DNA of 64,000 bases. Origin: an uncultured Candidatus Berkelbacteria bacterium. Its GTDB lineage: Bacteria; Patescibacteriota; UBA1384; UBA12157. This document shows positions 1-64,000 of the stretch, in pieces (the stretch's first letter is position 1; the number at the start of each line of letters is the position of its first letter). The notes beneath the pieces are model-generated. The model was not told the origin of the DNA. It searched no databases and saw only the letters and a program-made list of their open reading frames with translations. The position numbers were made by a program, and so were the translations under genes. The stretch lies in NCBI GenBank assembly GCA_903877885.1, contig CAIRFN010000013.1, forward strand, positions 2,754 through 66,753. The letters run 5' to 3'.

Positions 1-99
1 TATTAACTCAAACTTTTTTTGGTTTATTTCTATATTCATTGTCTCCTTAAATATTATAGTCTAATTAGAAACAAGCTTTGCTTATCTTTAGTTCCATAA

Positions 100-330
100 T
101 TATTTTGCCTCTGTTTGATTGTTTTTTGGTTGTTCTTGTTTTGGTTTAACCAAGAAAATCCAAATTGCAGCAATAGCCAAAAGACCAACACCAATCCAGG
201 TATACATCGATGTCGTTTGGCCTAAAAATGAGGTAGTATCAGCCGAAGCAGTCGAACGATCAATACCCAACACCGCAGTCCCTAAAATCGCCATAACTAG
301 TCCGACAGTTAAACTCGTTCGTTGATTCAT
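100..330 (-). CDS. small hypothetical membrane protein (2 predicted TM helices)
   Basis: ORF with hydrophobic stretches; no recognisable motif. Confidence 0.3.
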   Translation of the reverse strand: MNQRTSLTVGLVMAILGTAVLGIDRSTASADTTSFLGQTTSMYTWIGVGLLAIAAIWIFLVKPKQEQPKNNQTEAK

Positions 331-349
331 ATGCCTCCTTAAATATTAT

Positions 350-784
350 CTATTTGTGCGAATCTAAAAATGCTTTTAATTGTTCCTTAGTTTGAGCGCC
401 TTCCAGCCGATCACCATTAGCGGCAATAAAAGTTGGTGTACCAGAAACTTTGTATGTCGTCCAAATTGTTTGATCGGCGGCGGCATTCATTGGTTTGACT
501 CTGTAGCCTTCTTTGGCTAAATCAGTCAAAATCGGCGATTCGGTAATGCACCAACCGCAACTTGGTTGGTAAACTTCCATCACGGTAGCATTGGCGTCAA
601 AATAAGGTTCATTATCTTTAATCAAATTATCTTTGGTTGGAATTGTTTCCGTCATACCAACTGTCGTAGGTATAGCTTTCGTGATCACATTAGCATTATT
701 TTTATTTTTACCAAAACCCCAAGCAGCCAAGCCAACAATAATAATCAAAACTACCAAACCAACAACCCAGTTGTTCTTTTCCAT
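350..784 (-). CDS. membrane-anchored thioredoxin-fold thiol:disulfide oxidoreductase
   Basis: N-terminal TM helix; CGWC (CxxC) active-site motif; downstream GTPTF (cis-Pro region) typical of thioredoxin fold. Confidence 0.6.
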   Translation of the reverse strand: MEKNNWVVGLVVLIIIVGLAAWGFGKNKNNANVITKAIPTTVGMTETIPTKDNLIKDNEPYFDANATVMEVYQPSCGWCITESPILTDLAKEGYRVKPMNAAADQTIWTTYKVSGTPTFIAANGDRLEGAQTKEQLKAFLDSHK

Positions 785-796
785 AAATCCCTTTCT

Positions 797-1804
797 TTAC
801 TTAATTTTTGACTCTAAAAAGCGGCAGAATTCAGCAAGTCGGAATGAATAACCCATTTCGTTATCATACCAGGCTATCACCTTCACCAGATTACCACCGA
901 CGACTTGAGTTGACAAGAGGTCGACGATCGAACCATTCGGGTTCCCGCGAAAATCAACCGAGACAAGTGGTTCGTCGCAAACGGCTAAAGCGCCGTGCAT
1001 TTTTGGCTCTTCGGTCGCTTTAGTTAAAGCACCATTAACTTCTTCAATCGTCACATCTTTTTTAAGTAAAGCGACAAAATCTACCAGAGAAACTGTTGGT
1101 GTTGGCACGCGAAAGGAAACGCCGTCCATTTTGTCTTTAAGATCTGGAATAACTTGACATGTCGCTTTGGTTGCGCCAGTCGTGGTGGGAATAATTGATT
1201 GTAGAGCCGAACGCGCGCGGCGCGGATCTTTGTGCGGCGAATCTTGCAAAACCTGATCCATAGTAAAGGAGTGGATTGTACTCATCATCGCCTTTTCAAT
1301 ACCAAAAACATCGTTCAAAACTTTAGCCACTGGTGTTAAAGCATTGGTGGTGCAACTGGCCATCGACATAATATTGTCGGTTCCAGGATCGAAATTTTCT
1401 TCATTGACGCCCAAAACAAAAGTTTTAATTGCATCATCACCCTTGGCTGGCGCCGAAATTACCACATAGCGCGCTCCGGCTTCAAGATGCGCTGAAGCCT
1501 TTTCCTTTTCCGTAAAAACACCAGTTGATTCGATCACTAAATCCACATCTAAATCTTTCCATGGTAATTTAGTTGGATCTTTTTCCTGAAGAAATTTGAT
1601 CATTCGACCGTTAACCATTAAACCATCGTCAGTTGTTTCGATTTCACCATTAAATTCACCGTAAGTTGAATCATACTTGGCTAAATGAGCCAAAGTTTCC
1701 AGTTCGCCTAAATCGTTAATTGCTACGATTTCCAAGCGTGCTTGAGTCGCAGCCCTGAAAAAACACCGACCAATTCGACCAAAACCATTGATTGCAATCT
1801 TCAT
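797..1804 (-). CDS. gap: glyceraldehyde-3-phosphate dehydrogenase
   Basis: N-term INGFGRIGR Rossmann motif; catalytic SCTTN motif; full length 335 aa. Confidence 0.93.
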   Translation of the reverse strand: MKIAINGFGRIGRCFFRAATQARLEIVAINDLGELETLAHLAKYDSTYGEFNGEIETTDDGLMVNGRMIKFLQEKDPTKLPWKDLDVDLVIESTGVFTEKEKASAHLEAGARYVVISAPAKGDDAIKTFVLGVNEENFDPGTDNIMSMASCTTNALTPVAKVLNDVFGIEKAMMSTIHSFTMDQVLQDSPHKDPRRARSALQSIIPTTTGATKATCQVIPDLKDKMDGVSFRVPTPTVSLVDFVALLKKDVTIEEVNGALTKATEEPKMHGALAVCDEPLVSVDFRGNPNGSIVDLLSTQVVGGNLVKVIAWYDNEMGYSFRLAEFCRFLESKIK

Positions 1805-1824
1805 CTTGATACCTCCTGTTAATA

Positions 1825-2814
1825 TTAACTAAACTTCATACCGCTATCTGACCAGCGGTGCTCTTTTATTCTATGTTTAATTGTGGCTAAATTCAACAAG
1901 CCTTCCTGAGCGCCAACTTTTTCAATAACCGAAGCGGAATTAGTCACACCATATTGCAAGCAAGTTAGCAATTTTTCACCTTTAATATACGCGGCCATAA
2001 AAGCCGAAGTAAAAGCATCGCCCGCACCAGTTGATTCAACCCGATGGCCCGGATAAGGTCCGATTTTAATAAAATCGGTGGCCGTTGCGGCGTAGGCGCC
2101 TTCTTTACCATCAGTAATCACAATAATTTCCACGCCAGTTTTCTTCAAGACTTTGGCAATATCACGGACATTAGCAACCCCATGAAGACCGGCCAATTTC
2201 TGGCCTTCTTCTTTGTTAACAAATAAGATTTTAGCCACGCGCAAAAGTCCACCAAAAGCTAACATTCCGTCATGAATCTGAACCGAACCAGGATTAATAG
2301 CAATTTTAATATTTTTTTCGGCTGCCAGCGCTGTCATTCGACTGTAAAATGATTTGTAGCCTTCGCCCATGGGACCCAAAAATACCCAATCAGTGGCAAT
2401 ACTTCGAGTTAAAACTAATTCATCGGGATGAAAGCTATGAAAAACCAGAATCGACCGCTCGCCTTCATAAGAAATAATCACGGAAAAACTGGTTTTTTTA
2501 TCTTTTCGAATAATTAAATGCGACGTATCGACACGAGCTTTTTCCAAAGTTTTAATAATACCTTCACCTTCACTGTCATGACCAATCGCGCTAATAATAC
2601 TGGTTTTTAAACCTAATTTTGAAGATCCAATCGCCACATTGCCAGCCGTGCCGCCAATGTCATAATGAATATCAGAAATACTGATTTTGTCGCCATGTTC
2701 GAAAACTAAAAATTTCTCGCCATGACGATTCAGCGGTTTTTCCATTTCCGAAACCGAGGGAAAAACAAAAATATCTTTCATAATATCGCCAATTGTAACC
2801 AAATCGTATTTCAT
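1825..2814 (-). CDS. PfkB-family carbohydrate kinase (ribokinase-like)
   Basis: GGTAGNVA N-terminal motif and GAGDAF C-terminal PfkB signature. Confidence 0.8.
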   Translation of the reverse strand: MKYDLVTIGDIMKDIFVFPSVSEMEKPLNRHGEKFLVFEHGDKISISDIHYDIGGTAGNVAIGSSKLGLKTSIISAIGHDSEGEGIIKTLEKARVDTSHLIIRKDKKTSFSVIISYEGERSILVFHSFHPDELVLTRSIATDWVFLGPMGEGYKSFYSRMTALAAEKNIKIAINPGSVQIHDGMLAFGGLLRVAKILFVNKEEGQKLAGLHGVANVRDIAKVLKKTGVEIIVITDGKEGAYAATATDFIKIGPYPGHRVESTGAGDAFTSAFMAAYIKGEKLLTCLQYGVTNSASVIEKVGAQEGLLNLATIKHRIKEHRWSDSGMKFS

Positions 2815-2845
2815 ATCTTCTCCGACTAGGAATTTGGTGGTTAAG

Positions 2846-2914
2846 TTTTTGTGTGCCCGGTGACCCGAATGGCAATTCGAGTCTAGGCTGGCTAGGGCGG
2901 GCGTAACACAAAAA
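2846..2914. repeat. MITE-like repeat copy (TGTCATYC family internal core) bounded by inverted repeat tttttgtgtgcccg / cgggcgtaacacaaaaa
   Basis: Internal ccgaatggcaattcga matches the 58231-58323 copy (ccgaatggtaattcga in reverse complement); flanking 14-nt inverted repeat. Confidence 0.4.
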
Positions 2915-2934
2915 TTTAAGCACCAGATTCCGTT

Positions 2935-3759
2935 TTAACCTTTTCCATCACTGCCAAACAACTTAATTTTTTCTTCAACCACAGCTTGAATATCGGCCAT
3001 CACTTTAGCCATAATATCGCGCGGATCAGATAAATCGGCATATTTCTTGTTGATGCCGTGAATTGTTTCGGAAAAAGTGTGACGAATATCGGTATCAATA
3101 TTAACCTTGCAAATACCAGCGGCAACAGCTTTTCTAACTTCTTCATCAGGTACGCCGCTGGCGCCATGCAAAACCAAAGGCGTATTGGTTAATTTACGAA
3201 TTTTTTTAAGCAAATCAATGTTTAAAGCTTTGATTTTAGTCGCATGACGCGAGCCAATCGAAACAGCCAAGGAATCAACCTTGGTTTTTTTCAAATAATC
3301 TTTAACTAAACTCGGATCAGTAAAATCGGATTCATTTTTTGAGTTGCCAATTGTACCAAGTTCGCCTTCGCAAAAGATTTTCTTGCGATGTGCCATTTCT
3401 ACCGCTTTAGCAGTTAAAATTTCGTTTTCCGGCAAAGTAAGGTTACTGCCATCAAACATCACCGAGGTGAAACCTTCTTCCAGACATTCATGAACAAGTT
3501 TTAAGTTTCGGCCGTGATCCAAATGTAGTACAATCGGAACCTTGGCATGTTTAGCTTCATTTTTGACAATATCGGCCAGGTTTTCTAAACCGGCATAGGC
3601 AATCGCTTTTTCGGAAATTTGAATAATCGCCGGCGCGTTTAGTTTAACTGCCGCCGCAATTATCGCCCTGGTAATTTCTAGATCGGAAGTATTAAAAGCG
3701 CCGACCGCGTAATGACCCTTTTGAGCTTTTTCAAATAATTGTTTGCTAGTGGTAAGCAT
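2935..3759 (-). CDS. fba: class II fructose/tagatose-bisphosphate aldolase
   Basis: LHLDHG motif, GASG, class II aldolase length; adjacent to tpiA. Confidence 0.85.
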   Translation of the reverse strand: MLTTSKQLFEKAQKGHYAVGAFNTSDLEITRAIIAAAVKLNAPAIIQISEKAIAYAGLENLADIVKNEAKHAKVPIVLHLDHGRNLKLVHECLEEGFTSVMFDGSNLTLPENEILTAKAVEMAHRKKIFCEGELGTIGNSKNESDFTDPSLVKDYLKKTKVDSLAVSIGSRHATKIKALNIDLLKKIRKLTNTPLVLHGASGVPDEEVRKAVAAGICKVNIDTDIRHTFSETIHGINKKYADLSDPRDIMAKVMADIQAVVEEKIKLFGSDGKG

Positions 3760-4557
3760 TTATTCCCTTCCGACTGATTCTTGGCAGATTTTAATAAATT
3801 CCTTACTTTTCAAACTGGCGGCGCCGACTAAAACACCGTCGATTTCTGGTTGATAAATAAATTCGCGAATATTATCTTCATCGACTGACCCGCCATACAA
3901 AATTTTAACTCGTTCGGACATAAAACGATTATATTTATCAGCCAAGGTATTTCTTAGTTTTTCCACCATATAATTAGCATAAGCGCCATCGGCCGCTTCA
4001 CCGCCATGATTAGTGCTAATGGCCCAAACTGGTTCGTAAACAACAATCACTTTTTCGGCATCGTTTTCAGACACACCTTGTAGAACGCCGCGTAAAAGCT
4101 GACTGATATTCGAGTTAGCGTCAATTTTAGTTGGTCGGCCTTTTCCCCGCTCAATCGCCTGTTTTTTTAGTTCACCGATACAAATAACCGGAATCAAATT
4201 ATTGGCTAAGGCAGCCACAATTTTATCATTGATTAATTCCACAGATTCACCAAAGTTTTTACGGCGCTCGGAATGACCTAAAATCACGTATTTAGCCATA
4301 CCTTTAAGCATCAGTGGCGAAATTTCGCCAGTCATCGCCCCTTTAGGTGTAAACCACATATTTTGGGCGCCTAAATCAATGTTATCTGGCGATTTTTCCA
4401 AAACTTCGGCCATCGGGTAAAGCCAAACAAACGGCGGACACAAAACCACATCCACTGCCAAATTGGCTACTGCGTTTTTAATCGAGGTCGTTAAAATAAT
4501 CGCGTCTGTTAGCGAGGTGTTCATTTTCCAGTTAGCAATGACTAGAGGTCTACGCAT
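3760..4557 (-). CDS. tpiA: triosephosphate isomerase
   Basis: ANWKMN, GHSERR, YGGSV motifs. Confidence 0.93.
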   Translation of the reverse strand: MRRPLVIANWKMNTSLTDAIILTTSIKNAVANLAVDVVLCPPFVWLYPMAEVLEKSPDNIDLGAQNMWFTPKGAMTGEISPLMLKGMAKYVILGHSERRKNFGESVELINDKIVAALANNLIPVICIGELKKQAIERGKGRPTKIDANSNISQLLRGVLQGVSENDAEKVIVVYEPVWAISTNHGGEAADGAYANYMVEKLRNTLADKYNRFMSERVKILYGGSVDEDNIREFIYQPEIDGVLVGAASLKSKEFIKICQESVGRE

Positions 4558-4584
4558 ATCACTCCTTTTTAATATCTAATATTA

Positions 4585-4625
4585 ATATACCATTTTTCAA
4601 TTAAAAAACCACCTTTTAAGGGGTG
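4585..4625 (-). terminator. rho-independent terminator for the 4616-5587 gene
   Basis: hairpin ccaccaccccttaaaaggtggtt followed by T-run on minus strand; overlaps stop codon. Confidence 0.5.
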
Positions 4626-5587
4626 GTGGTGAGGTTTTTTTGACATCGTAGATGACGGTATTTTTTGATTCGTTCGCTAAATATTTTTCGGTTTTGCTGA
4701 TCAAGCAATTCAAGGTAAAGACTAAAATCGTGATGAATTTGAATCTGTTGTTTAGTGGGTTTTTCTGGTAACGGCGCTCGAAGTCGATTACCAATGGTGG
4801 TTTGGGTGCAGCCTAAAATATTGGCTAATTCGGCAATATTTAACAACTTTGTTTCTGAATTATTCTTTTTTAACATTAGTAGTTCGGAGACAATACTGTA
4901 AAGATCCAAAGTTAGATCCGGATAAGTGTTATTGTGACATCGACCATTTTGACTTTTTAAAATGACGCGACGCTCTTTAATAAACTCTGGCTCAAAGAAA
5001 ATCTTTAACCAATTTTGATATGAAGACATTTCAATTCCCAATTTATGAGAGATTTGATTATCAGAAGTTAACCTAAAATTCGAATCAGTCGTAAAACATT
5101 TAAATTCAAAATTTATTAAATTTACAAAAGCGCGAATTCGAAGACAATTCCCTCTAGATTGGTTGATGATCATAATCCGTCGTCGATGCATAAATTTCGA
5201 GTCTAGCTGGCTAAGTAAACCGTAAATTTGATCAATATCAAAACCAAATATTTCCACTAAAGTTTCTGCATCAGCTAAACGATCCAATTTTTCGGCCCAG
5301 AAAAGCTCCCATTCGATTTTTAGGAAACGCATGATTTCGACTTCTTGGACTTCTAAAATCTTGACTGTTGTCGGCATAGAATTTCGTTCAGTAATTTCAT
5401 CGGGAAACAAACTTTGATTGACTAATTGACGAACACATTCGCGAGAGACACCAAAATAATCACCGACTTCCTTATTATTCCAGATCCGTTGAATTTTACC
5501 ATCGCGAAAATCTTGCATCTGATTAAGAATAAATATAGCTAACAAACTTTCGTGCCTGATTTCCAGCGGAGTTGCCATTCGTCCCAT
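4616..5587 (-). CDS. hypothetical DNA-binding protein with two sigma70-region-4-like HTH motifs
   Basis: Segments EVGDYFGVSRECVRQLVNQ and NIAELANILGCTQTTIGNRL look like HTH; no other match. Confidence 0.45.
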   Translation of the reverse strand: MGRMATPLEIRHESLLAIFILNQMQDFRDGKIQRIWNNKEVGDYFGVSRECVRQLVNQSLFPDEITERNSMPTTVKILEVQEVEIMRFLKIEWELFWAEKLDRLADAETLVEIFGFDIDQIYGLLSQLDSKFMHRRRIMIINQSRGNCLRIRAFVNLINFEFKCFTTDSNFRLTSDNQISHKLGIEMSSYQNWLKIFFEPEFIKERRVILKSQNGRCHNNTYPDLTLDLYSIVSELLMLKKNNSETKLLNIAELANILGCTQTTIGNRLRAPLPEKPTKQQIQIHHDFSLYLELLDQQNRKIFSERIKKYRHLRCQKNLTTTP

Positions 5588-5680
5588 TTTCGTCTCCTTT
5601 ACTCAATTGTTAAGTGACAGTTACCAGGTTAAAATAACATTGATGAGTTGGTTTGTCAATAAAAAGAGATCTTTAAAATT

Positions 5681-6886
5681 TTACCGAAGTGATTTCCGAT
5701 GAAGCAAACGATAATATTCGATAGCAAAACGGTGGGCTTCATCACGAAGTTTAACGAGTAGTTTTTTATCAATTTCGATATTGTTCGGATTAATTAGATC
5801 ATTGCGGTCGCGCTTCGGACCTTTAGCCAGACCAACGACGGGGATATCAATTTTGCGTTCCAATAAAATTTCGCTGGCAACATTAACTTGGCCACGACCG
5901 CCATCAACTAAAATAAGTTCTGGGAGCGGCCATTCATTGTGGTTTAGTCGGCGAGAAATAACTTCTCTCATACTCGCAATATCATCGGCGCCATGACGTC
6001 CGTCAGCTGGCGGATTTATTTTGAATTTTCGATATTCATTTTTGTCAATTACGCCTTCGGTAAAAACAACCATTGAACCAACTGTAAAATCACCGCTAAT
6101 GTTGGAAATATCGTAAGCTTCAATTCGAGCCGGAATCGGTTTTAGACCATCTAAATCCTCATCGCGGATTAAGGCTACGTCTTGAATATGACGGAGCGCA
6201 AAAATCTGATCGCGCAACTTGGCCGCTTTTTCAAACTCTAAATTCTTGGCTTTTTCTTTCATTTCTGATTCTAAAGCCTTGATTGATTCTTTTTTCTTGC
6301 CGCGCAAAAAAAGTTTGATTTGTTTGATTGTCGCGTTATAATCTTCCCTATTTATTTTGCCAAAACAGACGCCGGGACACATGCCCATATGATATTCAAA
6401 ACAGGCTTTGCCAGATTCAGGAATACAAGAAACACGGAAAGGAAAAAGTTTGCGCAGAATTTGCAAAGTCATACCAACATCGCGACTTGAAGGAAATGGA
6501 CCGAAAAATTCACCGGCTTCCATTTTAGCATTTTTTCGCGCTGGTAAAACTCGCGGCCAATCTTCTTTGGTCACCAAAATTCCCAAATAAGTTTTGCCAT
6601 CTTTGAGCTTGATATTATATTTTGGATCGTATTGTTTGATTAAATTATTTTCCAAAAGCAAAGCTTCGACCACCGATTCGGTCCGCTGAATTTCAATTGT
6701 TGCCACTTGCGAAAGCATCAATTCAATTCGCGATTCTTGCGGTCGTTGGAAATATGACAAAACTCGATGTTTCAAGCTGGTTGCTTTACCAATATACAAA
6801 ATCGCCCGATTGACATCGCGCATGACATAGACTCCCGGCGTTTCCGGAAACTTTTTAATTCTTTCGATTAGTTTAAACTTTTCCAT
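5681..6886 (-). CDS. uvrC: excinuclease ABC subunit C, short form lacking C-terminal HhH domain
   Basis: GIY-YIG N-term (GVYVM...ILYIGKA), Cys-rich segment, UVR-like helix (AAKLRDQIFALRHIQ), C-terminal nuclease motif IEAYDISN; only 401 aa. Confidence 0.8.
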   Translation of the reverse strand: MEKFKLIERIKKFPETPGVYVMRDVNRAILYIGKATSLKHRVLSYFQRPQESRIELMLSQVATIEIQRTESVVEALLLENNLIKQYDPKYNIKLKDGKTYLGILVTKEDWPRVLPARKNAKMEAGEFFGPFPSSRDVGMTLQILRKLFPFRVSCIPESGKACFEYHMGMCPGVCFGKINREDYNATIKQIKLFLRGKKKESIKALESEMKEKAKNLEFEKAAKLRDQIFALRHIQDVALIRDEDLDGLKPIPARIEAYDISNISGDFTVGSMVVFTEGVIDKNEYRKFKINPPADGRHGADDIASMREVISRRLNHNEWPLPELILVDGGRGQVNVASEILLERKIDIPVVGLAKGPKRDRNDLINPNNIEIDKKLLVKLRDEAHRFAIEYYRLLHRKSLR

Positions 6887-6924
6887 TTTTGTTTGTTTAG
6901 ATTATACCAGATATCATTAGGTTT

Positions 6925-7676
6925 AACCAAATTACTGACTTCGTAGGTTAGTAATTTGGTTAAACAAATAAATGCTTTTTAATTATTGCTAAATCTTTTT
7001 GATCATTAATTCGACTACTAACAAATTTTTGATATTGTTTTGGTTGAATATCCATCAGACTATTAAAATCGCAAAATGATATAACGTCTTTTCCTAGATA
7101 CTCATCATATGAAGAAAAGCTCCAATCCTCCGGCTCTTTAACCAGTCCGGCTGTTACTGGATTAAGATGTTGATATCTCGTCAAATGCAGTAATTGTTCG
7201 TCACTTTCAACTAAAACATTTTTAAATCTTCCTTCCCATAACGGACCTTTGCGACAATGTTTAGTATTAAAGTATCGAGTATAGCCATTAAGGATATCGG
7301 CAACATATTTTGAAACACCATTTTCTTTTAGTTGTTTTAAAACTAAATGGATATGAGTCGGCATAATACAATAAGCAATTATATGTACTAACTTTTCACG
7401 ATCTTTTGAAATTGTAAATAAGGCATTATCAAAACCAAATTGACCGACTAATCTTGATCTCATAAAAGCCGACAAGCTCAAATCATTTTTAATCTGATAA
7501 TATCTAATAAGGTCGATCATCCGCACATATTCTTCATCATTATTAAAAATTTTGTAACCAGCGATGCTTTTCGTGCAAATATGATAGACTTGATCATTAA
7601 CCAAAAAATCTTTTCTCATATTTGAATTATATCATTACTAAACCCAAATTACTAACCTACGAAGTTAGTAATTTGG
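6925..7676 (-). mobile_element. REPtron-like unit: RAYT (IS200-like Y1 transposase) gene flanked by inverted REP hairpins
   Basis: Hairpins aaccaaattactgac-ttcgtagg-ttagtaatttggtt (6925-6961) and cccaaattactaac-ctacgaag-ttagtaatttgg (7643-7676) are inverted copies flanking the transposase ORF. Confidence 0.65.
6960..7619 (-). CDS. REP-associated tyrosine transposase (IS200/IS605 TnpA-like, Y1 HUH family), copy 1
   Basis: HUH motif HIHLVL; catalytic-Tyr region LTRYQHLNP; paralogous to 21600-22271 and 41462-42133. Confidence 0.8.
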   Translation of the reverse strand: MRKDFLVNDQVYHICTKSIAGYKIFNNDEEYVRMIDLIRYYQIKNDLSLSAFMRSRLVGQFGFDNALFTISKDREKLVHIIAYCIMPTHIHLVLKQLKENGVSKYVADILNGYTRYFNTKHCRKGPLWEGRFKNVLVESDEQLLHLTRYQHLNPVTAGLVKEPEDWSFSSYDEYLGKDVISFCDFNSLMDIQPKQYQKFVSSRINDQKDLAIIKKHLFV

Positions 7677-7685
7677 TTAATTGGC

Positions 7686-7714
7686 TTGACAAAAGCGATC
7701 AAAATACTTATAGT
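7686..7714 (+). promoter_or_regulatory. sigma70-type promoter TTGACA-17-TATAGT for the 7744 gene
   Basis: Perfect -35 (7686-7691) and near-perfect -10 (7709-7714) with 17-nt spacer; AGGAGG RBS at 7732-7737. Confidence 0.55.
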
Positions 7715-7743
7715 CTATCTATTACTTCTCTAGGAGGTGTACC

Positions 7744-8283
7744 TTGAGAGAACGGCCAAAATTTCTATCCCAAGGTCTTTGGGATATTCTCGAACCGCAA
7801 TGTCGATTTCCTGATGAACACTTACTAAAGCTGAAAGATCATTTTTTGCAACATGGTCTCGGACATTTGATAGATAAAATTATCCCTTATTATTACATTA
7901 CCGCCGAATCTGACATCTTTGGCGGTAAACAATTGGTTTTTATTTGCCGCTGGAATTTTCGAGATTTGAATTTCGCTACAATGGAGGCAATGATTGATAA
8001 ACCAAATTGCCCAGATTACGAAAATCTGGCTTTGGAATTTCTGAATCAAAATAATTTTAACCCAAAGATGGAAATTACACCACCAGATGAGATTGTGTGT
8101 ATTGATGATTTTACCGATACTCAATGCCTTAAAGATCATTTACCGCAAAGTTTCTATTGTTTACCAAATGAGCTAGCGAATTTGGAATCAGAAGCCATTC
8201 GAAAGAAGGTTGATAAGATCAAATCTAAATTTAAAGAAGCCGTAAAAACAAGACCAAACGAACCATTTTCGCTAGATATTTAA
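7744..8283 (+). CDS. hypothetical protein (TTG start)
   Basis: ORF with strong upstream promoter and RBS; no recognisable domain. Confidence 0.5.
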   Translation: MRERPKFLSQGLWDILEPQCRFPDEHLLKLKDHFLQHGLGHLIDKIIPYYYITAESDIFGGKQLVFICRWNFRDLNFATMEAMIDKPNCPDYENLALEFLNQNNFNPKMEITPPDEIVCIDDFTDTQCLKDHLPQSFYCLPNELANLESEAIRKKVDKIKSKFKEAVKTRPNEPFSLDI

Positions 8284-8307
8284 TGGTTTGATCAATAATC
8301 CCTATCA

Positions 8308-8329
8308 CCCGCTAACCGCGGGTTTTTTA
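8308..8329 (+). terminator. rho-independent terminator (cccgctaaccgcggg + T6)
   Basis: GC hairpin followed by T-run; overlaps uvrA stop codon. Confidence 0.6.
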
Positions 8330-11137
8330 TTTCAAAACTTCGGCGAGAAATTGGCCAGTGTATGATTTTTCTATTTTAGCGATTTCTTCGGGAGTGCCGG
8401 CGGCAATTAATTTTCCACCATTGTCCCCGCCTTCGGGACCCAAATCGATTAAATAATCAGCAGTTTTTATAACATCTAAATTATGTTCAATTACCACGAC
8501 TGAATTTCCGGCATCAACCAAACGATGCAACACTTCCAACAATTTTTTAATATCTTCAAAATGTAAACCTGTTGTTGGTTCGTCCAAAATATACATAGTC
8601 CGACCAGTGCCGCGTCGCGCCAGTTCTGTCGCCAACTTCACCCGCTGGGCTTCGCCGCCAGACAAAGTCGTAGCCGCTTGGCCCATTTTAATATAGCCCA
8701 AACCAACGTCAACCATGGTTTGCAAAATGTCGGCAATTTTCGGAATATCGGTAAAAAATTCGTGTGCCTCTTCGATTGTCATATCTAAAACATCGGCAAT
8801 ATTTTTATTTTTATATTTAACCGCCAATGTTTCACGATTAAAACGTTTGCCAGCGCAAACTTCACACGGGATGTAAACATCGGGCAAAAAATGCATTTCG
8901 ATTTTAATAATGCCATCGCCATCACAATTATCGCAGCGGCCGCCGGCCACGTTAAAACTAAATCGTCCTGGCATGTAGCCACGAAGCTTGGCGTCTTTAG
9001 TTTGCGCAAAGAGTTCCCGAATATGCGTAAAAACGCCGGTGTAAGTCGCCGGATTTGACCGCGGCGTCCGACCAATCGGACTTTGATCAATATCAATCAC
9101 TTTATTTAAATGTTCGACTCCTTCGATTCGCGCGTGTTTGCCGGGACGCTCTAATGAGCCTTGCAATTTTCGAGATAAAGATTTAAATAAAATTTCATTA
9201 ACCAAACTGGATTTTCCCGAGCCGGAGACGCCGGTCACACAAGTCAAAACGCCAAGTGGAAAATGCACGGTTAAATTTTTCAAATTGTTTTCGGTCGCAC
9301 CGATAATCGTTAAAAATTTCCCTTTGATTTTACGGCGAGTTTTGGGAATGGCAATTTTTCGCACACCGCTCAAATATTGGCCAGTAATCGATTTTTCCAC
9401 AGCAATAATATCTTCAACCGAGCCTTGAGCCACAATTTCACCGCCCAAACGACCAGCGCCGGGACCAACATCAATAATTTGATCAGCCTCGCGAATCGTT
9501 TCTTCGTCATGTTCAACCACTAAAACGGAATTACCTAGATCGCGCAAATGTTTAATTGTTTCTAAAAGTTTTGAATTATCGCGAGCATGAAGTCCAATCG
9601 ATGGCTCGTCCAAAATATACAAAACTCCCACCAAGCCAGAACCGATTTGAGAGGCCAAACGGATGCGTTGGGCTTCGCCGCCGGCGAGTGTATAGGCGGT
9701 GCGGTCGAGCGTTAAATAGCCTAAACCAACGTTGACTAAAAAGTTTAAACGATTTTTAATTTCCGTCAAAATTTTGTCAGCAATTAATTTTTCTTTAGTT
9801 GTTAAATCAATCGTTGCAAAAAATTCATGCGCGTTTTTAACCGACATGGCAGTCACATCAGCGATATTTAAATTATTAATTTTAATTAATAAAACTTCAG
9901 ACTTTAAGCGGCGTCCATCGCAAGAAGGACATGCCGAAATGCTCATATATTTTTCAATTTCTTTACGCACATTTTCACTTTCCGATTGACGGTAGCGTCG
10001 TTCCAAAAGCGGAATGACGCCTTCAAATTTGACATGAAAAACATTAGCCCGGCCGTGCGTAAAATATTTTACGCGCAAAACTTCCGGATTTTTTGTGCCA
10101 TACAAAAGTTCGTTTAAATATTCCGGCGCTAAATTGGAAATTGGCGCCAGTTCCGAAAAATTATATTTTTCCAACGCGGCTTTTAAAATCGAGCCATAAT
10201 AATTATTGGATTTATAATTTAGTGGCATAATCGCGCCAGCAGCTACAGACAAATTTTTATCTGGCACGACTAAATTGACGTCGATTTCTTTTTTAGTTCC
10301 CAATCCCCCGCAAGTGGCACAGGCGCCAAACGGCGAGTTAAAACTAAAAATGCGCGGTTCAATTTCGCCAAAATCGGTTTCATGATCGGGACAAGCTAAT
10401 TTTTGATTTAATAATAATTCGTTATCGCCATATAAAATTAAAAGTAAACCGTCGGCCAATTTCAGCGCCGTTTCAATACTTTCGGTCATGCGACCAATAT
10501 TGTCTGCAGAAATTATTAATTCATCAACAATAATTTCGATTGTATGATTTTTGTAACGCGCCAAAACAACTTGCGAATCTAAGTTCACAATCTTACCATT
10601 CACCCGCGCTTTAGAAAAACCTTTTTTGTAAAGATCATTTAATAATTGATGATATTCCCCTTTCCGACCACGAACAATCGGCGCCATAATTTTAATCGAA
10701 ATTCCCTCGCCCAAATCCAAAACTTTTTCCACCATTTGTTCAACTGATAATTTTTGAATTGGTTTACCGCAAACCGGACAATGTGGCACGCCAATGCGCG
10801 CAAATAAAACCCGCAAATAATCGTAAATTTCTGTCACTGTACCAACGGTTGAACGTGGGTTATGCGAAGCGGCTTTTTGATCAATGGAAATGGCCGGAGA
10901 GAGTCCTTCGATCGAATCGACATTTGGTTTTTCCATTTGACCCAAAAATTGGCGAGCATAAGATGAAAGTGATTCCAAATAGCGGCGTTGACCTTCGGCG
11001 TAAATTGTATCAAACGCCAAAGTAGACTTACCGGAGCCCGATAAGCCAGTCAAAACCACTAATTTGTTGCGCGGAATCGTGAGATCAACGTTTTTCAAGT
11101 TGTGCTCACGAGCCCCGCGAATAATAATTTCATCCAT
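8327..11137 (-). CDS. uvrA: excinuclease ABC subunit A
   Basis: 936 aa; two ABC ATPase modules ([18 protein letters not shown]); zinc-finger Cys clusters; UvrA N-terminus. Confidence 0.95.
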
Positions 11138-11326
11138 GCAGATATTTCCTATTATATTCTGACTTTTTATTTTATCACATTTTTACAATAAAATCCATTA
11201 ATATAGTTAAATTTTCCCCATATGACTACCCTGGAAGTTACCTTCTGGTTTAATCTTGATTTTTTTCAACATTTCTGCTATTCTAACCTTATCCACGGAT
11301 GGAAATTCTATCTGGAGGCGAAACTT

Positions 11327-11551
11327 ATGACAGAACCTTTTTCTTGTTTTTTATGTGGTAGCGAAAAATTAGCAAATGGCGATTGTGCCAGCGTTAATTG
11401 TAGTTCAAATAAAAATAAATTTTATATCGGTGTTAAATCAACTGGAGGAAAAGATATCTTCTCTCCACCACTTGAGCACAATCCTTATATCAACATATTA
11501 GGCCCATATAAAACCAAAGAAAAAGCGAAGAAGATGTTGGATAAGCTATGA
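11327..11551 (+). CDS. small zinc-ribbon protein (hypothetical)
   Basis: CFLCG...CASVNC Cys4 motif; GGAGG RBS 8 nt upstream of ATG at 11327; 3' end overlaps the convergent uvrB stop. Confidence 0.4.
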   Translation: MTEPFSCFLCGSEKLANGDCASVNCSSNKNKFYIGVKSTGGKDIFSPPLEHNPYINILGPYKTKEKAKKMLDKL

Positions 11552-13543
11552 GATTTTAATTTTCTTTAGTTGATTAATTTCATCTCTAATTATCGCCGCC
11601 TGTTCGAACTGCAAGTTCTGGGCGGCATTTTTCATTTCTTTTTCTTTAGCTTTAATGATTTTCGGTAGGTCTGATAGATCCTTCACTTCGTTCAGGATGA
11701 CAGAAAGGTCGGTTTGCGCTGCTTTTTCTGTCAGTTCATGATCGATAATTGATTCGATATTTTTTTGAATTGTTTGTGGCGTAATATTGTGATCTTTATT
11801 ATATTGAGTTTGAATTTTGCGACGACGTTCAGTTTCATCAATCGCCCTTTTCATCGACCCGGTAATGTTGTCAGCATACAAAATCACTTTGCCGGAAACA
11901 TTTCGGGCCGCCCGACCGATAGTTTGAATTAGAGAAACATCAGACCGCAAAAAACCTTCTTTGTCCGCATCTAAAATGGCAACCAGTGTAACTTCCGGTA
12001 AATCCAAACCTTCGCGAAGGAGGTTTACGCCAACCAAACAATCGAACTCACCACGACGTAAATTTTCCAAAATTCCGACACGGTCAAGTGTTTGAATATC
12101 GGAATGTAAATATTCGGCTTTAACATCGGCTTCTTTTAAGTATTCCGATAATTGTTCAGCCATTTTTTTAGTAATAGTGGTAACCAAAATTCGTTCATGA
12201 TTTTTGGCCCGAACTTTAATTTCTTCGATCAAATCTTGAATTTGATTTTCCGCTGGCCGAATTTCTAATTCCGGATCAATCAAACCAGTTGGACGAATAA
12301 TTTGTTCAACAATATTGTTTTTGGATTTTTCATGTTCGTATTTACCGGGCGTGGCCGAGGTGAAAATGACTTGCGGAATACGGGTCTCAAATTCGTCAAA
12401 TTTAAGCGGTCGATTATCAAAGGCACTCGGAAGTCTAAATCCGTTTTCGACTAATGATTCTTTGCGCGCTCGGTCGCCTGCATACATACCACCGATTTGC
12501 GGCACAGTCACATGCGATTCATCAATCACCATCAAAAAATCTGGCTTACCATTCGTATCAACTGGAAAATATTCCAAAAGCGTATACGGCGCTTCGCCAG
12601 GAGCACGGTCAGTCATGTAGCGCGAATAGTTTTCTATTCCCGAACAATAACCGATTTCTTTCATCATTTCTAAATCAAAACGAGTGCGGCGTCTTAAACG
12701 CTCGGCTTCCAAAATTTTTCCATCTTTGGCAAATTCGGCCAAACGAATTTCTAAATCCTTTTCAATATTTTTAAGCGCGTCTTGCATTTTTGGATCTTCA
12801 ACCACAAAATGCTTGGATGCAAAAATGGTTGTTTCTTCCGGTGTGCCAATTTTTTTCATCGAAACAGCTTCAAATACAGCAATATTTTCCAAAATATCAT
12901 TGGTAAATTCCAATCGAAAAATAATATCTTGATCGACCGGCATAATTTCTATGGTCTGACCATGAACGCGAAACTTGCCGCGTTCGAGAATTTCACTGCG
13001 TGTAAAATACAAATCAATCAGTTGTTTAATAATCTCATTGCGATTATATTTTTGACCACGCTTTAAAAAAAGATAATTTGCGCGATAAGTTTTTGGATCG
13101 CCTAACCCGTAAATGCAAGAAACAGAACAGACAATAATCACGTCTTGGCGGGTCAAAAGTGCTTGAGTGGCGGCGTGGCGAAGTCGCTCAATTTCCTTGT
13201 TGATGTCGGCTTCCTTTTCAATATAGGTGTCGCTGGCTGCCATGTAAGCTTCTGGTTGATAATAATCATAGTAACTGACGAAATATTCAACCGCATTGTT
13301 TGGGAAAAAGGTGCGAAACTCGGAGCAAAGTTGGGCGGCCAAAGTTTTGTTGTGAGCAATTACCAAAGTTGGTTTTTGGATTTTTTCAATCACATTGGCA
13401 ATAGTGAAAGTTTTTCCCGATCCGGTCACGCCCAAAAGAGTCTGAAATTTTTCTCCAGACTTAATACCTTTGATCAACTTCTCAATTGCTTGAGGTTGGT
13501 CGCCAGCGGGCGCATATTTTGAATTGATTTTAAATTCCATATA
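11546..13543 (-). CDS. uvrB: excinuclease ABC subunit B
   Basis: GVTGSGKT Walker A, helicase motifs, C-terminal UVR domain; start set at MEFKINSKY (13543) with AAAGGA RBS, not the upstream in-frame ATG. Confidence 0.92.
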   Translation of the reverse strand, partial: YMEFKINSKYAPAGDQPQAIEKLIKGIKSGEKFQTLLGVTGSGKTFTIANVIEKIQKPTLVIAHNKTLAAQLCSEFRTFFPNNAVEYFVSYYDYYQPEAYMAASDTYIEKEADINKEIERLRHAATQALLTRQDVIIVCSVSCIYGLGDPKTYRANYLFLKRGQKYNRNEIIKQLIDLYFTRSEILERGKFRVHGQTIEIMPVDQDIIFRLEFTNDILENIAVFEAVSMKKIGTPEETTIFASKHFVVEDPKMQDALKNIEKDLEIRLAEFAKDGKILEAERLRRRTRFDLEMMKEIGYCSGIENYSRYMTDRAPGEAPYTLLEYFPVDTNGKPDFLMVIDESHVTVPQIGGMYAGDRARKESLVENGFRLPSAFDNRPLKFDEFETRIPQVIFTSATPGKYEHEKSKNNIVEQIIRPTGLIDPELEIRPAENQIQDLIEEIKVRAKNHERILVTTITKKMAEQLSEYLKEADVKAEYLHSDIQTLDRVGILENLRRGEFDCLVGVNLLREGLDLPEVTLVAILDADKEGFLRSDVSLIQTIGRAARNVSGKVILYADNITGSMKRAIDETERRRKIQTQYNKDHNITPQTIQKNIESIIDHELTEKAAQTDLSVILNEVKDLSDLPKIIKAKEKEMKNAAQNLQFEQAAIIRDEINQLKKIKIS
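11672..11702. repeat. MITE-family segment embedded in frame in uvrB (encodes SVILNEVKDLSD)
   Basis: tgatagatccttcacttcgttcaggatgacag shares 27 of 33 nt with the iscS-embedded copy at 51215-51243 and ends in the family TIR gatgaca. Confidence 0.55.
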
Positions 13544-13553
13544 TCCTTTGTTA

Positions 13554-13584
13554 TTCCGGTCAGGTTGGCAACCTAGAACCGGAA
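13554..13584. promoter_or_regulatory. nested palindrome upstream of uvrB (ttccggtc-AGGTTGgcCAACCT-ag-aaccggaa), candidate operator
   Basis: 7-bp outer and 6-bp inner perfect inverted repeats located 11-40 nt upstream of the uvrB start. Confidence 0.35.
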
Positions 13585-13631
13585 TCCAGTTCCCTGTTAT
13601 TCTATCACAAATCCCCAAATTTATCCACATG

Positions 13632-13700
13632 TTGACATCAAGAGAGAGAGAGTAAATTTAAGGTGGAAGGGATCACCTTTCTAAAATTAAATAAGAGGAG
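13632..13700 (+). promoter_or_regulatory. promoter/leader of paralog A: TTGACA, (AG)6 repeat, TAAATT, conserved leader hairpin AAGGTGgaagggatCACCTT, AGAGGAGG RBS
   Basis: About 85% identical to 29609-29688 except for (AG)n repeat number. Confidence 0.5.
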
Positions 13701-13707
13701 GCAAACC

Positions 13708-14472
13708 ATGTCAGACGAAACTTTACAACCGGAAGATGTAGAAAATTTTGTAGCACAAACTAATAATGCGCAAGCAATAGAAACAACAGAGAAAGTTAGA
13801 ACTAGAGAATCAGAGATTCAAACCAATATTGATTTCTGGAAAAACTTGGCATTAGAAGGTATAGAAGTTAATGAAAATGAAATTCGAGCCGCTATTGAAG
13901 TCCTACCAGAAGTCGAAGGGTTTGACTGGTATATCGCCATTCCTGAAGGTGTCAAAACGTCCGAGGTTTGGCAAAAAGTAATCACGCGTTATCCCAACGA
14001 TCCGTCTTTAAATGAATTAAATGGTCTAAAATTGCCACGCGAAACCAAAGAAACCTTTGCTGTGGCTGCCAGGTACAGCAAAAAACCAGACGCTGTCCGC
14101 GAAGAAGGACTAGTCAAATCAGCCAAGGATTGGGAGCGATCAATGTCGGTCTATGAGTCTCCAAATTGGGAAATAGCTGAACACACCTACATGTCTCCCT
14201 TGGAAAGAGTAGTGGCAGAACTGCGCTGGAACGCTGAAAACGGCACTCATTTAGATGAAGGAGATGAGATCACTTTTTGTCCCGGGTCCCGGACAACTGA
14301 CGGTCGTGTCCTTGGCATGCACTTTAACACCTTATATAACAATTGCACCTTCAATAGTTATGATCCTTCCACTAAAAAATGGAATTTAAGAGTCCGCCAG
14401 GTCGTAACTAAAGACACTAAAGTTGAATCAAATACTAATTTCTTTGAACAACGGCCATATCCTACAAAATAG
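13708..14472 (+). CDS. hypothetical protein, paralog A of duplicated family (start MSDETLQPE)
   Basis: N-terminal ~60 aa nearly identical to the 29689 ORF; conserved motifs FDW.IAIP.G, AARYS, C.GSRT.DG, TKDTK; no known domain recognised. Confidence 0.6.
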   Translation: MSDETLQPEDVENFVAQTNNAQAIETTEKVRTRESEIQTNIDFWKNLALEGIEVNENEIRAAIEVLPEVEGFDWYIAIPEGVKTSEVWQKVITRYPNDPSLNELNGLKLPRETKETFAVAARYSKKPDAVREEGLVKSAKDWERSMSVYESPNWEIAEHTYMSPLERVVAELRWNAENGTHLDEGDEITFCPGSRTTDGRVLGMHFNTLYNNCTFNSYDPSTKKWNLRVRQVVTKDTKVESNTNFFEQRPYPTK

Positions 14473-14538
14473 TCATGTAGCCCTGAACTTAACAAAAATG
14501 ACGCTATTACGTCTGAAACCCCGACTCAATAAATTTTA

Positions 14539-14580
14539 CCCGCAAAGCAATTCGAAAGAAACGCAATGCGGGTTTTTAAA
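14539..14580 (+). terminator. rho-independent terminator of paralog A
   Basis: cccgca...tgcggg hairpin + TTTTT; homologous terminator follows paralog B. Confidence 0.6.
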
Positions 14581-14657
14581 TTGAAATGATTTTATAGATT
14601 GCCACGCTTCCCGCCCGCCGGCGGATCGCTCGCAATGACAAAAAAATTATTTTTCTA

Positions 14658-14742
14658 ACCTGTCACAGCCCACTTCGGAAGTGGGCTATATGGTTAAAGT
14701 TTAGTCCGTTACCACCTGGGAGGTGGCAACATATGGTTAGAG
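14658..14742. repeat. REP doublet (agcccacttcggaagtgggct-atatggtta ; ccacctgggaggtgg-caacatatggtta)
   Basis: Two GC-rich hairpins each followed by ATATGGTTA; whole ~85-nt unit repeated at 30566-30651. Confidence 0.65.
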
Positions 14743-14744
14743 AA

Positions 14745-14779
14745 AAAATCTAATCAAAAAGGCTACCCAAGGGCAGCCC
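14745..14779 (-). terminator. terminator of small acidic-protein gene
   Basis: gggctgcccttgggtagcc hairpin followed by T-run on minus strand. Confidence 0.5.
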
Positions 14780-14804
14780 ATTTGATTTTTGTCTTCGATT
14801 TTAA

Positions 14805-14942
14805 CTATTCTGGCATGTCTTCTTCATCGGCTTCTTCTTCTGCGCCTTCGTCTTCTTCCGCGTCTTCTTCACCAGCAACTTCATCTTCTTCAGTTTCTTC
14901 TACTTCTTCTTCATCAACTTGTGGGGTCATATCATCTGTCAT
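14805..14942 (-). CDS. small highly acidic protein (45 aa, Glu/Asp-rich)
   Basis: ATG preceded by GGAGGT RBS at 5-nt spacing; MTDDMTPQVDEEEVEETEEDE...; followed by terminator; the plus-strand Ser-rich ORF 14782-14988 is its antisense artefact. Confidence 0.45.
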   Translation of the reverse strand: MTDDMTPQVDEEEVEETEEDEVAGEEDAEEDEGAEEEADEEDMPE

Positions 14943-15041
14943 GATACCTCCTGTTCGCCCTTTTCGTCAGACGAAAATCGGGCCTTAATCTTTATTTGAG
15001 CTTATTATCTCGAATTAGAATTAGCTTGTCAATAACCAATT

Positions 15042-16259
15042 TTACAGGTCAATTTCCGAAATTTTAACGATTTTTGTACCATCTACATCGGCGATTTCCA
15101 CGCCACCTTGCTCTAACGATTTTTTAGAAATAATGATGCGAGTTGGCGCGCCAACTAAGTCGGCTTCGGCAAACTTTTCACCAGCAGATGTGTCGCGATC
15201 GTCAAACAAAACGTCGAAACCTTTTTTAGTTAGATCGTCATAAATTTTTTCCGCTTCAGTATTTTCGCCTAAAGAAATTAGGTGTACATCAAACGGCGCC
15301 ACTTCTTTTGGCCAAACCATTTTATTTTTAGCCGAATCATAATAAACTTCGACAATTGTGGCCATCGATCGAGTCAGCCCAATACCATAACAGCCCATGA
15401 TAAAGATTTGCTCTTTACCATCCTTATCGGTAAATGTGGCATTCATCGGCGCCGACCATTTTGTTTTTAACGGAAAGATATTACCAACCTCCACTCCGCG
15501 GCTGACCAAAATTTTTCCGCCACAATCTGGACAATTATCACCTTCTTTAACTTCGGCAATTTCTTTATTGACTGCAAAATCACATTTATCACAATGATAA
15601 ATTGTGTCTTCGCCAACTTCGGTTAAAACTTGGAATTCATGCGAATACTTGGAAAAAATTCCTCCCGATGCCGCCACCAATTTGGCGTCCAGCCCTAAAC
15701 GCTTGAAAACATTGAAATAAGCTTGCTTAGATTTTTCATAAAAAACATTCAAATCTTCTTCCGAAGCATGAAAGCTATACATATCCTTCATGACAAATTC
15801 AATTCCTCGCAAAAGCCCAGATTTAGCCCTTGGCTCATTGCGAAATTTAGTTTGAATTTGATAAAGCGCCAACGGCAAATCTCGATATGATTTTATATGA
15901 TGTCTGACAATATCGATAATCTGCTCTTCATGTGTTGGCGCCAATAACATTTCTTTTTTACTACTATCGGTCAGTTTGAAAAATATATCAATTGCCGATT
16001 CCCACCGACCGGTTTCAACCCAAAGTTCTTTCGGTTGCAAGACATTCATTAATAATTCTTGACCGCCAAGCGCGTTCATTTCTTCTCGAACAATTTTTTC
16101 AATTTTTTTGTAAACCTTAAACCCAAGCGGCAATAAAGCATATGCTCCGGACATTTGTTTTTGCGCAAAACAAGCTCGGACAAAATAAGAAGCATTAATC
16201 GAGTCGGCGTCAGCCGGCGTTTCTTTCAGGGTTTTAAGAAATAATTTTGATTGAAGCAT
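15042..16259 (-). CDS. proS: prolyl-tRNA synthetase, compact form without INS editing domain
   Basis: Class II motifs; QIQTKFRNEPRAKSGLLRGIEFVMKDMYSFH matches ProRS motif 2 region; Cys4 segment HCDKCD...CPDCGG where the editing domain usually sits. Confidence 0.85.
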   Translation of the reverse strand: MLQSKLFLKTLKETPADADSINASYFVRACFAQKQMSGAYALLPLGFKVYKKIEKIVREEMNALGGQELLMNVLQPKELWVETGRWESAIDIFFKLTDSSKKEMLLAPTHEEQIIDIVRHHIKSYRDLPLALYQIQTKFRNEPRAKSGLLRGIEFVMKDMYSFHASEEDLNVFYEKSKQAYFNVFKRLGLDAKLVAASGGIFSKYSHEFQVLTEVGEDTIYHCDKCDFAVNKEIAEVKEGDNCPDCGGKILVSRGVEVGNIFPLKTKWSAPMNATFTDKDGKEQIFIMGCYGIGLTRSMATIVEVYYDSAKNKMVWPKEVAPFDVHLISLGENTEAEKIYDDLTKKGFDVLFDDRDTSAGEKFAEADLVGAPTRIIISKKSLEQGGVEIADVDGTKIVKISEIDL

Positions 16260-16268
16260 GATTTCTCC

Positions 16269-17327
16269 TTAGAAAAAGTTTTTTACATCTTTAAAAGTAA
16301 TGGCAATGAAAAGTAGAATCAGCAAGGCGAAACCGATTAAATGAATAATATTTTCGATTTCGGCTCGAACAACCTTGCGACGAAAGGTGCCTTCCAAAGC
16401 GAGAAATAAAATTTTGCCACCATCAAGCGCCGGAAATGGTAAAATATTCACAATTCCAAGGTTGATCGAAAGCAAAATTACTAATTGCAAAACATAAATC
16501 CAGCCAATTTTGATTGCTTGAGCGGTAAAGTTAAAAAGTCCAACCGGACCAACTACACCTTCGGCAGCCGCGCCAGCATGACCAGTGGTAAAAAAGCTTT
16601 TGATGATATTACCTAAAAAGCTAAACAAAGCACCGATGGCCAAACCAGTTTCCTTAATACTGGAAATAAAAGCTTGTCCAACCGGTTGTTTAACCTTGGT
16701 TATCGGCACGATACCGACGCCCAAGGGCGAATTAATATCGTTAGATAATTTGATTTTTAAATCTTTATTTTTACCATCGGCTTGAAGCGAAACCGTCACT
16801 TCTTGACCAAGATGCGAATGGGTAAATTGTTGCAAATCTGTGGTCGAGGAAAAGCCGTTGATAATGTTGTTTTCGCTAATTCCAGCCTGCGCCGCGGGCG
16901 AATTTGGATAAACATAAGTCACCATCACTTTTGATTCTTTAGTGCCAACCATATTTGCCGGGTCGGAAACAAGCGGCGTCATGCCAATAGAAAAACCAAT
17001 GGTCATTAAAACAATGGCCAAAATAAAGTTCATTATAACACCAGCCACCACCACTGCAATTCGCACCCGAACTTTTTTATGGTTGAATGAATCTGGACTT
17101 TTTGAATCTTCTTCCTCGCCCAAAAGTTTAACATAACCACCGAGCGGAATGGCGTTGATCGCATAAACCGTACCTTTTTTCTTCCAAGAAATTAATCGTG
17201 GCGGAAAACCAAAAGCGAACTCTTCCACTTTAATACCAAAAAGTTTGGCAACGATAAAATGACCAAACTCATGAACAAAAACGAGTACACCCAAGATTAC
17301 AATAAAAGTAATAATAGTTAAAAACAT
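16269..17327 (-). CDS. rseP: RIP metalloprotease RseP (site-2 protease, M50)
   Basis: HEFGHF zinc motif in TM1, PDZ-like middle region, LDGG motif. Confidence 0.85.
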   Translation of the reverse strand: MFLTIITFIVILGVLVFVHEFGHFIVAKLFGIKVEEFAFGFPPRLISWKKKGTVYAINAIPLGGYVKLLGEEEDSKSPDSFNHKKVRVRIAVVVAGVIMNFILAIVLMTIGFSIGMTPLVSDPANMVGTKESKVMVTYVYPNSPAAQAGISENNIINGFSSTTDLQQFTHSHLGQEVTVSLQADGKNKDLKIKLSNDINSPLGVGIVPITKVKQPVGQAFISSIKETGLAIGALFSFLGNIIKSFFTTGHAGAAAEGVVGPVGLFNFTAQAIKIGWIYVLQLVILLSINLGIVNILPFPALDGGKILFLALEGTFRRKVVRAEIENIIHLIGFALLILLFIAITFKDVKNFF

Positions 17328-17335
17328 AATTGTTT

Positions 17336-17893
17336 TTACATTGTCATTAATTCTTTTTCTTTGGCTTCGGCTAATTCCAGAATTTTTTTATTAAAATCAG
17401 CGATTTCTTTATTCAACATTTCTTCACCGCGATAGCGATCGTCTTCAGTTAAAACGCTTTCTTTAACCAAGCCCAAGATTTCTTTCCACGCTTCTTCGCG
17501 CAAATTTCTAAGCACAATGCGGCTAGCTTCCGCTTTTTGGTTAACAATTTTGACAAATTCTTTGCGACGTTCCTCGGTCATTGGCGGCAAAGAAATTCTA
17601 ACCACCCGACCATCGTTGGTCACGCCAACACCCAAATTAGCATTGCGAAGTGCGGTTTCAATATCGCCAAGAGAATTAACATCCCAAGGTTGAATCACAA
17701 TCAAAGTTGCCTCTGGCGTATTTACATTAGCCATATTTTTAAGCGGCGTTTGCGCGCCATAATAAGAAACCATAATATTATCAACCAGACCGGAACTAGC
17801 TTTGCCAGTCCGAATCGTTGAGAGTTCTTCTTTCATTTTACCGACAACTTCGTCCATTTTTGGTCGAAGTTTATTGATAATTGGTTGTAACAT
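17336..17893 (-). CDS. frr: ribosome recycling factor
   Basis: 185 aa, conserved Frr N-terminus and VRISLPPMTEERR segment. Confidence 0.93.
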   Translation of the reverse strand: MLQPIINKLRPKMDEVVGKMKEELSTIRTGKASSGLVDNIMVSYYGAQTPLKNMANVNTPEATLIVIQPWDVNSLGDIETALRNANLGVGVTNDGRVVRISLPPMTEERRKEFVKIVNQKAEASRIVLRNLREEAWKEILGLVKESVLTEDDRYRGEEMLNKEIADFNKKILELAEAKEKELMTM

Positions 17894-17912
17894 GGAACCT
17901 CCCTAAATTGAT

Positions 17913-18371
17913 CTATTTTTCTTCGCCTAATTCAAATCGCACAAAACGAGTCACTTGAATATTTTCGCGGATTTTACCAATCAAAGATTTGATGTAATCA
18001 TCAATTTTCATTGAGGAATCTAAAATATAATCTTGGCTTAAAAGTTCTTCAACATCTTTTGGGCTCATCGAAGCAATTTGCATCGCCAAGTTATGAGCCA
18101 TCGCTTTAAAATCAGCATTTTTAGCCACAAAATCGGATTCGCATTTGACTTCAATCAAAACGCCAATCTTGCCAGCATGAACATAACCTTCAACAATTCC
18201 TTCAGCGGTCGCCCGTTCGGCTTTCTTTTTAGCAATTGTACCGGCATTGGTAGCTAAAATCGCTTTGGCTTTATTAAAATCGTTCCCCGCTTCTTCGAGT
18301 GCTTTTTTACAATCCATAACGCCAGCGCCGGTTTCCTCGCGGAGTTTAGCAATATCTTCTGAAAGACTCAT
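17913..18371 (-). CDS. tsf: elongation factor Ts (short form)
   Basis: N-terminal UBA-like IAKLREETGAGVMDCKKAL; start set at MSLSED (18371), 1 nt after the rpsB stop; tsf follows rpsB as usual. Confidence 0.8.
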   Translation of the reverse strand: MSLSEDIAKLREETGAGVMDCKKALEEAGNDFNKAKAILATNAGTIAKKKAERATAEGIVEGYVHAGKIGVLIEVKCESDFVAKNADFKAMAHNLAMQIASMSPKDVEELLSQDYILDSSMKIDDYIKSLIGKIRENIQVTRFVRFELGEEK

Positions 18372-18372
18372 T

Positions 18373-19107
18373 TTATTTATTCTCCTTTTGTCCTTTTTCT
18401 TCAGTCTTTTTTTCTTTGATTTCTTCTTTTGGAGCCTGTTTTTTAACCCCAACAACAGTGCTGACTTCCTTCATAATTAGTTCAATTGATTTAACCGCTT
18501 CGTCATTAGCTGGAATCAAATAATCAATGCCGATTGGGTTAGCATCAGTATCAGCCAAAGCAATAACTGGAATATTCATTCTGTTAGCTTCATCAATGGC
18601 CAATTTTTCACGGTGCGCATCAACCACAAACAATAAATCTGGCAATTTCTTCATTTCTTTAACGCCGCCAAAAACACTGTGCAGTTTTTCCAAACGGTCA
18701 TTAACCAATTTTCGTTCTTTCTTGGTAATGGCATTGAATTTTGGCGATAAAATTTGGGCTTCTAAAGTTTCCATTTCGGTAATGCTTTTGCGCAAAGTTT
18801 CGTAATTGGTCAAAGTACCACCAAGCCAGCGATGAGTTACATATGGCATACCAGCAAGTTCGGCAATTTTTTGAACCTGATCTTTTGCTTGGCGTTTTGT
18901 ACCAACAAATAAAACGGTTTTACCGAGTTCAATTTCTTTTTTAAGATAATCAACAGCTGATTTTAACAACTCTTGAGTTTTATCGAGATCAATAATAAAG
19001 ACCCCTTCGCGTAAACCAAAAGTGTAATCTTTCATTTTTGGGTGACTGCGTTCTTTTTTGTGACCAAAATGCACACCCGCATCCAGTAAATCTAATAATT
19101 TCGGCAT
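18373..19107 (-). CDS. rpsB: 30S ribosomal protein S2
   Basis: LLDAGVHFGH, universal S2 motifs; start set at MPKLL (19107) by alignment to the S2 N-terminus; the ORF stays open upstream to 19296. Confidence 0.88.
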   Translation of the reverse strand: MPKLLDLLDAGVHFGHKKERSHPKMKDYTFGLREGVFIIDLDKTQELLKSAVDYLKKEIELGKTVLFVGTKRQAKDQVQKIAELAGMPYVTHRWLGGTLTNYETLRKSITEMETLEAQILSPKFNAITKKERKLVNDRLEKLHSVFGGVKEMKKLPDLLFVVDAHREKLAIDEANRMNIPVIALADTDANPIGIDYLIPANDEAVKSIELIMKEVSTVVGVKKQAPKEEIKEKKTEEKGQKENK

Positions 19108-19234
19108 AGTTTTGTGAAACCTTTCTTCTACGGATACTTTCATATCCCTGAAATATTTTTTGTTAGCTAAATCATACCATAGCTGTAAAGATTTGACAAG
19201 AGTATGTTTATTGTTCGCTAAAATGATTCTATGG

Positions 19235-19263
19235 TTGCAATATAACCTGATTTGTGTTAAGAT
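19235..19263 (+). promoter_or_regulatory. sigma70-type promoter TTGCAA-17-TAAGAT upstream of rpmE
   Basis: Spacing and hexamers in the divergent rpsB/rpmE intergenic region. Confidence 0.4.
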
Positions 19264-19281
19264 ATTTTTACAAGGAAAAAA

Positions 19282-19512
19282 ATGCAAAACATTCATCCAA
19301 AATACAATTCAAATGTCAAAGTAACCTGTTCTTGTGGCAACACTTTTGAAACCGGTTCAACTGTCGACTCAATTCATGTCGAAGTTTGTTCAGCGTGTCA
19401 TCCGTTTTACACTGGCACTCAAAAGTTTATTGACACTGCTGGCCGCGTTGACAAATTCAAGGCTAAAATGGAAAAAGCCAAAGAATTTGCTGCCAAATCA
19501 AAGAAAAAATAA
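19282..19512 (+). CDS. rpmE: 50S ribosomal protein L31 (zinc-binding type)
   Basis: CSCGN...[10 protein letters not shown] Cys4 motif and L31 signature. Confidence 0.9.
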
Positions 19513-19590
19513 CAAGTTAGATATTAAAAAACGATTTACTCTATTTTAGTGAGTCGTTTTTTAGTATGATGAAAATAAAGAAGGATTAAT

Positions 19591-20670
19591 ATGAATCAAG
19601 ATCGTTTGGAAAAAATTATTGAAAAATATCGTGAACTCGAGCAAAAATCGCTCGACCCGGCTTTGATGAGCAATCAAAATGAGTTTTTAAAACTGTTGAA
19701 AGAAAAAAATGAGATTGAGCCAGCCGCCAAAACGGCCGAACGATATTTGAATTTAACTAAAAATTTAGCCGAAGCCGAAGAAATTTCTCTTGATGAAACA
19801 GCGGACGAGGAAATGAAAGAAATGGCTTTGAGTGAGATGGAAACGATCAAAAATGAATTGGTTGAAGCCGAAAATGAATTAAAGGTGGCGCTTTTACCAA
19901 CCGATCCGAATGACAAGAAAAACGTTATCATTGAGATTCGGCCAGCCGCCGGCGGCGATGAGGCCGAGCTTTTTGCCCAAGAACTTTTTCGGATGTATTC
20001 AAGATACGCCGAAGCTATGGGCTGGCGCGTCGAAGTAATGGATTCGCAAACCAGCGCTCTTGGTGGCATCAAAAGCTTAACTTTTCGCATTATTGGTAAC
20101 GATGTTTACGGCAAAATGAAATATGAATCTGGCGTTCACCGTGTTCAACGGGTTCCAGAAACCGAAAAAGCCGGTCGCATTCACACTTCGACTGTGACCG
20201 TGGCAGTTTTAGCTGAAGCCGAAGAAGCCGACGTCGAAGTTAAAAATGAAGATTTGCGAATCGATACTTTTTGTTCCGGCGGCGCCGGCGGTCAGTCGGT
20301 TAATACGACTTATTCGGCCGTTCGAATTACTCATATTCCGACCGGATTGGTTGTCAGCTGCCAAGATGAACGTTCGCAACTTAAAAATCGCCTGAAAGCG
20401 ATGAGTATTTTACGTAGCCGACTCTTAGCCGCGCGTGAAGAAAAATTGGCTCAAGAGCGCGGCGATGTTCGTCGCGATCAAATCGGCACAGGAGACAGAT
20501 CGGAAAAAATTCGAACCTACAACTTTCCACAAGACAGGATTACCGACCATCGCATCAACCAATCTTGGCATAATATTTATAATATTTTGGAAGGCAATTT
20601 AAATCCGGTGATCTCTGCTTTAACTCAAGAAGATCAAGCTCGAAAATTAGCCACTGAAACAGAAGCATGA
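19591..20670 (+). CDS. prfA: peptide chain release factor 1
   Basis: GGQ motif ([12 protein letters not shown]), RF1-type PxT tripeptide (PET), followed by prmC. Confidence 0.93.
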
Positions 20671-21551
20671 AGCAGGAATTAAAAATCAAGGATTTATATC
20701 GCGAGATAGTATCCGAACTAAAATCAAAGGAGATTAGTACTCCAGAACTCGATGCTCGAGTTATAATTTGCTATGCGCTGAAAATGACAGACGCGGATTT
20801 TTTTAAAACAGATAACGATCTAATTTCAAATTATCAGGCTGACAAGATTATAAAACTGGTTAGGGAGCGAGTAAAAAATATTCCCGTGGCCTATATTTTA
20901 GGTCAAAAAGAATTTTATGGCCTTAATTTTTATGTTAATAAAAATGTTTTAATCCCCCGCCCAGAGTCGGAATGGTTGGTTGAAGAAGCAGTAAAATATA
21001 TTAAAACCCAAAAAAGAAAAATCGCGATTTTGGATCTGGGAACCGGTAGCGGCAATATCATTATTTCGATTTACAAAAGTTTAATGATTGGCAATTGGCA
21101 ATTTGGCGTTAAGTTTCATGCTTCGGATATTAGTTCAAAAGCTTTATTTATAGCTAAAAAGAATGCGAAAAAATATAAGCTTGATAAAAAAATCAAATTA
21201 TTTCATTCCGATCTGTTTTCTAACTGGCGATTGCAGAAAAAATTTGATTTAATCGTGGCCAATTTGCCGTACGTACCGAAAAACAATGAACCGTTAACTG
21301 TTTACCGTTCACCGATCTCATTTGAGCCACAAAATGCCATTTTTGCATCAGATAACGGCGCGGAAATTATTAAAAAGTTCTTGGTTCAAGCCAAAAATTA
21401 TTTAAATAACAATGGTTTAATTTTAATCGAACTCGATCCGCGAAACGCGGCTGATCTTAAGGAATTTACTCAATCGAACTTCCCTAACACCAAAATCCAG
21501 CTCGAAAAAGATTTAGCTGGATTTGAACGCTACCTTATAATTAGAATCTAA
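20667..21551 (+). CDS. prmC: release factor glutamine N5-methyltransferase PrmC/HemK
   Basis: SAM-binding LDLGTGSG; substrate motif reads NLPY instead of the usual NPPY; 4-nt overlap with prfA. Confidence 0.85.
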
Positions 21552-22343
21552 CACTGTACGGCGACCTCGGAGGTAGGCGAACGGTGTTAGACAAATATTT
21601 TAACCCGAATAGTTATCTATCATCATATTCTTTATAACAGAGATTTGTTTCTGATAAGATTTACGATCATTAACAAATTTTCGATATTGTTCAGAAGTAA
21701 AATCAAATAAGCCGTCGAATTGACATAAATTAGCACTATCAATTTTCAAATATTCCAGATAGGAAGAATGGAGCCAATCCTCTGGCTTCTGAACTAAACC
21801 AGCCGAAGAAGCATTAAGATGAAAATATCGTGTTAAATGCAATAACTGATTATCTGTTGAAACTTCCACATCTTTAAATTTACTCTCCCATAGAGGCCCG
21901 GACCGATGATGCTTGGAATTGAAATATCTTGTATAACTATTTAAAACTCTGGACATGAACTTAGAAATTCCTTGGTCGGCGACTTGTTTCAATATTAAAT
22001 GAATGTGAGTTGGCATAATTGTATATGCGATAATTTCAACTAGAACTTGGCTGTTTAATTGAACATTCTGGATTATTTTTTGTTGCAAAAAGGGATTTAG
22101 ATCAGAAAATTTAGAATAACAATAATTGAAATCTATGTATCGATAAAGCTTTAATAGTTCCTTTATTCTTGAAAAATCTTGCGGATCATTAAAAATAGTA
22201 TACTTTGCAATACTACGACTAAAAACATGATAATAATGTCCATTTGCTAATGGATATTTTCGTATATTCATTTATTTAATCATACCATAAGATAATAAAA
22301 TTAACACTGTACGCCTACCTCGGAGGTCGTCGTATAGTGTTAG
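21550..22343 (-). mobile_element. REPtron-like unit 2: RAYT gene flanked by REP hairpins aacactgtacg...tcggagg...cgaacggtgtta
   Basis: Imperfect palindromes at 21550-21589 and 22301-22343 with TCGGAGG loops flank the ORF. Confidence 0.6.
21600..22271 (-). CDS. REP-associated tyrosine transposase (IS200-like Y1), copy 2
   Basis: HIHLIL HUH motif; LTRYFHLN Tyr motif; N-term MNIRKYPLANGHYYHVFSRS like copy 3. Confidence 0.8.
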   Translation of the reverse strand: MNIRKYPLANGHYYHVFSRSIAKYTIFNDPQDFSRIKELLKLYRYIDFNYCYSKFSDLNPFLQQKIIQNVQLNSQVLVEIIAYTIMPTHIHLILKQVADQGISKFMSRVLNSYTRYFNSKHHRSGPLWESKFKDVEVSTDNQLLHLTRYFHLNASSAGLVQKPEDWLHSSYLEYLKIDSANLCQFDGLFDFTSEQYRKFVNDRKSYQKQISVIKNMMIDNYSG

Positions 22344-22365
22344 CATAAATATATATAATTAAATT

Positions 22366-22428
22366 ACCAAAATCCAGCTCGAAAAAGATTTAGCTGGGCT
22401 TGAACGATATTTGATAATTAAGAACTAG
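22366..22428 (+). repeat. divergent duplicate of the last 63 nt of prmC (orphan 3' gene end)
   Basis: First 32 nt identical to 21489-21520, remainder ~65% identical; still encodes ...LEKDLAGLERYLIIKN* in frame. Confidence 0.6.
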
Positions 22429-23345
22429 TTCAGAATTTGCTTTAAAGAAACATCATCAACGTAGACTGAACCAGCCGAATTAGGTGAGAAGAAATGAAAA
22501 TTTACCAACGTTGTAGTAGAAGAAGTTGTAAATGGGAAACTAACTAATGTATAAGTTGTACCTGCAACGTTAGTACTTGTTCGATCTAAAGAAGGTGGAA
22601 TATTAGTTCCCGAACCAATTGTATTGTCTGAAACTTGATAATAACCATTCTTACTACCATCTCCTCGTGTCCAAAAAGTTAAAAGATATTTTGTGCTCGG
22701 TGAAACAGTTATTCTTGGCGAAATATCAACATATGATTGACCAGATGTATAGGTTAATTTAGCGGCATTTACACCACTATGAACCGGCGATGTTATATTT
22801 TCGATCAATCCAGAGCCTTTTTGTTCCGACCAATTATTAGCCCAAACATCATCCCCACCTGCGCCTAAAGTTTCAAAGCTTGGATTTGGAATTAATTCTG
22901 GGCCATAAATTGGCACTTGAGCGATCAAGGATACTGTCCCATTAGAATCAAATACAAAACTTTGCGGATTACTGGTACCAATAGTGGTTGGTAGATCAGC
23001 CAAAACTTGGTAAGTCCCGTCAGTTTGAACCGAAATCACCAAAGCGCTACCTTGATTTTTGATATCAGAAGCAATTGATTGGATTTTAGTAATATCGTCA
23101 GAACCAGAGGGATTGGGCAAAGACTCGCATGAACCAGCACAGTTTAAAACTAATGGATTAATTCCGTTATCCAAGGCAATCTGAACCTCATTTCTTGCTT
23201 GGCCTAAATCGCTTTGGACTCGAGCATCTTTGGCTTTAGCCCGTGCGGAATTTAAGGCTACCAAAACCATAGCCGCTAAAATGCCAATAATAGCGATAAC
23301 GACTAATAGTTCGATTAAAGTGAAGGCTGAAAGTTTTTTATTCAT
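22425..23345 (-). CDS. type IV pilin-like protein with C-terminal carbohydrate-binding-like beta domain
   Basis: Prepilin N-terminus FTLIELLVVIAIIGILAAMVL; paralogous to 55752-56675 in the pilin domain. Confidence 0.6.
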   Translation of the reverse strand: MNKKLSAFTLIELLVVIAIIGILAAMVLVALNSARAKAKDARVQSDLGQARNEVQIALDNGINPLVLNCAGSCESLPNPSGSDDITKIQSIASDIKNQGSALVISVQTDGTYQVLADLPTTIGTSNPQSFVFDSNGTVSLIAQVPIYGPELIPNPSFETLGAGGDDVWANNWSEQKGSGLIENITSPVHSGVNAAKLTYTSGQSYVDISPRITVSPSTKYLLTFWTRGDGSKNGYYQVSDNTIGSGTNIPPSLDRTSTNVAGTTYTLVSFPFTTSSTTTLVNFHFFSPNSAGSVYVDDVSLKQILN

Positions 23346-23391
23346 CGGACTTCCTTGTTAACAGGCTAAAGCCTGAGCTACGAGTAAAGAA

Positions 23392-23907
23392 TTATTCGCT
23401 ACAACTTAAAGATTTAATCGTTGCGATATCCGGACCACCCCATATTCCATCTGATCCATTAGCGAAATGTCCATAATTTGTCACATCAGAAAAAATCGGG
23501 AAATAACCCACAGGTAGATATGTATCTGAAAATCTTAATGTTACGCGACGAGTAACATTAGTATGATCGTTGCAAGAAGGAACTCCACTAGCACACCAGT
23601 TATCCCAATCATAAACCATATTGGCACAAGGTGGAGTTGGTAATGTAGTTGAAATAGGTAAAGAACCTCGAAAATTTTGCGATCGTAATTCATGAGGCAT
23701 AACCCCCGGATTAGTGTCATCAGGCCAGACATCTTTTTCCGCCTGATAATTACTGGCCGCCGCCGCGATCGTTTGCATATCAACCAAGGCTTTACTGTAC
23801 CGCGCGCGATCTTTGGCTGAATTAAGAGCAACTAAAACCACACCAATCAAAATACCGATGATAGCGATAGCCACCAAGAGCTCAATAATAGTAAATGCTT
23901 TTTTCAT
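23392..23907 (-). CDS. prepilin-type N-terminal cleavage/methylation domain protein
   Basis: KKAFTIIELLVAIAIIGIL N-terminus. Confidence 0.6.
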   Translation of the reverse strand: MKKAFTIIELLVAIAIIGILIGVVLVALNSAKDRARYSKALVDMQTIAAAASNYQAEKDVWPDDTNPGVMPHELRSQNFRGSLPISTTLPTPPCANMVYDWDNWCASGVPSCNDHTNVTRRVTLRFSDTYLPVGYFPIFSDVTNYGHFANGSDGIWGGPDIATIKSLSCSE

Positions 23908-23925
23908 ATGCCCTCCTTATTTAAT

Positions 23926-25110
23926 TTACTCGGTTGAGCCAAGTTTCAATTTCACCGTATTTTCGACTGTGCCGCGAAGATATTTAATCGTGACTTCGTC
24001 GTTTGGTTGATATTCGGCAATTCTAGCCGCCAGAGGATGGGCTTCATCAATTCGTTCGCCGTTTATTTCTAACAAAATATCATTAGCTTTTAAGCCTGCT
24101 TGACCTGCAGAACTATCGGCCACTACCGCGGTTTGACCAGTTGGTGCCAAAACCACCGCACCATAATTAACCGTTAGTTTAAGTTGATTAACCACTTCAG
24201 GCGTAACCGTGACATAACGCACGCCTAATTGCGGTTTGATAATTTTACCGTTTTTCTTGTAGGAATCGATTGCCTGTTTAGCCTGATTAATCGGAATAGC
24301 AAAACCAATTCCTTGAGCATTACCAGCCACGGCCGTATCGATACCGATCACTTGACCAGCCAAGTTAACCAATGGACCACCGGAATTACCCGGGTTAATC
24401 GAAGCATCGGTTTGGAGTAAGTTATTCAATTGTTCCGAACTAGTCCCGTCGCCAGCGGTTAACTGACGTTCGCGAGCCGAAACCACACCGACTGTGACGG
24501 TATTTTGCAGTTCCCCGAGAGCATTTCCCACAGCAATCACCCATTGGCCAATCTGCAAAGCATCAGAATCACCCAATTGAACCACCGGTAAACCAGTCGC
24601 CTCGATTTTTAAAATCGCCAAATCGTTTGTCGGATCAAGCGCCGCCACTTTAGCCGGATAGGTTTTACCGTCGGAAGTCAAAACCGATAAGGTATCACCG
24701 GCTTGAGCCACATGTTTATTGGTTAAAATCAAACCATCATTAGTAATAATAAAACCAGTCCCGCCGCCTTGCTCTTGGCCGACTTGGCCCCAGAAATCCA
24801 TCACATTCTTACTAGTGGTAATGGAAACGACCGCTGGTGTCACACTTTTAGCCGAATCAATCACCTTGCTCGACTCTTCTAAAACAATTTTTTGGTTAGT
24901 CGTTTGACTAATATTTAAATTTTGCAGATTAATTCCCAATTTTTCTTTAAGATATTTATTGTTTGACAAAAGCACCAAAGACCCAGCGCCGCCGATAATT
25001 CCCATTAGCAAAGCCACCACAACCAAAATAATCCAAAATTCTTTCGCTTTGGCTGGTTTAGCAAAATGACCAGGGATTGGTTCTTCGTCAAGATAAGTAA
25101 TTTTTGGCAT
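23926..25110 (-). CDS. htrA: HtrA/DegP-family serine protease with PDZ domain
   Basis: TNKHV (His), D, GNSGGPLVN (Ser) catalytic triad context; C-terminal PDZ. Confidence 0.88.
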   Translation of the reverse strand: MPKITYLDEEPIPGHFAKPAKAKEFWIILVVVALLMGIIGGAGSLVLLSNNKYLKEKLGINLQNLNISQTTNQKIVLEESSKVIDSAKSVTPAVVSITTSKNVMDFWGQVGQEQGGGTGFIITNDGLILTNKHVAQAGDTLSVLTSDGKTYPAKVAALDPTNDLAILKIEATGLPVVQLGDSDALQIGQWVIAVGNALGELQNTVTVGVVSARERQLTAGDGTSSEQLNNLLQTDASINPGNSGGPLVNLAGQVIGIDTAVAGNAQGIGFAIPINQAKQAIDSYKKNGKIIKPQLGVRYVTVTPEVVNQLKLTVNYGAVVLAPTGQTAVVADSSAGQAGLKANDILLEINGERIDEAHPLAARIAEYQPNDEVTIKYLRGTVENTVKLKLGSTE

Positions 25111-25123
25111 ATTTTACTCCTTT

Positions 25124-25378
25124 TTACTCTGTTTGATCGTTAGCGGCATCTTGCGCCATTTTGCCAAGCAAGTAAGTTACTGTAACCGCTATCGTTGTCA
25201 CTATTATAGCATAAATAAACTGCGATTTGAGTCCCGAACCAGGTTCAATGAAACGTTGAATCAAATTTTGGATAAAACTATTCCAAGCTAAAGCTGCCAC
25301 CAACCCAAAACCAGCCGTCGCGAGTTGCGTCATGGTTTTTAAAAATTCTTCCTTCAATATTTTTTTCTTGTTAGCCAT
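25124..25378 (-). CDS. small hypothetical membrane protein
   Basis: 84 aa with two hydrophobic helices. Confidence 0.4.
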   Translation of the reverse strand: MANKKKILKEEFLKTMTQLATAGFGLVAALAWNSFIQNLIQRFIEPGSGLKSQFIYAIIVTTIAVTVTYLLGKMAQDAANDQTE

Positions 25379-25387
25379 AAATCCTCC

Positions 25388-26779
25388 TTAAATTTTTTCG
25401 TTGATTATTTTGTTAACCATCGCCGGGTTAGCCTGGCCTTTAGTTTCCTTCATAACTTGGCCAACCAAAAAGCCAATGGCAGAGGTTTTACCAGCTTTAA
25501 TACTAGAAACAATTTCTGAATTTTCGCTGATAATTTTATCAACAATTTTAGCAATTTCTTCTTCACTGCCGATCTGTTTTAGACCTTTTTCGGCAATGAT
25601 GTCGGTAGCGGATTTACCGGTTTCCAGCATTTGAGGTAAAACATCTTTGGCAATCTTACCGGAAATTTCATTCGAATCGATTAATTTTAATAATTCGGCC
25701 AAATCTTCTGGTTTGATTTTTACTAAGCCATCGATTTTTAGTTCGTTAATAATCCAGTTGGCGGCCAATTTGGGACTAACAATTTCGGCTGTTTTTTCAA
25801 AATAATTAGCCATTTCTTGATCAATGGCGATTACTTCGGCGTCCTGAAGAGATAAACCCATTTCAGATTGATACCGTTTTCTTTTTTCGGCTGGTAATTC
25901 TGGAATTTCAGCTTTTAATTTAGCTAAATCAAACATTTTTGTTGGTTCAAATGGCGGCAAATCCGGTTCGGGAAAATAGCGGTAGTCTTGAGCGAATTCC
26001 TTCGACCGTTGCGAGTAGGTGATGCCTTTGGCGTCGTCCCAACCGCGCGTTTCTTTGGCGATCTTGTCGCCAGCATCCAACACTTCGCGCTGTCTTTTTT
26101 CTTCATATAACAAAGCTTTTTCCACCATCTTAAACGAGTTCATATTCTTGATTTCGACTGGTACACCCAATTTTTCGTCAGCTGAAACGCTAATATTAGC
26201 ATCAGCCCGAAGGTGACCTTTTTCCATATCAGCACTCGAAACGCCTAAATAGCGCATAATTGAACGCAGTTCCTGCAAGAAAATTTTGGCCGAAAGAGGG
26301 GAGTCAATACAGGGTTCGGTCACGATTTCCATCAGCGGCGTGCCGGCGCGATTTAAATCGACTAAACTATCAGTACCGGCGTGGACCAGTTTGCCAGCAT
26401 CCTCTTCCAAGTGAATTCGAGTCAATTCGATAATTTTTTTATCCCCTGCTACCTCGATTTCAACCTGACCACCAATTAAAAATGGCAAATCGTATTGCGA
26501 AATCTGATAACCTTTTGGTAAATCTGGATAAAAATAGTGCTTGCGATCAAATTTAGAATGTTCAGCAATTTTTGAGTTTAAGGCTAAACCGGTTTTAAGC
26601 GTCCACCCAATCGCCTGTTTATTGGCAACCGGTAAAACTCCAGGTAAACCTAAACAAACCGGGCAAACCAAAGTATTCGGCTGGACACCTTCGGCATTAT
26701 TATCGCAACCGCAAAACATTTTTGACTTTGTCTTGAGCTGAACATGAATTTCTAAACCAATTGTTGTTTTATATGTCAT
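25388..26779 (-). CDS. gatB: Asp/Glu-tRNA amidotransferase subunit B
   Basis: N-term TIGLEIHVQL...FCGC; full-length GatB. Confidence 0.93.
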   Translation of the reverse strand: MTYKTTIGLEIHVQLKTKSKMFCGCDNNAEGVQPNTLVCPVCLGLPGVLPVANKQAIGWTLKTGLALNSKIAEHSKFDRKHYFYPDLPKGYQISQYDLPFLIGGQVEIEVAGDKKIIELTRIHLEEDAGKLVHAGTDSLVDLNRAGTPLMEIVTEPCIDSPLSAKIFLQELRSIMRYLGVSSADMEKGHLRADANISVSADEKLGVPVEIKNMNSFKMVEKALLYEEKRQREVLDAGDKIAKETRGWDDAKGITYSQRSKEFAQDYRYFPEPDLPPFEPTKMFDLAKLKAEIPELPAEKRKRYQSEMGLSLQDAEVIAIDQEMANYFEKTAEIVSPKLAANWIINELKIDGLVKIKPEDLAELLKLIDSNEISGKIAKDVLPQMLETGKSATDIIAEKGLKQIGSEEEIAKIVDKIISENSEIVSSIKAGKTSAIGFLVGQVMKETKGQANPAMVNKIINEKI

Positions 26780-27267
26780 ACTAATTCCTCGATTGCTTTT
26801 TTGAAATTTTCGATAGCCGCTTTGGCAACAAAATCAGTGATTTGATATTCAGTGTTGTGGGCAATTTCATTTCTGACTTTGTGGCCATTCCAAGCCGCGT
26901 TATAGGCGTCTTTAGAGAATCTATGTTCTGATGATTTTAAGCGATCACCCATAGTTAAACCTGGCGCGCGATAACCCTTAAGTAAATGATCCAATAATTT
27001 GTCGGCTTCCAAGACTGCTCTTTGATAATTCGAAGGTTGTCCTAATTGGATTAATTGTTCGATTTCTTGCCATTTACTCAAGACAAACTGACGATCAATA
27101 CTGATATTTTCCTGATGCTGATTTTGGCCTGGATTTCGTTTTTTTATAATCAATTTAAACGGCGTTGAAATTAGCCACCACAAACCCTTCAAGATAGTTT
27201 CGATCATCTGTTGCTCTGTCGATTGACGATGTTTATATTTTTTAACTTGATAAGACATTATTTTCAA
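26776..27267 (-). CDS. hypothetical protein, possible HEPN-like domain (R-x4-H motif RNEIAH near C-terminus)
   Basis: Sits between gatA and gatB; stop overlaps the gatB start (ATGA); start uncertain (TTG at 27267, or ATG at 27258 or 27207). Confidence 0.4.
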   Translation of the reverse strand: MKIMSYQVKKYKHRQSTEQQMIETILKGLWWLISTPFKLIIKKRNPGQNQHQENISIDRQFVLSKWQEIEQLIQLGQPSNYQRAVLEADKLLDHLLKGYRAPGLTMGDRLKSSEHRFSKDAYNAAWNGHKVRNEIAHNTEYQITDFVAKAAIENFKKAIEELV

Positions 27268-28669
27268 ACTCTTGGGCGATTTTTAAAATTTTACTATCTG
27301 ACAATTGTGGACCAATAAGATGTAAACCGACTGGTAGACCATCGATATTTCCGGCTGGCACGCTCATCGCTGGCAGTCCAGCCAGGTTAACGGAAATTGT
27401 ATAAATATCTGATAGATACATTTTGAGCGGATCATCGGATTTTTCGCCGATTTTGAAAGCCGTGGTTGGCATAACCGGGCCTAAAATCAAATCGACTTTA
27501 GAAAAAGCCTCTTCAAAATCTTGTTTAACCAAGGCTCGCACCTTTTGGGCTTGATTATAATATTGGTCAATATAGCCAGCGCTCGAGGTATAGGTACCTA
27601 AAATAATGCGGCGTTTGACTTCCGCGCCCAATCCTTCGGAGCGGGAATTAATATATTTTTCCAACAAATTATCGCCTTCGGCTGAAAAACCGTACTTAAT
27701 GCCATCGTAACGCCCCATATTAGAAGCAACTTCCACCGGAACGATAATATAGTAACAGCTCAAAGCATATTTGGCATTTGGTAGTTCAATGTCGATAATT
27801 TCGGCGCCCATGGCTTTGAATTTACCAATCGCCGCTTCAATTACTTTTTTGACTTCAGAATCTAGTCCTTCGGCAAAATATTCGCGCGGGATGCCAATCT
27901 TAAGATTTCTAGATTCCAGATCCTGCGCCCCGCCGGTCTGGAATGACAACGAAGTCGAGTCTTTTTCATCATAACCTTTGATAAGATCAAACAAAATTTC
28001 GGCATCTTCGGCGGTTTTAGTCATTGGCCCAATCTGATCAAGCGATGATGCCATGGCCATTAATCCGTAACGACTGACTGCGCCATAGGTTGGCTTAAAG
28101 CCAGTTATACCACAAAAACTAGCAGGCTGACGAATTGAACCACCGGTATCGGAACCAAGCGCCGCGATACACATGTTGGCGGCGACGGCGGCAGCCGAGC
28201 CGCCTGATGATCCACCAGGAACGCGATCTAAATCATGAGGATTGCGGGTAACGCCATAGGCCGAGTTTTCGGTTGAAGAACCCATAGCAAATTCGTCAAG
28301 ATTGGTTTTGCCGATAATGACCGCGCCAGCAGATTTAAGTTTCGATATTACAGTCGCATCATATGGCGCCACAAAATTTTCCAAAATTTTGCTACCAGCC
28401 GTTGTTTTCGTATCCAGCATACACATATTGTCTTTGATAGCGACTGGAATACCATCGATTTGGGATAACGGTTGATTATTTCGATATCGTTCGTCTGATT
28501 CCTTAGCCGATTTTATCGCTTCATCTTTTAGTACCAATAAAAAAGCATGGATATCTTTATCTTTATGCTCGATTTCATCTAAACAGGCTTGTGTTAACTC
28601 TTGCGATGTGATTTCGCCTGATTTCAACTTTTCGCTTGCTTCTTTGATTGTTAGTTCATTTAGTTTCAT
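27242..28669 (-). CDS. gatA: Asp/Glu-tRNA amidotransferase subunit A (amidase)
   Basis: Amidase signature GGSSGGSAAAVAA; conserved catalytic-Lys region. Confidence 0.93.
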   Translation of the reverse strand: MKLNELTIKEASEKLKSGEITSQELTQACLDEIEHKDKDIHAFLLVLKDEAIKSAKESDERYRNNQPLSQIDGIPVAIKDNMCMLDTKTTAGSKILENFVAPYDATVISKLKSAGAVIIGKTNLDEFAMGSSTENSAYGVTRNPHDLDRVPGGSSGGSAAAVAANMCIAALGSDTGGSIRQPASFCGITGFKPTYGAVSRYGLMAMASSLDQIGPMTKTAEDAEILFDLIKGYDEKDSTSLSFQTGGAQDLESRNLKIGIPREYFAEGLDSEVKKVIEAAIGKFKAMGAEIIDIELPNAKYALSCYYIIVPVEVASNMGRYDGIKYGFSAEGDNLLEKYINSRSEGLGAEVKRRIILGTYTSSAGYIDQYYNQAQKVRALVKQDFEEAFSKVDLILGPVMPTTAFKIGEKSDDPLKMYLSDIYTISVNLAGLPAMSVPAGNIDGLPVGLHLIGPQLSDSKILKIAQEFENNVLSS

Positions 28670-28956
28670 TCGAACACCTGCTTTACTTTGATATAACCTT
28701 TTTCTTGTGAGGGCGCATTGGTCAGTAGTTTTTCGCGATTATTTTCATTGGTAATTTTATCTTCTCGAACAATATTTTCCAGTCCGGAAATTTGCGAAAC
28801 TGATTTGATTTTAGTCAAGTCAAGTTCATTTAATTCATCAATATAATTTAAAATCTCGCCGAGTTCTTGAGTAAACTTTTCTTCTTCAATTTTAGTTAAA
28901 TTCAAACGGGCCAATTGAGCCACGTGTTCAACATCAGTTTTTGATATCTGTGCCAT
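28666..28956 (-). CDS. gatC: Asp/Glu-tRNA amidotransferase subunit C
   Basis: 96 aa; conserved N-term DVEHVAQLARL; overlaps gatA start. Confidence 0.85.
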   Translation of the reverse strand: MAQISKTDVEHVAQLARLNLTKIEEEKFTQELGEILNYIDELNELDLTKIKSVSQISGLENIVREDKITNENNREKLLTNAPSQEKGYIKVKQVFE

Positions 28957-29004
28957 ATGTTTCCTTTATATATATTCTACCCTGAAAAACAAAATTAGTA
29001 AATA

Positions 29005-29040
29005 TTAAAAAAGGCTAGGTCAATCCTAGCCGGAGTTTTT
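29005..29040 (-). terminator. terminator of 29053-29502 gene (ggctaggtcaatcctagcc hairpin + T-run)
   Basis: Perfect 7-bp stem, T-run on minus strand. Confidence 0.55.
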
Positions 29041-29052
29041 GATAGTTATTCT

Positions 29053-29502
29053 TTAATTATCTTTTTTGCCAAAAACCACGGTGGCAACCAATTCAATTCT
29101 GGATTCGATAACCATTTTCAGATGGCCATCTAAATGCTGAATTGGATTAGCGAAGATTAAGATACATTTGAGTTGGACTGTTTTATTATGACTGATATGG
29201 GTTTCAATCAGATTGGTATAGATTTTCCGAATTGCATCCAGCGCCTCATACAAATCCGCGATTCGATCAATATTCGCCGGCACACCGGAAGCAACCACTT
29301 CAATCCCCCAATTTTCGTCAGAAGCCGGAACAATCATCCGCGCTTCCTGAATGAAATAATCGGCTGGACCAATTGTGCTTGGATTAACATTTAAACAGTG
29401 GGCCACGACTCGACGTTGAAAAGCGTCCGCAGTCCTTGGACTGTTAAGCGCTGCCAGTAGTTCGGGCGGCAATGTCCGAGTTGCCGAAACATCAAGTTTC
29501 AT
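29053..29502 (-). CDS. hypothetical protein with atypical, GC-richer composition
   Basis: 149-aa ORF, Ala/Arg-rich, noticeably higher GC than neighbours; divergent from paralog B. Confidence 0.45.
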   Translation of the reverse strand: MKLDVSATRTLPPELLAALNSPRTADAFQRRVVAHCLNVNPSTIGPADYFIQEARMIVPASDENWGIEVVASGVPANIDRIADLYEALDAIRKIYTNLIETHISHNKTVQLKCILIFANPIQHLDGHLKMVIESRIELVATVVFGKKDN

Positions 29503-29608
29503 CTTTCCCCCTCCATCAATTCAAGGTACAGCCCATCGACTGATCGATAGACCAATTAGTTCAGACATTACCTGGATTATGTTCGATAGTCAAGGCCTTG
29601 ACAGAACC

Positions 29609-29688
29609 TTGATTTCGAGAGAGAGAGAGAGAGAGTAAATTTAAAGTGGAAGGGATCACCTTTCTAAAATTAAATAAGGAGGCAAATC
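29609..29688 (+). promoter_or_regulatory. promoter/leader of paralog B: TTGATT, (AG)9 repeat, TAAATT, conserved leader hairpin, AAGGAGG RBS
   Basis: Homologous to 13632-13700 but with 3 more AG units; an extra TTGACA lies at 29598. Confidence 0.5.
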
Positions 29689-30501
29689 ATGTCAGATGAA
29701 ACTTTACAACCAGAAGCTGCTGAAGATTTTGTGGCAACGATTAATAATGTGCAAGATGTAGAAACAACAGAGAAAGTTAGAACCAAGGAATCAGAAATTC
29801 AAGCCAATATTGATTTTTGGAAAATTAATGGTAAAAAATATTTTGGTATTGAGATTGATGAACAGGAAATAAGAAATGCAATTGAATCATTGCCAGAAAA
29901 AGAAGGTTTTGATTGGTTAATTGCTATACCTAAAGGGTTAAAATTATCTGATGTATCTATGAATAAATGGTCGCACGATTATACTATTTACGATCCAATC
30001 AATGACGCAAATCCAGAAAAAAGGCAAGCCCACAGGGATTTAATTGATGCTATTCAAATGCCACGCAATGCACAGGAAACTTATGCCATCGCCGCTCGTT
30101 ATAGTGCCGAACCAGATGATGGAAGCTATGAACATGATTATATGGGCAAAAATCATAAAAGCAGTTTAGAATGGGAACAGACAGGTAAAGCATTTATGTC
30201 TCCTATGGAATGGATAATTGCTGATATGCGCTTTAATGTCAATACTGATATGCGTTTTGATCTTAAGACCGATAACCACCTAGATACTGCTCACAGACTT
30301 CCTCTTGTTGTTCACAATAGTACACTTTGTGCTGGTTCAAGAACACCTGATGGCAAAGTACCTTATGTGAGTTGGAGCCAGTTAGGTGCCGGAGGACTTA
30401 GCTTTAATACTCTAAAACCAGAAAATAAGATTTTTTCAGATATTGGTGTTCGCGAAGTAATAACTAAAGATACTAAAACTGAAGCAGAACAAACTGAATA
30501 A
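29689..30501 (+). CDS. hypothetical protein, paralog B of duplicated family
   Basis: N-terminus and several internal motifs shared with the 13708-14472 ORF. Confidence 0.6.
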   Translation: MSDETLQPEAAEDFVATINNVQDVETTEKVRTKESEIQANIDFWKINGKKYFGIEIDEQEIRNAIESLPEKEGFDWLIAIPKGLKLSDVSMNKWSHDYTIYDPINDANPEKRQAHRDLIDAIQMPRNAQETYAIAARYSAEPDDGSYEHDYMGKNHKSSLEWEQTGKAFMSPMEWIIADMRFNVNTDMRFDLKTDNHLDTAHRLPLVVHNSTLCAGSRTPDGKVPYVSWSQLGAGGLSFNTLKPENKIFSDIGVREVITKDTKTEAEQTE

Positions 30502-30519
30502 TAGTTTTTTTAAATTCAA

Positions 30520-30558
30520 CCCGCAGAACAAATCGAAAGATTAATCTGCGGGTTTTTT
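30520..30558 (+). terminator. rho-independent terminator of paralog B
   Basis: cccgcag...ctgcggg hairpin + T6. Confidence 0.6.
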
Positions 30559-30565
30559 AATCCCA

Positions 30566-30651
30566 AACCTGTCACGGCCCACTTCCAGGGTGGGATATAT
30601 GGTTAAAATTTACCAAGTTACCACCTTGGAGGTGGTAACATATGGTTAGAA
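30566..30651. repeat. REP doublet (cccacttccagggtggg-atatatggtta ; gttaccaccttggaggtggtaac-atatggtta)
   Basis: Homologous to 14658-14742; the second hairpin is identical to the one inside mnmA. Confidence 0.65.
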
Positions 30652-30701
30652 AACAAGCTAAACCCGCCTGCCGGTAGACAGGACTTGATCTACGGAAAAT
30701 T

Positions 30702-31493
30702 TTAGTAAAGATCATTTCTTTTGGGTAAACGGCCGTGGATAATTGTGTTGGTAACCAAACGCACACCTTTGGGAATGAAAAAATATAAGTATTTCAAAAG
30801 CGCCATGATTGTCCAGTGAGGATGCATCGCTTGAGTTTGGCGATTCAAAAGTTCGCGTTTAAAATCATTAGTGGTTTGCCCTTGAAACAAAGTATAGGCG
30901 CGACCAACCGCTTCTTTAATATGCGCGTCAGACGAACCAGTTTCAGCTAAACCCAAAATAGTTCCATTCAAAAGCGCGGCGCGGAAATTTTGACTAGCCA
31001 AAGTTGGTGTGCCATTAACCACTTCCACACCGTCAAAATGATGTCGTTCTTTAATTAAGGTGATGGCGCCAACGCCGTCCATAGTAATCAGATTGGGATT
31101 TTTAAGCCGAGAGTGCTCAAACGGATGTGAAGCAATCGCAATTCCGCCTTGAGCGTGGATTTCTTTCAAAACCTGATGCGCCGAAAGACCGGCCGGAATG
31201 GTGTGAGTTAAAAACAAACCTAAAATATGACCTTCCAGAGAAGTAACTTCTTCGCCGATGATGACTTCAAAACGATATTCCTTTTCCTTAGTCATTTGAT
31301 GAGCTAATTTTGCACCAGCTACTGTATCATGATCAGTAATAGCAATCACAGCCAAATCAGTTTCAGCTTCAATATAAGCCAAAAGTTCTTCGACCGTCGG
31401 CTCGCCGTCAGAATAATTAGTATGAATATGAATATCAGCCTTGGATAGCTTGATTATTTCTTCAATTTTTTGCAAACCTTGTTTTTGTTTCAT
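30702..31493 (-). CDS. PHP-domain metal-dependent phosphoesterase
   Basis: HIHTNYSDG...ITDHD PHP motifs. Confidence 0.75.
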   Translation of the reverse strand: MKQKQGLQKIEEIIKLSKADIHIHTNYSDGEPTVEELLAYIEAETDLAVIAITDHDTVAGAKLAHQMTKEKEYRFEVIIGEEVTSLEGHILGLFLTHTIPAGLSAHQVLKEIHAQGGIAIASHPFEHSRLKNPNLITMDGVGAITLIKERHHFDGVEVVNGTPTLASQNFRAALLNGTILGLAETGSSDAHIKEAVGRAYTLFQGQTTNDFKRELLNRQTQAMHPHWTIMALLKYLYFFIPKGVRLVTNTIIHGRLPKRNDLY

Positions 31494-33496
31494 TTGATTA
31501 GTTTTAAAAATTCTGTTTCGTTAATCACTTTTACCCCAAGCTTTTCCGCTTTAGCTAATTTTGAACCAGGTTCAGCGCCGACAACTAAATAATTTGTTTT
31601 GCTTGTCACGGCTGTACCGATTTTGCCGCCTAATTCGACGATTTTTTTATGAGCATCGTCGCGAGTTAAACTTTCCAAAGATCCAGTCACTACAAAAATT
31701 TGACCATCAAGTTTATTGACTTTGACCGGCGAGTGATATGTTCCAATTTTTACACCCAGATCAATCAGTTCTTGAATAAATTTTTTGTTTTGAGCCGATG
31801 TAAAATAACTTTTCAAAGATTCAGCGACTTTTTGACCAATGCCATAAATCTGGTTAAAATCTTCGGTAGTGGCGTTTAATAATTTGTCGATATTGCCAAA
31901 CTTGCGAGCAATATCAATTGCGGTTTGTGTGCCAGAAAGCGGAATTCCCAAGGCATAAATAAATCGATCAAGAGCAATGGTTTTACTATTTTCAATACTG
32001 TCGATCGTGTTTTGAGCCGATTTTTCAGCAAAACGTTCCAATGGCTCCAAATCCCCGACCTTAAGTTTAAACAAATCTGCCGCGTTTTTAATTAATCCGG
32101 TATTCATCAGTTGTTCGATGATCTTTGTACCCAGTCCATCAATATCAAAAGCAGCTTTGCTCACAAAATGTTCAATCGCTCTTTTTTCGACAATAAAACA
32201 ATTTTTGTTAGCGCATTTATAGGCCACTTCACCAGGAATTTGAACCACTTTACCGCCGCAAATCGGACAAGTTTTTGGCATTTGAAAAACTTTTTCGCGG
32301 CCGGTGCGAAGCTCTTTAATCACTTTGACTACTTCGGGAATAACATCGCCGGCTTTGCGAATTACGACTGTGTCGCCGATTCGAATATCTTTAGCTTTGA
32401 TTTGATCTTCATTGTGTAAAGTAGCTCTGGAAACTGTCGAGCCTGCCACCTCCACCGGTCGCAAGACAGCCACCGGCGTCAATGTTCCCGTTCGTCCGAT
32501 TTGGACGATAATGTCTTCCAAAACGGTTGTCACCTCTTCGGCCGGCCATTTGAAAGCAACCGCCGCACGCGGAGATTTTCCAACAATGCCTAATTTGGCA
32601 TAAAGTTTTTCATCGTTTAAATTTACGACCATGCCATCGATTTGATAAGGTAGTTTTGCCCGAATTTTTGTCCAGTCGTGCCATAGAGAAATTACCTGGT
32701 CGATATTTTTGCAAAATTTATTATATTTATTGGTTGGAAAACCCAAGTCTTTGGCAATTATATGCTCTTCTTCGTGAGTTTCGGTGGCAATACCAATCAA
32801 AGCATAGGCCAAAAAATCCAGGTTTCGGGAAGCCGTGATTTTAGAATCGAGTTGTCTTAAAGATCCGGCCGCCGCATTGCGCGGATTAGCAAAGGAAACT
32901 TCGTTGTTTTTAGCTCGATCAAGGTTTAGTTGTTGAAATGATTTAAGCGGCATGTAAACTTCACCACGAATTTCGACTCGCTTGTCGGTATAATATTTTG
33001 ATTCTTTTCGGAGCTTTAAGGGAATGGCCCGAACAGTTTTTAAGTTTTCGGTAATGACTTCGCCGACTTGACCGTCGCCGCGAGTGGCACCATATTGGAG
33101 TTCACCATTTTCGTAGACAAGCGATACTGCCAACCCATCCATTTTTATTTCAGCGTAATATCCGGATTTTTGAACTTCTAAACCAGCCATGCGTTCGATT
33201 TTGGAAGCCCAGTCACGAAATTCGGTTTCATTAAAAACATCGTTTAAGGAAATCATTCTGTTTTGATGGGTCACGGTTTGAAATTTTTCCAAAGGCTTGC
33301 CACCGACTTTTTGACTTGGCGAAGTTGATAATCTTAAATCCGGATATTCAGTTTCCAAACCAACTAATTCGTGCATCAAAGAATCATAATCAGCGTCAGT
33401 CACAGTTGGATCGTCAAGTACATGATAGCGGTAGCGCAAATCATCGATTACTTTGGAAAGTTTTTCAATTCTAAGTTTGGCATCAGTTTTGTTCAT
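31490..33496 (-). CDS. ligA: NAD-dependent DNA ligase
   Basis: KxDG adenylation motif (EIKMDGLAV), Zn-finger Cys4, HhH and C-terminal BRCT. Confidence 0.95.
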   Translation of the reverse strand: MNKTDAKLRIEKLSKVIDDLRYRYHVLDDPTVTDADYDSLMHELVGLETEYPDLRLSTSPSQKVGGKPLEKFQTVTHQNRMISLNDVFNETEFRDWASKIERMAGLEVQKSGYYAEIKMDGLAVSLVYENGELQYGATRGDGQVGEVITENLKTVRAIPLKLRKESKYYTDKRVEIRGEVYMPLKSFQQLNLDRAKNNEVSFANPRNAAAGSLRQLDSKITASRNLDFLAYALIGIATETHEEEHIIAKDLGFPTNKYNKFCKNIDQVISLWHDWTKIRAKLPYQIDGMVVNLNDEKLYAKLGIVGKSPRAAVAFKWPAEEVTTVLEDIIVQIGRTGTLTPVAVLRPVEVAGSTVSRATLHNEDQIKAKDIRIGDTVVIRKAGDVIPEVVKVIKELRTGREKVFQMPKTCPICGGKVVQIPGEVAYKCANKNCFIVEKRAIEHFVSKAAFDIDGLGTKIIEQLMNTGLIKNAADLFKLKVGDLEPLERFAEKSAQNTIDSIENSKTIALDRFIYALGIPLSGTQTAIDIARKFGNIDKLLNATTEDFNQIYGIGQKVAESLKSYFTSAQNKKFIQELIDLGVKIGTYHSPVKVNKLDGQIFVVTGSLESLTRDDAHKKIVELGGKIGTAVTSKTNYLVVGAEPGSKLAKAEKLGVKVINETEFLKLIK

Positions 33497-33506
33497 ATAT
33501 ATTTCC

Positions 33507-33598
33507 TGGATCCCAGATCAAGGATTCCATCCTGTCTGGGATGACATTAATAATACCCCTTAATGTCATTTTACCTTTTAAGGTATTGACATTCAAGC
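33507..33598 (-). promoter_or_regulatory. ligA promoter (TTGAAT-17-TAAAAT) with two hairpins / a 10-bp perfect inverted repeat just downstream of -10
   Basis: On minus strand: -35 ttgaat, 17-nt spacer, -10 taaaat; then atgacattaa-N9-ttaatgtcat and atcccag-N17-ctgggat palindromes before the start codon. Confidence 0.4.
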
Positions 33599-33638
33599 GG
33601 TTTTTGAAGGGCGCCTTTCTCATATCAAAAAAACCGCC

Positions 33639-34103
33639 TCATTTAAGACGGTTGGAAATTGATTGACGTAAATTAGCTTGAAGATATTTGAAACCATCGA
33701 TTTCAAATTCTTCCTTTAGGAATTGGGCCAGCCGGCAACGAAAATTATTTATCTTGATTGAAACAAACGCATTAGCATTAATTCTTAAATAACCTCGAAT
33801 ATTGTTCTCGATATATTTATCGATATTATCATTAGCCACAATCAATCTGGCTCGATCCATTGTCGCTTTAAAACCTAAAAACGTTTCCCCGTATAACGTA
33901 ATCACGAAATAGTTCTTTAAGTTATCAATGTATTCAAATTCAATTTTTATTTTTCTTCGTTCATTGCGCTCAATTTTATAATCTCGCTCTTCTTCTTTGA
34001 CCTGCCAAACAAATCGTCTCCTCTCTATTTGTTTGACAACTTGGGTGTCAGTGTAGATTACATCTCCCGGTAAGAGAAAAATAAAACGTTTGTAGCGATC
34101 CAT
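33639..34103 (-). CDS. hypothetical protein
   Basis: Start set at MDRYKRF (34103) with GGGGGTG RBS; no recognisable domain. Confidence 0.45.
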   Translation of the reverse strand: MDRYKRFIFLLPGDVIYTDTQVVKQIERRRFVWQVKEEERDYKIERNERRKIKIEFEYIDNLKNYFVITLYGETFLGFKATMDRARLIVANDNIDKYIENNIRGYLRINANAFVSIKINNFRCRLAQFLKEEFEIDGFKYLQANLRQSISNRLK

Positions 34104-34183
34104 TGGCTTCACCCCCTGTTTTTCGCTCCAATAAGATTGTAACTTAAAATTTAAAAAAATCAAACCTTTTCTGGTTTGATTTT

Positions 34184-35092
34184 TTAGACCATGGCACGGA
34201 GTTTTTTAATTCGCTCGACAATCGGCGGATGAGTGTCAAACATTCCCGCAAACCAACTTTTGCCGCCGCCATCTTCTTTATCTTTAAACGGACTGGCAAT
34301 ATACAAATGGGCCGTGGCTTTGTTAGCCACTTCCAGTGGTTCTTTATCATTAGAAATTTTTTCCAAAGCTGAAGCTAAACCTTCAGGATAACGGGTTAAA
34401 AGCGCACCAGTGGCATCAGCCAAATATTCTCGTTTCCTGGAAATCGATAACTGAATTAGAGTAGCGATAATTGGCGACAAAATCACCAAAACTAAACCAA
34501 TAATCATTAAAATCGCTTGAATTTGGCCGCCACCTTCAGAATCATTACTGCGACGTCCACCAAACCAAGTCCAACGTAAAAAGAAATCAGCCATCAAGGA
34601 AACAACGCCGACTAAAACCACAATCACCATCATTAGACGAATATCGTAATTACCGATATGACTCATTTCGTGCGCAATCACGCCTTGAAGTTCAACATTA
34701 TTGAGTTTCTGTAGTAATCCGGATGTCACCGCAATCGAGGCGTGTTGAGGATCGCGTCCGGTGGCAAAAGCGTTTGGCGCCGAATCGTTAATAACGTAAA
34801 TTTTTGGTTTGGGAATGCCTGCCGTAATCGCCAAATTTTCCACCGTTCGATGTAAACTTAAATATGGTTCGGCGCGTGGTACTTCTTTGGCAGCCGAAAT
34901 AGCCAAAGTGATCGAATCAGAATAATAATAGGAAACTAAAGTTTGAACCACAGCGATGATTAAGGCAATAATCAAAATTGCTGGATTATTAAAATACCAG
35001 CTTAAAAAATAACCTAGCCCGCTGACAAACAGCAAGAAAATCGTCATAATGACAACGGTTTTAATTTTATTAGAATCTATCTCTTTGTACAT
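34184..35092 (-). CDS. htpX: HtpX-family M48 zinc metalloprotease
   Basis: HEMSHI zinc motif, TM helices. Confidence 0.88.
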   Translation of the reverse strand: MYKEIDSNKIKTVVIMTIFLLFVSGLGYFLSWYFNNPAILIIALIIAVVQTLVSYYYSDSITLAISAAKEVPRAEPYLSLHRTVENLAITAGIPKPKIYVINDSAPNAFATGRDPQHASIAVTSGLLQKLNNVELQGVIAHEMSHIGNYDIRLMMVIVVLVGVVSLMADFFLRWTWFGGRRSNDSEGGGQIQAILMIIGLVLVILSPIIATLIQLSISRKREYLADATGALLTRYPEGLASALEKISNDKEPLEVANKATAHLYIASPFKDKEDGGGKSWFAGMFDTHPPIVERIKKLRAMV

Positions 35093-35106
35093 ATTAAAAA
35101 AGTAGT

Positions 35107-35391
35107 CTAAACTCGTGTTTTCTCTAATTTACTAATTCTGATTTCATGATTATCAACTCGATTTAACTCTGATCGTTGCAAGGTTTCGATTCGATTGGTA
35201 GTTAATTGCAAATCATGAACATCTTCTTTTAATTCATTAACATCATTTTTTAATTCTCTAACATCTTCTGCTAGCTCATCCTGTTTTTCCAAAATCCGGT
35301 CTAAAACCGGCATCATCACGGTTGTCATTACGTCGACAACCGTTTCTTTGACGATCTCTTTAACTCTAATTTCATCTTGAGTATCTAACAT
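35107..35391 (-). CDS. hypothetical coiled-coil protein
   Basis: 94 aa, Glu/Leu-rich heptad-like. Confidence 0.4.
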   Translation of the reverse strand: MLDTQDEIRVKEIVKETVVDVMTTVMMPVLDRILEKQDELAEDVRELKNDVNELKEDVHDLQLTTNRIETLQRSELNRVDNHEIRISKLEKTRV

Positions 35392-35409
35392 TTTTTCTCC
35401 TTTATAAAT

Positions 35410-36024
35410 CTATTTCGTAAACTGAAAAGTCTGGGCGATTTGAGTGTAAACATCTGCCTCTGGCACGTCGGTTGGTACAAAAACAATTTGAACAACTTGT
35501 TTATCTTTAGCTAAATAAATATTTTCATCACCACAACGCGGTCCGTCACAAGAAAAAATAATATTCGATTTCAGGGCATCTTGACCGTTAATTTTGACTA
35601 CTTCGTGTTTATAACGAATATCTTCGGCATTTTTTTCCGCGGCAGTGGCAAAAGCGTCAAGCGCTAAATTTTTCGGATTATCCAAGACTAAAACCATTAC
35701 ACCGGAAGCATTTTGGCATAACATATTGGCCGCATGAGTCGTATTTTTATTAATACAAAGACTGCTGTCGGAATTAGCCGCGTTATTTTCGACAATATAG
35801 TCTTGGGGAATTTTGATTGAAAAATTATATTTAGAATTAGTATATGGTTTCCAACTGGCAGTAGAAATTGGCGATGATGTCGTCGATGGCGACGGCGTTG
35901 GAATCGGATTTGGCCGATTTGGCGTTAGTATTTTCCAACTGAAATAGCCGACAACAATTATTATAATGATAATTGGCCCAAGCCAAAGCCATTTTGACGG
36001 TTTTTGTGGTGGAAATTGATACAT
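35410..36024 (-). CDS. membrane-anchored exported protein, paralog family B (copy 1)
   Basis: N-terminal TM helix, Pro/Thr-rich linker, domain starting W.xY.N...F(S)xKxP and ending FQFTK; paralogs at 40759-41367 and 58326-58913. Confidence 0.5.
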   Translation of the reverse strand: MYQFPPQKPSKWLWLGPIIIIIIVVGYFSWKILTPNRPNPIPTPSPSTTSSPISTASWKPYTNSKYNFSIKIPQDYIVENNAANSDSSLCINKNTTHAANMLCQNASGVMVLVLDNPKNLALDAFATAAEKNAEDIRYKHEVVKINGQDALKSNIIFSCDGPRCGDENIYLAKDKQVVQIVFVPTDVPEADVYTQIAQTFQFTK

Positions 36025-36034
36025 TTTAATCCTT

Positions 36035-36586
36035 TTAGAATTTTACTTCCGGAGTGGCTTTTTCACCTTCAGCGGCTTCGAAAAGTTCAAACGGTTTGGC
36101 GGCAATCATACCAGCAGCAATAGAATTTGGAAAAGTTTGGATTTTAATATTGAAATCGCGAACATTGCCATTGTAGAAACGGCGGCTGGCTTCGATTTTA
36201 TTTTCTGTATCAGTTAATTCATCTTGGAGTTTTTGAAAATTTTCAGAAGCTTTTAATTCTGGATAAGCTTCGGCCACGGCGAAAACCGATTTTAAAGCGC
36301 CAGTTAAAACATTTTCTTTATCTGAAATATCAGCCGGAGATTTAGCGGAAATCGCATCAGCGCGAGCCTCGGTTACTTTTTCAAAAACACTAGATTCGTG
36401 TGTAGCATAACCCTTAACAGTTTCGACTAAATTAGGGATTAAATCATGGCGACGTTTTAATTGCACATCGATATCCGACCAAGCCTCTTGGGTTCGATTT
36501 CGAAGAACGACGATCCCATTAAAGACACCGACAAACCAAAGTACTAACAAGACAATGATCCCAAGGATGGTCCAGGTAACAATCAT
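36035..36586 (-). CDS. lemA: LemA family protein
   Basis: N-terminal TM helix plus LemA-like helical segment (VLRNRTQEAWSDIDVQLKRRHDLIPNLVETVKGYA); sits beside htpX as is common. Confidence 0.85.
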   Translation of the reverse strand: MIVTWTILGIIVLLVLWFVGVFNGIVVLRNRTQEAWSDIDVQLKRRHDLIPNLVETVKGYATHESSVFEKVTEARADAISAKSPADISDKENVLTGALKSVFAVAEAYPELKASENFQKLQDELTDTENKIEASRRFYNGNVRDFNIKIQTFPNSIAAGMIAAKPFELFEAAEGEKATPEVKF

Positions 36587-36622
36587 TTTAACTCCTTTAG
36601 ATAAATTAATATTTTTATTTTT

Positions 36623-37573
36623 TTACAAACCTGAAGTGGCGCTAGCCGAAGCACTGGCATTTGTTCCTGAAGTCGAAGTATTCGAGCTACTACTCGACAT
36701 AATACTCGGCGTTGGGCCAGTTAAAGGAATAGTTGATGGTGTTACTATTGGAGTGAAAATTGGCGATGGATTACTGGTATTTGGTGTTTCAGCTGAAGAT
36801 TCAGTTACAGTATAAATAAAGTAATTTCCGATAATTACACCGGCAGGATCAGTTCGATCTTCCAATATTGAGGTTAATTGGAAAGTCTTACCGTCTGATT
36901 TATAACTGTAATAATTATTTGGTGACAAAGGATCGAGCGGTAAACTAGAAACGTAAGTTGGAACCAAAACCTTCAGAGCCGTATCTGGATCAGATGTTTT
37001 AGTTGAAGTCGTTGCCACTGGATATGACTGTTTGTCATTATAATATCTTTGCAGAGCGGTTTTTAAATTTGCCAAATCAGTTTTGCGTTGAGCGTCGTTT
37101 TGATTCACCACTGGTTCGGGTGTAATCACGACCGATGGAGTTGGCGTCGGTTTTTTAATCCCCAATATTGCTCCCAGATCAATTAGATGGAACCAAGAAG
37201 CGGCAAAAATTGCGCCGCCAATGACTAAAACTGCTAAAACAAGATAAAGCACAACGTTGCTTTTTTTGCCAGCTGGTTCCATCATTACTGGCGAAGAACT
37301 GGATCCAGCCGGCGCGCTAGATGGACCGGTTAGATCAGGGATTGGCGAGCTACCAAAAGAAGAGGTCGAGGTAACTGTTGGTGTAGCTGGCGGAACAGTT
37401 GGTGGAGTTTGAGCCGGCGTCCAGCTGGAGGTTGGCGGTATTGATGATGTTGATGAGCCAAAACTACTGGCTGGAGTTGGTGCTGGAAATGGTTGAGCTG
37501 GTGGCATCGTCGATGGTGCTGGCGCCATCGGATTTGTTGGTTGTTGGTTACTACCAAATGGTTGTTGATTCAT
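36623..37573 (-). CDS. Pro/Ser/Thr-rich membrane protein with C-terminal pseudopilin (GspG-like) domain
   Basis: ~120-aa low-complexity P/S/T region, one TM helix, then DAQRKTDLANLKTALQRYYNDKQSYP pilin-fold signature. Confidence 0.5.
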   Translation of the reverse strand: MNQQPFGSNQQPTNPMAPAPSTMPPAQPFPAPTPASSFGSSTSSIPPTSSWTPAQTPPTVPPATPTVTSTSSFGSSPIPDLTGPSSAPAGSSSSPVMMEPAGKKSNVVLYLVLAVLVIGGAIFAASWFHLIDLGAILGIKKPTPTPSVVITPEPVVNQNDAQRKTDLANLKTALQRYYNDKQSYPVATTSTKTSDPDTALKVLVPTYVSSLPLDPLSPNNYYSYKSDGKTFQLTSILEDRTDPAGVIIGNYFIYTVTESSAETPNTSNPSPIFTPIVTPSTIPLTGPTPSIMSSSSSNTSTSGTNASASASATSGL

Positions 37574-37624
37574 GTTATCCCCTCCAAAATATTCATCGTT
37601 TTTTTACTATACATTTTTATTTTA

Positions 37625-38050
37625 CTACTTTTCTTTTTCAACTACAATTTTAATTTGGGCATTTAAATTTTGACCAAAGCTAATTGAAAGAGGATACTCC
37701 CCGATTTTTTTAAATTGCTCCTTAATCATTTTTGCATCCACCCCAATTTTTTCCGCCAATTCTTTTGCGCCTAAGGCACCATACAAGTGACCATCTTTAT
37801 CGGCCTTACGCGCAAAGACAAAAGTTTGGCCGTCTAGTTCTTTAATTCTTTCTTCCAAGGCTTGACGATGTTTTTTAGTTTCAGCCTGATGAATTTTTTG
37901 TTCAGCCATAATCTCGTGAGTTTGATTATCACTCGGCAAAGTGGCTAGGTGTTTGGCAAATAAAAAATTCCTGGCATAGCCATCGTTTACTTCTTTAATT
38001 TCCCCTTTTTTTCCTAAATTTTTAACATCTTGGATTAAAAATACTTTCAT
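37625..38050 (-). CDS. rplI: 50S ribosomal protein L9
   Basis: [22 protein letters not shown]-terminus. Confidence 0.9.
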
Positions 38051-39267
38051 TGATTTGCTAACTCCATAGCTTTAGTTAGTTGCGGATCGCGATTATTTTT
38101 AGTATCATCTTCAGTTAAACTTACTTTTACATCTGGGTCAATCCCCTTGTGACTAATCTGACGATCTTTTGGCGTCAGCCATTCAGCAATCGTTAATTTT
38201 AGACTAGCACCTGAACCCAAATCTAACATTTCTTGGACTGAACCTTTACCAAAAGAAATAGCTCCAACCAAAGTTGCCCGATTATTGTCTTGCAACGCGC
38301 CAGCGACAATTTCCGCCGCCGAAGCCGAACCTTCGTCGATTAGAACAACCAACTTGGTTTTGGCGAGAATCGGTTTATCAACTGTTTTTTCGATTTGAAC
38401 TTTGCCATCTTTATCTTTTTCTTTAACTACAACTGTTCCTGGATCACTAAACATTCCAACCATATCGACTGCTGATTGTAAATAGCCACCCGGATTATGA
38501 CGTAGATCCAAGACAATTGCTTTAGGATTTTTGGCTGCCAATTCAGTTGTCGCCCGCTGCATCAGATTGGTCGTGTCATCGCCAAATTGGCTCACTTTAA
38601 TATAGCCAATGTTATTATCCTTCATACTCCACTCAACAGATTTGACGGTAATTTTATCGCGACGAATTTCAATTACTTGCGGCTCGGTCCAACCGTCACG
38701 ACCGACGGTTAGTTTTACCGTTGTGCCCGCTTTACCCCGAATATTGTTTATGGCATCATTTAAAGTCAAATTTTCCACAGCCACATCATCAATTTTTAAA
38801 ATTTGATCATTCGGTTTTAATCCGGCCTTTTCCGCCGGCGAGCCAGCTAGTGGTGTCACCACAATTAACTTTCCATCTTTAACCGAAAGTTCGGCGCCAA
38901 TGCCTTCTATTTCACCAGATAAATCATCGCGAAAAGTTTTGTTATCACTTGGCTCCATAAAAACCGAATATGGGTCGCCAAGTCCAGACATCATCCCGGA
39001 AATCGCACCATAAACCATTTTTTGTGGATCAAGTTTGTTGATCGATTTTTCAGCCACCAAATTCCAAGCCTTCCAAAACATCGAAAAATCAACGGTTTTT
39101 GGCTTAAAAAGTTCCTGATTAACCACTTTTGGCACAAAGTTTTTTTCAAAAACTAGATTCTTATGACCAACCACGAATCCGGCGAAATAAAAAATGAGAG
39201 CAAAAAGAATTAAAGCAATGACTTTACTAAGTTTTGAAAGTTTCGATAATTTTTTCAGTTTATTCAA
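38047..39267 (-). CDS. ctpA: carboxy-terminal processing protease (S41) with PDZ domain
   Basis: PDZ, S41 catalytic Ser region (GSASAAE) and LDLRHNPGG; start set at TTG 39267 with AGGAGAG RBS because the upstream ORF extension covers a repeat region. Confidence 0.8.
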
Positions 39268-39282
39268 GACTCTCCTTTGTGA

Positions 39283-39345
39283 AAATGGATTATGAATTAT
39301 GAAGCATGAAGAATGGTTTTTCCATGATCCATAATCCATGATCCA
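39283..39345. repeat. AT-rich tandem/palindromic repeats (attatgaattatgaa; ccatgatccataat x2)
   Basis: 14-nt tandem direct repeat and related GAATTATGAA units also seen at 43955-43985. Confidence 0.45.
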
Positions 39346-39350
39346 TAATT

Positions 39351-40541
39351 CTATTTAATAATTCCTCCACCCAGAACCTCTTCTTTGTAATAGAAGACGA
39401 CTGATTGACCAGGCGTAATTGCTCGTTGCGGTTTCTTAAATATTACTCTAACTTCTTCATCATTAATATGTGTAATCTGACAAGGTTCGATTGGATGACC
39501 ATGACGGATTCTGGCACTTATATTATTTGTTTTTGGTTTATTAATCCAGTTTAAATTTGTGGCCACCAGTTCTTTTTGGAATAAATCTTCATCTTGACCG
39601 ACAATTAATTCATTGGTTTTACTCTTCAATTTTATCACATAATAAGCGTTCGGACCACCCAAACCCAAACCTTCGCGCTGACCGATTGTGTAATTTATTA
39701 AACCGTCATGCGTGCCGATTTGGGTTTTGGTTTTGATGTCAATAATCGGACCAGGCTCGGTTAGATTTTGAGCGTAGCGGCGTAAAAAGCCGCCAACATT
39801 TCTGTCCGGAATAAAACAAATGCCTTGGGACTCACGGCGCGTCGCGGTCGGAAGTTGCATCTCGAGAGCCAGTTGGCGAATTTGCGGTTTAGTATAATCG
39901 CCACAAGGAAATAAAACGTGGGCTAATTTTTCTTGTGTTAGCGTCCACAAAAAATAAGTTTGATCTTTAACTTTGTCTTTCGGTTGCAAAAAATGATATC
40001 CGGTTTTGTCTTTTTTGATTCTGGCGTAGTGACCAGTCGCTAAATATTCGGCATCTAACTCAAAGGCTTTTTGCATCAAAAGTTCGCCTTTAATATCACG
40101 ATTACAAATCACGCACGGATTTGGCGTGCGACCCGATTCATATTCTTCAATATAATAATCCACCACTAATTTTTTAAATTCTTTTTCAAAATTAACAACA
40201 TAAAAAGGAATGCCCAGCTTTTTGGCCACCGCGCGAGCGGCAGTCGAGGCGTCCACCGAGCAACAGATATTTTCGCGCAAACCAGATGTTACCACCTTGG
40301 AGGTGGTAACTTGAGGTTCAGCCCAAAGCTTCACGGAGTCTGAATCTTTGTCGCCGGAATCGCTCCAAAGCTTCATAAAAATTCCCACGACGTCAAAGCC
40401 CTGTTTTTTTAGTAGCGCGGCGGCAACCGATGAGTCCACTCCGCCAGACATTGCGCACACTACTCGTGGTTTCTTTCTGTCATTGCGAGCCGCCGCAGCG
40501 GCGTGGCAATCTTTCTTTAAATTGTCATTTTCTTTTTTCAT
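39351..40541 (-). CDS. mnmA: tRNA-specific 2-thiouridylase MnmA, carrying in-frame repeat insertions
   Basis: SGGVDSS PP-loop, catalytic Cys residues, C-terminal barrel; extra ~25 aa after FMKLW and a GC-rich N-terminal extension. Confidence 0.9.
   Translation of the reverse strand: MKKENDNLKKDCHAAAAARNDRKKPRVVCAMSGGVDSSVAAALLKKQGFDVVGIFMKLWSDSGDKDSDSVKLWAEPQVTTSKVVTSGLRENICCSVDASTAARAVAKKLGIPFYVVNFEKEFKKLVVDYYIEEYESGRTPNPCVICNRDIKGELLMQKAFELDAEYLATGHYARIKKDKTGYHFLQPKDKVKDQTYFLWTLTQEKLAHVLFPCGDYTKPQIRQLALEMQLPTATRRESQGICFIPDRNVGGFLRRYAQNLTEPGPIIDIKTKTQIGTHDGLINYTIGQREGLGLGGPNAYYVIKLKSKTNELIVGQDEDLFQKELVATNLNWINKPKTNNISARIRHGHPIEPCQITHINDEEVRVIFKKPQRAITPGQSVVFYYKEEVLGGGIIK
40283..40375. repeat. 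REP hairpin (gttaccaccttggaggtggtaac + ttgaggttcagcc) inside the mnmA reading frame, with 11-nt direct repeats ccaaagcttca
   Basis: 23-nt hairpin identical to 30617-30639; encodes AEPQVTTSKVVTSG, absent from E. coli MnmA. Confidence 0.7.
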
Positions 40542-40586
40542 CAGGTCTATTTTACCATATTTTTCAAAATTTTACCACCTTTACCA

Positions 40587-40620
40587 CCGCCACTTCGGAA
40601 GTGGCGGTGAGGTTTAATTG
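40587..40620. repeat. REP hairpin ccgccacttcggaagtggcgg + tgaggtttaattg
   Basis: Same TTCGGAAG loop and GAGGTTT tail as other REPs. Confidence 0.6.
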
Positions 40621-40693
40621 AATAGTATTTAAATTAATTCTACTACCTAAAAAACCGCCTGGACTAACCAAAGCGGTTTTTTGATATTTTCTT

Positions 40694-40765
40694 TGTCATT
40701 CCGGACTTGATCCGAAATCTAGTTTATTTAGCCCGCCCCGTGATGAACGAAGTGAATTTTACGGG
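40694..40765. repeat. MITE-family copy (tgtcattccgga ... gatgaacgaagtgaa ... acgggg)
   Basis: Carries the TGTCATTC TIR and the gaacgaagtgaa core shared with the uvrB/iscS-embedded copies; overlaps the stop of the 40759 gene. Confidence 0.5.
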
Positions 40766-41367
40766 GTGAATCGGAAACTAGCAAGAATCGCTTTTTGAGT
40801 CTCGGATAAATTAGCTTTATTTTCAGCTGATGCGTCGAAATTAAAGAAGTTGCCACTGTTTTTTACAATAACCTCGTACTGAGTTTTAATTCCCGTAGCC
40901 ATATCTTCGTAGGCCGGCAGATTAGCAAACGTTATTTTCTTCGGCTCAAAAATATTGCCAGTTTCAGCTAACTTCGTAACCAAACCATCTAAATCTAAAC
41001 TCGAAAGCTGAATTTTTTTACCCGTCGCACTATAAGTAAATTCATGATTAATATAAATTGTTAGATCACTAGCACTATCCTGATTATTAATCATAATTTG
41101 ACCCGAGCTATCATTAATATCAACGATATAATTTTTTGGATATTTAAAACTAAATCCCAAATCCTTATTTTCATACGTTTTCCAGTCAGCGGTGGAAATA
41201 ACTGATGATGTTGGAACAGGCGGTTTTGGTGTAACGATTGGTTTAGTCATTAACCAATATCGCCAGCCGAAAAAGAAAGCGACGATGACGATGACGCCGA
41301 TTAAAATTCCGAGTAACCATTTTGTTGATGTGTGCATTTCTCTCCTTTGATTTGTTATAATTATCAT
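40759..41367 (-). CDS. membrane-anchored exported protein, paralog family B (copy 2)
   Basis: Same architecture as 35410-36024; ends FRFTP. Confidence 0.5.
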   Translation of the reverse strand: MIIITNQRREMHTSTKWLLGILIGVIVIVAFFFGWRYWLMTKPIVTPKPPVPTSSVISTADWKTYENKDLGFSFKYPKNYIVDINDSSGQIMINNQDSASDLTIYINHEFTYSATGKKIQLSSLDLDGLVTKLAETGNIFEPKKITFANLPAYEDMATGIKTQYEVIVKNSGNFFNFDASAENKANLSETQKAILASFRFTP

Positions 41368-41423
41368 CTCATCATTTTAAACAAAAAGAAATATCACACG
41401 CTAGCGCCACAAAGAAATTTTCT

Positions 41424-42182
41424 AACCATATAGCGTACACCCTGGAAGTGTACATTGAGGTTTAGCCGGAGTAATTATCAATCAAAATATTTTTGATTAG
41501 CGCCAAATCGCGTTGATATGATTTTTGGTCAAGAACAAACTTCTTGTATCTTTTTGGCGACATATCAATGATTTCTTTAAATAAGCAAATCGGATTATTC
41601 ACTTCCTCGCAAAATTCTTTTAGAGAAGAAAAAGGCCAATCAAACGGATTATCAACCAAACCAGCTGAACTCGGATTTAGGTGCACATAGCGTGTTGAGT
41701 GTAATAATTGATTATCATTTTCAATTAAAACATTCCTGAAATGTCCTTCCCATAATGGACCGTTTCGATGATGTTTTAAGTTAAAATATCTAGTATAACT
41801 ATTTAAAATTTTACCGATATATTTTGAAATTCCATCATCTTTTTTCTGCTTTAAAATAAGATGAAAATGCGTCGGCATAATACAATAAGCCACAATTTCG
41901 ACCAAAACATCGTTATTCTTTTTTAGGCTATTTAAAATAGCCGTTTGAGCCATCATCTCCAGTTCTTTAAACCTTGAGTACTTATGATTAAATTCCGCAA
42001 AACGGTACATATCCAAGAGTTCTAAAATCCTATAATAATCATCGTCATCATTAAAAATCTGATATTTAGCGATACTCCGACTAAAGATATGATAATATTG
42101 GTCGGTTGCTAAAGGCGTTTTTCTAATATTCATAAGTCGATTATACCACAATGTACACCCCGGGGGTGTACATTGGTTTAAC
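41424..42182 (-). mobile_element. REPtron-like unit 3: RAYT gene flanked by inverted REPs (aaccatatagc-gtacaccctggaagtgtac-attgaggttt / aatgtacaccccgggggtgtacatt-ggtttaac)
   Basis: GTACAC/GTGTAC stems in inverted orientation on both sides of the ORF. Confidence 0.65.
41462..42133 (-). CDS. REP-associated tyrosine transposase (IS200-like Y1), copy 3
   Basis: HFHLIL HUH motif, STRYVHLNP Tyr motif; start set at MNIRKTPLA (42133) because the upstream ORF extension is encoded by the REP hairpin. Confidence 0.8.
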   Translation of the reverse strand: MNIRKTPLATDQYYHIFSRSIAKYQIFNDDDDYYRILELLDMYRFAEFNHKYSRFKELEMMAQTAILNSLKKNNDVLVEIVAYCIMPTHFHLILKQKKDDGISKYIGKILNSYTRYFNLKHHRNGPLWEGHFRNVLIENDNQLLHSTRYVHLNPSSAGLVDNPFDWPFSSLKEFCEEVNNPICLFKEIIDMSPKRYKKFVLDQKSYQRDLALIKNILIDNYSG

Positions 42183-42200
42183 AATCATTAAATCTCCAAC

Positions 42201-42632
42201 CTATTGAACTGGAGCGGGTTGGATATTGATGTTTGTAGCGGTAACTGAACCGTCGGAATTGGCCGTGCCGACAACCATGACTTGGGTACCAGTGGCTAAA
42301 TCGGTTTTAGTACCAGCGGTTGATTTGGCAATTGCTGTTGAGTTACCAAACAAAACGATTTTCGAACTACCATCTTTCATTTTAACTGTCACGCTTTTAT
42401 CATCAGAACTGATAATTTGACCTGTCACCGGTCTGGCGCCATTCGCGCCTTGGCCACCGCGCGCAAATTGTCCGGCCACCGCGCCATTTCTCATCATACT
42501 ATTACCACTCCCAAAAGCCGCTCGAACCTTAGAGGTTGTTGATTTTTGATACACCGTTCCACCGTAGAATGCGCCGCCGGCGATTACAATCATAATGCCG
42601 ATAGCTAGAATTAGATTGATTTTTGTCTTCAT
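42201..42632 (-). CDS. hypothetical secreted/membrane-anchored Gly/Ala/Thr-rich protein
   Basis: Start set at MKTKINLIL (42632) with AAAGGAAC RBS; N-terminal TM; beta-rich repeats. Confidence 0.45.
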   Translation of the reverse strand: MKTKINLILAIGIMIVIAGGAFYGGTVYQKSTTSKVRAAFGSGNSMMRNGAVAGQFARGGQGANGARPVTGQIISSDDKSVTVKMKDGSSKIVLFGNSTAIAKSTAGTKTDLATGTQVMVVGTANSDGSVTATNINIQPAPVQ

Positions 42633-42678
42633 CTTGTTCCTTTCATTTATTATTTTTTTATGATATGGAAATATCTTC

Positions 42679-43902
42679 TTATTCATATCTTAAGGCTTCG
42701 ATTGGTGATAATTTACTGGCGCGTTGGGCCGGATACCAACCAAAAACAATTCCAATCACTGCCGAAACACCAATGGCTAAAAAGACCGAACTTAACGATA
42801 TTGTAAATGGTAATTTCATAAAGTAATCGACAATATAAGATAAAACCACACCAACAACCATACCGATTAGACCGCCGACCAAAGTCAAAACCGTCGCCTC
42901 GGTCAAGAACTGCAAAATAATAACTTTACTCTCTGCACCAAGCGCTTTTCGTAAACCGATTTCACGAGTGCGTTCGGTTACAGTCACAAACATAATATTC
43001 ATAATCCCAATCCCACCGACCAACAAAGATATGGCGGCGATACCGGCCAATAAAGTTGTCAAAGTGGTTGTCACCGAGGAAGCCGCGCCAGCCACATCAT
43101 TTTGAGAAATAATCGTAAAATCGGCTTGAGCCGGATTTGCAATTTTATGGCGCGCCAGCAAAAAATAGCCAACTTGATCTTGAGCGACCACAATTTGATC
43201 TTTGCTTTTGGCTTCCAAAGAAATGGCGGTTAGATAATTAATTCCAAACAAAGATTTTTGAGCGGTAGTTAGCGGTACATAAATCATATCATCTTGATTT
43301 TGAAAACCAGTCCCACCTTTACTGGCAGTCACGCCAACCACTCGAAAAGCGATTCGATTAATCCGAATCGTCTGACCAACCACATTAGTATTGGTGCCAA
43401 ACAAATCGGAAACCACTTGCGGGCCAATCACTGCAACTTTAGTTTGACTATTGACATCGTTTTGAGAAATAAAAGTGCCGGTTGATAAATTAATATTATG
43501 AACGCTCGGATAAGTCGATGTCGCGCCCACGATTTGAGTGTTGGTATTTTTGCTGCCAGTTGTAACTTGACCACGACGGGAAACTTCCGGCGAAACCTGA
43601 CTGATCGTATTAATTGTAGCTGATGTTTGAATCGCTGTGCCATCTTCATTGGTTAAAGTGGTAGCTGCATTAGCCGACCTTACACCAGCAGACGATTGTA
43701 GACTGGGAGAAATTGTCAGTAAGTTTGAACCCAAAGTAGCAATTTGGTTTTCCACCGCCATTTTAGCTGATTGGCCGATGCTAACTAAAGCAATCACGGC
43801 CGTAATGCCGATGACAATACCTAAAGCAGCCAAAGCCGTCCGGGTTTTTTGTAATCCCAAGGCCTCGATGGCTGATGCTAAAATTTCACTAAAATCTGAC
43901 AT
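42679..43902 (-). CDS. ABC transporter permease, MacB/FtsX-like
   Basis: N-terminal TM, large periplasmic domain, C-terminal FtsX 3-TM bundle. Confidence 0.8.
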   Translation of the reverse strand: MSDFSEILASAIEALGLQKTRTALAALGIVIGITAVIALVSIGQSAKMAVENQIATLGSNLLTISPSLQSSAGVRSANAATTLTNEDGTAIQTSATINTISQVSPEVSRRGQVTTGSKNTNTQIVGATSTYPSVHNINLSTGTFISQNDVNSQTKVAVIGPQVVSDLFGTNTNVVGQTIRINRIAFRVVGVTASKGGTGFQNQDDMIYVPLTTAQKSLFGINYLTAISLEAKSKDQIVVAQDQVGYFLLARHKIANPAQADFTIISQNDVAGAASSVTTTLTTLLAGIAAISLLVGGIGIMNIMFVTVTERTREIGLRKALGAESKVIILQFLTEATVLTLVGGLIGMVVGVVLSYIVDYFMKLPFTISLSSVFLAIGVSAVIGIVFGWYPAQRASKLSPIEALRYE

Positions 43903-43917
43903 AAATACTTAAATCCT

Positions 43918-43985
43918 AATTAATTAATGCAGAATGCAGAATTGAATAATTTTTTTTAATTCTGAATTATGAATTCTGAATTATC
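43918..43985. repeat. AT-rich repeat block: aattaattaatgcagaatgcagaattgaataa (inverted copy at 58130-58161) plus tandem aattctgaattatg x2
   Basis: ~30 of 32 nt reverse-complement identity with 58130-58161; 14-nt tandem repeat. Confidence 0.5.
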
Positions 43986-44659
43986 TAATTTTTTTGGTCA
44001 CTCACAATATTACCATCTTTAATCGTGATCACTCTGTGAGCAAAAGCGGCCACGGTCGGTTCATGGGTAATCATCACAATGGTTTTGCCTTCCTCGTTTA
44101 ATTTGGTAAAAATTTGCATAATTTCTTCGCTTTGATGAGTCGCCAAATTTCCGGTTGGTTCATCGGCTAAAATCATCGCTGGATCATTAGCTAAACTTCG
44201 CGCAATCGCTACTCGCTGTTGTTGGCCACCGGAAAGTTGCGCTGGTGTGTGTTCCAGCCTATCGCCCAAATCCACCATTTCCAGTAATTTTTGGGCTTTC
44301 ATTGGCCGCTCAATCTTAGGAACGCCACCATACATCATTGGTAACATCACGTTTTTTAAAGCTGAAGTTCTAGCTAACAAATTAAACGATTGAAAAACAA
44401 AGCCAATTTTTTGATTACGGACTCGAGCCAACTCATTTTCCGACAAGTCACTTACCTCCTTACTATCAAGTTTGTAATTTCCAGTCGTCGGTTTATCGAG
44501 TAATCCTAAAATATGCATCAAAGTCGATTTTCCTGATCCTGATGGACCAACAATGGCCACAAACTCGCCATCGGTAATTTCCAGATCGATTTTTTCCAAA
44601 GCGATTGTTTCGACATCACCGGTCGTATAAATTTTCGAAATATTTGTTAGTTGAATCAT
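43985..44659 (-). CDS. ABC transporter ATP-binding protein (MacB/LolD-type)
   Basis: Walker [13 protein letters not shown] signature LSGGQQQRV, Walker B ILADEPTG. Confidence 0.88.
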
Positions 44660-44680
44660 ATAGTATTTTTGATTTAGTGT

Positions 44681-46048
44681 TTAGCCGCCGGTTCGAGTCC
44701 GCGTCGCGCTACCCGATCCACCAAGACTAGCGCCACTAAAACCACCGCCGCCAGTCGTTCTAAGTCCGCCAAAAACCGAAGTTGTACTTGATGCTGTAGT
44801 AGTAGTTTTACTAACCGTACCAGTTACCACTGTATCGCCTTCATTAACGCCGCTCACAATTTCAATATCCGAATCGGAACTAATCCCAGTTTGAACGGTT
44901 TTAATTTGCGGCGCATTATTAACCATCACTTGAACCGTAGTATCGCCGTTTGTTGAAGTGGAAACCGCCGCGGCCGGCACAGTTAAAACATCAACTTTTG
45001 TGTCCAAAATAATATTGGCTGTAGCACTCATATTTGGTAAAATATCGCTGGCCTGATCATCAAACTGAATCGTAATCGGATAATTAGTCACCCCGGAACT
45101 AACCGTGCCGGTTTTGTTTATACCAATTACTTTACCAGTAAAAGTTTTGTCGGAAATGGCATCAACCGTAATGGTCGCTTTTTGATCGGTTTTGATTTTA
45201 TTAATATCGCTTTCGGAAACATCGGCGCTCATCACCGGATTAGATTGGTTGAAAATAGCCAAGAGCTGACCGCTAGTACTTTTCGCATTAGAATTACTCG
45301 ATGAAGTTGTTTGCGTAATCGACATACCAACATAACAACTCATACCACTAACTGTGCCATCAATCGGCGAAGTAACCGTCGCTTGAGTCTGTTGATAAGC
45401 GATATAAGCCGCTTTCAAATTAATTTGGGCCTGGCTGATACTATTACCGGAATCATCAAGTTCGGCTTGAGCCACTTGCGCATCAGTATTGGCGTTATAT
45501 TGTTGTTCGGCAAAACTCAAAGCATCTTGAGCCTGTTTTAGGGCTAGTTTTTTCTGAACTCTAGCAGCCGAACCAGTCGCATTATTTAAATCGATTTCTG
45601 CTTGTTTGACGGCCATTTTAGCTGAAGTTAAATTTTTGCCACGATTAAAATTAGCTTGATCAACTGATTGTTGAGCAGTCAGTTGATTATTTTGAGCGGT
45701 TTGGAGTGAGCTTTGAGCCGCTAAATAAGCTGAATAGGCTTTGGCTTGCGCCTGTTGGCCATCCTGATCGAGTGAAATTTGTAGGAGTTTTTGCCCAGCG
45801 TAAACTTTATCGCCGTCTTTAACATAAACGGAGCTAACCAAACCGCTGGCACCGGTGGTAATACTATAATAATTTGAGCTCAAAATTGAACCAGAAGCGG
45901 CAATCGAAGAAACAATCGTCCCCTTTTGGACTTGGCTAGTTGTATATTGCATGGCCAAACTGCCGGCTTTAACCTTTTGATAAATTAAAATTCCGGCCAC
46001 GATTAAAATAATTACTCCACCAATAATCCACCACTTTTTGTTTTTCAT
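44681..46048 (-). CDS. HlyD/MacA-type periplasmic adaptor subunit
   Basis: N-terminal TM, long coiled-coil Q/A-rich region, beta-barrel C-terminus; sits next to the ABC pair. Confidence 0.7.
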   Translation of the reverse strand: MKNKKWWIIGGVIILIVAGILIYQKVKAGSLAMQYTTSQVQKGTIVSSIAASGSILSSNYYSITTGASGLVSSVYVKDGDKVYAGQKLLQISLDQDGQQAQAKAYSAYLAAQSSLQTAQNNQLTAQQSVDQANFNRGKNLTSAKMAVKQAEIDLNNATGSAARVQKKLALKQAQDALSFAEQQYNANTDAQVAQAELDDSGNSISQAQINLKAAYIAYQQTQATVTSPIDGTVSGMSCYVGMSITQTTSSSNSNAKSTSGQLLAIFNQSNPVMSADVSESDINKIKTDQKATITVDAISDKTFTGKVIGINKTGTVSSGVTNYPITIQFDDQASDILPNMSATANIILDTKVDVLTVPAAAVSTSTNGDTTVQVMVNNAPQIKTVQTGISSDSDIEIVSGVNEGDTVVTGTVSKTTTTASSTTSVFGGLRTTGGGGFSGASLGGSGSATRTRTGG

Positions 46049-46113
46049 AAAATTTCCCCGATTAATTAGATATTTTAATATTATAAATAAAAGCTGAAGA
46101 ATTGCTTAATCTT

Positions 46114-47142
46114 TTAACTAAGCGGCAAAGAAACCGTAAAAGTCGTGCCAAGATTCGGCTGACTTTTTACTTCAATAGTTCCATTATGAAGCTTAACAAT
46201 TTGCTTGGCAATTGCTAAACCGAGGCCGTAGCCAGCATAATCTTCTTTAGAGCGCGACTGATCGGCGCGATAAAACCGGTCAAAAATATGCGGCAAATCT
46301 TGCGCACTAATACCGATACCTTGATCTTGAATTTTGATTAACAAATGATTTTTTTGCAAGTTAGTTTCAATTTGAACAATCGTTTTAGGTTTGCTATATT
46401 TAATTGCATTATCAACCAAAATAGTGATTAGTTTGGCGATTTGCGTTTCATTGCCAATGATTTTTAAATTAGATATTTTGGTTTTAATTTTAACGTTTTT
46501 AACGGCGGCAATTTTAGTAAATTTTTGTACGATTGACACAATTAAATCTTTGATTTTGATTTTGTCGCTCGATAAATCTTGGTTTTTATTTTGACCAATT
46601 TCATATTGAGCTAGTTCTAACAAACCATTGGCTAAGTTTTCCAACTTGGCCATTTCTTCCAAATTACTTTGGAGCATGGCTTTGGCTTCCAGCAATTTTA
46701 GATTCTTACTTCGTAAAGCCACTTCTGTTTCCAACTTCATTGCCGCCAAAGGCGTGCGCAATTCGTGGGAAGCATCAGCTGTAAACTGATTTTGCAATTC
46801 CACCATTTCTTGAATCGGTTCTAAAGTTTTCTTGGCAAAAAAGTAACTAGCGAGTCCGGCCAAAAGCCAAATTGCCAAATTAGTCATTAATAAATTTCGA
46901 ATCATCCGATCTTTTAGCTGATCGAGTTGTTGCTGACGCAAAGTTTCGAAAGCATCAATATCGAAATTAGTTTGTAGTTGCCGCGGCGGCGGCATTCGAA
47001 GAACAACCGATTGATTATGATTAAAAATTCCAATTTCATGAAAAGACACCAAGTAAACCAAACCACTAAACATGGTACTAATAATCATCACAATTAAAAT
47101 ATACCAAAGGGTCAGTTTTAGTTGAGCGCTTTTAAACGGCAT
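46114..47142 (-). CDS. sensor histidine kinase
   Basis: HisKA H-box ADASHELRTPL, HATPase N/G boxes; start set at MPFKS (47142), overlapping the response-regulator stop by 11 nt. Confidence 0.8.
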   Translation of the reverse strand: MPFKSAQLKLTLWYILIVMIISTMFSGLVYLVSFHEIGIFNHNQSVVLRMPPPRQLQTNFDIDAFETLRQQQLDQLKDRMIRNLLMTNLAIWLLAGLASYFFAKKTLEPIQEMVELQNQFTADASHELRTPLAAMKLETEVALRSKNLKLLEAKAMLQSNLEEMAKLENLANGLLELAQYEIGQNKNQDLSSDKIKIKDLIVSIVQKFTKIAAVKNVKIKTKISNLKIIGNETQIAKLITILVDNAIKYSKPKTIVQIETNLQKNHLLIKIQDQGIGISAQDLPHIFDRFYRADQSRSKEDYAGYGLGLAIAKQIVKLHNGTIEVKSQPNLGTTFTVSLPLS

Positions 47143-47821
47143 CGCTGCCTCCAATTCGGTAGCCAAAACCATGAATAGTTTCAAGCAAATTTTTAGCTTC
47201 GACAAAAGGCTTGTCGATTTTTTTTCGCAAATAACCGATATAAACTTCAACTGTGTTTGGCAAAATATCGGCATCAAAATCCCAGACATGATTAATAATC
47301 ATATCTTTGGAAATAATTCGCTTGGGATTTCTCATTAAATATTCCAAGAGCGCAAATTCCTTGCGACTTAATTTAATAGTTTTATCAAAACGTTTAACAA
47401 CAAATTTTTCCGAATCCAAAATCAAATCATTAATTTGTAAAACTTGATTAAGCGATTTGGCTGGCCGTCGTAACAGGGCTTTAACTCGAGCCAAGAATTC
47501 TTCAAAGGCGAAGGGTTTAACTAAATAATCATCGGCGCCCATATTCAAGCCTTCGACTTTGTCGCGAGTTTTGTCCTTAGCAGTAAGAATTAAAATTGGC
47601 GTATGAATTTCTGATTCGCGCAATTTTTTACAAATCAAAAGTCCATCGACTTTTCCCGGCAACATCCGATCGAGCACAATTAAATCATATTTAATCGTCA
47701 TAGCCGAACCCAAACCATCTTCACCATTAAAAGAAAGATCGACTGCAAACGATTCCTGTTCCAAACCCTTTTTTAAGGCCGTGGCAATTTTATGATCATC
47801 TTCAACAATTAATATACGCAT
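47132..47821 (-). CDS. OmpR-family response regulator
   Basis: Receiver domain MRILIVEDD...D, winged-helix C-terminus. Confidence 0.88.
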   Translation of the reverse strand: MRILIVEDDHKIATALKKGLEQESFAVDLSFNGEDGLGSAMTIKYDLIVLDRMLPGKVDGLLICKKLRESEIHTPILILTAKDKTRDKVEGLNMGADDYLVKPFAFEEFLARVKALLRRPAKSLNQVLQINDLILDSEKFVVKRFDKTIKLSRKEFALLEYLMRNPKRIISKDMIINHVWDFDADILPNTVEVYIGYLRKKIDKPFVEAKNLLETIHGFGYRIGGSDAV

Positions 47822-47899
47822 ATATTTATCCTAATTTCTAATCCTGAAAAATTACTGAGAGAATATCGTATCAAGAATTAAATTAGATTACAAATATCT

Positions 47900-47940
47900 T
47901 TAACCATTTCTATCACCTACGAGGTGTTAAGAATGGTTAA
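47900..47940. repeat. REP hairpin ttaaccatttctatcacc-tacgagg-tgttaagaatggttaa
   Basis: Loop TACGAGG and GGTTAA ends resemble the RAYT1-flanking REPs. Confidence 0.5.
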
Positions 47941-47954
47941 TTAGAGCTCTTTCC

Positions 47955-48779
47955 CTACAGCTGATTTTTCTCTGCCGCTTCGACCACGTTTTTCAAAAGT
48001 TTCATCACTGTAATCGGACCAACACCGCCGGGAACCGGCGAGTAACTGGCAACTTTAGTATAAACTTCGGGATCAATATCGCCAACGGTTTGACCGCTAC
48101 TTTCGGCTGTGCCGGCGTCGATAATAATCGCACCTGATTTTACCATATCCGCTTTAATTAGGCCGGGTTTTCCGACGCCGGAAATAATAATATCAGCGGT
48201 TTTTGTAATCGAGTTTAAATCAGCCGTTTTAGAATCACAAACGATTAAATCAATATTTTTTTCTGATAGGATTTTTTCCAACGGCTGGCCGACCAACTTT
48301 CCATGACCAACTAAAACTACTTTTTTCTGCGCTAAGTCAATTTTATGAAAATCTAAAAGTTCCAAAATCGCCCCGGCGGTAGTTGGCGCGTACCTGCCTG
48401 CCGGCAAGGCAGGTCCACAATTTAGACCGTCAACATCCTTTTTTGGATCAATGTTGGCCAAAATTTTAGCTGTATCAAAGTTTTCTGGTAGCGGTAATTG
48501 AACAATAATGCCTGAAACATTTTTATTCAAATTCAAGTCATTAATTATAGTAATAATATTTTCTTCAGCAATGTCATCAGGAAATTTGTAAAGTCGATAA
48601 CCGATACCCAAACTTTCTGCTTTTTTTTGTTTCATTTGGGTATATAAAACACTAGCCGGATCATCGCCAACTAAAATCACCGCTAAAAATGGCAAAATAT
48701 TTTTCGCTTTTAAAACTTTTATTTTTTGTTTTAATTCTTCTTCGATAGCTTGAGCTACTGGTTTACCATATAGAATCAT
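47955..48779 (-). CDS. folD: bifunctional methylenetetrahydrofolate dehydrogenase/cyclohydrolase
   Basis: YTQMKQK, NADP-binding GxGxxVG, DVDG motifs. Confidence 0.88.
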   Translation of the reverse strand: MILYGKPVAQAIEEELKQKIKVLKAKNILPFLAVILVGDDPASVLYTQMKQKKAESLGIGYRLYKFPDDIAEENIITIINDLNLNKNVSGIIVQLPLPENFDTAKILANIDPKKDVDGLNCGPALPAGRYAPTTAGAILELLDFHKIDLAQKKVVLVGHGKLVGQPLEKILSEKNIDLIVCDSKTADLNSITKTADIIISGVGKPGLIKADMVKSGAIIIDAGTAESSGQTVGDIDPEVYTKVASYSPVPGGVGPITVMKLLKNVVEAAEKNQL

Positions 48780-48809
48780 GAGTCATAGTTCCTTATTTAA
48801 AATTAATAT

Positions 48810-48906
48810 TGTCATTCCAGACTGGCTGGCAGCAAGATCTGGAATCTGTCTAATCTAAATAATCTGGATTCCCGATGTCGGATTGCCATCTGGCTCGAGA
48901 ATGACA
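48810..48906. repeat. complete MITE-like element with TIRs tgtcattccagac / gctcgagaatgaca
   Basis: 97-bp intergenic element; internal ggaatctgtctaatctaaataatctggattcc palindrome; TIR shared with copies at 2846, 40694, 51189, 58231. Confidence 0.55.
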
Positions 48907-48931
48907 AATAAATATGATAGACCTTGCCAGA

Positions 48932-49876
48932 TCAATTTGCGAAATCTTCTGTTACCATTAAACCATATTGACCGGCATTTTCTACACCGAGACCAATTCT
49001 GGTAAAATTCGGATTTAAAATATTCGCTTTATGTTTTGGACTATTCATCAGTCCAGTATGAATTGCGTCAGCAGTCGGCGCCAGAGCAATATTTTCCGCC
49101 GCTTCCTGAAAACTTACATTAGCACGAACGAGCCGATCAAACAAGGTTTGACCGTCATTACCGGTATGTGAAAAATAACCGTTAACCAGCATGTCGCGTG
49201 AGTGAGAGCGAGCCACGTTACGGATTAAATTATCAGCGACTAACTCTGGCGCGCCAACTTTTTTTCTTTCCAGATTAATTTTATTTAAAATTGTATTTTC
49301 AGCTTGCTCGTCAACCGTCATATTGGTGGTTTTAAACTTTAACAAAATTGTTTCTTCGGTTTCATTTTGAATCACGATTTTCCCAAGATCATTCCCAAAA
49401 ATCTTTTGTAAATCATTTTCCACATTCATCGAATATTTACTGGTTATACCAACCACAAATGATTGATTTAAAACTTTTTGTTGTGAGGCTGACAAAGGCA
49501 AAGCTAAAATTAAAATAATCGTAATTACAATAAAAGCTAGAGCTTTCAAAGTTGCCGGAATATAAGCCAAAATTAAATTAGCTTTTGACTCTTTGATGTG
49601 AATCGAGGTGTAGTAAGAAATAATTTTGCTGATACCAAAAAAGATAAGTTGCAAGATTAGCCAAACCAACAAAAAACTCATTGTATTGGCAGTCGAATCA
49701 TTTAAAGCAAATTTCTGGGCCAACAATCCACCTAAAGGTAGATAGAAAATCAGCGCGCCGGCAAAAGCCACCACCAGGCCGATTAGGTCGGCGCAAAGTC
49801 GCAAAAAACCGCGACGAGAATCTTCAATCACAAAAAAGAGAAAAATAAGAATAAAAACGACATCAATCCAATTCAT
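48932..49876 (-). CDS. CvpA-family membrane protein fused to C-terminal CAP/SCP (PR-1-like) domain
   Basis: N-terminal CvpA-like TM helices; C-terminal YFSHTG...HTGLMNSPKHKANIL CAP signature. Confidence 0.65.
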   Translation of the reverse strand: MNWIDVVFILIFLFFVIEDSRRGFLRLCADLIGLVVAFAGALIFYLPLGGLLAQKFALNDSTANTMSFLLVWLILQLIFFGISKIISYYTSIHIKESKANLILAYIPATLKALAFIVITIILILALPLSASQQKVLNQSFVVGITSKYSMNVENDLQKIFGNDLGKIVIQNETEETILLKFKTTNMTVDEQAENTILNKINLERKKVGAPELVADNLIRNVARSHSRDMLVNGYFSHTGNDGQTLFDRLVRANVSFQEAAENIALAPTADAIHTGLMNSPKHKANILNPNFTRIGLGVENAGQYGLMVTEDFAN

Positions 49877-49888
49877 GTCTTTATTATA

Positions 49889-50272
49889 TCACTTTTTGTT
49901 TTGGAAATCTGCGATTGCTTTTTGGAGTGCTTCCTCGGCCAAAACTGAACAATGACGTTTGACTGGCGGTAAACCGTTTAAAGCTTCAACCACTGCATTA
50001 TTGGTCACTTTTAGAGCTTCTTCAATAGTTTTACCAATCACTAAATCGGTTAAAATCGAGGAAGTGGCGATGGCGGCCGTGCAACCAAAAGTCTGAAATT
50101 TGGCATCAGTAATAATATTATTTTCAACTTTGATTTGCAGTTCCATTAAATCGCCACAAACCGGATTGCCGACCCGACCGACGCCGGACGGATTATCTAA
50201 CTCTCCCATATTGTGCGGGTTTTTAAAATGTTCCATCACTTTATCCGAATAAAGATTTGAGATATTGCTCAT
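49889..50272 (-). CDS. iscU: Fe-S cluster assembly scaffold (IscU/NifU-like)
   Basis: GNPVCGD, FGC, conserved Cys triad. Confidence 0.88.
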   Translation of the reverse strand: MSNISNLYSDKVMEHFKNPHNMGELDNPSGVGRVGNPVCGDLMELQIKVENNIITDAKFQTFGCTAAIATSSILTDLVIGKTIEEALKVTNNAVVEALNGLPPVKRHCSVLAEEALQKAIADFQNKK

Positions 50273-51495
50273 TTGTATTCCTTTGGACTTAAGGGACTTA
50301 TTTTTCTTAATTTGGCGATAATTTCTTTTAAATTTTCGATTGTATAATCGATTTCTTCTTTGGTTGAATTTTGACCCAAGGTAAAACGAATTGAACCGTG
50401 AGCCCGTTCGGCATCACTGTAAACCGCCATTATGACGTGCGATGGTTGAAGCGACAACGATGTGCAAGCCGATCCCGAGGAGGCAGCAATCCCGACTAAA
50501 TCTAAATTCATTAAAATTGATTCGCCTTCGACATATTTAAAATAAACATTGACATTATTTGGGCTACGAAATTCCTTACCACCATTTAATTCTGTTTCTG
50601 GAATTTCTTTTAGAATTCGGCCGATGAAATAGTCTCTGATATTCTTTATCTCATTTCTTATTTCTAATTTCTCGTTTCTTAATTCTTCGACGGCTTTTCC
50701 AATTGCCACAATTGACGCCACATTTTCTGTGCCAGCGCGACGGCCGAACTCTTGCTCGCCACCATGCATCATTGGCATAATATTCACGCCTTTTTTGACA
50801 AACAAAACGCCAACGCCTTTGGGCGCGCCGATTTTATGACCGGAAATAGTCAATAAATCAACATGTAAATAATCGACATCCATATTTTGATATTCAGCCG
50901 CCTGAACCGCGTCGGTGTGAAATAATATTTTGAGTTCGCGAGCGTCATTTTCTTTTTCGATCATTTTTCCAATGGCACGGATCGGATTAACTGAACCAAT
51001 TTCATTATTAACATACATAATAGAAACTAAAACAGTATTTTCTTTAATCGCCGCTTTAACCGCATCAACTTCGATTATGCCGTCTGTATTTGGTTTTAAG
51101 TAAGTTACTTCCACACCGCTTTTTTCCAATGTTTTACAGGAATTCAAAATCGCATGATGTTCTATTTGGGAAGTAATGACATGGAATTTGTCATCCTGAG
51201 GCTTAGCCGAAGGATCTAGATTCTTCACTTCGTTCAGAATGACGCTATTAACCATTCCTTTAATCGCCAAATTATCAGATTCGGTGCCGCCAGAAGTAAA
51301 AATAATTTCCGCCGGATCGGCATTTAAAAACTTAGCGATCTTAATTCTTGATTCATCAACCGCAATCCGAGCGGCACGGCCCCATTCGTGCATACTCGAA
51401 GGATTACCGTAATCCGTTGTCAGATATGGCATCATTTCAGTTAAAACTTCGGCTTTTATTGGCCCAGTCGCCGCATAATCAAGATAAACCTTCAT
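50269..51495 (-). CDS. iscS: cysteine desulfurase (IscS/NifS), carrying an in-frame repeat insertion
   Basis: PLP-lysine region ISGHKIGAPKG, SSGSACTS active Cys; extra ~14 aa (SVILNEVKNLDPSAKPQDD) after DNLAIKG. Confidence 0.9.
   Translation of the reverse strand: MKVYLDYAATGPIKAEVLTEMMPYLTTDYGNPSSMHEWGRAARIAVDESRIKIAKFLNADPAEIIFTSGGTESDNLAIKGMVNSVILNEVKNLDPSAKPQDDKFHVITSQIEHHAILNSCKTLEKSGVEVTYLKPNTDGIIEVDAVKAAIKENTVLVSIMYVNNEIGSVNPIRAIGKMIEKENDARELKILFHTDAVQAAEYQNMDVDYLHVDLLTISGHKIGAPKGVGVLFVKKGVNIMPMMHGGEQEFGRRAGTENVASIVAIGKAVEELRNEKLEIRNEIKNIRDYFIGRILKEIPETELNGGKEFRSPNNVNVYFKYVEGESILMNLDLVGIAASSGSACTSLSLQPSHVIMAVYSDAERAHGSIRFTLGQNSTKEEIDYTIENLKEIIAKLRKISPLSPKEYK
51189..51243. repeat. MITE-family element embedded in frame in iscS (TIRs tgtcatcctgag / ttcagaatgaca)
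   Basis: Short (~55 nt, count approximate) element with inverted ends; shares tcttcacttcgttcagRatgac with the uvrB copy. Confidence 0.6.
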
Positions 51496-51704
51496 TATTT
51501 ATCCTCGTTCTTAACTAGTTTTCGTAAGTCTTCGATACAACGTTTGCATTCGCCTTTTAAAGTTAGATATTTTTTGTACGACACAACCACCGCAATCGGT
51601 TCAGAATAGCGCATCACTTCATATGCAGTGTCATCTTGAACATCTTTCAAAATACTGGAAATTTGCGCCTGAAGTTCGTTAACATTAATTGTTTTTGTTT
51701 TCAT
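51495..51704 (-). CDS. small Phd/YefM-antitoxin-like protein, translationally coupled to iscS
   Basis: 69 aa; the N-terminal ~50 aa fits the Phd/YefM pattern (MKT..., ...EPIAVVVSYKKY); stop overlaps iscS ATG by 1 nt; no toxin gene adjacent. Confidence 0.4.
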   Translation of the reverse strand: MKTKTINVNELQAQISSILKDVQDDTAYEVMRYSEPIAVVVSYKKYLTLKGECKRCIEDLRKLVKNEDK

Positions 51705-51786
51705 TTTTACCTCATATATATAATTCTATATACAAATAAAATATATATGAATATATATAACTTGTCAACCCCTATTGATATATTAT

Positions 51787-51975
51787 TTAATTAGAGCTCA
51801 TCGCTTGTTTAATTGATTGAATCGAATCGAAAGTAAATGTCCTGGCTTGCCAATAGCCATAAAATAGTCCGGCTAAAATTAAGAAAAATATAATTAGAAA
51901 AATTACACAACACGTTTTTCGGCGCTTTTTGGCTTTCGGCGATTGTTGATAAATAATTTTTACTTCCTCTTCCAT
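51787..51975 (-). CDS. small hypothetical membrane protein
   Basis: 62 aa with one TM helix. Confidence 0.3.
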   Translation of the reverse strand: MEEEVKIIYQQSPKAKKRRKTCCVIFLIIFFLILAGLFYGYWQARTFTFDSIQSIKQAMSSN

Positions 51976-52007
51976 TAATTTATTATACCAAATAAATATT
52001 AACCCTC

Positions 52008-52040
52008 AAAGTACACCCCGGGGGTGTACTTTGGTTTAAA
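52008..52040. repeat. REP hairpin aaagtacaccccgggggtgtacttt-ggtttaa
   Basis: Same family as the right REP of RAYT3 (42150-42182). Confidence 0.6.
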
Positions 52041-52066
52041 AAGATATTTTGTGCTAGAATAATTGT

Positions 52067-52978
52067 ATGAGAATTTCCTATTCGGCGTTTGATACCTACA
52101 CCAAATGCCCGCTCAAATACAAATTTCAGTACATCGACTATATTAAAGTACCGGAAAAACCGGAATTCTTTTTTGGTTCTTTGATTCATTTGGTTGTTCA
52201 AATGGCCTTGCGACGCGATCCAATTATTCCGCCGATTAGTGATTTAATTAAGTTTTATGAAAGTAAATGGCGCGAAGATATTTTCCCCGACAAACTCACT
52301 GCCGATCAATACTTAGATTCGGGCCGTCAGATGATTACCAAATTTCATGAGGATTATAAACCCGGGCTTCGTAAAGTCATAGCTAGCGAAAAACGCTTTC
52401 AAATTCCGCTCGAAAATCATATTTTAAGCGGCGTGATCGATCGAGTTGATAAATTACCTTTTGGCGCCTATGAAATTGTTGATTATAAAACCAGCAAAAG
52501 TTTACCGTCGCAAGAAGATGTTGATAATGATAAGCAATTGGCCACATACGCCATTGCCGTGCAAACTCTTTGGCCGGAAGCGCGTGACGTACGACTGACT
52601 TTACACTACCTAAAACATGGCCAACTGTTAACAACTTCTCGCACGTCAGAACAAATCGAACAAATGAAATTTGCACTGGTTGAAACCGCCAACAAAATTC
52701 AAACTGCCAAGAATTTTAGGCCTCGTGAAAATCAATTTTGCGACTGGTGCGATTATAAACATCTGTGCCCCAAAAAAATGAATAATGTATCTGAAAGTAT
52801 GAATATTGAAACTAAGGAAATTGATATTTTAGTAAAAGATTATATTTCATGCTATAAAAAAATTGCAGATATCACGCCGCAACTTCAAACACATTTTGAT
52901 CAAGAAAAAATTGATAAATTCGAAACCAAACTCGGCACAATTACTCGCGACCACCAGCGAAATTTTTGGGTTGAGTGA
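52067..52978 (+). CDS. PD-(D/E)xK nuclease, Cas4/RecB-like with 4-Cys cluster
   Basis: N-terminal Cys (TKCP), D...EIVDYK motif, C-terminal CDWCDYKHLC cluster. Confidence 0.6.
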   Translation: MRISYSAFDTYTKCPLKYKFQYIDYIKVPEKPEFFFGSLIHLVVQMALRRDPIIPPISDLIKFYESKWREDIFPDKLTADQYLDSGRQMITKFHEDYKPGLRKVIASEKRFQIPLENHILSGVIDRVDKLPFGAYEIVDYKTSKSLPSQEDVDNDKQLATYAIAVQTLWPEARDVRLTLHYLKHGQLLTTSRTSEQIEQMKFALVETANKIQTAKNFRPRENQFCDWCDYKHLCPKKMNNVSESMNIETKEIDILVKDYISCYKKIADITPQLQTHFDQEKIDKFETKLGTITRDHQRNFWVE

Positions 52979-54140
52979 TTAAAACAAAAAATAAAACTAG
53001 AAGTAACGCGTTGCGGAAAGTTAAGGCATAAATTCCACCAGCGGAAAAAGATAATAAACCGCCGGAAATATAATAATAAGGATACATCAGACTGGTTAGA
53101 AAAGTTGCGAGAATAAAAATTATTGTTGAGATAATAATTACATTTTTATTTTTAATTTCAATAAAAATTAATGGAAAAAGCATAATCAGCCAGGCCAAAT
53201 ATTGCGGTGAAAAAACTCGGTTGGTTAAAATAAAAAGTAAAATGGCTAAAAATGAAATCGTCAAAAGTTGGCGATTTTTAAAGTATAAATAAACTAAAAA
53301 TAAATAGCCGATGATCAAGAAAATAAAAGAAAGTGGCACAAAATAATGCGGAAATGGCACCACGCCGATGGCGCCAGCTTCGGAAATTAATTCAATTGGC
53401 TTAGCAAAAAATTGATGATTTAATAACAATAGATTTGACCACAAACTTTCGATTTGGACGCCACGATTGGTTTGATATTTAATAAAAACATCCAGACTTT
53501 TTAAACAATTAAGCCACGGCAAAATTGCCAGAAAAATGCTTAAGAAAAATATTATAATATTGCGAATTAAAATTTTAATATTTTTAATATCATCAATTAG
53601 AAAAAACGGTACTAATAAAATTGGATAAAGCTTAGTTGCTATTGCTAGCCCCAAAACAAACCAAGCCCAGCCCGACTTATTATTTTTCTTTAGCCATAGA
53701 GCAATCAAAACTAAAATTCCCGGAATTAAATCAAACCGAAATAAAGCGATCGGACCTAAAATTGGTAAAAGAAAAATATAGAGCAAAATAACAAAATATT
53801 TTTTTGTTATTGATAATTTTTCGGTTAAATCAATCGTAATCCAAAGGCCAAATAATCCTAAAAGACAGAGTATAATCCAAAATAGAATTTGGTAAATTGC
53901 AAAATTAAAAGTGAAGAATCTGGGAATGATCATAAACAGAATGGCAAGCGGCGGATATTCAAACAAAAAATCGCGGTACGGTAAAAGATGACCAAAAACA
54001 AGATTAGAATAATAAAAAAATAAACTGGTGCCTGGATCATTGGAAGTTAAAAACCACTGACTTAAAAATATTAGTACACAAATAAAAACGAGAATATAGA
54101 TTGTTGAAAAAACAATTTTAGTTTTAACTTTAGTTTTCAT
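52941..54140 (-). CDS. polytopic membrane protein (possible GT-C-like glycosyltransferase / DUF2029-like)
   Basis: ~10 predicted TM helices, aromatic-rich loops. Confidence 0.45.
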   Translation of the reverse strand: MKTKVKTKIVFSTIYILVFICVLIFLSQWFLTSNDPGTSLFFYYSNLVFGHLLPYRDFLFEYPPLAILFMIIPRFFTFNFAIYQILFWIILCLLGLFGLWITIDLTEKLSITKKYFVILLYIFLLPILGPIALFRFDLIPGILVLIALWLKKNNKSGWAWFVLGLAIATKLYPILLVPFFLIDDIKNIKILIRNIIIFFLSIFLAILPWLNCLKSLDVFIKYQTNRGVQIESLWSNLLLLNHQFFAKPIELISEAGAIGVVPFPHYFVPLSFIFLIIGYLFLVYLYFKNRQLLTISFLAILLFILTNRVFSPQYLAWLIMLFPLIFIEIKNKNVIIISTIIFILATFLTSLMYPYYYISGGLLSFSAGGIYALTFRNALLLVLFFVLITQPKNFAGGRE

Positions 54141-54903
54141 TCGAACTCAATTTAAATAATTTAATCGCATTTTTAGTTGTTTGCGCTTCGACTTCCGAAA
54201 GCGGAATTTTTTTAATTTGGGCGATTTTTTTGGCTATTTCCACCACATAGGCCGGTTCGTTTTGCACACCGCGATAGTTTTCCGGCGCCAAATACGGACT
54301 ATCAGTTTCAATCATAATTCGCTCAAGCGGCGTATTTTCCACCACTTTGGCCAATTCCGGACTTTTACTAAAAGTAATAATCCCGGTAAAAGATAAATAT
54401 AAACCCATATCTAAAAACATTTGCGCATGCAACCAGTCGCCAACATAGCAATGAACCACGCCAGTCGGCAATTGGCCAAAACTCATTAATTCGGTCATTA
54501 AATCATCGTAGGCCTCGCGACAATGTAAAATAATCGGTTTGGAAACAATTTGCGCAATTTTTAAGTGTTTAACTAATATTTCTTTTTGCAAATCAGCGGT
54601 ATTTTTATCATGAAAAAGATCTATTCCGCATTCGCCAATCGCCACCACTTTGGCATTTTTAGCTAATTCTAAAAATTTAGTTTCATCAAATTTTTCTTTT
54701 TCAATATGAATCGGATGAAAACCAACCGCGGCAAAACAATTCGGATATTTATTCGCAATTTCAATCGCCTTTTTGGAGTTTTCCAAATTCGAGCCAGGAA
54801 TAATGATTTTTTCTACACCAGCAGTTTCAGCTCGGCTAATGGCGCCGGCAATATCATCGTTAAAAGCATTAAAATTTAGATGCGAATGTGTATCAATAAA
54901 AAT
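54130..54903 (-). CDS. tatD: TatD-family metal-dependent hydrolase
   Basis: FIDTHSHL N-terminal motif lies upstream of the tracked ORF in the same frame; HCRE and ETDSPY motifs; no in-frame ATG/GTG/TTG for the full domain (possible ATT start after AGGAGA RBS). Confidence 0.7.
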   Translation of the reverse strand: MFIDTHSHLNFNAFNDDIAGAISRAETAGVEKIIIPGSNLENSKKAIEIANKYPNCFAAVGFHPIHIEKEKFDETKFLELAKNAKVVAIGECGIDLFHDKNTADLQKEILVKHLKIAQIVSKPIILHCREAYDDLMTELMSFGQLPTGVVHCYVGDWLHAQMFLDMGLYLSFTGIITFSKSPELAKVVENTPLERIMIETDSPYLAPENYRGVQNEPAYVVEIAKKIAQIKKIPLSEVEAQTTKNAIKLFKLSSNEN

Positions 54904-54912
54904 AGTAGTCTC

Positions 54913-55749
54913 CTATCTGATGAATGTGGCGTAAACAACGCAAAGAAAAATAATAATAGTAGCGGCAGTCAAGCGAAATTTAATTCGTTCGTGCAACCAA
55001 ATTGTGGAAATAATATAAACTAAAATTGGCGCCAACATTAAAACTAAAGAAGTATAAACAATACCTAAAGTTTCAAAACCATAATATTTACTAACCATTT
55101 GAACTGTGCCAAAAACGCAAGTTAATAAAACCAGCCAAGCATTAGTAGTGGAAACTTTGGTTAATTGTGGGCGGTAATAAAAATAGAAAAATACAAACAT
55201 AATAATCGTTCGGAAAAAATAAAATGCTACTGGTGAGAAAACAGTTAATAATGGTTTGGTTAAAATCAATTCCACGCTCATTAAAACGACGGCAATCAAA
55301 AGATAAATTGAACCTTGTCCAAATTCAAAATGTTTTTTCTCGGCTCGCGAGTAAATAAGCGCCACGGCGGCAACTACAGCAGCGATTAAAACGTGGATAT
55401 TTCGTTCACTACCAAAAACCAAGGCAGCCAAAGCCACAGTCAAAAGCGGTTGAAACATAATAATTGATTCATATTCATGAACTTTTTCCGCTTGAACACC
55501 TTTGTAATAAAAAATATTCCAGACAATCGCTGTCACAATCATGGCAACGAATAATAAAATTTCGTTTAAATTAAATAAATCTAATTTAACCGTACCTAAA
55601 AATGGAAATAAAATCGCGCTCAATAAAAACAAAAACATAAAAACCAATGGAATGAAAACATGAATTTCCATTTGGCGGCGTGTTAAAACAATTTTGTCGA
55701 TGATGATGCCACCAGTTTGACTAATCGCGGCTAAGAATGCTTGAATCAA
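54913..55749 (-). CDS. polytopic membrane protein (possible DMT/EamA-like)
   Basis: 8-10 TM helices, internal two-fold appearance. Confidence 0.4.
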   Translation of the reverse strand: MIQAFLAAISQTGGIIIDKIVLTRRQMEIHVFIPLVFMFLFLLSAILFPFLGTVKLDLFNLNEILLFVAMIVTAIVWNIFYYKGVQAEKVHEYESIIMFQPLLTVALAALVFGSERNIHVLIAAVVAAVALIYSRAEKKHFEFGQGSIYLLIAVVLMSVELILTKPLLTVFSPVAFYFFRTIIMFVFFYFYYRPQLTKVSTTNAWLVLLTCVFGTVQMVSKYYGFETLGIVYTSLVLMLAPILVYIISTIWLHERIKFRLTAATIIIFLCVVYATFIR

Positions 55750-55751
55750 AT

Positions 55752-56675
55752 TTATCCTCCAGAAGCTAGGGTTTTAATTTCTTCATCAGTTAAAACTCGA
55801 TTATAGACTCGAACGTCGTCAACTGTGCCAGTAAAACTTCCACTATCTTTAACAATCGAAAAAACACCAGCTAAATTAGCTGTAAAATTAGCGCTTGTTT
55901 TACTAATAAAATTTCCATCAAGATACAAACTAATGTTATTACCATTTTTAATCCCGACTACGCAGTGCCAGTTTCCGTCAGTATATGAAGTTGAAGTTTC
56001 CACGGTTGCACTAGCCGTGCCGAATTTATCGCGGACAAAATAAGAAACTTTACCATTATCTAACGAAATTTGATCAGCTGTACTATCGGAATTTAATCCA
56101 TTTAAACCAAATAAAATCAGAGAACTGTTACTTTGACTAGTTTTAAACCGACCGGAAATAGTTAGCGGTTCGGCCGCTACATTTTCAGAACCAATAATAT
56201 TAATTAGTTTGTTATTATCTATTTTCCACCAAGAAATCAGGCCAGCATATAAAGTCGTGGTAAAACTAGTACCGTCCGACTTTACTACAAAAGATTGAGT
56301 ATTATTTGTTGACGGCAACGTCGTATACGCCTGATAAGTGCCATCAGAATTAGTCATAATAGTCAAATCACTACCTTGAGCTTTGATGTCCGCGGCTACA
56401 AGGTTCAATTTAACCAAAACATCGGTTGAGTTTGAAAAATTATCGCAGTGGATTGATATGATTGGCGAACAATTTAAATTACTAGCAGGATTAGCATCTA
56501 AATAAGTTTTGACTAAATTTTTTATCTGACTTAGATCATTTTTAATTCGGGCGTCTTTGGCTTTAGTTTTACTAGAATTTATAAACACTAAAACCATCAC
56601 CGCCAAAATGCCGATGATAGCTATAGCAACCAAGAGTTCAATCAGTGTGAAACCGTGATTAGATTTTTTAAACAT
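55752..56675 (-). CDS. type IV pilin-like protein with C-terminal concanavalin-A-like (LamG) domain
   Basis: GFTLIELLVAIAIIGILA prepilin N-terminus; C-terminal ...GNWHCVVG...LYLDG...DDVRVYNRVLTDEEI LamG-like. Confidence 0.6.
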   Translation of the reverse strand: MFKKSNHGFTLIELLVAIAIIGILAVMVLVFINSSKTKAKDARIKNDLSQIKNLVKTYLDANPASNLNCSPIISIHCDNFSNSTDVLVKLNLVAADIKAQGSDLTIMTNSDGTYQAYTTLPSTNNTQSFVVKSDGTSFTTTLYAGLISWWKIDNNKLINIIGSENVAAEPLTISGRFKTSQSNSSLILFGLNGLNSDSTADQISLDNGKVSYFVRDKFGTASATVETSTSYTDGNWHCVVGIKNGNNISLYLDGNFISKTSANFTANLAGVFSIVKDSGSFTGTVDDVRVYNRVLTDEEIKTLASGG

Positions 56676-56693
56676 TTTCCCCTCACTTAATTA

Positions 56694-58088
56694 TTACTTC
56701 TTGCGTGGAAAGAGTGGTTCTTGTTTGCCGGTTCGAAGTTGCTCAATCATTTTGTGCGATGTTTCCGGCATGAACGGTTCCAAAAGTCCGGCAATATCAG
56801 ATAAAGTATCTAATAAATTTTGTAATAATTTTTCGTTTTTTTCCGGGTCAACTTTGGCTAATTCCCACGGTTTTTCCGCATCGATTCTAACATTGGCTTC
56901 GGAAATCATCTTCCAGACAAAATTCAAAGCTTCGGAAAATTTGAGTTCTTCCATCGCTTGATCGAACTCCGGATACTTTTTGGTCATTGGTTCATATTCC
57001 CAATGAACTTTGGCATTTTTAGCCATCACAATAACGCGTTGGAGTAAATTTCCCAAATCATTGGCTAAATCAGCACGATAGCGTTGGTCAAATCGGTCAA
57101 GCGAAAAATCGCCATCAGCGCCAAACGGCACTTCGGCCATCACAAAATAGCGAAGCGCATCAACGCCGTAAACTTTGGAAATTTCTACTGGGTCAACCAC
57201 ATTACCTAAAGATTTACTCATTTTTTGACCATTGATTGTAAAATAGCCATGAATAAATAATTTTTCCGGCAGTTCATAACCAGTCGCTAAAAGCATAGCT
57301 GGCCAAATAATGGCATGAAAACGGAAAATATCTTTAGCAATGATTTGCAATTGTGGCGGCCAGAAACCTTTGCTCCCAGAAATATAGTTTAATAAAGCAT
57401 CAACCCAAACATAAATCGTCTGATTTTTATCCCAAGGAATTGGAATGCCCCACTCGACTTTACTCCGAGAAATCGCCAAATCGCGGAGTGGCTCTTTGGC
57501 AATGAATTTAAAAATTTCATTGCGGCGCGCTTCCGGCTCAATTAAAAACTTTTTGCTTTGAATCGCTTCGATAATCTTGTCTTGATATTTGCTAAGTTTG
57601 AAAAAATAAATATTTTCTTCAACTTTTTCGCAGGGTTTTTTGTGCAAAGAACAAATATTTCCAGGCTCAAGTTCATCTTCTTTTTTATATTCTTCGCAAC
57701 CAACACAATACAAACCTTCATATTTATCTTGATAAATATCGCCATTGTCATGAAGTTTTTGCACAAAATCTTGAACAAATTTTTCATGCTCCGGATCAGT
57801 CGTACGAATAAAATTGCTGTATTTTAAGTTGAGCGCTTGCCAGACTTCTTTGTATTTATCAGTGACTTTATCAACAAATTCTTTCGGCGATTGGCCGGCA
57901 GCTAGTGCCGAACGAGCGATTTTCATGCCGTGTTCGTCAGCGCCAGTCAAAAAATATGTTTGGGCGCCGCGGCCTTGCCAATAACGCGCCAAAATATCGG
58001 CCGCAATAGTCGAATAAGCATGCCCGATATGCGGGTTGTCGTTTACATAATAAATTGGGGTAGTGACAAAAAATCGTCCGTAATCCAT
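56694..58088 (-). CDS. metG: methionyl-tRNA synthetase (short form)
   Basis: HIGH (NPHIGHAYS), KMSKS motif, Zn knuckle. Confidence 0.93.
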   Translation of the reverse strand: MDYGRFFVTTPIYYVNDNPHIGHAYSTIAADILARYWQGRGAQTYFLTGADEHGMKIARSALAAGQSPKEFVDKVTDKYKEVWQALNLKYSNFIRTTDPEHEKFVQDFVQKLHDNGDIYQDKYEGLYCVGCEEYKKEDELEPGNICSLHKKPCEKVEENIYFFKLSKYQDKIIEAIQSKKFLIEPEARRNEIFKFIAKEPLRDLAISRSKVEWGIPIPWDKNQTIYVWVDALLNYISGSKGFWPPQLQIIAKDIFRFHAIIWPAMLLATGYELPEKLFIHGYFTINGQKMSKSLGNVVDPVEISKVYGVDALRYFVMAEVPFGADGDFSLDRFDQRYRADLANDLGNLLQRVIVMAKNAKVHWEYEPMTKKYPEFDQAMEELKFSEALNFVWKMISEANVRIDAEKPWELAKVDPEKNEKLLQNLLDTLSDIAGLLEPFMPETSHKMIEQLRTGKQEPLFPRKK

Positions 58089-58129
58089 ATGGCTCCTTAA
58101 TTTAATAATTCAGAATTTTTTAAATTATT

Positions 58130-58161
58130 TTATTTAATTCTGCATTCTGCATTAATTAATT
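58130..58161. repeat. AT-rich repeat ttatttaattctgcattctgcattaattaatt (inverted copy of 43918-43949)
   Basis: Reverse-complement near-identity over ~32 nt. Confidence 0.5.
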
Positions 58162-58190
58162 CTATTATACCTTAAAATTTTCTAAAATAC

Positions 58191-58221
58191 AAAAACAGAC
58201 TTGGGCTACAAGTCTGTTTTT
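58191..58221. terminator. bidirectional rho-independent terminator (12-bp stem aaaacagacttg/caagtctgtttt)
   Basis: Perfect hairpin flanked by A-run and T-run. Confidence 0.65.
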
Positions 58222-58230
58222 GTCCCTCTT

Positions 58231-58323
58231 TGTCATTCCCGACCGGATGGCGTCCGGATCGAGAATCTAGATCCCCGATATCGAATTACCATTCGGTTCG
58301 CCTTTAGGTAAATTGGATGACAT
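58231..58323. repeat. MITE-like element with TIRs tgtcattc / ggatgaca
   Basis: Internal gaatctagatcc and ccgaatggtaattcga shared with other copies; right TIR abuts the stop of the 58326 gene. Confidence 0.5.
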
Positions 58324-58325
58324 TT

Positions 58326-58913
58326 TTATTTAGTGAATTGGAAAGTGGAAACAATTTGATCTGCAGTTGGTTTAAGATTGTCGTCACCATTACTAAATTC
58401 AATAGAAACAACATAATATTTATTATTTTCCTGAATTTGATATTCATAGCCATTAGCATAAGTATATTTGGTTGCTTGTTTGCCAGCGAAAGTAGTAGCT
58501 GTCCCTTCACTTCCTTCTTGGATCGTTTTACCATATTGACTAGCATTATCGACATTAACTGTCACAGTCCAATTAGCCGAAGTCGATGGCGGCTCAAAAC
58601 CATAGGTATCTGCTACACCAAAGGTCGTATGCATATCTTTAGCTGTCCAATCGGACGGATATTTAATCGAATAACCATAAGTTGTATTTGTATACGTTTT
58701 CCAGTCAACCATAGAAATTGGTGATGCAGAAACTGAAGGCGAGACTGACGGTTCGATGGTTGGTAACTCGTTGACGGAAACTGGAGTAACGATCGGTGTA
58801 GCCACTGGTTTATTTTGATTCATTAAAACCCAAGTCCAAAAACCGGCGCCGATTAAGATGACGATGATAAGAATAACCCAGAGCCACTTGTTCGATGATT
58901 GATCTTGTTCCAT
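58326..58913 (-). CDS. membrane-anchored exported protein, paralog family B (copy 3)
   Basis: Start set at MEQDQ (58913) with GGAG RBS; TM, linker, W.TYTN...YSIKYP domain ending FQFTK. Confidence 0.5.
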   Translation of the reverse strand: MEQDQSSNKWLWVILIIVILIGAGFWTWVLMNQNKPVATPIVTPVSVNELPTIEPSVSPSVSASPISMVDWKTYTNTTYGYSIKYPSDWTAKDMHTTFGVADTYGFEPPSTSANWTVTVNVDNASQYGKTIQEGSEGTATTFAGKQATKYTYANGYEYQIQENNKYYVVSIEFSNGDDNLKPTADQIVSTFQFTK

Positions 58914-58940
58914 TTTTCTCCTTTTTTTAATTAATATTTT

Positions 58941-58985
58941 AACCTTATAATGTACACCCTGGAAGTGTACGTTGGTTTTAATTAC
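58941..58985. repeat. REP hairpin aaccttataa-tgtacaccctggaagtgtac-gttggttttaa
   Basis: Near-identical to the left REP of RAYT3 (41424-41467). Confidence 0.6.
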
Positions 58986-60409
58986 GTAAATAATGAGTAA
59001 ATTGTGGCGATGCCGGCGATAATCATGACGGCCGTACCGAGCCAGCCAAAGAATTTTGATAGTCCGCCACTTTGCCACTGCCCCATCACATTTTTATTGC
59101 TGGCTAACAAAACAATCAAAACCATCACCACTGGCGCAACTAAACCATTGCCGACTGCCGAATAAATTAGAGCTTTGATTGGATCAAGCCCGACAAAGTT
59201 GATAATCAAACCAACAACCATGGACAAAATAATCACACCATAGAAAGCGCTAGCTTGAGCAAAGCGGCGATACAAACCTTCTTTCCAACCAAACGCTTCT
59301 GAAATAGCATAAGCGGCGGAGCCGGCTAAAACCGGGATACCGAGCAAACCAGTACCTAAAATCCCGATAGTAAATAATAACGAGGCGTATTTTCCGGCCA
59401 ATGGTTCCAAGGCCTTAGCCGCGTCAGCGGCGGTGGCAATATTGGTAATCCCACCTTTATACAAAGTCGCCGCACAAACAGCAATGATAAAGAAAGTAAC
59501 GATATTAGAAAAAACCATGCCAGACCAGTTGTCCAAGCGCATTTTGCGCATTTCGTTTTTGGTTGTACCTTGACGCGAGGCCAAAGTCGTATCGCCACCC
59601 AAGATTTCTTCTTCCACTTCTTGAGAAGTTTGCCAGAAAAATAAATATGGGGAAATTGTTGTACCCAAAATGCCGCAGATTAAAATAATCTGTTCCTTGG
59701 AAAAATCTAAATGCGGAATGACTGAACTTTTTAACGCTTCAGCCCAAGGAAAACCCTTGATTACAAAAGCAGTGATAATATAAACAACCAAAGTTATGGC
59801 TAAATATTTTAAAACGCCGGCGTATTTTTTGTAAGAAACAAAAATCTGCATCAGTAAACTCAAAGCCGTGAAGCCGAAAATCAAAACCCAAAACGGCACG
59901 GTCGGTGTCATTAATCGCGTCGCCGCCGCCAACGCACCTAAATCCGCACCAATATTAAAAATATTGGCCAGTAAAAGCAAAGTAGCCGTGATAAGTAAAA
60001 CCCAGCGCGGAAAATATTTTTTAATATTAGCGGCCAAACCGCGGCCGGTCACTAAACCAATTCTGGCGCACATTTCTTGAATCGCGCCCATCAAAGGCAA
60101 AGTTAATGGCGCAAACCACAACAGTTTAAAACCATATTGGGCGCCGGTTTGCGAGTAAGTTGCCACACCAGATGGATCATCATCGGCCGCGCCGGTGACC
60201 AAACCTGGACCTAAAATCTGCCAAAATTTCCGAGATTTTTTGACCGTTTTTTGAGCCGCTTCCCCTGTGGCATCAACCGTATCTTTAACTGTTTCAGCGC
60301 CGACCTCAACCATATGTCGACCTAAATCCAAAACACCTTCCGGTTCCTTAGATGATGAGGATATTTTCTCATCGTTTTGATTTTGAATGTTATTGTCTTG
60401 TGTATTCAT
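58982..60409 (-). CDS. mntH: Nramp-family divalent metal (Mn2+/Fe2+) transporter
   Basis: GPG...DDDPSGV Nramp N-terminal motif, ~11 TM helices. Confidence 0.85.
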   Translation of the reverse strand: MNTQDNNIQNQNDEKISSSSKEPEGVLDLGRHMVEVGAETVKDTVDATGEAAQKTVKKSRKFWQILGPGLVTGAADDDPSGVATYSQTGAQYGFKLLWFAPLTLPLMGAIQEMCARIGLVTGRGLAANIKKYFPRWVLLITATLLLLANIFNIGADLGALAAATRLMTPTVPFWVLIFGFTALSLLMQIFVSYKKYAGVLKYLAITLVVYIITAFVIKGFPWAEALKSSVIPHLDFSKEQIILICGILGTTISPYLFFWQTSQEVEEEILGGDTTLASRQGTTKNEMRKMRLDNWSGMVFSNIVTFFIIAVCAATLYKGGITNIATAADAAKALEPLAGKYASLLFTIGILGTGLLGIPVLAGSAAYAISEAFGWKEGLYRRFAQASAFYGVIILSMVVGLIINFVGLDPIKALIYSAVGNGLVAPVVMVLIVLLASNKNVMGQWQSGGLSKFFGWLGTAVMIIAGIATIYSLFT

Positions 60410-60465
60410 TAATTTTATTATACAATACGACTATCCGAAACGCTACTTTCGAAGGAGATGTTGCC

Positions 60466-60828
60466 ATGCCTGACCGCAGTTTCGAAGCTGTTCGTAGTTT
60501 AAAAATTCGCTCTACTGATCGCGAAAAATTAGATAGTTTAGAATTATCCGAAAACCAACGTAAATATGCTGAGGCATGGATAATTTTAGGCATAATCATT
60601 ATCGATGAAATCACTGCTGGTGAATCTGAAAACCTCAGTAAAGAAGAAATCGATTTTAATGTTTGGCGAAAAATGCATGACGAATTTACTTTGGTCACAC
60701 AAGTTTATCTGGATGTTAGTTTAACTCTAGATGAAAATGAAGCCGAAACATTTCGCACAAAAATAAGAGAGAATTTCTCTTACTTTAAACCAAAAATCAT
60801 GAGTATGTTATTGAAAAATTTAGTCTGA
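60466..60828 (+). CDS. hypothetical acidic protein
   Basis: Start set at MPDRS (60466) with GAAGGAGA RBS; no recognisable domain. Confidence 0.4.
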   Translation: MPDRSFEAVRSLKIRSTDREKLDSLELSENQRKYAEAWIILGIIIIDEITAGESENLSKEEIDFNVWRKMHDEFTLVTQVYLDVSLTLDENEAETFRTKIRENFSYFKPKIMSMLLKNLV

Positions 60829-60836
60829 ATTGGTAC

Positions 60837-61610
60837 TTAATGTTGATAAACCTTCGTCAATCTTTCCCAATCTTCCAAGCTCAAATCTTCGGCCCTTAAG
60901 GTCGGCGCGATTTGAGCTTTTTTTAATAGATCTAAAACTTCGTCTTTTGTTAGTCGCAATGTACCAGCCAAGGAATTGTGAATTTGCTGGCGCTTGGAGC
61001 TAAATCCGGCTTTAACCATTTTGAAAAATAAAGCCGGTTCAATATTTAATAATTGCTTTTTTGGTGTGATTTTAATTACCGCGCTATCGACTTGTGGCAC
61101 CGGGTAAAATTCTTTTTTATTAACTTGGAATAGAATTTCAGCCTCAGCGTAAAATTCGACGATAATAGTTAAAAGTCCGCGGCTGGAATCCCCTGGCTTA
61201 GCACAAATCCGCTCGGCCACTTCTTTTTGAACCATCAAAATTAAAAGTTCCGGACGAGGTTCGTTCTCGATGAATTTGCGAATCAAAGGCGACGTAATAT
61301 TATAAGGAATATTAGCCACGACTTTGTATTTGGATAAGGAGAAAAGGTCGAACCACAAAGCATCTTGATGAATAATTTTGATATTTTTTGTGCTTTTGTA
61401 ACGATTTAGTAATTTTGTCACCAAATCAAAATCTTTTTCCACAGCCAAAACCTGACCAGCAGCTTTAACTAATCTTTCAGTTAAAATACCAGTGCCGGGA
61501 CCGATTTCCAAAACCGTATCGTCGGTCGTCAAATTGCTCGCTTTGATAATATCATCAGCGATTTTTTCATTAATTAAGAAATTTTGGCCTAAAGATTTTT
61601 TTGGAATCAT
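60837..61610 (-). CDS. rsmA: 16S rRNA (adenine1518/1519-N6)-dimethyltransferase
   Basis: LGQNFL, LEIGPGTG SAM motif, NIPYNI; start set at MIPKKSLGQNFL (61610). Confidence 0.88.
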   Translation of the reverse strand: MIPKKSLGQNFLINEKIADDIIKASNLTTDDTVLEIGPGTGILTERLVKAAGQVLAVEKDFDLVTKLLNRYKSTKNIKIIHQDALWFDLFSLSKYKVVANIPYNITSPLIRKFIENEPRPELLILMVQKEVAERICAKPGDSSRGLLTIIVEFYAEAEILFQVNKKEFYPVPQVDSAVIKITPKKQLLNIEPALFFKMVKAGFSSKRQQIHNSLAGTLRLTKDEVLDLLKKAQIAPTLRAEDLSLEDWERLTKVYQH

Positions 61611-61620
61611 ATATTTGAAT

Positions 61621-62649
61621 TTATTTATTTGCACATGAAGTGTAGCCAGTTCTTGGACAACCTTTGGCAAAGGGTGGCCAACGGCGACTTTGACCGATGG
61701 ATATTAATCGAGCGGTGGTAAAAATTTGGGCTTTGGCGTCAGTCCACAAAGCGTTAGTAAAGCCAGCGGCCATTGAAGCTGGTCCCCAAAAACCAGGATC
61801 GTATTGGAATAAACCAATGTAACCGGCAGCCGCTTGCGAATCGGTATGGCCATTGGATTCGCACAACATTAGACATTGCAGAGCGGTGGCATTAACATCG
61901 TATTTTTTGGCCGCCGCGTTTAACAAATCCATAAAAGGATCGGAATGAACCAGTTTCGGTCCAGTACCCACAATCAAAATTTCGGTCACTGGTTGGGTTA
62001 AAATATTAGTATTGGTAACCTTACGCGAAGTCTCGGTACCATCAACTCGTTTGATGTGGTAGGTGACCTCTTTTTGACCTTTAGCACCTGAAACTTCGAC
62101 AGTGCTTTGACCACGTTCCATATCGTGATTATTTTTCTTAATAATCGGAAAATCAATATCTTCATTTTGAGTTAAATCAAATTCGGCGATTCGAGTGATT
62201 TTTATTTTCAGATCTGAAGATATCGGTATCGAAGCTGTCGGATCAACCGTATCTTGAGCGATTAATTCAATCTTCTGCTCGGTTAATAATTCGCCAATGG
62301 TCTTGGCCCAAGTTCGATAGGTTTTTTTAACCTTAGCGTCGGTTACTTCGACAGGTGTAGCCCGAACAATCGTAATGCGACTGCCTAAACCCATATCCGG
62401 CGGCGGGAAAGCCGTTACTTTATCTTCCGGATAAACTTGAACTTTTAAATCGGTAATCATCGCATCGAGGGTTTTAAATTCATCACTGGCTAAATAAACT
62501 TCGGTTGGATGATTCGGATCGTTGACGGCTTCAGCAGCCAAAACTTTTTTCTCATTCTGATGTTTTGGCCACAAAAAAAATGCTCCTAAAATTAAAATAG
62601 CGATAAGAGAAACGACGACAATTTTTATTTGCCGAGACATATTATGCAT
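61621..62649 (-). CDS. RpfB-like protein: TM anchor, DUF348-like and G5 domains, C-terminal transglycosylase-like (Rpf) domain
   Basis: G5-like beta region; C-terminal LQCLMLCESNGH...GYIGLFQYDPGFW resembles the Rpf lysozyme-like catalytic motif. Confidence 0.55.
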   Translation of the reverse strand: MHNMSRQIKIVVVSLIAILILGAFFLWPKHQNEKKVLAAEAVNDPNHPTEVYLASDEFKTLDAMITDLKVQVYPEDKVTAFPPPDMGLGSRITIVRATPVEVTDAKVKKTYRTWAKTIGELLTEQKIELIAQDTVDPTASIPISSDLKIKITRIAEFDLTQNEDIDFPIIKKNNHDMERGQSTVEVSGAKGQKEVTYHIKRVDGTETSRKVTNTNILTQPVTEILIVGTGPKLVHSDPFMDLLNAAAKKYDVNATALQCLMLCESNGHTDSQAAAGYIGLFQYDPGFWGPASMAAGFTNALWTDAKAQIFTTARLISIGQSRRWPPFAKGCPRTGYTSCANK

Positions 62650-62694
62650 TTGTATCTAGTTTACCCTTTTATGACACAAGGGTCAAGAGAGAAT

Positions 62695-63123
62695 CTACGG
62701 GCAGGAAGTTTGAGTCGACGAAACAGAATTGACTTCTTCTCCAGAACCGTTATAATCAGCGCAAAAAACTTTTTTAGTATCTGGTAAAGTCGCATAAATT
62801 ACGTATGTAGTATCGGTTGTATTTTCATTTATTTTTGAACCGGATTTTTGAACATCGCTTAAAATAGTTTTAGCAGTGGGATCAGTTTCAAAACCTTTAT
62901 ATGTTGAATGCTGACTATTATAATTCTCGGCTACATTCCGCATTTGGCTCACATCGCTCATGATGCGAGCGTCAGTGGCTTTACCGCGAGCGGAGCTCAA
63001 AGATACTAAAACCATAGCCGCTATAATACCAATTGGCACAATCATGACTAAAAGTACAACAATAACGATAAGCCACCAAGGAATTTTTGATTTTGGTTTA
63101 GCTTGAACTGGCTGTGGCTCCAT
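62695..63123 (-). CDS. pilin-like protein (N-terminal hydrophobic helix + pilin helix, no canonical G-F/TLIE cleavage motif)
   Basis: IAAMVLVSLSSARGKATDARIMSDVSQMR resembles the conserved pilin alpha1 region of the other pilin-like genes. Confidence 0.45.
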   Translation of the reverse strand: MEPQPVQAKPKSKIPWWLIVIVVLLVMIVPIGIIAAMVLVSLSSARGKATDARIMSDVSQMRNVAENYNSQHSTYKGFETDPTAKTILSDVQKSGSKINENTTDTTYVIYATLPDTKKVFCADYNGSGEEVNSVSSTQTSCP

Positions 63124-63206
63124 CGATTGAATCGGTTGTGATTCCGATTGTTGATTTTAATCGTTCATTTTTTTCTCCTATTCTTTTTTATTCAAAGGCC
63201 ATTGAT

Positions 63207-63398
63207 TTAATTTTCTAATTCCTTTTTAATTGGTTCTGTAGCATTCGGCTCAAATTTCTTCTTGATCAACCACCAGCCCTCCGCGATAGTACCTTTACCA
63301 CCAAATTCCCACAACCGCATTTCTTTATTTTTGCGGCCTTCTTGCCAAACCAGATTTGGATTATTTGAATCATTCGGTTGATTTTTAATTTGATTCAT
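63207..63398 (-). CDS. small hypothetical protein
   Basis: 63-aa ORF, Trp-rich; weak support. Confidence 0.25.
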   Translation of the reverse strand: MNQIKNQPNDSNNPNLVWQEGRKNKEMRLWEFGGKGTIAEGWWLIKKKFEPNATEPIKKELEN

Positions 63399-63430
63399 GA
63401 TGACCTCGATTTTCCAGCATTAATCTATTT

Positions 63431-63880
63431 TTATTCACTTTTAGTAAATTCTTTTCTCTCCAACCAGAGGTAAGTAAAAATAACAATTTCAACCAAAATA
63501 AAAAGTATGACAAAAATTGTAATACCAGATCTTGAAAACCAATATCCACCAGTATCAAGAATAGATAAATAATCTTGAAAGCCTTTTGAAAAATAAGCTA
63601 AAACAAGAAAAATGAACTCACTTATGAGAAAAAATAAATATAAAAATAAACCTAAAATTTTACGCCTAATCATCACGATAATTGAAATGATAAGTAGAAT
63701 TTGAATCAATACAAAAGGCAATAGCCAAGTAATTGTTAAATAGCCTACAAACAATAGACCTAAAGATACGAATGCAATTATGCCTAATAAGAAAAAACGT
63801 CCGCTAAGACATGAAGCAAGTAAAGTTGAAATCTTTCGCCAATCGCCAGATAGATTATTATTCTTTCCTGGATTATCCAT
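63431..63880 (-). CDS. hypothetical membrane protein (4 TM helices)
   Basis: Hydrophobic helices, Ile/Phe-rich. Confidence 0.4.
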   Translation of the reverse strand: MDNPGKNNNLSGDWRKISTLLASCLSGRFFLLGIIAFVSLGLLFVGYLTITWLLPFVLIQILLIISIIVMIRRKILGLFLYLFFLISEFIFLVLAYFSKGFQDYLSILDTGGYWFSRSGITIFVILFILVEIVIFTYLWLERKEFTKSE

Positions 63881-64000
63881 TATCCTCCTTTTTCTTTTAT
63901 TATATCATTTTTTAAACTCTATCAACTAAATATCCGGGGATTTCGTTGATAAAGCGCGAGGGCTGATTGTACTGCAAGCCGCCGTACAAAAGTCGGCATT

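Follow-up and report, generated by a model that had tools for sequence, protein, structure and literature searches.

A RAYT-REP unit between two versions of the prmC 3' end suggests terminal displacement at a housekeeping gene in a Berkelbacteria genome

Introduction

How does a gene for a REP-associated tyrosine transposase (RAYT) come to lie between the end of a housekeeping gene and a second, divergent version of that same end? RAYTs are usually described as domesticated, immobile genes which are inherited vertically, and classical RAYTs, which are single-copy and vertically inherited, are not known to move together with the gene ends that flank them. Elements of the IS200/IS605 family insert 3' of a fixed target of 4-5 nt, and this insertion neither duplicates the target nor replaces the flanking sequence. 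The question is raised by a stretch of 64,000 nt (hereafter the window) from an uncultured Candidatus Berkelbacteria bacterium, in which the end of prmC reappears beyond the RAYT gene named RAYT2. A preliminary description of this DNA proposed that an integrating element had brought a replacement gene end and displaced the original, and in this work that proposal is weighed against the alternatives.

Results

The prmC gene, encoding the release-factor glutamine methyltransferase (294 aa; positions 20667-21551, plus strand), is intact, with Pfam PrmC_N and methyltransferase domains, a start which overlaps the end of prfA and a C-terminus which agrees with the family pattern KDLAG[FL]xRYL. Its last 63 nt (21489-21551) occur again as a direct repeat 877 nt away, at 22366-22428, just where the preliminary description had placed them beyond the RAYT2/REP unit. 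Self-comparison of the whole 64-kb window gave E = 3e-13 for the pair, which is thus a real repeat rather than the low-complexity or insignificant similarity against which a check had been advised, and which is the sole short-range direct repeat in the window besides the REP hairpins. Positions 1-32 of the repeat are identical (the core, with copy 1 at 21489-21520 in the prmC coding sequence and copy 2 at 22366-22397, both on the plus strand), and over positions 33-63 the copies agree at 21 of the 31 sites (68%, against an earlier estimate of ~65%); all ten mismatches consequently fall within the last 31 of the 63 positions (P = 3.5e-4). Core copy 1 together with the following 4 nt can form a 10-bp hairpin (AAATCCAGCT/AGCTGGATTT; dG -9.9 kcal/mol, z -4.4).

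Both tails can be read in frame to a stop codon at the same position, as had been claimed. The working end (..FERYLIIRI*; 21521-21551, plus strand) and the orphan end (..LERYLIIKN*; 22398-22428, plus strand) differ at 10 of 31 nt, which amounts to five synonymous or stop-to-stop codons and three non-synonymous ones (F/L, R/K, I/N), and so few non-synonymous codons have a probability of P = 0.0024 under random substitution. The family consensus is fitted by both ends, and the orphan peptide resembles those of prmC relatives (e.g., KDLAGLNRYLIIKN in P0086). The orphan belongs to no ordinary open reading frame, there being an in-frame TAA at 22360-22362 and no start codon. The working copy directly abuts a REP, whose first three bases are its TAA stop (the junction of this end with the REP reads GGATTTGAACGCTACCTTATAATTAGAATCTAACACTGTACG). 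The junction of the orphan with its neighbour is tight and native: one palindrome, CTAG, comprises both the TAG of the orphan (22426-22428) and, on the minus strand, the stop codon (22425-22427) of a convergent type IV pilin-like gene. As this gene (22425-23345, minus strand; N_methyl motif and CBM_4_9 domain) is the native right-hand neighbour, the orphan looks like the original end of prmC, and the working end would be an imported replacement.

Between the two copies lie, in order, a REP hairpin, the RAYT gene, a second REP hairpin and a spacer of 22 nt. The left REP (TAACACTGTACG..CCTCGGAGG..GTGTTAG; 21549-21590), which overlaps the prmC stop codon, folds with a dG of -15.4 kcal/mol (z -6.5), and the right REP (22302-22343) matches it at 83% as a direct repeat and at 88% as an inverted repeat. 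RAYT2 (21600-22271, minus strand) encodes a Y1 HUH protein of 223 aa which is recognised by Pfam Y1_Tnp (33.7 bits, cutoff 23); its best NCBIfam match is REP_Tyr_transpos at 60.6 bits, under the equivalog cutoff of 80, and the HUH motif and catalytic tyrosine are kept (H89, H91 and Y149, invariant in an alignment of 28 sequences). Some 7 nt ahead of the ATG, the region upstream of RAYT2 (22272-22301, minus strand) has a -10-like box with a TG extension (TGGTATGAT), a putative promoter judging from its sequence; boxes of the TGGTATAAT type also lie ahead of RAYT1, RAYT3 and the RAYTs of loci L088 and L089. Promoter and terminator scans gave nothing beyond chance, and searches around the locus for known RNA families and tRNAs found none. 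The AT-rich spacer (22344-22365; CATAAATATATATAATTAAATT) does not resemble the sequence that precedes 21489, and its right edge is a non-homologous junction. Among open reading frames of at least 40 aa between the repeats the Y1 HUH protein stands alone, with no tyrosine or serine integrase. Base composition as a marker of import gave no clear boundary (GC 34% in prmC, 31% in the unit and 44% in prfA). A candidate REP repeat extending into the last 12 nt of prmC (21537-21598 versus 22292-22352, 81%) was judged to be a chance similarity of AT-rich sequence.

The REPs flanking RAYT2 on both sides are cognate to it (four pattern matches against 0 expected by chance, with stable hairpins), and within the 64 kb REPs of this type are found at the two flanks only; the RAYT3-type REP has two extra copies, at 51998-52042 and 58933-58974. 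RAYT is not single-copy in the window, which contains three such genes with a mutual identity of 47-57%.

The same prmC-cassette sequence was present in independent assemblies from several samples. Contigs assembled at k=141 from several samples, and those of other assemblers, had the identical arrangement with 0-2 differences from the window over 2.5-10.7 kb, all of them outside the repeats, and no strain variation was seen inside the repeats. Two k=31 unitigs, L006 and L007, span the junction between spacer and core. Look-ups by identical protein (prmC, RAYT and pilin-like) and by the 90% cluster of prmC led to contigs which all had the same arrangement, without an empty site or an alternative allele, and the cluster contained the ..FERYLIIRI form only. 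The nearest prmC homologue is 55% identical and thus too distant for nucleotide comparison. No element-free close relative or donor for the prmC locus was found, so that the direction of transfer is one we infer rather than observe.

A screen of ~160 related RAYT loci from candidate-phyla-radiation genomes, out of more than 1000 RAYT loci detected, identified six further events of the same anatomy as prmC at five loci. Four of these concern 3' ends: that of a sugar transferase (L089/L090; 45 nt, 4/4 differences synonymous), of an unidentified protein (L131; at least 72 nt, 2/2 synonymous), of a 549-aa, weakly acyltransferase-like protein (L110/L109; 63 nt, seven synonymous and five non-synonymous) and of alanine racemase, alr (L157; 54 nt, eight and four). 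At the fifth locus, L167, the 5' start of a UvrD-like helicase has been displaced twice, leaving orphans of 37 and 81 nt with synonymous/non-synonymous counts of 4/0 and 6/1. These orphan starts (1608-1688 and 2364-2400 of that locus) lie ahead of the working start at 3234, the older one still 4 nt past the stop of the upstream gene, so that three distinct alleles of the helicase start follow one another in an array of displaced ends where the window has one orphan. One of the two displacements involves no RAYT and has an unrelated 197-aa gene instead; the RAYT-associated 197-aa protein had no match in Pfam, NCBIfam or PADLOC.

Counted over the seven events together, the differences between copies comprise 36 synonymous versus 13 non-synonymous codons, with no frameshift and no premature stop. 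Random substitutions in these sequences would be only 18-29% synonymous, and the codon bias has P values ranging from 0.05 down to <1e-5 per case. This indicates that both copies evolved as working gene ends in separate lineages, which disfavours duplication in place followed by decay; the alternative end of prmC may accordingly have been acquired laterally rather than have evolved where it now lies.

With lengths of 804-960 nt the inserted units are small, and the RAYT lies at their centre. Repeat length varies from 37 to 81 nt, the distance from the REP hairpins is 0-63 nt on the gene side and 15-80 nt on the orphan side, and the orientation of the RAYT relative to the displaced gene differs among cases. 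The junctions of the seven events have no shared motif or fixed distance, the far junctions gave no sign of microhomology or of a conserved motif, and the duplicated segments have no conserved cleavage motif or hairpin across cases, a hairpin being present only in the core of the window. The longest identical runs at L110 and L157 are 12 and 7 nt, giving the same architecture with no identical core. Cognate REPs were found on both flanks in nearly all of the ~160 loci, none of which has prmC within 2.5-3 kb of the RAYT; the closest homologues of RAYT2 (62-65% identical) are located beside a spermine synthase gene, a sugar transferase, NUDIX/enolase genes and a tRNA-like sequence. L175, the nearest relative of the L089 sugar transferase (79% aa identity), has no RAYT and a different downstream gene; it matches the working copy of L089 at two of the four variable third positions, the other two being uninformative. 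A 72-nt flanking repeat at L057 was left out of the count, as Rfam gave no match for it and it could not be clearly assigned to a coding sequence, and two contigs of ~900 nt (P0127 and P0185) considered as repeat-bounded units turned out to be ordinary REP-flanked loci. No RAYT relatives were found in viral contigs.

Discussion

The reading we favour, at a probability of roughly 0.55, is that the cassette came in by lateral transfer, bringing along a copy of the gene end by which the resident one was displaced, in the manner of the C-terminal displacement seen in rhs genes. The incoming DNA would have consisted of a RAYT gene between two REP hairpins and the adjoining donor version of the prmC 3' end, and would have recombined into the resident prmC. 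The join on the gene side would be homologous and in frame, lying within the 32-nt core or at its right edge, so that prmC stays intact and now would end in the last ten codons of the donor and a stop supplied by the REP. The join on the far side (22365/22366) would be non-homologous and would have occurred 63 nt ahead of the resident stop codon, leaving the resident end to survive as an untranslated orphan fused to its native neighbour. The part of the preliminary proposal by which a replacement end is brought and the original displaced is thus supported, by the native CTAG junction, by the synonymous bias and by five more loci; a dedicated integrating element with a 32-nt attachment core is not, given that none of the ~160 RAYT loci is at prmC and that the longest identical runs are 12 and 7 nt in two of the cases. 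Its further statement that such behaviour is not expected of IS200-family transposases agrees with a unit bracketed by a 63-nt homologous repeat and with the lack of a common junction motif in the seven events.

It should be noted that several features count against displacement. If the donor differs by ~32% over the last 31 nt, differences would be expected in the preceding 32 nt as well; the perfect identity of these needs a crossover exactly at the core edge, a duplication of resident sequence arising at the joint or later gene conversion; and homologous recombination with donors as divergent as this one, or those of L110 and L157, is inefficient. As to the enzymes involved, the varied contexts, the missing cores, the RAYT-less event at L167 and the lack of any junction motif or distance make general recombination no less likely than catalysis by the RAYT, and we regard host recombination of taken-up DNA as the more likely of the two. 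It would combine a homologous anchor with an illegitimate far junction. Since the screen covered RAYT loci only and one L167 event involves none, any specific link to RAYTs would be tentative.

Among the alternatives, a Campbell-type integration fares best, though we rate it as rather unlikely. A circular cassette would integrate by a single crossover in the shared 32-nt core, the captured gene end serving as a portable attachment site; the circle would be a single-stranded one which the RAYT excised from a previous host at a non-canonical cleavage site, and would therefore carry REP-RAYT-REP and the last ~63 nt of the prmC of that host. IS200/IS605-family enzymes are known to form single-stranded circles, the inserted units are small (under 1 kb) and centred on the RAYT, and the working copy has a hairpin across the core edge. 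An identical core with divergent arms is, moreover, exactly what a single crossover in the core predicts, and circular intermediates are also invoked in the model for rhs displacement (PMC2935791). However, L110 and L157 show the same architecture with an identical stretch of at most 12 or 7 nt for such a crossover, junction sequences, REP distances and RAYT orientation all vary, one L167 displacement took place with no RAYT, and neither a circle junction nor an empty site was recovered. We can only tentatively extend this to the idea that candidate-phyla-radiation RAYT-REP units are horizontally mobile cassettes which enter at housekeeping gene ends, use the captured end as portable homology and perhaps travel as a single-stranded DNA circle made by the RAYT.

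Should integration have been a crossover within the core, the two copies would be symmetrical, and the orphan could instead be a passenger: the cassette would have inserted just past the native prmC stop with a fragment of a foreign prmC end, and the working end would be native. The agreement of L175 with the working copy of L089 at two informative positions points weakly in this direction. We nevertheless consider it improbable, because such a fragment would have to supply by chance the CTAG overlap, which comprises the stop and last sense codon of the pilin-like gene, because the L167 orphan starts are in native position, after the upstream gene and a promoter-like box, and because the stop of the working copy is made by the REP. 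It is very unlikely that the cassette duplicated 63 nt on insertion, as a very long target duplication or a local tandem of which the unused copy drifted: the repeat does directly flank a transposase gene as target duplications do, but IS200/IS605-type elements make none, repeat length differs among cases (37 to 81 nt), the mismatches are clustered, and the share of synonymous differences, in undamaged frames, exceeds what random substitution gives. A chimeric join of two strains at the shared 32-mer is scarcely credible, for although the window derives from a metagenome and the 32-nt repeat does interrupt k=31 unitigs, the k=141 contigs of several samples and assemblers agree almost to the base, the spacer-core junction itself is inside L006 and L007, and the samples lack an alternative allele.

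Displacement by a laterally acquired cassette would mean that a minority of RAYT-REP units bear the footprint of entry together with a foreign neighbouring gene end. This would provide a concrete route for the lateral spread of RAYTs in the ultra-small genomes of the candidate phyla radiation, and terminal displacement would not be limited to toxin loci but would extend to core genes such as prmC and alr and to 5' starts. A short orphan gene end with synonymous-only differences would then be a signature of recent recombination-mediated gene flow in uncultured bacteria. If these units were in fact mobile cassettes, an HUH transposase would have a homology-guided mode of integration which leaves the target gene intact and the displaced ends as footprints.

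Several known systems resemble this locus in part. As in end-bypass capture by IS91/ISCR elements and Helitrons, an HUH element carries a short piece of a neighbouring host gene; those systems, however, use Y2 or Rep-helicase enzymes and capture at one defined end, whereas here no defined end or cleavage motif was recognised and the captured piece is on the left-end or right-end side depending on the case. The Y1 HUH protein with its HUH motif, catalytic tyrosine and own palindromic REPs on both sides is that of RAYT/REP systems and IS200/IS605 elements, and the extra dispersed REP copies of RAYT3 are likewise typical of RAYT/REP systems; in contrast to classical RAYTs, three divergent ones occur in this window of 64 kb, and a minority of the family has duplicated gene ends on either side. 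In islands and prophages that integrate at the 3' end of a gene or tRNA, the same core sequence is likewise found at either junction; on the side of the element the gene receives a divergent new 3' end, and its displaced original lies past the element. At prmC the 32-nt identical core is indeed followed by an in-frame end of 68% identity. Such islands and prophages have a site-specific integrase of the tyrosine or serine type and use one target gene across relatives, in contrast to the present units, where a Y1 HUH homologue is the sole gene, relatives are found at many genes and some cases have no identical core.

The closest likeness is to the orphan tips of rhs, CdiA and T6SS effector genes, for which recombination with circular intermediates (PMC2935791) or homology-facilitated illegitimate recombination (PMC5361080) has been proposed. 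There too the resident gene laterally acquires an alternative end, joined to it by way of a core common to both, and the old end is left further downstream, untranslated and with a piece of the core attached; we find a working end and an orphan with shared core and alternative ends in the window and in the six other events. Repeated events give rise to arrays in those systems, as they have done at L167. In rhs, CdiA and T6SS genes the exchanged ends encode toxin domains, come with immunity genes, run to hundreds of codons and share no homology with each other, the benefit being toxin diversity. The ends described here, in contrast, comprise 11-27 codons of housekeeping genes (prmC, alr, a helicase, a sugar transferase), are orthologous to the ends they replaced, carry a RAYT-REP unit as cargo, and include displaced 5' starts as well as 3' ends.

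Results

Structure of the prmC-RAYT2 locus

With 38.6% GC the window is AT-rich, and its protein matches are to Candidatus Berkelbacteria and other Patescibacteria. The gene prfA (19591-20670) overlaps prmC (20667-21551, plus strand), which carries the Pfam PrmC_N and methyltransferase domains and whose TAA stop (21549-21551) supplies the first three bases of the stem of the left REP, a palindromic hairpin of 42 nt (21549-21590). This is followed by RAYT2, a Y1 HUH gene (REP-associated tyrosine transposase; 21600-22271, minus strand, 223 aa) preceded by a TGGTATGAT box, the right REP (22302-22343), an AT-rich spacer of 22 nt (22344-22365), a repeat of the terminal 63 nt of prmC (22366-22428), here termed the orphan, and a convergent type IV pilin-like gene (22425-23345, minus strand). 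ORF and domain searches found no integrase encoded in the unit between the two prmC copies. A REP also begins 0-7 nt past the gene stop at three RAYT loci of other genomes (L089, L110, and L157), and REPs so near a stop codon could influence termination or mRNA stability. TG-extended -10-like boxes (TGGTATAAT or TGGTATGAT) lie about 7-9 nt upstream of the RAYT ATGs in the window (22279-22287, minus strand, for RAYT2; also RAYT1 and RAYT3) and at L088 and L089, a closeness which suggests leaderless or near-leaderless transcripts.

The duplication of the prmC end reported in the preliminary description was confirmed. The two copies (21489-21551 and 22366-22428) are in register at a spacing of 877 nt, match with E = 3e-13 when the complete window is compared with itself, as opposed to random low-complexity similarity, and are the only short-range direct repeat of the window that is not a REP. 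Contigs of several samples, made with more than one assembler, show the identical arrangement, and the spacer-core junction is contained in k=31 unitigs; the structure is therefore real and a chimeric assembly was rejected. The clustered divergence also held, with the first 32 nt (the core, 21489-21520 and 22366-22397) identical and 21 of the remaining 31 nt matching, so that ten out of ten mismatches fall in the second half of the repeat (P = 3.5e-4). As had been described, the orphan reads in frame to a stop at the same position as in the working copy; an in-frame TAA lies two codons before it and it lacks a start codon, so it is not an ordinary gene. The copies differ at eight codons, five synonymous or stop-to-stop and three conservative replacements (F/L, R/K, I/N), and so few non-synonymous codons arose from ten random substitutions in only 0.24% of simulations. 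Both peptide ends (..GLERYLIIKN in the orphan) match the pattern of the prmC family (120 homologues). A 10-bp hairpin, AAATCCAGCT/AGCTGGATTT, at 21493-21524 (dG -9.9 kcal/mol, z -4.4) extends from the core 4 nt into the working end, and the switch from identity to divergence falls within its 3' arm; the orphan retains only 6 bp of it, and the repeats of the other events form no hairpin of this type.

The orphan TAG (22426-22428) and the stop of the pilin-like gene (22425-22427, minus strand) overlap in the palindrome CTAG, and the base after it belongs to the last codon of the pilin-like gene. Such a tight convergent overlap looks like an undisturbed native junction; by contrast, the stop of the working copy comes from the REP.

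Recurrence at other RAYT loci

Screening at the DNA and protein levels was confined to RAYT loci and took in the flanks of 80 from species-representative genomes and 80 from metagenomes, together with a few obtained by exact protein look-ups. Nearly all were plain intergenic REP-RAYT-REP units, while the anatomy of the window was found at five of about 160 loci. At L089/L090 the 3' end of a sugar transferase is repeated over 45 nt (42 of them coding, the rest flanking bases) with 4 nt differing, all synonymous, and RTLGVVLKGRGAY* is read from both copies. At L131 at least 72 nt of the 3' end of a protein ending ..LIFRKDIWQKK* are repeated with two differences, both synonymous or stop-to-stop, and the terminator hairpin of the working copy is kept ahead of the REP. 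L110/L109 repeats 63 nt of the 3' end of a 549-aa gene with a weak acyltransferase-like match (18 nt differ; 7 synonymous and 5 non-synonymous codons), and L157 repeats 54 nt of an alanine racemase 3' end (15 nt differ; 8 synonymous and 4 non-synonymous codons). The window, L110, and L157 share a layout in which the gene stop abuts a REP, followed by an antisense RAYT, a second REP, a spacer of 22-52 nt, and the orphan.

The fifth locus, L167, involves the 5' start of a UvrD-like helicase, in the order orphan 0, a 197-aa gene, orphan 1, RAYT unit, and working helicase start. Orphan 0 (81 nt) has 6 synonymous and 1 non-synonymous codon differences, orphan 1 (37 nt) 4 and 0; with the working start these are three distinct alleles within 1608-3270. 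The orphan starts lie 4 nt past the stop of the upstream gene, or behind a promoter-like box. The layout records two successive displacements, the first displaced segment holding the 197-aa gene and no RAYT.

Pooled over the seven events, a small sample from about 160 loci, there are 36 synonymous against 13 non-synonymous codon differences, with no frameshift or premature stop, and random substitutions in these sequences would give a synonymous share of only 18-29%. One further locus, L057, was left out of the count, as the coding status of its repeat is not clear and it has no Rfam match; there a 72-nt direct repeat (2356-2427 and 3687-3758, ~80% identical) that contains a GCAATTGCGGGAATTGC hairpin flanks a 162-aa ORF together with a RAYT.

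The 197-aa protein has no match in Pfam, NCBIfam, or PADLOC. It is encoded within 1 kb of a RAYT at six of the ~160 loci (L167 1769-2362, L106 700-1287, L010 2343-2930, L127 1884-2411, L104 3303-3764, and L021 3763-4280), in four of them directly upstream on the same strand. At L106 REP-like hairpins flank the 197-aa gene itself, and the L106 and L167 genes are 88% identical in nucleotides, while their RAYTs are only 64% identical.

Other repeats of the window

A genome usually has a single RAYT, and three in 64 kb depart from that state. They (6960-7619, 21600-22271, and 41465-42133) are 47-57% identical to each other, each has its own distinct REP pair, and only RAYT2 has a gene-end repeat. 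The RAYT3-type REP, found at its flanks (41416-41457 and 42140-42184) and at 51998-52042 and 58933-58974, has dispersed copies, whereas RAYT1- and RAYT2-type REPs are confined to their own flanks within the window. Collinear direct repeats of 323 and 97 nt about 16 kb apart (13641-13957 with 29624-29943, 14657-14753 with 30566-30661; 79-84% identical) are probably paralogous genes. A pilin N-terminal leader and transmembrane segment recurs at 23199-23324, 23831-23886, 56547-56651, and 62944-63033, so multiple type IV pilin-like proteins are encoded. There is also a 60-nt inverted repeat, 83% identical, with arms 14 kb apart (43918-43973 and 58102-58161).

Discussion

The codon differences indicate that purifying selection acted on both members of each pair, which would mean that they diverged as working gene ends, i.e., in different lineages; in-place drift of an unused copy was rejected since it would not give such synonymous-biased differences. 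The simplest account is the arrival of a RAYT unit from another lineage, still joined to the donor's copy of the neighboring gene end. The gene-side join would be homologous and in frame, and the far-side join non-homologous, a few dozen nt inside the resident gene, leaving the resident end behind as the orphan. The orphans appear to sit in the native position, judging by the CTAG overlap and the L167 placements. Because neither a donor nor a close relative free of the element was found (the closest prmC has 55% identity, the 90% prmC cluster holds the present allele only, and the closest relative of L089 reaches 79%), we infer the direction of transfer.

A RAYT-catalysed, Campbell-type insertion of a circle through a single crossover inside the core would produce just this pattern of a 32-nt identical core with 32% divergence in the end beyond it, and IS200/IS605-type enzymes are known to make single-stranded circles. 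Several observations speak against RAYT catalysis, however. In L110 and L157, whose layout matches that of the window, the longest identical runs are only 12 and 7 nt. The length of the spacer, the sequence at the junctions, and the orientation of the RAYT differ from case to case, one L167 displacement lacks a RAYT, and neither circle nor empty site was found among contigs with the window's prmC, RAYT, and pilin-like genes. Ordinary uptake of foreign DNA, anchored by homology at some point within the gene and joined illegitimately at the far side, would fit the observations better than RAYT catalysis. The one feature that uptake does not explain well is the perfect identity of the core, which would need a crossover falling right at its edge, a joint at which resident sequence was duplicated, or gene conversion after the event.

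The preliminary proposal of an integrating element bringing a replacement end thus stands in substance as to displacement of the original (CTAG junction, synonymous bias, recurrence), but a dedicated element specific to the core or to prmC was not supported: the unit encodes no integrase, and none of the ~160 RAYT loci has prmC within 2.5-3 kb. The closest RAYT2 relatives (62-65% identical) adjoin a spermine synthase gene, a sugar transferase, NUDIX/enolase genes, and a tRNA-like sequence. This last sequence (..gctaccggggaataaa) is shared by the left flanks of L088 and L176/L177, whose RAYTs have 65% and 63% identity to RAYT2, so a RAYT unit can be retained at one orthologous position in related genomes.

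RAYTs are usually pictured as immobile, and displacement with RAYT cargo would contradict this picture. An orphan gene end would, moreover, serve as a footprint by which lateral transfer can be traced in uncultured bacteria. The logic is that of the "C-terminal displacement" of rhs genes, in which tips gained by lateral transfer displace the incumbents via a shared core and for which recombination with circular intermediates has been proposed (PMC2935791). The same logic applies to the displacement of T6SS effectors, attributed to homology-facilitated illegitimate recombination (PMC5361080). Displacement itself is thus already known; what is new is the RAYT-REP cargo, the involvement of housekeeping genes, and the replacement of both 3' and 5' gene ends.

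Follow-up and report, generated by a model that had tools for sequence, protein, structure and literature searches.

A REP-family palindrome in frame within mnmA of a Berkelbacteria-like bacterium, at a site where hairpins recur

Results

A hairpin of a mainly intergenic family within mnmA

The window (the whole stretch of DNA that was analysed, 64,000 nucleotides) comes from a Berkelbacteria-like CPR host and contains an mnmA gene, RAYT-like transposase genes and a set of short palindromes (Table 1). The MnmA protein matched the full-length Pfam MnmA domains (tRNA_Me_trans, E=1.9e-74, with _M and _C), and its alignment with homologues revealed the conserved PP-loop motif SGGVDSS together with C143/C146 and C242. 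Its AlphaFold2 model (mean pLDDT 82.7) had the MnmA structures 2hma/2deu as best Foldseek matches (TM 0.80). The region under study reads ...FMKLWSDSGDKDSDSVKLWAEPQVTTSKVVTSGLRENICCS... in the protein, with V78-T85 coded by a perfect hairpin; its sense strand is TTT ATG AAG CTT TGG / AGC GAT TCC GGC GAC AAA GAT TCA GAC TCC G/TG AAG CTT TGG / GCT GAA CCT CAA GTT ACC ACC TCC AAG GTG GTA ACA TCT GGT TTG / CGC GAA AAT, which is translated as FMKLW-SDSGDKDSDSV-KLW-AEPQVTTSKVVTSGL-REN.

Table 1. Positions of mnmA, its repeats and the palindromes and gene related to them, with hairpins of other lineages at the same mnmA site.
Feature	Position in window	Strand	Remarks
mnmA, tRNA 2-thiouridine synthase, carrying the insert	39351..40541	-	intact 396-aa ORF
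Perfect REP hairpin of 23 nt, GTTACCACCTTGGAGGTGGTAAC	40288..40310	.	10-bp stem, TGG loop; codes V78-T85 on the minus strand
Extended imperfect palindrome, minimal REP unit, AACC-N4-hairpin-N4-GGTT	40280..40318	.	39 nt, 13 codons
Right-flank tail TTGAGGTTCAGCC	40311..40323	+	12/13 identical to TTGAGGTTTAGCC after the REP at 41435-41453
11-mer CCAAAGCTTCA, copy 1, second KLW codons	40323..40333	+	V70-W73 on the minus strand
31-nt spacer between the 11-mers	40334..40364	-	codes SDSGDKDSDS; unique in the window
11-mer CCAAAGCTTCA, copy 2, native M56-W59 codons	40365..40375	+	
Identical intergenic copy of the hairpin	30617..30639	+	exact match; second hairpin of tandem REP doublet 30566-30656
Intergenic copy with 2 mismatches	14708..14730	+	second hairpin of paralogous REP doublet 14657-14747
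REP at the 3' end of the RAYT-like gene, TAACCATATAGC-GTACACCCTGGAAGTGTAC-ATTGAGGTTTAGCC	41416..41470	+	both flanks match the mnmA copy
REP 5' of the RAYT-like gene, CAATGTACACCCCGGGGGTGTACATTG	42134..42184	+	
Family hairpin CACCGCCACTTCGGAAGTGGCGGTG	40585..40609	.	44 nt upstream of the mnmA start
RAYT-like Y1 (HUH) transposase gene	41462..42133	-	223 aa; 1.1 kb from the mnmA hairpin
Hairpin of L003/P0019			TTCATCCTGACT-TCCAA-GGTCGGGATGAA
Hairpin of L004/P0015			TCCCAACT-TCCAA-GGTTGGGA
Hairpin of L008			AGCCCACT-TCCAA-GGTGGGCT

The hairpin occurs exactly within mnmA and at one intergenic position, and a third copy with two mismatches is likewise intergenic; all lie on the + strand, compared with none expected from shuffled sequences. 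The identity of the mnmA and 30617-30639 hairpins had been reported in an earlier note on this DNA and is exact. A scan for the core AC-YYNNNRR-GT plus stem returned 11 copies in the 64 kb, where shuffled sequences gave 0.6, the family amounting to about 12 copies overall. All of them save the mnmA copy are intergenic although about 92% of the window is ORF, and mnmA is the only conserved gene matched. Alignment of the family displayed an invariant apical core, CAC-YYNNNRR-GTG (CAC..GG..GTG), with variable lower stems and an outer AACC...GGTT frame, the unit having the form AACC-N4-(GTTACCACC-TTGGA-GGTGGTAAC)-N4-GGTT and a length of 39-45 nt. In mnmA, the extended palindrome has 18-nt arms that are 83% complementary. 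Separately, a hairpin at 48392-48414 lies inside a FolD-like ORF and could be native sequence.

As is typical of REPs, the mnmA copy is a short (20-40 nt) stem-loop palindrome and the family has many, mainly intergenic members (11-12 in 64 kb against 0.6 expected). The GTAG/CGTC end tag of the two large REP superfamilies, to which most but not all REPs belong (PMC3733652), was absent from the family copies, the stem foot reading GTAC/GTTAC/TTAC. Rfam returned no match for the window at gathering thresholds, and its E-value mode gave only noise (E of about 1) around mnmA, the RAYT-like gene and the 30617 doublet. The exact mnmA stem has three copies in the 64 kb of the window, to which the survey of copy number was confined. 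The exact hairpin pattern had no matches in the genome contig collection and five in metagenome contigs, in three independent contexts, none related to the organism; by rough estimate this is about what a 21-mer would yield by chance, given the size of the collection. The number of family copies and their position between genes support the assignment of the mnmA hairpin to a family of REP palindromes that are normally intergenic.

The flanks of the mnmA copy, AAACCAGAT-(hairpin)-TTGAGGTTCAGCC, resemble those of the REP adjacent to the RAYT-like gene, TAACCATATAGC-(hairpin)-ATTGAGGTTTAGCC; common to both are AACCA(G/T)AT in the left flank and TTGAGGTT(C/T)AGCC in the right one. The tail GAGGTTCAGCC that had been noticed beside the hairpin was indeed found, at 40313-40323, and matches GAGGTTTAGCC beside the 3' REP of the RAYT-like gene. 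In this way the mnmA copy combines the hairpin of the 30617 copy with the flanks of the REP that abuts the stop codon of the RAYT-like gene. The limits of the REP-derived part are ambiguous, at 39, 45 or 54 nt (54 if the second KLW is included), because both junctions lie in microhomology with the native loop.

RAYT-like genes bracketed by inverted REPs

The gene at 41462-42133 encodes a protein with a Pfam Y1_Tnp match of 31.6 bits (cutoff 23), whose best NCBIfam match is REP_Tyr_transpos ('REP-associated tyrosine transposase') at 70.9 bits and whose best solved relative is the E. coli TnpA-REP 4ER8 (E=1.4e-8). Two paralogues were located at 6960-7619 and 21600-22271. The three proteins score 60.6-70.9 bits with REP_Tyr_transpos, under the equivalog cutoff of 80, and are divergent relatives rather than equivalogs. 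All three conserve HFH/HIH and RY.HLNP (HLNA in one paralogue), that is, a putative HUH motif and a candidate catalytic Tyr in a Y..NP context, which together with the similarity to TnpA-REP are the features expected of a RAYT. They are 50-57% identical to one another, and no near-identical copies were found in the window; the three genes look like domesticated single-copy genes, not active IS copies.

Each of the three genes lies between its own inverted pair of hairpins: that at 41462-42133 between the REPs 41416-41470 and 42134-42184, and the others in the units 6921-7676 and 21549-22343. RAYT genes bracketed by REPs constitute the REPtron arrangement (PMC3733652, PMC3333891). The exact mnmA stem flanks none of the three RAYT-like genes in the window. 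Among about 85 other CPR loci fetched, five contain RAYT-like genes.

The closest orthologues lack the extra segment

MnmA homologues were obtained from Patescibacteria, the closest named genomes being those of Candidatus Berkelbacteria. The stretch from FMKLW to CCS is 22 aa long (FMKLWAEKxDxTDLVRENICCS) in 82 of the 111 homologues compared with 41 aa here, an excess of 19 aa; the canonical loop DNA reads GGCTGAAAAAACCGAT.... In the neighbour-joining (NJ) analysis the nearest neighbours, P0002, P0003 and P0007, are canonical and lack the segment, and a DNA alignment with L090 (P0003) and L005 displays the extra blocks of the window's mnmA; the closest genome available has about 82% protein identity, and a nucleotide-level empty site lies beyond the reach of this comparison. 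About 5 of the 19 residues (net) represent the hairpin segment, which has 13 residues compared with 8 in orthologues, and the other 14 the segment with the duplicated KLW. Ortholog alignment, the check proposed in the earlier note, agrees with its reading of an in-frame insert, the closest orthologues lacking the segment; its reading of the hairpin as a REP is supported by the otherwise intergenic family of about 12 copies. Its figure of about 25 extra residues stands in relation to solved structures (26 aa), is reduced to 19 in relation to close orthologues, and fails for the hairpin segment itself.

The surroundings of the gene also differ between relatives. On the P0002 contig and in L090, which are syntenic, FtsX and a gene of 141/150 aa are followed by mnmA, and the PsbP-like and RAYT-like genes found upstream of the window's mnmA are missing. 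In the window this block of PsbP-like and RAYT-like genes is bounded by the REPs 40585-40609 and 42149-42175.

In the AlphaFold2 model, residues 64-91 have pLDDT values below 50 and form a coil between the strand 50-57 and the helix 96-109, and in HMMER alignments the solved MnmAs cover only 20-64 and 91-395, leaving residues 65-90 (26 aa) without a counterpart. The insert-coded part is therefore predicted to be a disordered loop of the PP-loop domain between strand beta2 (FMKLW) and the helix after RENICCS. Its place in a length-variable loop is consistent with tolerance. Since the loop is predicted to be disordered and varies in length across CPR MnmA, and since the catalytic motifs are all intact, the insert is most likely neutral or nearly so. 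The proposal that the frame is kept and the insert tolerated, perhaps in a surface loop, accordingly agrees with the intact ORF and with the low-pLDDT coil in which the segment lies.

The 11-nt repeat belongs to an adjacent 42-nt segment

The repeated 11-mer CCAAAGCTTCA is exact at two places only in the window, where 0.06 would be expected, just as had been described. On the + strand the hairpin comes first, followed by one 11-mer, 31 nt and the other 11-mer, and the two copies are 42 nt (14 codons) apart, which is the unit length of the canonical M-K-L-W plus its 10-residue loop. An analogous duplication is present in P0008/L002, which has no REP hairpin: its protein reads FMKLWAE-RSDDTASGS-MKLWAE-KTDPTDLV-RENICCS, with synonymous differences between the two copies. 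P0084 and P0044 also look like loop duplications. At 40341-40350 the window's spacer holds the MKLW codons in inverted form, matching at 9/10 positions (p about 0.001), and the spacer of L002 has an inverted 8/8 copy of its own MKLW codons (p about 0.013); this direct-inverted-direct arrangement points to template switching or duplication. As for the origin of the spacer, homology to the P0008/L002 spacer found no significant support (p=0.09 with base shuffling, 0.39 with codon shuffling), and neither did descent from a diverged native loop (p about 0.2); the first loop of L002 has a weak, borderline likeness to the native loop (p=0.02-0.05).

The earlier note had taken the repeats for a target-site duplication made by the hairpin. 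We reject this, because the hairpin lies outside the repeat-bounded interval, the repeats bracketing instead the 31-nt spacer, because their spacing is 14 codons, and because the hairpin-free P0008/L002 has the analogous repeat. The Y1/HUH single-strand pathway argues likewise, since established descriptions of IS200/IS605-type Y1 insertion report, to our knowledge, no target duplication. Transposases of this type insert 3' of a short target motif (PMC5027513). At the other REP copies, alignment showed only the flanks of the unit itself and no target-site duplication. The 11-nt repeat is thus part of an adjacent 42-nt, 14-codon duplication-like segment and not a footprint of the hairpin event.

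Hairpins recur at the same mnmA site

At least three other lineages, L003, L004 and L008, carry hairpins with different stems at the site of the window's mnmA hairpin, with the same TCCAA loop, orientation and frame (TSKV; Table 1). The hairpin of L008 is similar to the window's intergenic 14667 hairpin. The AACC...GGTT scaffold of the window's family copies also flanks further family REPs at L008's own locus, and likewise in L002, L007 and L010. Across the four carriers 94% of stem cells are paired, and five of nine pairs have changed on both sides. The carriers were monophyletic in 0/100 NJ bootstraps (numpy distances), each having a hairpin-free nearest neighbour. Four of the six possible placements of the hairpin (two orientations, three frames) are free of stops; were placement random among these four, the chance that three further lineages share orientation and frame would be, by our estimate, about 1/64.

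Hairpins are not restricted to this family. Among 67 species-level CPR mnmA genes, the mean stem was 10.0 bp in loops of at least 24 aa (n=13) compared with 6.0 bp in canonical loops (n=54; p=6e-5), and folding z-scores were -2.3 and -0.05, respectively (p=4e-4). In L081 (23 bp) and L058 (16 bp) this loop holds unrelated perfect hairpins, and L076 also has an unrelated hairpin there. Strong in-frame hairpins were found at other positions of CPR mnmA genes as well, so that loop tolerance is clearly part of the explanation; a target preference for the AAAACC motif may be another. A class of 25-aa loops (...STTLEV...) was considered as the same REP in reverse and rejected, the DNA of L091 and L092 having a weak 6-bp stem and no TTGGA loop. 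A query with a 47-aa peptide for further insert-bearing homologues gave no candidates.

Origin of the insert

Probably, the genome's own REP-type palindrome became part of the mnmA coding sequence. A REP copy of 39-45 nt would have entered mnmA from a family that is otherwise intergenic and brackets a RAYT-like gene 1.1 kb upstream, and would have kept the frame, coding about 13-15 residues (A74/E75 to L88). It may have been integrated at the Lys-Thr codons (AAAACC) by a single-strand, strand-specific mechanism of the RAYT type, or have arrived by short-patch recombination with another REP through the AACC/GGTT microhomologies. Weighing against REP insertion are the small number (three) of exact-stem copies, the missing GTAG/CGTC tag, the scores of the RAYT-like proteins (61-71 bits compared with 80) and a mobility that is putative. 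A bolder form of the REP-insertion reading is speculative, and we hold it to be doubtful. In this form, REPs of the Berkelbacteria type would enter the Lys-Thr codons of the MnmA beta2-alpha2 loop with specificity for both site and strand, and the hairpins of four or more non-sister lineages would be traces of a RAYT-mediated process that repeatedly targeted a coding motif mimicking the AACC flank of the REP.

Copying without transposition, in which a nearby REP would be the source for template switching or short-patch gene conversion at the microhomologies AACC/GGTT (CTGAA...GATTTAG) of the native loop and with no RAYT involved, is possible but rather unlikely. It would account for the coincidence of both junctions with native-loop-like sequence and for the chimeric look of the mnmA copy, with its hairpin identical to that at 30617 and its flanks closest to those of the 41416 REP, and the direct-inverted-direct MKLW codons of the neighbouring 42-nt segment are typical of template switching; on its own, however, it leaves the same orientation and frame of REP hairpins in four lineages unexplained, and the present data do not separate it from RAYT-mediated integration. 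A third account makes the hairpin a conserved functional stem-loop of mnmA mRNA or DNA (regulation, translational pausing), ancestral, vertically inherited with compensatory changes and lost in most lineages. The shared site, orientation, frame and TCCAA loop of the four orthologues, their paired stems with both-side changes and the hairpin richness of expanded CPR loops all speak for it, but we consider it improbable: the element is missing from 82 of the 111 homologues, among them all the nearest neighbours of the four carriers, and the carriers never grouped together in bootstraps; the window's stem matches an intergenic repeat at 23/23 positions, against a much greater divergence of the flanking coding DNA from its orthologues (mean column identity 68%); the hairpins that CPR lineages further away have at the site are unrelated (L081, L058, L076); and Rfam gave no match. 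Finally, a repeat-induced chimera of assembly or sequencing could in principle have put the palindrome inside mnmA, given that short-read assemblers can be misled by palindromic repeats and that the Logan contig could stem from the same reads as the window. Such an artefact is very improbable in view of the 100% identity over 4977 nt with the Logan assembly L001 (a separate assembler), the identical MnmA protein on 13 contigs from several sources (ENA, NCBI, Logan), some of which may be re-assemblies of the same reads, the intact mnmA frame and the similar in-frame hairpins at this site in unrelated assemblies.

Discussion

The arrangement described here resembles the REP/RAYT 'REPtrons' of E. 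coli, Pseudomonas and Stenotrophomonas (PMC3333891, PMC8266576, PMC3733652) in its short, mostly intergenic imperfect palindromes, in a single-copy Y1/HUH transposase-like gene between inverted REPs, in the presence of several REP subfamilies and RAYT paralogues per genome, and in REP doublets. It differs in its CPR (Berkelbacteria-like) host, in proteins of 219-223 aa that fall under the NCBIfam cutoff, and in a stem foot of GTAC/TTAC without the GTAG/CGTC tag, the conserved parts being the apical CAC-YYNNNRR-GTG and the outer AACC...GGTT. Our literature search found no paper linking CPR/Patescibacteria with RAYT or REP, and a survey of Y1 transposases does not mention CPR/Patescibacteria phyla (PMC6006769).

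In-frame REPs in conserved genes are known from Opitutus terrae, Thauera, Xanthomonas and, as RPE-4 and RPE-6, which are classed as CGTC REPs, from Rickettsia; they have been argued to be neutral loop insertions (PMC3733652). Like the mnmA element, these are single units or dimers lying in frame in conserved genes, where they add about 10-30 residues in loops or linkers. In contrast, many of the reported cases lie in DNA replication and repair genes whereas the host gene here encodes a tRNA-modification enzyme, and its insertion site holds REPs of different subfamilies in four or more non-sister lineages. The comparison with Rickettsia palindromic elements (RPE) drawn in the earlier note is a fair one, in that an in-frame palindrome is tolerated in an ORF and codes a surface segment; it is a likeness of behaviour only, as host and length differ and there is probably no sequence relationship. 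The classic RPE-1 elements are, at about 100-150 nt, much longer and restricted to Rickettsia, and we know of no RAYT link described for them.

With the IS200/IS605 elements (IS608; PMC5027513) the system would share a hairpin-recognising Y1/HUH enzyme and strand-specific insertion 3' of a short motif, and an insertion of the IS608 type would fit the shared orientation of the copies and the AACC to the left of every one. Unlike IS200/IS605, the elements here consist of a hairpin alone and enclose no transposase, and the RAYT-like genes are 50-57% identical to each other.

In our judgement, what is new is an intragenic, RPE-like REP of known type in a new phylum, with a recurrent insertion site. 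Nearly all work on REP/RAYT systems concerns Proteobacteria and a small number of other phyla, and here a streamlined, 92%-coding CPR genome has three REPtron-like units and a dozen REPs in 64 kb, one of the REPs having been absorbed into a conserved tRNA-modification enzyme. The inserts, together with a similar element in an N-terminal extension, can distort marker-gene alignments, start-codon calls and phylogenies of CPR. The hairpins of other CPR lineages in the same loop provide a natural series for asking whether the spread of REPs is target-specific and how large a share of CPR protein length variation is due to palindromes. If the targeting of AAAACC were true, REP/RAYT systems would contribute time and again to the diversification of protein loops in gene-dense CPR genomes, beyond their role as intergenic passengers.

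REPtron-like units and a segmental duplication

The 64 kb of this CPR genome hold three REPtron-like units, each consisting of a gene for a RAYT-like Y1 transposase flanked by its own inverted pair of hairpins (Table). The three transposases are 219-223 aa long and share 50-57% mutual identity. One of these genes also lies, with a PsbP_2-like gene, in a block bounded by REPs at both ends, which is missing in two syntenic relatives (locus L090 and the contig encoding the MnmA homologue P0002). The PsbP-like gene has a partial paralogue at 58657-58726, adjoining another family REP (58948-58974). The window and two further Berkelbacteria-like genomes each have a family REP hairpin just 5' of the mnmA start. 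A third short motif, GGACTTGATC (tgtcattccggacttgatccgaaatc), is common to the intergenic stretches 30683-30700 and 40700-40725, near REPs.

The two copies of a segmental duplication of ~1.1 kb comprise, upstream, a 55-nt stretch of 98% identity, paralogous ORFs of 269 and 270 aa with no Pfam match, and, at the 3' end, a 91-nt tandem REP doublet that is 84% identical between copies and shows compensatory stem changes.

Coordinates of repeats, transposase units and hairpins in the window and in comparison loci (L-numbers)
Feature	Sequence	Position	Detail
REP hairpin upstream of mnmA	Window	40585-40609	
REP hairpin upstream of mnmA	L007	5904-5926	
REP hairpin upstream of mnmA	L010	5938-5958	
RAYT-like Y1 transposase units	Window	6921-7676; 21549-22343; 41416-42184	
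PsbP_2-like and RAYT-like gene block	Window	40585-42175	
Segmental duplication	Window	13641-14747; 29624-30656	
Second palindrome family	Window	40467-40510 (in mnmA); 14594-14640 (intergenic)	GATTGCCACGC...GC-rich...GCTCGCAATGACA
mnmA hairpin, same loop	L081	about 2583-2632	23 bp
mnmA hairpin, same loop	L058	about 2033-2067	16 bp
mnmA hairpin	L060	about residue 237	15 bp
mnmA hairpins, C-terminal region	L013, L058, L065	near mnmA 3' end	ACCTGCC...GGCAGGT

Palindromes and loop variation in mnmA

The N-terminal extension of the window's mnmA contains an in-frame copy of a second palindrome family, predicted to be coding as DCHAAAAARNDR (pLDDT <50); similar extensions occur in the orthologues P0012, P0005, P0017 and P0020. 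A possible alternative start, GTG at V28, would leave this copy untranslated.

Perfect in-frame hairpins unrelated to those of the window are present in further CPR mnmA genes, and the ACCTGCC...GGCAGGT hairpins among them match an 'LPCRQAG' insert in the homologue P0115. The metagenome contigs L085 and L088 carry near-identical hairpins (ATTACCACCTGGGAGGTGGTAAT) immediately following a second hairpin (CACCCCTCCATGGAAAGGGGTG), in conserved, non-CPR-looking surroundings; they may represent an unrelated structured element.

In the MnmA homologues P0084 and P0044, the loop reads FMKLW-SPFAEASGDK-SDKDAATDLV-RENICCS and looks like a tandem join of two alternative 10-residue loop types, which suggests that loop duplication is a recurring event in the MnmA family.

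Follow-up and report, generated by a model that had tools for sequence, protein, structure and literature searches.

A REP dimer carried in frame in a length-variable loop of a NifS-type cysteine desulfurase

Rickettsia palindromic elements (RPE), reportedly described by Ogata et al. in 2000, are said to be selfish repeats that lie in frame in protein-coding genes, including essential ones. REPIN/RAYT systems, which are attributed to Bertels and Rainey (2011) and Nunvar et al. (2010), reportedly consist of inverted REP doublets with a conserved unpaired tetranucleotide and a cognate RAYT. MITEs sometimes occur inside ORFs. Bacterial MITEs, for example those of Neisseria (Correia) and Coxiella (PMC10969869, PMC5896051), are short, non-autonomous, dispersed and ended by inverted repeats, which are properties of the repeat family described below as well. 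A further system is the superfamily of CGTC-tagged REPs (Di Nocera, De Gregorio & Rocco 2013, BMC Genomics 14:522, PMC3733652), which includes dRS3 of Neisseria and RPE-4 and RPE-6 of Rickettsia conorii. These REPs were reported from five phyla and possess a terminal unpaired CGTC tag (variants TGTC and CCTC), a continuous stem of 8-9 bp, a loop of 4-5 nt, and an unpaired tail of 3 nt, mostly CCA (PMC3733652). Intragenic copies, among them copies in R. conorii uvrB, use the same frames and encode, for instance, VIPAKAGI...LDSRLRGND (PMC3733652). Full-text searches of the literature yielded nothing relevant on the DNA string of the element studied here, on its encoded peptides, or on REPs in Patescibacteria.

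The analysed stretch of DNA (the window) comprises 64 kb. The gene for a NifS-type class I cysteine desulfurase of 408 aa (50269-51495, minus strand) is the host of a REP dimer. The initial annotation had noticed at 51189-51243 a complete inverted-repeat element with both arms inside the ORF and the reading frame kept. This element is real, but it starts at position 51190, and 51189 is a conserved flanking base. Its 54 nt (51190-51243, minus strand) correspond to 18 codons, which encode VILNEVKNLDPSAKPQDD, i.e. residues V85-D102. On the minus strand, which is the gene strand, the element reads GTCATTCTGA-ACGAAGT-GAAGAATC / TA / GATCCTTC-GGCTAAGCC-TCAGGATGAC. Unit 1 (25 nt, 51219-51243, minus strand) consists of a (C)GTC tag followed by ATTCT-GA-[AC GAA GT]-GA-AGAAT-C, and unit 2 (27 nt, 51190-51216, plus strand) of a (T)GTC tag followed by ATCCT-GA-[GGC TTA GCC]-GA-AGGAT-C. 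Between them lies the 2-nt spacer TA (51217-51218), the centre of a ATCTAGAT palindrome. The tags are located outside, an arrangement for which Di Nocera used the term HH. Only one of the six frames of the dimer is free of stop codons, and this is the frame in use. The tryptic peptides of the insert are GMVNSVILNEVK and NLDPSAKPQDDK; GGAATGGTT is the nifS stretch adjoining the loop.

The outer stems of the two units differ at two positions only, and these are paired with each other. Each unit has 9-10 stacked positions, two of which are conserved tandem G.A/A.G, and a loop of 3 nt (GAA and TTA, respectively). The covariance model R1 assigned 39.5 bits (E = 2.4e-7) to unit 1 and 38.3 bits to unit 2, both of which are among its training sequences. 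In 86 units, four variable stem pairs covary: 93% of the cells are paired, and double changes were found in 98 cells compared to 41 in shuffles, a level that was reached by none of 500 shuffles. The signal collapses once the partner columns are slid, and two of the four pairs are free of constraint from the search pattern. The case for the structure rests on this covariation, because single units have weak folding energies; nearest-neighbour folding as DNA yielded values of -0.8 to -4.5 kcal/mol, with shuffle-like z-scores of +0.7 to -1.7. Energy was therefore left out as evidence; the full dimer, folded as RNA, reached -17.9 kcal/mol (z = -2.2). G.T and A.C mismatches are nearly equal in number (7 versus 6) and do not allow for a strand inference. 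A hammerhead was considered for CUGA...GAA and a K-turn for the tandem G.A; both were rejected on inspection, as CUGA is not followed by NGA and the 3-nt bulge is absent.

The base preceding GTC is T or C in 79 of 83 units (T 64, C 15; viral contigs). Unit 1 of nifS carries CGTC, whereas unit 2 and the unit in uvrB carry TGTC. The GTC bases, which were fixed by the search pattern, are unpaired within the covarying structure. All units of the window, including those of two further subfamilies B and C, read GTC-AT...AT-C, which means that an A-T and a T-A pair open the stem. Because the patterns of both the window and the collection scans fixed GTCAT...ATC, only units read directly are independent evidence for this opening. 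The tail is C-T-N with a T at +1 in 56 of 83 units, and the subfamily-B units of the window end with CCAG or CCAGT.

The CGTC REPs, as published, agree with the nifS family in the unpaired CGTC/TGTC end tag, the stem opening of A-T and T-A, the prevalence of HH dimers whose units can be 1-2 bp apart, and the lack of a flanking transposase gene. Furthermore, both have copies inside genes, including uvrB, with VI... and ...ND/DD as the peptides encoded. A short unpaired tail may be common to both as well. In apparent contrast to the CGTC REPs, the stem of the nifS family is interrupted by the conserved tandem G.A/A.G and closes on a mini-hairpin of 2-3 bp with a 3-nt loop (GCGAAGC type). Its tail is CTN instead of CCA, which is however found in subfamily B of the window; the host is CPR/Patescibacteria-like, and the range of phyla is far wider than the five reported. 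The family is placed at the level of the CGTC superfamily, above its families CGTC-1 to -4, on the basis of the published description. With RPE, the nifS element and the copies in its other hosts have in common an in-frame insertion at positions compatible with the fold and function of the protein concerned. Classic RPE-1, however, has ~100-150 bp and occurs in Rickettsia only, whereas the nifS element has 54 bp and consists of two autonomous hairpin units; a link between the two runs only through RPE-4 and RPE-6, which Di Nocera placed in CGTC families. REPIN/RAYT systems resemble the nifS family in that a tetranucleotide is conserved and unpaired, that singles occur beside inverted doublets and that Y1/HUH genes of the RAYT type are found in the same genome. 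The tag, however, is (C/T)GTC and not 5' GTAG.

The linkage between REP and RAYT is absent as well. Y1_Tnp/RAYT-like genes are present in the genome, and three RAYT-like genes are located in the window (6963-7631, 21603-22271, and 41462-42184), but the hairpins at their flanks are of three other types and are not (C/T)GTC units. Neither in the window nor in a further 2.76 Mb of loci with the element was a RAYT-like ORF found next to a unit; in the latter, a search with a sensitivity limited by its seed sequences yielded one RAYT-like ORF at a distance of 3.8 kb from a unit. For the CGTC REPs, no transposase was found by Di Nocera et al. either (PMC3733652).

The element had initially been annotated as a MITE. 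A classical MITE is a deletion derivative of an IS with a DDE transposase and moves by cut-and-paste via its terminal inverted repeats. The inverted arms, the dispersal of the copies and a length of 54-56 nt, close to the lower size limit of MITEs, are consistent with such an origin. So are the ends of the dimers, which together with the flanking bases read TG...CA (CG...CA for the nifS copy), as in many DDE elements. However, target-site duplications were absent above chance around 114 non-redundant dimers: a 2-nt match of the flanks occurred in 17 of them, compared to ~14 expected from base frequencies, and longer matches in 4. Conservation of these flanks is limited to one base per side, and a target motif was not found in them. 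Moreover, lone arms occur and are conserved as hairpins, the compensatory pair between the arms preserves the stem of each arm and not arm-to-arm identity, and a full-length related IS was absent from all loci inspected. Missing duplications, the absence of a parent IS from the inspected loci and arms that are independent hairpin units set the family apart from the bacterial MITEs. We therefore regard a MITE as very improbable and abandon this label; covarying, tagged hairpins that also occur as lone arms and leave no target duplication are how CGTC-tagged REPs and their dimers are built.

The window contains ~14 related units at ~12 sites. The strict pattern GTCATYCTGA-N5-12-GAAGRATC has three matches, two in the nifS element and one in uvrB, and none in 100 dinucleotide-preserving shuffles. 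The uvrB copy (11677-11701, minus strand) belongs to the same subfamily and is, as had been stated before, of a different kind, namely a single unit instead of both arms. It is in frame (VILNEVKDL) just before the C-terminal segment, adds no net length compared to solved UvrB, and scores 42 bits under R1, of which it is also a training sequence. A single unit of the related subfamily B (TGTCATTCCAGAC...GATCTGGAATCT; 27912-27947, minus strand) is in frame in gatA (LSFQTGGAQDLESR), where it occupies a segment that is variable in comparison with solved GatA, the net insertion being nil. In uvrB and gatA, single arms stand alone. Subfamily B is further represented by two intergenic copies, a single unit (33509-33545, minus strand) and a dimer with the tags outside (48811-48905, plus strand), ~1 kb downstream of nifU. 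One subfamily-C unit (TGTCATTGCGAGC...GTGGCAATCT; 14597-14639, minus strand) is intergenic, and another (40479-40511, plus strand) lies antisense inside the 5' end of the listed mnmA ORF, whose true start codon is uncertain. The degenerate copies are an intergenic dimer with a ATCTAGAT centre (58232-58321, plus strand) just after a terminator-like hairpin, a unit upstream of the likely start codon of uvrB (13546-13590, plus strand), and a unit that likewise follows a terminator-like hairpin (40691-40723, plus strand).

Beyond the window, the unit was found in MAGs and isolates of many phyla, as judged by record titles, with at least 120 loci in each of three collection scans. Dimers in genome loci have their tags outside (HH) in 27, inside (TT) in 5 and in tandem (HT) in 7 cases. 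The TA spacer recurs in two other loci (L002 and L064) and in at least 125 metagenome dimers. The ten hosts scanned include CarB, SecA, ArgRS, GlyRS-beta and TGT, in all of which the TA-spaced dimer is in frame, and also a beta-CASP nuclease. A dimer length divisible by 3 was observed for 24 of the 32 dimers inside ORFs of at least 200 aa and for 37 of the 86 located elsewhere (Fisher p = 0.003). The VIL frame is the one used by 27 of the 32 embedded dimers.

This distribution might also result from units that are not mobile at all, but constitute a structural signal in DNA or RNA that is useful to the host, for example in transcript stability or termination, or as a recombination or binding site. 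Such a signal would be convergent or maintained, and the nifS copy would be incidental or regulatory. The motif is indeed common to genomes labelled as many phyla, its unpaired bases are conserved, two intergenic copies of the window directly follow terminator-like hairpins, and the CGTC REPs of the literature, for which no transposase is known, are mostly located downstream of genes (PMC3733652). Nevertheless, the 54-nt dimer occurs inside unrelated housekeeping genes, where a signal of this kind has no obvious role, and its arrival in nifS is patchy and recent. A matching Rfam family was not found: the whole window gave no match at gathering thresholds, and at E up to 10 only weak matches to snoRNAs and CRISPR repeats occurred around the nifS element, the best of which (E = 1.3) was taken as chance. 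A host signal is thus improbable.

The host enzyme of the dimer is intact. The nifS ORF is unbroken and can be aligned end-to-end with solved cysteine desulfurases (E = 6e-102), which have a 14-residue gap exactly at the insert. The PLP-lysine K221 and Cys344 as well as H113, D195, Q198, and R370, which we take to be the equivalents of the catalytic residues of E. coli IscS, are invariant in an alignment of 61 sequences. An AlphaFold2 model of NifS has a pLDDT of 92, and Foldseek superimposed it on IscS, NFS1, and NifS with TM values of 0.88-0.96. The checks of catalytic motifs and structure that the initial annotation had proposed thus both came out in favour of the enzyme, and its assignment of the insert to the loop AANFYQKKGK of E. 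coli IscS (residues 86-95) holds. Its gene name iscS needs correction: with 487 bits for the NifS profile TIGR03402 and 403-411 bits for IscS proper, the protein is closer to NifS, while staying under both curated cut-offs (531 bits for TIGR03402). The subsequent nifU/iscU scaffold gene (49889-50272, minus strand) overlaps the stop codon of nifS and is a nifU of the clostridial type (TIGR03419, 194.9 bits, above cut-off). This compact nifS-nifU operon is probably the route of Fe-S cluster assembly in this organism. An assembly or sequencing artefact or a decaying pseudogene, for which nothing but the unusual insert speaks, can practically be dismissed: in addition to the intact ORF, the invariant catalytic residues, the intact operon partner nifU and the confident model, an independent ENA assembly from another sample (L244, 98% nucleotide identity) contains the identical element, which is therefore no assembly artefact.

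The nearest NifS relatives, with 77-79% identity, lack the element and have a loop of 13 residues instead. The segment is therefore not ancestral in this lineage, a possibility that had been raised at the outset. Compared to these relatives, ~11 loop residues are replaced by 22, a net gain of 11 residues, and the insertion is not a clean one. An empty site was read in L003 (P0002), whose protein identity of ~77% outside the loop means a divergence too high to define breakpoints, and an empty/filled polymorphism was not seen, the sole near-identical contig (L244) having the element. Since nifS has undergone a replacement and the units in uvrB and gatA add no net length, a simple cut-and-paste insertion is not demonstrated. 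Among 120 homologues, the length of the loop varies from 7 to 57 residues. At least two further, unrelated lineages of NifS carry the same element in this loop. The three carrier proteins have a mutual identity of only 57-71%, and the nearest relatives of each are without the element. Judged by a neighbour-joining tree without bootstrap and by identity ranking, the element is a secondary gain in the NifS loop, which was hit recurrently, at least three times. The NifS of L002 contains a second dimer in another loop. The inner mini-hairpins of the three NifS copies differ (ACGAAGT / GCAAGGC / GTGGAGC and GGCTAAGCC / GGCTGTGCC) and are still paired, in one pair via a G-T wobble; as a consequence, the encoded amino acids change.

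The AlphaFold2 model predicts that the first half of the insert (VILNEVKNL) lengthens the preceding helix and is followed by a Pro/Asp-rich loop (DPSAKPQDD). The equivalent loop of E. coli IscS is located outside the IscU footprint. It contributes to the docking of ThiI, whose binding is lowered by the exchange F89E, and IscU binding is kept in this variant (PMC2854127). It is conceivable that the insert was co-opted, i.e. that it provides NifS with a new surface, for example for the docking of a partner, and is kept by selection at the protein level. The contribution of the E. coli loop to ThiI binding, the predicted helix extension and the identity of the element in a second strain would fit this scenario. 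In contrast, the peptide varies among the carriers wherever the DNA hairpin permits (NEV / SKA / SGA), the loop is hypervariable in both length and sequence, the same peptide occurs in unrelated proteins, and model confidence is low for residues 91-100 (mean pLDDT of 58). We consider co-option to be hardly probable; most likely, the insert is neutral baggage and not a new function.

It is plausible to assume, with a probability of roughly 0.7, that the nifS segment is a REP dimer that was gained in a tolerant loop after the split of the lineage, that its copies are mobilised in trans, and that the insert is most likely neutral. REP hairpins with (C/T)GTC tags make up the dimer, with their tags pointing outward and their bodies joined by TA. 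It entered the solvent-exposed, length-variable loop after the split from the nearest sampled relatives, and is predicted to be translated now as part of the enzyme. Copies may have spread as single-stranded DNA hairpins on which an enzyme specific for their structure acts in trans. A tyrosine transposase of the Y1/HUH (RAYT/IS200-like) class, whose members do not duplicate the target, would be the most plausible candidate. The intragenic copies would represent leftovers of purifying selection, which only those survive that add whole codons, in the one stop-free frame, in a tolerant loop. A more far-reaching reading, which we regard as speculative and unlikely, is that the TGTC-tagged tandem-G.A dimer is one element that spreads by horizontal transfer through much of the bacterial domain, evolved towards translatability and targets essential genes. 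Translatability would then comprise the single open frame, length variants of whole codons, and a peptide that is hydrophilic and forms a helix plus a loop. Essential genes would be colonized at preferred sites, with the NifS loop after AIKG being a true targeting hot spot beyond mere tolerance. The driver would be an unrecognised enzyme, possibly RAYT-like paralogues, which are unusually dense in the genome.

As a REP dimer gained in a tolerant loop, the nifS element is a new example of the known survival of such repeats inside essential genes. With it, the phenomenon of Rickettsia RPE and intragenic REPs now includes a CPR-like genome and, as a host protein, the cysteine desulfurase of a nifS-nifU operon. 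At the level of ORFs, a single hairpin family of very wide distribution has repeatedly become part of the coding frames of housekeeping proteins. Due to its clear structural signature and the lack of a known mobilising enzyme, this family is a clean target for finding that enzyme. Inserts of this kind account for low-complexity "loops" and unusual differences in length among CPR proteins, and alignments and domain calls can be misled by them. As they mark permissive sites, they provide natural maps of insertion tolerance.

The minus-strand ORF at 50269–51495 encodes a class I cysteine desulfurase of 408 residues. The initial annotation had recognized this enzyme class, but its assignment to IscS did not hold: NifS is the top NCBIfam match (TIGR03402, 487 bits vs. 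403–411 bits for IscS, both below the curated cut-offs). A clostridial-type nifU lies downstream and a small Phd/YefM-family gene upstream. The repeat inside the ORF, previously placed at 51189–51243, occupies 51190–51243 and was thus located to within one base. Read on the gene strand (minus), it consists of a 25-nt and a 27-nt unit in inverted orientation with TA between them (GTCATTCTGA-ACGAAGT-GAAGAATC, TA, GATCCTTC-GGCTAAGCC-TCAGGATGAC). As claimed, it is a complete two-armed repeat that keeps the frame of an intact ORF; its 54 nt form 18 codons and encode VILNEVKNLDPSAKPQDD (V85–D102). Five of the six frames of the dimer contain stops, and the sole open one is that used in nifS. The unit pattern matched three times in the window (twice in nifS, once in uvrB at 11677–11701) and never in 100 dinucleotide-preserving shuffles. 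The outer stems of the two nifS units differ at exactly two positions, which pair with each other. What is preserved is therefore the hairpin of each unit and not arm-to-arm identity.

The host gene is intact. Its entire product can be aligned to solved cysteine desulfurases (E = 6e-102), with a single large gap of 14 residues at the insert. H113, D195, Q198, K221, C344, and R370, which we take to be the equivalents of the catalytic residues of E. coli IscS, are invariant in an alignment of 61 sequences. AlphaFold2 predicts the fold with confidence (pLDDT 92, pTM 0.91), and its model can be superimposed on the closest IscS, NFS1, and NifS structures with TM scores of 0.88–0.96 and 1.6–2.0 Å. 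In this model, the helix from residue 70 extends via VILNEVKN up to residue 92; residues 93–104 are modelled as a loop with low confidence (pLDDT averaging 58 over residues 91–100), followed by the conserved strand HVITS. The identical element is also present in L244, which was assembled independently from a different sample and shares 98% DNA identity. Taken together, these findings exclude an artefact or a pseudogene. All 24 nucleotide differences from the L244 copy fall within the last ~70 nt of the gene (window ~50279–50346), a pattern suggestive of recombination or replacement over a short tract; the L244 product is seven residues shorter. The Phd/YefM-family gene (67–73 aa; window 51495–51704, minus strand; L001:791–1000, L003:2087–2308, L244:156–365, and the P0009 locus) lies directly upstream of nifS, whose start codon it overlaps or abuts, in five of five loci examined. 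These loci showed no toxin gene, and the product of the Phd/YefM-family gene may be a conserved NifS partner rather than an antitoxin.

The insert site corresponds, as originally stated, to loop 86–95 (AANFYQKKGK) of E. coli IscS. In a set of 120 homologues of the Patescibacteria type, its length varies from 7 to 57 residues, and the commonest form throughout the tree is G-LVLPFIYxGKxKP-H. The closest relatives of the window's NifS outside its own species (77–79% identity excluding the loop) have the short form, which speaks against an ancestral segment. Two further homologues, P0021 and P0119, contain the element at the same position, and the nearest relatives of each are devoid of it; pairwise identity among the three carriers is only 57–71%. 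In the DNA of P0021 and P0119, the outer sequences and the reading frame are those of the window copy. The inner mini-hairpins differ, yet are still paired (GCAAGGC, GTGGAGC; ACGTCAGT, GGCACAGCC; one G-T wobble pair), and one of the two elements has a different spacer. The P0119 gene harbours a second complete dimer with tags outside (27+2+27 nt, L002:1190–1245) in another loop; it is in frame and read as HSEAKPKNPDPSLSAQDD, its first unit being in a frame other than the VIL reading. The parsimonious reading, based solely on a neighbour-joining tree and identity ranks, is that the element arrived in the NifS loop at least three times independently. The event in the window was a replacement of ~11 ancestral loop residues by 22, which rules out a clean insertion. 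We regard the element as a secondary, recurrent gain. Several lineages carry a repeat-like insert of another kind (...ENG.QKIEN...SNFQ.PISKPISNFHQPF), which is found in two different loops of NifS, namely after AIKG (P0075, P0081, P0082, P0093, P0100, P0106) and after residue 187 of the window's NifS (P0079, P0085, P0093, P0111, P0021). Further recurrent inserts in the former loop are SKFLISKQIQNPKFQ and NFQFSIF. NifS of CPR bacteria has at least two insertion hot spots that accept several repeat families.

To characterise the repeat, 86 units were aligned, drawn from the window and, among the matches listed, from viral contigs. Strong covariation is seen at the four variable stem pairs: 93% of the cells are paired, and double changes number 98 vs. 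41 in shuffles, a level reached by none of 500. The signal collapses when partner columns are slid, and two of the covarying pairs lie in the inner region, which the search pattern left unconstrained. Since the stem pairs covary, the unit can be described as an ATYCY / RGRAT stem with a conserved tandem G.A/A.G and a mini-hairpin of 2–3 bp, often GCGAAGC or GCGCAGC. On the 5' side, GTC stays unpaired and has T or C before it; on the 3' side, the unit is followed by C-T. Around 114 non-redundant dimers among the matches listed, flank conservation is limited to T at −1 and A at +1, and there is no target-site duplication. Moreover, lone units exist in uvrB and gatA. A MITE derived from a transposase does not have this anatomy, and the earlier label of MITE is better replaced by that of a (C/T)GTC-tagged REP dimer. 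The anatomy is that of the CGTC-tagged REP superfamily of Di Nocera et al. (PMC3733652). Its units bear a CGTC/TGTC tag and a short tail, their stem opens with A-T then T-A, dimers mainly have the tags outside (HH) and are sometimes 1–2 bp apart, and no transposase is associated with them. Members include Neisseria dRS3 and Rickettsia RPE-4/-6, and intragenic copies include those in R. conorii uvrB, which is reported to carry two single CGTC REPs. The peptides VIPAKAGI, LDSRLRGND, and VILDGRNIEF, given in the same paper, are read in the frames of VIL...QDD of the nifS element. In contrast to the REPs described there, the nifS-type units have a tandem G.A interruption, a 3-nt loop, and a CTN instead of a CCA tail. 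The assignment applies at the superfamily level.

Related subfamilies were detected at about ten more places in the window by means of a covariance model and of a simple scan for tag plus stem. Subfamily B (signature TGTCATTCCAGAC...GATCTGGAATCT) is represented by a lone unit at 33509–33545, an intergenic dimer at 48811–48905, and a unit at 27912–27947 within gatA (ORF 27245–28738, minus strand). The latter is in frame, is read as LSFQTGGAQDLESR, and lies in the variable segment between DSTS and LKIGIPREYF. Because there is no net length gain compared to solved GatA, the unit replaces existing sequence. Likewise, the uvrB unit, read as VILNEVKDL just before the C-terminal segment, causes no net length change compared to solved UvrB; both units occupy variable stretches. 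Entry into genes may therefore proceed by replacement or later trimming and not by simple insertion. Subfamily C units are found at 14597–14639 and at 40479–40511, antisense in the listed MnmA N-terminus (KDCHAAAAARNDRK; 5' end of ORF 39351–40541, minus strand). Here, the true start codon may lie downstream of the listed one, in which case the unit would belong to the leader. A degenerate dimer (58232–58321) and two more degenerate units complete the set. The strict pattern occurs at no fewer than 120 loci in each of the viral, genome, and metagenome collections. Record titles among the matches listed name Saccharibacteria, Chloroflexota, Acidobacteriota, Nitrospirota, Bacteroidota (including cultured Pedobacter, Mucilaginibacter, Hymenobacter, and Flavobacterium), Firmicutes, Planctomycetota, Verrucomicrobiota, Gemmatimonadota, Proteobacteria, and Cyanobacteria. 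Dimers in the genome loci listed have their tags outside in 27 cases, vs. 5 with tags inside and 7 in tandem. One metagenome contig (L280, JAEEGK010011855.1) contains three 53-nt dimers (1484–1536, 2878–2930, 11873–11925) inside three similar open frames of 450–526 aa; each is read as CHSERSEESRSFGKPQDD and the flanks are similar. These may be element-carrying paralogous genes or a bigger repeat containing the element.

The units are hairpins whose tag is left unpaired, target duplications are lacking, and singles and dimers occur side by side; all three features suggest that units would be handled as single strands in a structure-specific manner of the RAYT/IS200 (Y1/HUH) type. Three RAYT-like Y1/HUH genes lie on the minus strand of the window, at 6963–7631, 21603–22271, and 41462–42184. 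Each is bracketed by its own distinct pair of inverted palindromes (6923–6959/7644–7680, 21548–21589/22302–22343, and 41435–41453/42153–42171), resembling a REPtron-like cassette. The proteins are paralogous and match REP-associated tyrosine transposases best (NCBIfam 61–71 bits, under the 80-bit cut-off; Pfam Y1_Tnp 27.6–33.7 bits, above cut-off). The HUH motif is visible by eye, and the RY.HLN segment may hold the catalytic Tyr. None of the three genes is flanked by TGTC units, and in 2.76 Mb of other element-bearing loci the one RAYT-like ORF found does not adjoin a unit. This agrees with the published lack of a dedicated transposase for CGTC REPs (PMC3733652). Mobilisation in trans is accordingly a hypothesis. 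The hairpin GTACACCC(C/T)GG(G/A)(G/A)GTGTAC, which flanks the gene at 41462–42184, has extra copies at 52011–52029 and 58952–58970, one of them ~300 nt upstream of the phd-nifS-nifU operon. It is a second REP-like family of this genome, unrelated to the TGTC units.

Reading frames were compared for 118 non-redundant metagenome dimers with TA spacer among the matches listed. Where a dimer sits 40 or more residues inside an ORF of 200 aa or longer, its length is a multiple of three in 24 of 32 cases, vs. 37 of 86 elsewhere (Fisher p = 0.003); the VIL frame is used by 27 of these 32. Within the same matches, nine of the ten longest hosts of 54-nt dimers that were scanned have a Pfam match; hosts include carbamoyl-phosphate synthase, SecA, ArgRS, GlyRS-beta, a beta-CASP nuclease, TGT, and a capsule-synthesis protein. 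This pattern is what a selection filter acting on random arrivals would leave. The equivalent loop of E. coli IscS is surface-exposed, and the exchange F89E within it leaves IscU binding intact and lowers ThiI binding modestly (PMC2854127). We favour the view that the nifS insert is a tolerated passenger rather than a new function, because the loop is hypervariable, the peptide varies where the DNA hairpin permits, and the same peptide occurs in unrelated proteins. The initial annotation was right in substance: a complete repeat was secondarily acquired, in frame, by an intact enzyme of an essential type. REP/RPE elements inside genes are known from the work on Rickettsia onwards and were surveyed in 2013 (Di Nocera et al., PMC3733652). 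Three aspects go slightly beyond these precedents: a single NifS loop has been hit repeatedly, the family is broad, and selection has left a signature in frame and length.
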